In this document: positions 1 to 13,925 of the stretch, in pieces
Position numbering within the stretch: the first letter of the stretch is position 1
Layout of the letters: every line of letters starts with the position of its first letter
IMG/VR virus record: IMGVR_UViG_3300009285_008166
Strand: one strand, 5' to 3'
Length of the DNA stretch: 13,925 nucleotides
From: a virus
Made by a program: the position numbers and the translations under genes
Notes under the pieces: model-generated
What the model saw: the letters and a program-made list of their open reading frames with translations, nothing else
What the model was told of the DNA's origin: nothing
Databases searched by the model: none

Positions 1-6864: not shown

Positions 6865-7665
6865 CTACTTCGACGTTATGAACGCAGGCCGGCCTATCGC
6901 CGTCGCCATGACGTTGATCGGATGGCCCTTCGGTTCTTTTGCGGCTGCGCGGACGCGCAGCCAAAGTTCATCAAACGCGGCGTCAGCTTCTGGCGTTGCC
7001 AGGTCTTCGGGGCCCCAGAAGTCGTTGATTTGAACAACCGGCACTCCGCGGGCGGCTAGCGCCGACGCTGTCTGCCAGATGAACGGGTCAAGCGCTTCTA
7101 GATAGGACAGTGGCACGCCGGCCTCAACCGTTCGGCCCCGGCGTTTCAAGTTGTCGTGGCACACGCGCGGCGGCAGCGCGCTGTGTATGACGACGTTGGG
7201 CCCAAGGACGTTGGACAGCATGACGTCGGCAAGACGGTCGTACAGGGCCGCGTGGCGGGGGTGTATGGCACCGGCGGCGGTCGCGACGCTCTTGAACGCC
7301 GGGTCGATGTACGGCCCGCCGTCGTGCGTGCACGTCACACCCAACATGCGAAGCCAGTGCGCGACGACGGACTGCGGGTAGCGTTCGGCAAAGGCGTAGA
7401 TTTGCATGAGCGCGCCACGGCCCCGGTCAATACCGGAGAGGGCATCGGGGTAGTAGTCGGCCAAATACTCGCCCCACAGAGGCGTGTCCACGGGTTCTAA
7501 AAACAGCGCGCGGGGCAACGGCGCCCGCCGGTGCAAGCCCCACGCGATTTGGGTCTTGGTCGATCCAATATTACCGATGACGGACACGTAGAAACCAGTA
7601 TCCACACGTTCGGACGCGAGCCCAAAAACAAAATCGCCGCTATTTTTGTCCGGCGTTTCGATCAT
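6865..7665 (-). CDS. Deoxynucleoside kinase family (dCK/dGK/dNK-like) protein, 266 aa, with an atypical P-loop GNIGSTKTQ
   Basis: VIGNIGSTKTQ resembles IEGNIGSGKTT. The LID-like RVCHDNLKRRGRTVEAGVPLSYLEAL resembles the dNK-family R.R.RGR.EE...YL motif. Confidence 0.55.
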   Translation of the reverse strand: MIETPDKNSGDFVFGLASERVDTGFYVSVIGNIGSTKTQIAWGLHRRAPLPRALFLEPVDTPLWGEYLADYYPDALSGIDRGRGALMQIYAFAERYPQSVVAHWLRMLGVTCTHDGGPYIDPAFKSVATAAGAIHPRHAALYDRLADVMLSNVLGPNVVIHSALPPRVCHDNLKRRGRTVEAGVPLSYLEALDPFIWQTASALAARGVPVVQINDFWGPEDLATPEADAAFDELWLRVRAAAKEPKGHPINVMATAIGRPAFITSK

Positions 7666-7918
7666 TGTCGTCGTACCCCCGGACGTTCAAATTGAGAATG
7701 TTAAGCGCCCACGCAATGCTTGTGATCGGCCACAGGACAATCAAGACAGCGATGAAAAGCAGCATGGCCCACGGCGGCCACGTTACGCGTTTCGTAACAC
7801 GATAAGTAACGGGCCTTGTAACCGTGATAGGCCAAAACGGACCCCACGATACACGCCAGACGACAGTCGCGCCCACGACAAACCAGCATAAGGCCAAAAA
7901 TGCAACCGGGACGGTCAT
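7640..7918 (-). CDS. Small integral membrane protein, 92 aa, with 2-3 TM helices
   Basis: Hydrophobic segments VPVAFLALCWFVVGATVVW and WAMLLFIAVLIVLWPITSIAWALNIL. ATG overlaps the upstream TGA (ATGA). It overlaps the kinase gene start by 26 nt. Confidence 0.6.
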   Translation of the reverse strand: MTVPVAFLALCWFVVGATVVWRVSWGPFWPITVTRPVTYRVTKRVTWPPWAMLLFIAVLIVLWPITSIAWALNILNLNVRGYDDNDRNAGQK

Positions 7919-9015
7919 GAAGCGTCGTTCAACCGTGGCAGTGCGTAGACTTCGGCGAGCGTCATTGACGCCGGCACAGGCGTGGGGGCGCGGCGCTCCA
8001 ACGACGCCGCAAGGCGCAGGGCGACGTCTTTGGGCAGTGGTTCAAAAACAACATGCTGGCAAAGCCGCCCGGGGCGTAGGATCGCCGGGTCCAACGTGAC
8101 ACTCGCGGCGTTCGTTGTAACAAACAGTCGCAGATCCAACGCCCGCCCCAAAATCCCGTCGGACGCGTTGAGGATAACGGCAATTGCACCCGCGTTGCCT
8201 TCGAAACGTTCGACGATAGCCGAGTCGGCGTCTTCGATTATCAGGTTTAACGGTTGGCCGTCGTCGATGTCGCTTCGCAGCCTAAGCAACGCCCGCGTCA
8301 AAGTTGGCGACGTCAAACCGGCGACGTCGGACGTCGGCAGCAAGACAAAGTCGCCCGCGGTTTTCGCCATCAAGCCTTCGAGCCACCGGGTCTTGCCAGT
8401 GCCCGGCGGGCCGGTAAGAACCGTCAGGCGGCCACAGGGTTCGCGGGCGGCGGTTTCGGCGACGGCGTGGTCGAACGCCTTTATGTTCCTGGCGCTGTAG
8501 TTAGCAGGAGCCAACGCCCCCGGCGTGACTTGGATACGCCGAAATTCCACGTGACCCATGTGTTCGACGGCCGCGACGTAGACGTTTGGCGCGTCCACGG
8601 TTACCGGTTCGACGTACAGAGGCTTAAGCCTATCTGCAAGCTCGGATACGAATACGCGTTCGCCAAGCAACTGCACGGCGCTGACAGCGAGCGGGTTAAC
8701 ACAGGCAGCAGCGTCGTCGTCATCGTCGTCGTTGCCATCAGCGGCATCTTTGACGTACCGCACCCACGCGATAGCGGTGCCGCCGTCAAACAAAAACGGT
8801 CGGTTTAGACTATCGTATGAAATCGGACGCATGGTTTCGGCTAACACGGGCACAACGTTGGCTGCGCAGCCCAGCCGCACTATAGCGCCCCGTTCCGCGG
8901 CATTAGGATCCTGCAAGACGGCAAGCCTGACCGCCATTGAAACGCCCGACGTGTCCGTCACGTTGGGGTTCATGTAGCTGAGCTTGACCCGCCAATTGAA
9001 TTTATCGCTCGACAT
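7915..9015 (-). CDS. Classic-clade AAA+ ATPase, 366 aa if it starts at 9015, with a ~200-aa N-terminal domain of unknown function containing a poly-Asp stretch
   Basis: Walker A GPPGTGKT, Walker B LNLIIEDAD, and a second region of homology VTTNAASVTLDPAILRPGRL. Start chosen at ATG 9015 because a GGGTGGA RBS precedes it. An in-frame ATG at 9066 would overlap the upstream gene by 64 nt. Confidence 0.75.
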   Translation of the reverse strand: MSSDKFNWRVKLSYMNPNVTDTSGVSMAVRLAVLQDPNAAERGAIVRLGCAANVVPVLAETMRPISYDSLNRPFLFDGGTAIAWVRYVKDAADGNDDDDDDAAACVNPLAVSAVQLLGERVFVSELADRLKPLYVEPVTVDAPNVYVAAVEHMGHVEFRRIQVTPGALAPANYSARNIKAFDHAVAETAAREPCGRLTVLTGPPGTGKTRWLEGLMAKTAGDFVLLPTSDVAGLTSPTLTRALLRLRSDIDDGQPLNLIIEDADSAIVERFEGNAGAIAVILNASDGILGRALDLRLFVTTNAASVTLDPAILRPGRLCQHVVFEPLPKDVALRLAASLERRAPTPVPASMTLAEVYALPRLNDAS

Positions 9016-10753
9016 AGGTCCACCCAGGCACGTCACGGGACGGCCGCAAGACTGACTGAACGACAACCTGCCCGATCAGGCCCGCGTCAACAGCTTTGCC
9101 AAACGCTACGAGCACGTCGGCCAGCGTGTCTGCATCAAACGGCCGCTCTTCTGGGATCAGGACCCGAAGCGGCGAGTCCGATCCCAATGCAGCCGCCGCC
9201 GCGGCAGACACCGTCGCCCACTCGGCGCCAGACAAGGCGACGTCGATTTCTTCGTTGCCGTCGCGGTTTCTAACGAGGCCGAACTTCCAGCCGCCGCGCT
9301 TCGACGTCAACGACATGCCGAATGTCCAGCCGGTGGGCAAGTAGGCTTGCACACGAGCGCTGAAGTCGATGATCTTCGCATCGACGGTGTCAGCGACGAA
9401 CGTATCGACCTTCTTGGCGAGCTTCTTGAAGACGTCCGACCGGCCTAGGCCCTCCGCAGCGACTTGCTTCAAGGCGCCCAGACCCTTCCAACGTCCGGCA
9501 ACGTCCATGAGCCGTGCATACTCGGCACGGGCGTTGGGCACAAGCGAAGCGTTGGCCGTTAGCCACCCGGCAACGTCCGCCCGAATATTCTCCGGCAACG
9601 TCGCCAACGCCGTCTGACACGCCGCGATGTCGGCGTCGATCTCGGCGATGCTACGCATCGTCGAGATCGACGAGATCGATGGCATCGACGGGGGCGACAC
9701 CGACGCTGCAAGCGCCGAAGGCGCGCGCAGCGCCGGTGTGTGTTCGTGGAGAAAGGCGTCGCAGCGGTTTTGGGCCGCCGTGAAGATGGCCGCTTCAGTC
9801 GGGCGTTCGCAGACGGGGCATGTCGGTATGCCTTGCTGCAAGCACATGTCGGCGACGGTCCTGACCGCACGCACCGCCGCCAAGATCGCCGGTGACACCG
9901 TCGACACCGTCGCCGCTGGCGCGGCTTCCGGTGTCGCCGGGATCGTCGACGTCGGCGTCGGCGCCGACAGCGACGGCGCGGCCTCGGCACGTTGGCGTTC
10001 GGCGTGCAGCATCGACAGGCGCTGTTCGACGTCGTGCATTCGAACGACGCTGTCCCACGCAGTCGCAAGCTCTTGGCTTCGGGCCTGGGCCGCGGCGATT
10101 TCGTCGTCGGTTGGCGGCGGGGGCAGGTCTTTCGTTGTCGTCTCAAGCGACGTCGTCGCGGCCTTGGACTCGTCCGAGGCCCGTTTGGCGGCGGCTGCTG
10201 CGACTTCGGCCAACGTAATCAGGACGTCGGCCGTCGTCGCGTCGGATGGCGCGCTCGCCTGCGCCGCCGCAAGGCAAGTCGCAAACTCGGCCGCGTACGT
10301 GCCACAGGCTTTGCGGCACGCTTTGACGAGGTCGTCGTTACCAACGACGGCGCGTAGGATCGCCCGGCGAGCGGTCTCCGGCGAGCCCGTGAGCACGTCG
10401 CGAACGTCGCGGGCCGGCAAGATGCCGTTTGCCGCGAACGGCGACTTCAGCGCCGGCCGGCCGCCCTTGCCGCGACCCGTAGACTTCACAGTCGCGACAG
10501 ACGTCGACCCGTCAGACAGCGTGGCCGTCGCCTTAAGCTCGGGGCCGTGATTTTGCGCCAGGGACAACAGCATCCCACCGTCGGCGACGGTGCTCCGGCC
10601 TTGAAGGTCATCGACCTTGCCCGTTAGGGCAAGTTCAATGGCCGAGACAACGCTTGTCTTGCCGGACGTATTCTTGCCGACAACGACGGTCTTGGGCGTC
10701 AAATCGACGTCCACGCCGCCTTTGACGTTGGCGGTAATGTGGGATACGTGCAT
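9002..10753 (-). CDS. SbcC/Rad50/SMC-family ATPase with a CPVC zinc hook, 583 aa
   Basis: Features, in order:
- N-terminal P-loop VVVGKNTSGKTSVVSAIELALTG.
- Q-loop-like ILPARDVRDVLTGSPETARR.
- Central Ala-rich and coiled-coil arms with a TCPVCE hook at aa ~311-316 (nt ~9808-9823).
- C-terminal signature LSGAE.
- Walker B-like LRVLIPEE.
- D-loop FDAD.
Start set at the internal ATG 10753. The ORF track's 785-aa form has an Arg-rich, non-protein-like N-terminal extension that overlaps the upstream gene. Confidence 0.7.
   Translation of the reverse strand: MHVSHITANVKGGVDVDLTPKTVVVGKNTSGKTSVVSAIELALTGKVDDLQGRSTVADGGMLLSLAQNHGPELKATATLSDGSTSVATVKSTGRGKGGRPALKSPFAANGILPARDVRDVLTGSPETARRAILRAVVGNDDLVKACRKACGTYAAEFATCLAAAQASAPSDATTADVLITLAEVAAAAAKRASDESKAATTSLETTTKDLPPPPTDDEIAAAQARSQELATAWDSVVRMHDVEQRLSMLHAERQRAEAAPSLSAPTPTSTIPATPEAAPAATVSTVSPAILAAVRAVRTVADMCLQQGIPTCPVCERPTEAAIFTAAQNRCDAFLHEHTPALRAPSALAASVSPPSMPSISSISTMRSIAEIDADIAACQTALATLPENIRADVAGWLTANASLVPNARAEYARLMDVAGRWKGLGALKQVAAEGLGRSDVFKKLAKKVDTFVADTVDAKIIDFSARVQAYLPTGWTFGMSLTSKRGGWKFGLVRNRDGNEEIDVALSGAEWATVSAAAAAALGSDSPLRVLIPEERPFDADTLADVLVAFGKAVDAGLIGQVVVQSVLRPSRDVPGWTYVER
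9890..9960. repeat. Direct repeat, copy A, of a ~56-70 bp segment with a 39-bp exact core (9907-9945). It lies inside the SbcC-like gene and encodes PATPEAAPAAT.
   Basis: The core CCGTCGCCGCTGGCGCGGCTTCCGGTGTCGCCGGGATCG is identical at 10986-11024. Confidence 0.8.
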
Positions 10754-10785
10754 GGTGTTTGTTCTTTCTGTTACAGGGTCAAGTG

Positions 10786-11400
10786 CTACCGCAGGGCCCG
10801 GCGGATGGTGCGAATCTTGTTGATTTCGACGTCGATGCTTGACGTAGCAGCCTTGTACGCCGCACGAGCCGCAACGCGAGCCTTCTGCAAGTCGGCGTAC
10901 GCGGCGGTCTTCGTTTTTTGCAACTCCCGCACAGCGTTGTCGAGCAGCCGTTGCAGGTCCATCGTGACGGTTGATGTCGGCGACGCCGTCGCCGCTGGCG
11001 CGGCTTCCGGTGTCGCCGGGATCGACGGCGTCGGCGGAACGTACGCGCCCGTGCCGCCGCCGTGCTGAGGCCGCCAAGTTCCCGCAGCGACGGCTGCATT
11101 GCGGAACAGCTTGTAGTGCGTGTCGCAGTAGCCGCGCGCGGCAATCGTTCGGCCGCACCGCATGCAGCCTCGTACGTACACCGGACGTTGCGGCGTCGGC
11201 TTCGACGTCGACGTCGGCGTCGGCGTAGACGTCGTTGGCTTCGTCCGGCTGCCGCGGCCCTTGGCCAAGGGCACCCACTTGCCCGCGGCAAGCGCGACCG
11301 TGCGTACGTGCTTCCAATGCTTCCGGCAAAGACCACGTGCGACGGCGAAGTCGCCGCACTTGCGGCAGTACAGCAGAGGCTTACGATCATTCGGTTTCAT
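10786..11400 (-). CDS. Tandem zinc-ribbon protein, 204 aa, with two CxxC-x9-[LY]CxxH[WY]K motifs of the actinobacterial 'HNH endonuclease signature motif' type, a Pro/Thr linker and a C-terminal coiled coil
   Basis: The two motifs are CRKCGDFAVARGLCRKHWK and CMRCGRTIAARGYCDTHYK. ATG overlaps the upstream TGA (ATGA). Its stop lies 32 nt before the SbcC-like start. Confidence 0.65.
   Translation of the reverse strand: MKPNDRKPLLYCRKCGDFAVARGLCRKHWKHVRTVALAAGKWVPLAKGRGSRTKPTTSTPTPTSTSKPTPQRPVYVRGCMRCGRTIAARGYCDTHYKLFRNAAVAAGTWRPQHGGGTGAYVPPTPSIPATPEAAPAATASPTSTVTMDLQRLLDNAVRELQKTKTAAYADLQKARVAARAAYKAATSSIDVEINKIRTIRRALR
10969..11040. repeat. Direct repeat, copy B. It lies inside the tandem zinc-ribbon gene, in the same reading phase, and encodes PATPEAAPAAT.
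   Basis: See copy A. Confidence 0.8.
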
Positions 11401-11882
11401 AGAAAGGCCCTTTCGAATTCGTTCTCACCCACAGGTTCGCCTGCGATACGGACTTTGGCGTAGTTTTGCCAAGCCAATTTCTTGTTGTAGTCGGGCTCCG
11501 ACGTGTCGTGTTCGGCTAGGCGCAACCCGACCACGACGGCGCCGACGCCGTTGCGCCAAACAGCGATCTGCCGGTTGTTCTCCAGCGCGGAGAGCACGAC
11601 ATCGTAGTTGCCTTTGCCAACGTAGCCATCCGGGTTCTCGACGACAACGAAATAATCAAAGTTCGGCTGGCCGCTTACGTCTCGACCCATGCCCGCCCAT
11701 GAACCCCACCCGCCCCAGCCTCCGCCGCCTTCTTTGTACCGAACAAAGGCGTCGGCTGATGTGAGAACGACGCCTTGGCCGTTAACTGCTGCGTAAACTT
11801 GGCGGGTGACTTCTGACATCGTCTCCGGCGGCGAATCTTTCGGAAACAGGATCAGGCCCTTTGGCCTAGCAACTTCCCCCAT
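11397..11882 (-). CDS. Hypothetical alpha/beta protein, 161 aa, with a Gly/Trp-rich loop (GGGGWGGWGSWAGMG)
   Basis: Start set at ATG 11882 because a GGGGGA RBS lies 5 nt upstream. The track's 178-aa form begins at TTG with no RBS. Confidence 0.55.
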   Translation of the reverse strand: MGEVARPKGLILFPKDSPPETMSEVTRQVYAAVNGQGVVLTSADAFVRYKEGGGGWGGWGSWAGMGRDVSGQPNFDYFVVVENPDGYVGKGNYDVVLSALENNRQIAVWRNGVGAVVVGLRLAEHDTSEPDYNKKLAWQNYAKVRIAGEPVGENEFERAFL

Positions 11883-11893
11883 GTCGATCCCCC

Positions 11894-11912
11894 ATGCTGA
11901 CTGCGTCAGCAT
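11894..11912. promoter_or_regulatory. Perfect 8-bp inverted repeat ATGCTGAC-tgc-GTCAGCAT immediately upstream of the RBS of the 161-aa gene
   Basis: Seen directly in sequence. Confidence 0.35.
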
Positions 11913-11942
11913 CACGCGAACAGCGAACGTCAAACGTCGAAA

Positions 11943-12200
11943 TCAAGCCGTGCAACGCAAGAATGCCAGCTTCGTCGCGTAGTCTTCTGGGTTGGCCGTG
12001 TCGGGCAGCTTCACGGTTTCAATGTGATCTATCACGTGACGTACCGGCGCTGTCACAGTCTCCGCGACCCAAGCGGCGTTACAGTCTTCACAGAGCATCG
12101 AGATCAAGCCGGTTTCCCAGACGTCGGGGGTGGTTCCACGCCAACACTGGGCTTGCGCGTCGTAAAACGGCCGTATCTGGATCGGCTTGACTTGTGCCAT
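11943..12200 (-). CDS. Hypothetical Cys/Trp-containing small protein, 85 aa
   Basis: ATG at 12200 follows the RBS-like GGTGGGAAACGAA. In the 97-nt region where it overlaps the 12104..12604 gene, GC3 is higher in this frame (about 71% versus 61%). Confidence 0.5.
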   Translation of the reverse strand: MAQVKPIQIRPFYDAQAQCWRGTTPDVWETGLISMLCEDCNAAWVAETVTAPVRHVIDHIETVKLPDTANPEDYATKLAFLRCTA

Positions 12201-12604
12201 TTCGTTTCCCACCCGGCGGGCTTTGGCTTCTTCTTGTGCTTACGCTTGCCGGTGGACGGAGATTCTAGACGCCGCTGTGTTTCCAGTGCCTGCACAGACG
12301 CAGCGCGTTCGGCTGCACGTCCGGCTTGCAGCAAGAACGTCGCGGCACGCTGCGCGGCGTTTGCCGCAACGGTAACGTAGAACGTGCCAGCGCTGTCGGT
12401 GTATGGCGATAGCCGTTGGATTCGCACTAGATCAGCCTCAACCAGCGCCTTTTCACGTTCAATCTGGGCGATGTCGCCTTCGATGACGATGCGTACGTGT
12501 CCGGCGGCGGGCGCTGCGTTACGAAGCGCACGCGCTGCACGCAGATGCTTTTTGATCGCCGTTAGCGAGTCGGCAAGATTTTTTGTGGCGACTTCCCGCG
12601 ACAT
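12104..12604 (-). CDS. Hypothetical coiled-coil protein with a Lys-rich basic tail, 166 aa. Apparently the first gene of the operon; leaderless start.
   Basis: ORF track. No RBS, but a promoter-like element ends about 7 nt upstream of the ATG. The last ~32 codons overlap the next gene in another frame. Confidence 0.55.
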   Translation of the reverse strand: MSREVATKNLADSLTAIKKHLRAARALRNAAPAAGHVRIVIEGDIAQIEREKALVEADLVRIQRLSPYTDSAGTFYVTVAANAAQRAATFLLQAGRAAERAASVQALETQRRLESPSTGKRKHKKKPKPAGWETKWHKSSRSRYGRFTTRKPSVGVEPPPTSGKPA

Positions 12605-12610
12605 GAAAGG

Positions 12611-12639
12611 AGACTACGCCTTTTCAACCGGCGTGTCAA
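12611..12639 (-). promoter_or_regulatory. Sigma70-like promoter. -35 TTGACA at 12639..12634, a 17-nt spacer, and -10 TAGTCT at 12616..12611. The predicted TSS is at or next to the ATG at 12604, giving a leaderless mRNA.
   Basis: Minus-strand reading: cTTGACAcgccggttgaaaaggcgTAGTCTcctttcATG. Confidence 0.45.
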
Positions 12640-12976
12640 GGGGGGCGCCAACCGTGCGTGAGCGCCGTTATGGCCCAGTCTGGCAGGCTTTTGTTTGTTT
12701 CCGCTTGACCAACGGCTTCCGCACGGAAGCACGCGTCGGCTGCGGTTCGTTCCTTCCCGGAGCGCGTAGTTCTGCTGTGATTAAACCCGGCAACGGTGAC
12801 GGTCCAAACAAACGTGTTTTCGATCAAGTCAACGTTCGCACACACGCTCAGGGGAAACAAGTACAAGTTCGGATGCATTTGACGCGATATGGCACACGTC
12901 CACGGGCTATGGTTAAGTACCTTCGGCGCCCATTGGAACTTGGTTCCCTTTGGCGGGAAGTAGTCTTGCGCCTTGC

Positions 12977-13369
12977 TCACGTCAGCCAACCCCGTAAACG
13001 CTCGTCGTATTCGCAAACGATTCGCCCGGCAAGAAACAAACGCGACGCCATGTCACGGGCGCCCCGCGACTGCGACTTGTCGGTGTAAAACGCGAAGCCG
13101 GCCTCCGGCTGGCCTTCATCGAGCATCTGCTGGTTTCGAATCGGACCGGCGCTTCGGCCGTACGTCGTCCAGTAGGCGGGAAAGCGAAGCACGGTCAAGC
13201 CGGCGGCGGTCGCTTCTTGCGCTGCGATACGGTCCGCGCCGCGGGCTTCGCCTTCGATGACAACGCACGGGGGACCTAACGTTTTCACGAGCGCGCGGAT
13301 CACACCCCTGTTTGTAAAGTCACGTGAGCCGCAGATCAAAACGCGGCGTAAGTTGTGCGTCCAGTGCAT
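12977..13369 (-). CDS. DUF2493 family (SLOG-superfamily, DprA/LOG-like) protein, 130 aa
   Basis: ICGSRDF...VVIEGEARGADRIAAQEATAAGLTVLRFPAYWTTYGRSAGPIRNQQM matches the recalled DUF2493 pattern CGGRDF...IIHGAARGADRLAGEWA...FPADW..HGKGAGMIRNQQM. Confidence 0.65.
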   Translation of the reverse strand: MHWTHNLRRVLICGSRDFTNRGVIRALVKTLGPPCVVIEGEARGADRIAAQEATAAGLTVLRFPAYWTTYGRSAGPIRNQQMLDEGQPEAGFAFYTDKSQSRGARDMASRLFLAGRIVCEYDERLRGWLT

Positions 13370-13371
13370 GA

Positions 13372-13925: not shown

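Follow-up and report, generated by a model that had tools for sequence, protein, structure and literature searches.

A phage family of zinc-hook SMC/Rad50-like ATPases and the operon around one divergent member

Three adjacent phage genes encoding a tandem zinc-ribbon protein, a Rad50/SbcC-like zinc-hook ATPase and an AAA ATPase raise the question of whether they form a dedicated module that operates without Mre11/SbcD, as a sequence-only reading of the locus had proposed. We addressed this question in a window of 13.9 kb, the whole stretch of DNA analysed, from an uncultured phage genome in a groundwater metagenome; the claimed phage context was supported. The middle gene proved to be the notable one of the three, as it represents an uncharacterised family of phage hook ATPases with an altered active site.

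Gene layout of the operon

All three ORFs lie on the minus strand, and their spacing and the quoted motifs were confirmed. A second assembly (L003) matched window positions 4942-13035 at 99.74%, so that two independent assemblies agree. The genes considered here are the following.

11397-11933, minus strand: c1-family gene, 178 aa; 4-nt overlap of its stop with the zinc-ribbon start
10786-11400, minus strand: zinc-ribbon gene, 204 aa, by ORF translation
9002-10753, minus strand: hook ATPase gene, 583 aa; ATG at 10753, 32-nt gap to the zinc-ribbon gene
7915-9015, minus strand: AAA gene, 366 aa; ATG at 9015, overlapping the ATPase gene by 14 nt
7640-7918, minus strand: ORF of 92 aa encoding two hydrophobic segments; 4-nt overlap of its start with the AAA stop

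Alignment with homologues supports the start codon assigned to each of the ATPase and AAA genes. From at least 11933 down to 6865, all genes are packed with 4-26-nt overlaps or short gaps; the 14-nt overlap between the ATPase and AAA genes is therefore not special. No promoter or terminator signals above background were found between the genes. The 92-aa ORF belongs to the same operon as the AAA gene, with no evidence for joint action of the two products, and AAA homologues elsewhere lack such a neighbour. Conflict-type genes are abundant in the window (macro domain, RNA ligase, SLOG), and an AcrVA2-like gene is present on a sister contig.

The hook ATPase and its altered motifs

In its AF2 model (pLDDT 87, pTM 0.67), the 583-aa protein is an ABC ATPase of the SMC/Rad50 fold; its coiled coil is antiparallel and carries the zinc hook at its apex, and the chain stops just past the ATPase head. 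Foldseek comparison of this model with the PDB gave Rad50 as the best match (7zr1, 2.5e-9), with Smc (1.2e-8), LmuB (9hqx, 1.1e-7) and JetC (2.4e-6 to 1.1e-5) also among the matches. Conservation of the motifs listed below was assessed in 235 family members.

10655-10678, minus strand: Walker A (P-loop) GKNTSGKT, residues 26-33; Lys32 in 232/235 members
10391-10420, minus strand: Q-loop-position segment LPARDVRDVL; Arg115 at the expected Gln position
9809-9820, minus strand: CPVC zinc hook, residues 312-315, in a short hairpin that joins long helices
9218-9235, minus strand: ABC signature LSGAEW, residues 507-512, essentially invariant across the 235 members
9134-9163, minus strand: Walker-B-like segment and D-loop VLIPEERPFD, residues 531-540; Pro534 at the Asp position
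9050-9070, minus strand: H-loop-equivalent strand QVVVQSV, residues 562-568, without His

The P-loop, LSGAE signature and CPVC hook that had been recognised from the sequence alone are all present. The hook cysteines are nearly invariant (Cys312 in 230/235 and Cys315 in 231/235 members), and DSSP assigned a helix at 288-307, bridge residues at 311 and 318 on either side of CPVC, and a helix at 321-351 of the model. The anticipated Q-loop-like segment also exists but lacks its Gln. LPARDVRDVL would occupy the Q-loop judging from the order of the head elements, and the Gln position is Arg in 182 of the 235 members and Gln in only 9. The suspicion that Walker B and the H-loop are non-canonical was borne out by the 235-member alignment, as traits of the whole family: Pro534 (224/235), Glu535 (205/235), an acidic residue at 536 (234/235), Arg537 (231/235) and Asp540 (224/235) are conserved in the Walker-B-like segment, while the H-loop-equivalent strand has Gln562 in 235/235, Pro or Thr at position 568 in 221/235, and His at position 567 in only 5.

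These features suggest how the ATPase may act. Two chains would join at the Zn-bound CxxC hook, with ATP sandwiched between the Walker A and signature motifs of their heads; the resulting clamp or tether would act on phage DNA ends or on replication/recombination intermediates. Across the family, the Q-loop Gln, Walker-B Asp and H-loop His have been replaced, whereas P-E-[DE]-R keeps an acidic pair and an Arg; hydrolysis is therefore probably slow or follows a non-canonical route, and this would yield a long-lived ATP-engaged state.

The family comprises 850 representative clusters at 50% identity (E<=1e-3), and among the best matches listed most were full length. Its loci number 77 in IMG/VR versus 3 in GTDB, the latter being MAG contigs among 185,579 species genomes. 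It is thus a large, almost purely viral, uncharacterised family of ~560-aa zinc-hook SMC/Rad50-like proteins, within which the ATPase of the window is divergent (<=34% identity to any other sequence).

Genomic context and the two flanking proteins

Neighbouring genes were compared by naive ORF calling within +/-8 kb of each family locus. The usual order is PD-(D/E)XK nuclease, AAA_24, a ~200-aa protein, UDG-exo-PolA, c1, often a small HTH gene (21/59 loci), and the ATPase, frequently followed by a DUF927 primase-helicase (25/45 loci). The PolA family (UDG-PolA) was present in 54/57 loci, and c1 (~145 aa), the most consistent close upstream neighbour, lay within 2.5 kb upstream in 53/59 loci, window included. 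This context recurs in the four closest relatives and in L001 and L002, and a distant member lies directly after polA in a 197-kb virus (Rctr197k). The 178-aa c1 protein of the window was matched by a profile of 52 c1 proteins (E 2.7e-14); c1 itself had no match in Pfam or the PDB. The window has kept c1, with no PolA in the 3.2 kb available upstream. The conserved context is a replication/recombination module, and synteny suggests that the ATPase may have a role of that kind.

The lack of an adjacent Mre11/SbcD gene, claimed earlier for this locus, extends to the family. There is no Metallophos/SbcD-like ORF anywhere in the window; across about 90 related loci, the 8 kb on either side contained no SbcD-like ORF, and single-sequence phmmer searches detected no Mre11/SbcD in the Rctr197k record (197,311 bp). 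Any nuclease work would fall to a separately encoded enzyme other than Mre11. The features of the two flanking proteins, and a repeat shared by the zinc-ribbon and ATPase genes, are as follows.

11311-11367, minus strand: zinc ribbon 1, CRKCGDFAVARGLCRKHWK, by sequence reading
11110-11166, minus strand: zinc ribbon 2, CMRCGRTIAARGYCDTHYK, by sequence reading; the stretch matched by PHROG 5351
10978-11036, no strand: 59-nt direct repeat, copy 2, in linker 2 of the zinc-ribbon gene; encodes IPATPEAAPAAT, residues 127-138
9899-9957, no strand: 59-nt direct repeat, copy 1, in the ATPase coiled-coil break; encodes the same IPATPEAAPAAT, residues 271-282
8389-8412, minus strand: AAA Walker A
8224-8244, minus strand: AAA Walker B, LIIEDAD
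8065-8079, minus strand: AAA SRH, LRPGR

The zinc-ribbon protein does carry two C-C-C-H ribbons as first read, at residues 12-30 and 79-97 (pattern C-x2-C-x7-G-x-C-x2-H-[WY]-K), together with Pro/Thr-rich linkers and a C-terminal segment of 58 residues (147-204). Its frame shows a coding signature, with a GC3 of 0.78; the order GC3>GC1>GC2 holds for each ribbon segment and for the C-terminal part. No homologue was found among 5.8 billion proteins or in GenBank phages. The only family match was to PHROG 5351 'HNH endonuclease', confined to profile positions 13-34 of 171 (residues 81-102), and family profile searches found no HNH catalytic domain. The proposal that this protein, as an 'HNH signature motif' type, is the nuclease partner of the ATPase is unsupported because it has neither an HNH domain nor a homologue. 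Its gene sits in the slot where relatives carry the small HTH gene, and we infer that it encodes a lineage-specific small DNA-binding protein rather than a nuclease. The suggested analogy with Septu fails as well, for although an ABC-type ATPase is superficially paired with a protein bearing an HNH-associated motif, PtuA models match only the ATPase P-loop (E about 1e-4), no PtuB-like HNH domain is present, and neither the gene order nor the hook architecture is that of Septu.

The 366-aa protein is a BCS1-like classic-clade AAA ATPase. It matched Pfam AAA (7.9e-8), Cdc48 and Rpt among PDB sequences and, as the best structural match, Bcs1 (9gsn, 1.1e-12 over 381 columns). It shares with BCS1-type ATPases a classic module with an SRH and an 'ED' Walker B, the latter pair invariant in 36 homologues; unlike BCS1, it lacks both an N-terminal membrane anchor (maximum hydropathy 1.38) and a Pfam BCS1_N match. 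The AAA assignment and 14-nt overlap given by the sequence-only reading stood, but the novelty of a ~200-aa N-terminal domain was not demonstrable, as the whole protein aligns best to Bcs1; model confidence is low in the N-terminal 140 residues. Homologues occur without an SMC-like neighbour in Mx1, jumbo phages and metagenomic contigs, and BCS1 orthologues have already been described in jumbo phages (PMC7824862). The protein would act as a phage chaperone or translocase, its gene spreading independently among large phages.

We looked for the trio in 61 dereplicated phage lineages in which the ATPase family occurs, together with the four closest relatives. A zinc-ribbon protein of the same type was present in no other lineage of this set, and a related AAA gene in only 1/60 other lineages (L070), about 2.9 kb from the ATPase and non-adjacent. 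Neither the trio nor any adjacent pair was found in any other lineage examined. The three-gene module is not conserved and its genes occur separately elsewhere; the arrangement therefore reflects ordinary tight phage gene packing around one uncharacterised ATPase family. On balance, we favour the view that the region belongs to a single tightly packed, co-directional phage operon around the hook ATPase, not a dedicated three-component system. Some observations weigh against it: without PolA, the context of this lineage is rearranged, which leaves room for new partnerships; translational coupling would be consistent with the 14-nt overlap and 32-nt gap; and in L070, which is also PolA-less, the ATPase and the related AAA gene are less than 3 kb apart.

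The L070 arrangement and the tight linkage would also fit cooperation of the three proteins in the lineage of the window, which we consider unlikely. The zinc-ribbon protein would recruit the hook ATPase to DNA, its C-terminal helical segment possibly docking onto the coiled coil, and the BCS1-like AAA protein would remodel or recycle the slowly hydrolysing clamp; with its hydrolysis motifs crippled, such a clamp might plausibly depend on an unloader. The 93% identity of the 59-nt repeat copies shows sequence exchange between the two upstream genes, but the shared product is a low-complexity Pro/Thr/Ala linker in disordered regions of both proteins (pLDDT<50 at ATPase residues 271-282). Cooperation is further opposed by the restriction of the arrangement to one lineage, the zinc-ribbon protein without homologues, the AAA family found without SMC-like neighbours, and the similar overlaps of all neighbouring genes.

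Comparison with known systems

A hook-bearing Rad50-like ATPase acting without Mre11 has a reported precedent in the bacterial anticodon nuclease RloC, which contains a Rad50-like zinc-hook ABC ATPase region (PMC3458546). Unlike RloC, which is cellular and has a C-terminal anticodon-nuclease domain, the phage protein stops after the head and belongs to a replication module.

Lamassu LmuB and Wadjet JetC share the SMC-like fold and are likewise Mre11-independent. Their structural closeness to the ATPase, alongside that of Rad50, would suit a counter-defence or exclusion factor, for example a decoy or poison subunit for host SMC-like immune complexes that sense DNA ends (Lamassu, Wadjet, SbcCD), or a shield for the ends of phage DNA. 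The degenerate catalytic motifs would be more in keeping with binding than with catalysis, conflict-type genes abound in the window, and Lamassu is reported to sense viral DNA ends (PMC12663957). However, the family holds a fixed place in the core replication module (54/57), unlike typically mobile anti-defence genes; PADLOC defence models matched the ATPase only at the P-loop (LmuB models at residues 14-48); LmuA/LmuC or JetA/B/D partners are absent; and the family is viral, not cellular. We regard this role as improbable.

Equally improbable, in our estimate, is a phage Rad50/SbcC orthologue whose Mre11/SbcD partner is encoded in an unseen part of the genome. The ATPase has the bipartite ABC head, antiparallel coiled coil and canonical apical CPxC hook of Rad50, and about the size of T4 gp46 (560 aa); nearly all large phages encode SbcCD (PMC7824862), and the visible part of this genome amounts to only 13.9 kb. 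Yet T4 and E. coli have the two genes adjacent or a short distance apart, whereas no such partner lay within 8 kb of the ATPase in about 90 family loci or was detectable in the 197 kb of Rctr197k. The family failed every curated Rad50/SbcC threshold (TIGR00618, 14.8 bits versus a cutoff of 478.5), and alignment to gp46 and SbcC was confined to the P-loop. The family also departs from Rad50, SbcC and gp46 in its Q-loop (Gln to Arg), Walker B (Asp to Pro) and H-loop (His to Pro/Thr/Val). The H-loop reads IISH in gp46 and VISH in SbcC, and Walker B reads LILDEV and LFLDEG, respectively; in the distant member Rctr197k_029 the latter is VLLDDED, with Pro534 falling on the second Asp and Glu535 on the Glu in the profile alignment.

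Gene layout and reliability of the sequence

Every substantial ORF of the window lies on the minus strand. Translation of these ORFs bore out the positions and spacing that the sequence-only reading had given to three consecutive genes, and all of the motifs that it quoted were found in the translated proteins. An AAA gene lies downstream of the ATPase gene and is followed by a small hydrophobic ORF.

Genes of the region
10786-11400, minus strand, zinc-ribbon protein, 204 aa
9002-10753, minus strand, hook ATPase (Rad50/SMC-like), 583 aa; ATG at 10753, upstream stop 32 nt before
7915-9015, minus strand, AAA protein, 366 aa; ATG at 9015, 14-nt overlap with the upstream stop
7640-7918, minus strand, small hydrophobic protein, 92 aa, with two hydrophobic segments; 4-nt overlap of its start with the AAA stop

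Longer ORFs initiated at GTG or TTG (785 and 383 aa) were rejected, as homologues of the ATPase and the AAA protein start at the ATGs chosen by the sequence-only reading. A sister contig, L003, comes from an independent ENA assembly of a groundwater metagenome, and its record names the run SRR2177362. It begins at window position 13035, matches the window at 99.74% across 4942-13035, and departs from it at a tandem array at 4942. Outside a tandem array, just three substitutions separate the two sequences, and this agreement indicates that the region is not an assembly artefact. Two of the three (positions 11313 and 11329) affect zinc ribbon 1 of the orphan zinc-ribbon gene; on codon reading, one changes Lys30 to Glu and the other is probably synonymous, and they are too few to interpret. 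A scan for promoters and terminators gave no signal above shuffled background.

Fold, motifs and range of the hook ATPase family

The AF2 model of the ATPase, built with 30 family sequences (pLDDT 87, pTM 0.67), shows a bipartite ABC head and a long antiparallel coiled coil, as in Rad50/SbcC, with residues 1-170 and 478-582 as the head halves and long helices between them. The CPVC motif (residues 312-315) is predicted to form a hairpin between helices 288-307 and 321-351, flanked by bridge residues 311 and 318. This CxxC at the modelled apex of the coiled coil is a putative zinc hook, as in Rad50/SbcC. Foldseek searches returned Rad50 (7zr1, 2.5e-9), Smc (5xei, 1.2e-8) and Lamassu LmuB (1.1e-7), followed by Smc5/6, JetC, MukB and RecN, with ~12% identity for all listed matches. 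Among predicted viral structures, the best matches were unnamed proteins or generic SMC, Rad50 and ‘recombination endonuclease subunit’ proteins. As modelled, the ATPase is a member of the SMC/Rad50 superfamily with no specific affiliation within it, and its predicted likeness to LmuB (9hqx_B) is generically SMC-like.

In sequence libraries the P-loop alone was recognised: the only Pfam match was AAA_23 (residues 18-64), and PHROG 1499, a group of unknown function, matched with an E of 6.3e-8. Rad50, SbcC and T4 gp46 are nearest to the hook ATPase in architecture, but catalytic motifs, Mre11 linkage and curated thresholds all fail. The TIGR00618 sbcc model scored 14.8 bits against a cutoff of 478.5, and the Rad50 models of NCBIfam/TIGRFAM reached E values of about 1e-6 at best, for a few family members.

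The motifs of the ATPase read GKNTSGKT, LSGAEW, CPVC, VLIPEERPFD and QVVVQSV. The canonical Q-loop Gln, Walker B hhhhDE and H-loop His are absent, and there is no His at 567-568; the reference proteins T4 gp46 (LILDEV...IISH) and E. coli SbcC (LFLDEG...VISH) are canonical. The Walker B and H-loop deviations noticed in the sequence-only reading are thus real, but they are traits constrained across the family rather than the decay of a single copy.

Conservation of ATPase positions among 235 family members
Walker A Lys32: 232/235
Cys312 and Cys315: 230/235 and 231/235
Signature LSGAEW: essentially invariant
Position 115 (Q-loop-like): Arg in 182/235, Gln in 9/235; Arg115 in the window protein
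Pro534 (Walker-B Asp position): 224/235
Glu535: 205/235
Acidic residue at 536: 234/235
Arg537: 231/235
Asp540: 224/235
Gln562: 235/235
Position 568 (H-loop): Pro or Thr in 221/235; no His

When the family was aligned by hhalign to single T4 gp46 and SbcC sequences, nothing aligned beyond the P-loop; motif equivalence was therefore drawn from a distant member, Rctr197k_029, and from motif order. This protein keeps ‘VLLDDED’, and the family profile aligns Pro534 to its second Asp and Glu535 to its Glu. We therefore place Pro534 at the Walker-B Asp position and Glu535 at the equivalent of the catalytic Glu.

An exhaustive HMMER scan with the ATPase recovered 850 clusters at 50% identity (E<=1e-3), 136 of them with E<=1e-30; among the matches listed most were full-length proteins of 550-650 aa, and the highest non-self identity was 34%. 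A word-index search had given two relatives, and the notion of a rare family was rejected on the exhaustive scan. IMG/VR yielded 77 family loci, many on contigs of 60-76 kb, and the reference species genomes (n=185,579) contributed three MAG contigs with a family ATPase. The family is viral. Searches of GenBank phages (n=50,697) at the DNA and protein levels with the window, the ATPase, a typical family member (P0055) and the zinc-ribbon protein gave no match; when the conserved PolA served as query, the distant Rctr197k was the only match. The ATPase group is without a cultured relative: its sole member in a GenBank phage record is Rctr197k_029, encoded by this metagenome-assembled virus as a 732-aa ‘hypothetical protein’ (KX853510.1 28128-30326, equal to 11857-14055 of our locus L091) and matching the family over its full length (E 1e-25). 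CRISPR arrays and some 50 tRNAs are also present in the Rctr197k record, in which SbcC/SbcD are not detectable.

We define the family here as PolA-linked phage hook-ATPases, overlapping PHROG 1499, and require an end-to-end profile match with GxxGxGK[ST], CxxC, LSGAEW, P-E-[DE]-R-x-[FW]-D, QV and GW. The window ATPase aligns with the family from end to end and carries every defining motif.

Genomic neighbourhood and the question of a three-gene module

To survey the context, ORFs were called around the ATPase in 61 dereplicated lineages, then clustered and profiled. A fusion of UDG, exonuclease and PolA and a protein family of ~145 aa, c1, recur upstream of the ATPase.

Neighbours of family ATPases, as fractions of loci
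UDG-exonuclease-PolA fusion, <=4.5 kb upstream: 54/57 loci with enough sequence
c1 (~145 aa), between PolA and ATPase: 53/59; median gap to the ATPase ORF 176 nt
Small HTH protein, just upstream: 21/59
PD-(D/E)XK-like protein, farther upstream: 30/50
AAA_24 protein, farther upstream: 34/50
DUF927 primase-helicase, downstream: 25/45
NrdR-like zinc ribbon, immediately downstream: 11/45

Loci of the window protein's four closest relatives have the same arrangement, as do two further loci, L001 and L002, and in Rctr197k (197 kb) the distant family member directly follows polA. The c1 family (consensus FLAH.K...GRDDY...GGW.AW..DV...FH..VVP...VGKATA.IV) had no match in Pfam or in a PDB profile search. 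In the window, a 178-aa ORF (11397-11933, minus strand) is a member of c1 (E 2.7e-14 with the c1 profile), so the core from c1 to the ATPase is kept; the 3.2 kb of upstream sequence available in the window contains no PolA-family ORF.

The zinc-ribbon gene sits between c1 and the ATPase, the slot of the small HTH gene in relatives. Its product has two ribbons, C-x2-C-x7-G-x-C-x2-H-[WY]-K, at residues 12-30 and 79-97, and searches of 5.8 billion proteins and of GenBank phages gave no homologue of it. Because the protein is an orphan, its frame was checked for coding: GC3 is 0.78, and the order GC3>GC1>GC2 seen in neighbouring genes is kept by each ribbon segment as well as by the C-terminal part. 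The suggestion that the protein is of the HNH type did not survive, as the protein had no Pfam HNH match and no PADLOC match of any kind, and the sole family match, to positions 13-34 of 171 (the N-terminal ribbon) of PHROG 5351 ‘HNH endonuclease’, is confined to ribbon 2. Two of its four His residues are presumed Zn ligands that complete C-C-C-H sets. We read it as a putative small DNA-binding or adaptor protein.

The AAA protein (Pfam AAA, 7.9e-8) belongs to the classic clade with a second region of homology; its best PDB sequence matches are Cdc48 and Rpt, and the alignment to Cdc48 D1/D2 includes ‘LRPGR’. Its Walker B ‘ED’ (E261, D262) is invariant in 36 homologues and aligns to the D-E of Cdc48; ‘ED’ instead of ‘DE’ in Walker B is typical of BCS1. 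In structural searches, chains of heptameric Bcs1 held ranks 1-5 (E 1e-12 to 2e-11, 354-426 columns, ~380 for the best match, TM ~0.4), with a model too poor for a fold claim in the N-terminal 140 residues (pLDDT 50-60 at residues 1-140). Pfam BCS1_N did not match, and there is no N-terminal transmembrane anchor (maximum 19-residue Kyte-Doolittle hydropathy 1.38, at residue 44). Homologues occur in Myxococcus phage Mx1, in PA5oct-like and other jumbo phages and in metagenomic contigs, never with an SMC-like neighbour. BCS1 orthologues have been described in jumbo phages, with a proposed role as chaperone or translocase (PMC7824862). The small membrane protein encoded next to the AAA gene was rejected as its conserved partner, as AAA homologues elsewhere have no comparable neighbour.

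The sequence-only reading had joined the zinc-ribbon protein, the ATPase and the AAA protein in one module. We scanned the family loci with the AAA-family profile and a regular expression for the ribbon, and the ribbon type was present in the window lineage only. A related AAA gene was found in one other lineage only, L070, 2.9 kb from the ATPase; the four closest relatives have neither. Overlaps between neighbouring genes are found elsewhere in the operon (4 nt between the c1 and ribbon genes, 4 nt between the AAA gene and the next ORF, and 26 nt between that ORF and the deoxynucleoside kinase gene). These overlaps are undistinctive. Save for the related AAA gene of L070, the genes are found only separately in homologous genomes, a result by which the proposal of a conserved module falls; the ‘module’ is ordinary phage gene packing.

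The three proteins might still act together in this lineage alone. Besides the tight linkage of the genes and the example of L070, which likewise lacks PolA, such a functional trio draws on a direct repeat of 59 nt, with one copy in the ATPase gene (9899-9957) and the other, at 93% identity, in the zinc-ribbon gene (10978-11036). Each copy encodes the same peptide, IPATPEAAPAAT, which falls in a disordered linker of the respective protein. The repeat implies that the two adjacent genes exchanged sequence recently. We consider a lineage-specific trio unlikely.

Apart from the window lineage, only L070 (6753-14985) combines a family ATPase with a related AAA gene of the BCS1-like type less than 3 kb away. 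Its upstream region is without PolA and c1. Its cargo of an SNF2-like helicase, a SLOG-like protein (GGQTGADQ), an ADP-ribosylglycohydrolase-like protein and a 182-aa metallophosphatase recalls the gene content of the window.

Lack of a nearby Mre11, known systems and a possible mechanism

That no Mre11/SbcD adjoins the ATPase was confirmed: the window as a whole encodes no calcineurin-type phosphoesterase. Neither the window nor 84 related loci (+/-8 kb) nor the loci of the four closest relatives yielded an SbcD-like ORF to phmmer and jackhmmer searches, which were single-seed and of limited sensitivity. A phmmer search of the 197,311-bp Rctr197k record, again single-seed and of limited sensitivity, found none either, and the only ‘phosphohydrolase’ of this virus has DHH-type motifs. 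An ordinary Rad50 working with a distant Mre11 would share the architecture of the hook ATPase; with the catalytic motifs altered and the curated models failing, we hold it to be improbable.

A hook-bearing Rad50-like ATPase without Mre11 has a precedent in RloC (PMC3458546); the RloC ATPase is fused to an anticodon nuclease, unlike the hook ATPase. LmuB and JetC are relatives in fold, but their partner proteins, for LmuB the effector LmuA and the kleisin-like LmuC, are missing here: the PADLOC LmuB model matched ATPase residues 14-48 only (E 3.6e-6), and the neighbours had no Lamassu match. The likeness to Septu raised earlier was not sustained, as PtuA models matched residues 21-52 only (E of at least 1.4e-4) and there is no PtuB HNH protein. 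Many ATPase models of PADLOC, mad3, mad8, LmuB, GajA and PtuA among them, gave matches at the level of the P-loop, over ~30 residues, and these were discounted as evidence for a defence system. A role of the hook ATPase as a counter-defence decoy or a shield of DNA ends appears just as improbable as the Rad50 with a distant Mre11.

We conclude that the ATPase is a member of an uncharacterised, phage-specific, PolA-linked family of hook ATPases with a rewired active site, known from computation alone, for which the fold, the hook, the intact Walker A and signature, the altered Q-loop, Walker B and H-loop, the restriction to viruses, the synteny with a replication module and the lack of a nearby Mre11 are established. 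We lean towards a DNA clamp or tether that is not part of a three-part system. Such an ATPase would dimerise through its Zn-bridged hook, and its heads would engage around ATP. It could then clamp or tether phage DNA ends or intermediates of replication or recombination, with slow or non-canonical ATP hydrolysis. Nuclease steps would fall to separately encoded enzymes, for example the PD-(D/E)XK protein of the typical module.

More speculatively, and with considerable doubt, the PolA-linked hook ATPases could form a distinct, Mre11-independent branch of Rad50/SMC proteins. Its active site would be rewired family-wide (Asp to Pro, Gln to Arg, no His switch, the acidic-Arg pair kept), making ATP-latched, slow or non-canonical DNA tethers or clamps integral to replication and recombination in a very large clade of uncultured phages. 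The window lineage would have added a zinc-ribbon adaptor of its own and an unloader of the BCS1 type.

A three-gene system would, if true, be a new kind of phage machine, and the evidence does not bear it out. What stays is a sizeable, phage-only family of Rad50-like zinc-hook proteins, with hundreds of 50%-identity clusters, that is fixed beside a DNA polymerase and replaces three catalytic positions usually held essential in ABC/SMC ATPases. Characterisation of one member would indicate whether a hook-and-coiled-coil ATPase can be a nuclease-independent tether in phage replication, and how an ABC head works when the canonical Q-loop, the Walker-B Asp and the His switch are missing. It would also give an annotation to a common phage gene that is now unnamed or generically labelled.

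Repair- or conflict-type genes cluster round the three genes, at 4025-7665 and 12977-13369 (minus strand), and two further genes lie towards the ends of the window.

Other genes of the window
530-3256, minus strand, 908-aa MVP-like protein (Vault_3 6e-11, MVP_shoulder 4e-22, weak SPFH/Band_7)
4025-4489, minus strand, macro domain/phosphatase-like protein
5079-5957, minus strand, RNA ligase
6865-7665, minus strand, deoxynucleoside kinase
12977-13369, minus strand, YspA-type SLOG protein
13372-13908, minus strand, fragment of a SulP-type sulfate permease (Pfam Sulfate_transp 119-269 of 380)

The MVP-like protein, which had no PHROG or PADLOC match, is unusual in a phage context. The SulP fragment, truncated and with a GC content of 0.56 (0.62 elsewhere), ends directly against the SLOG gene, its stop adjoining the SLOG start at 13369. 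A chimeric join, the capture of a fragment, or the junction between an integrated element and its host could each account for it. Tandem repeats of a 9-nt unit (~CGACGCC[GC]A, plus strand) form arrays at 8-115, 3322-3416 and 4942-5054. At least two of the three are intergenic with respect to the minus-strand genes: one precedes the start of the MVP-like gene by ~65 nt, and another separates the stop of the RNA ligase gene from the start of the gene after it. The two assemblies carry different numbers of copies in the arrays, and the indels between them are multiples of 3 in length. Because of these copy differences and the divergence of L003 exactly at 4942, we regard the arrays as recombination or assembly breakpoints, and the real genome may join the sequence left of 4942 differently. 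Past its divergence point, L003 carries an AcrVA2-like gene.
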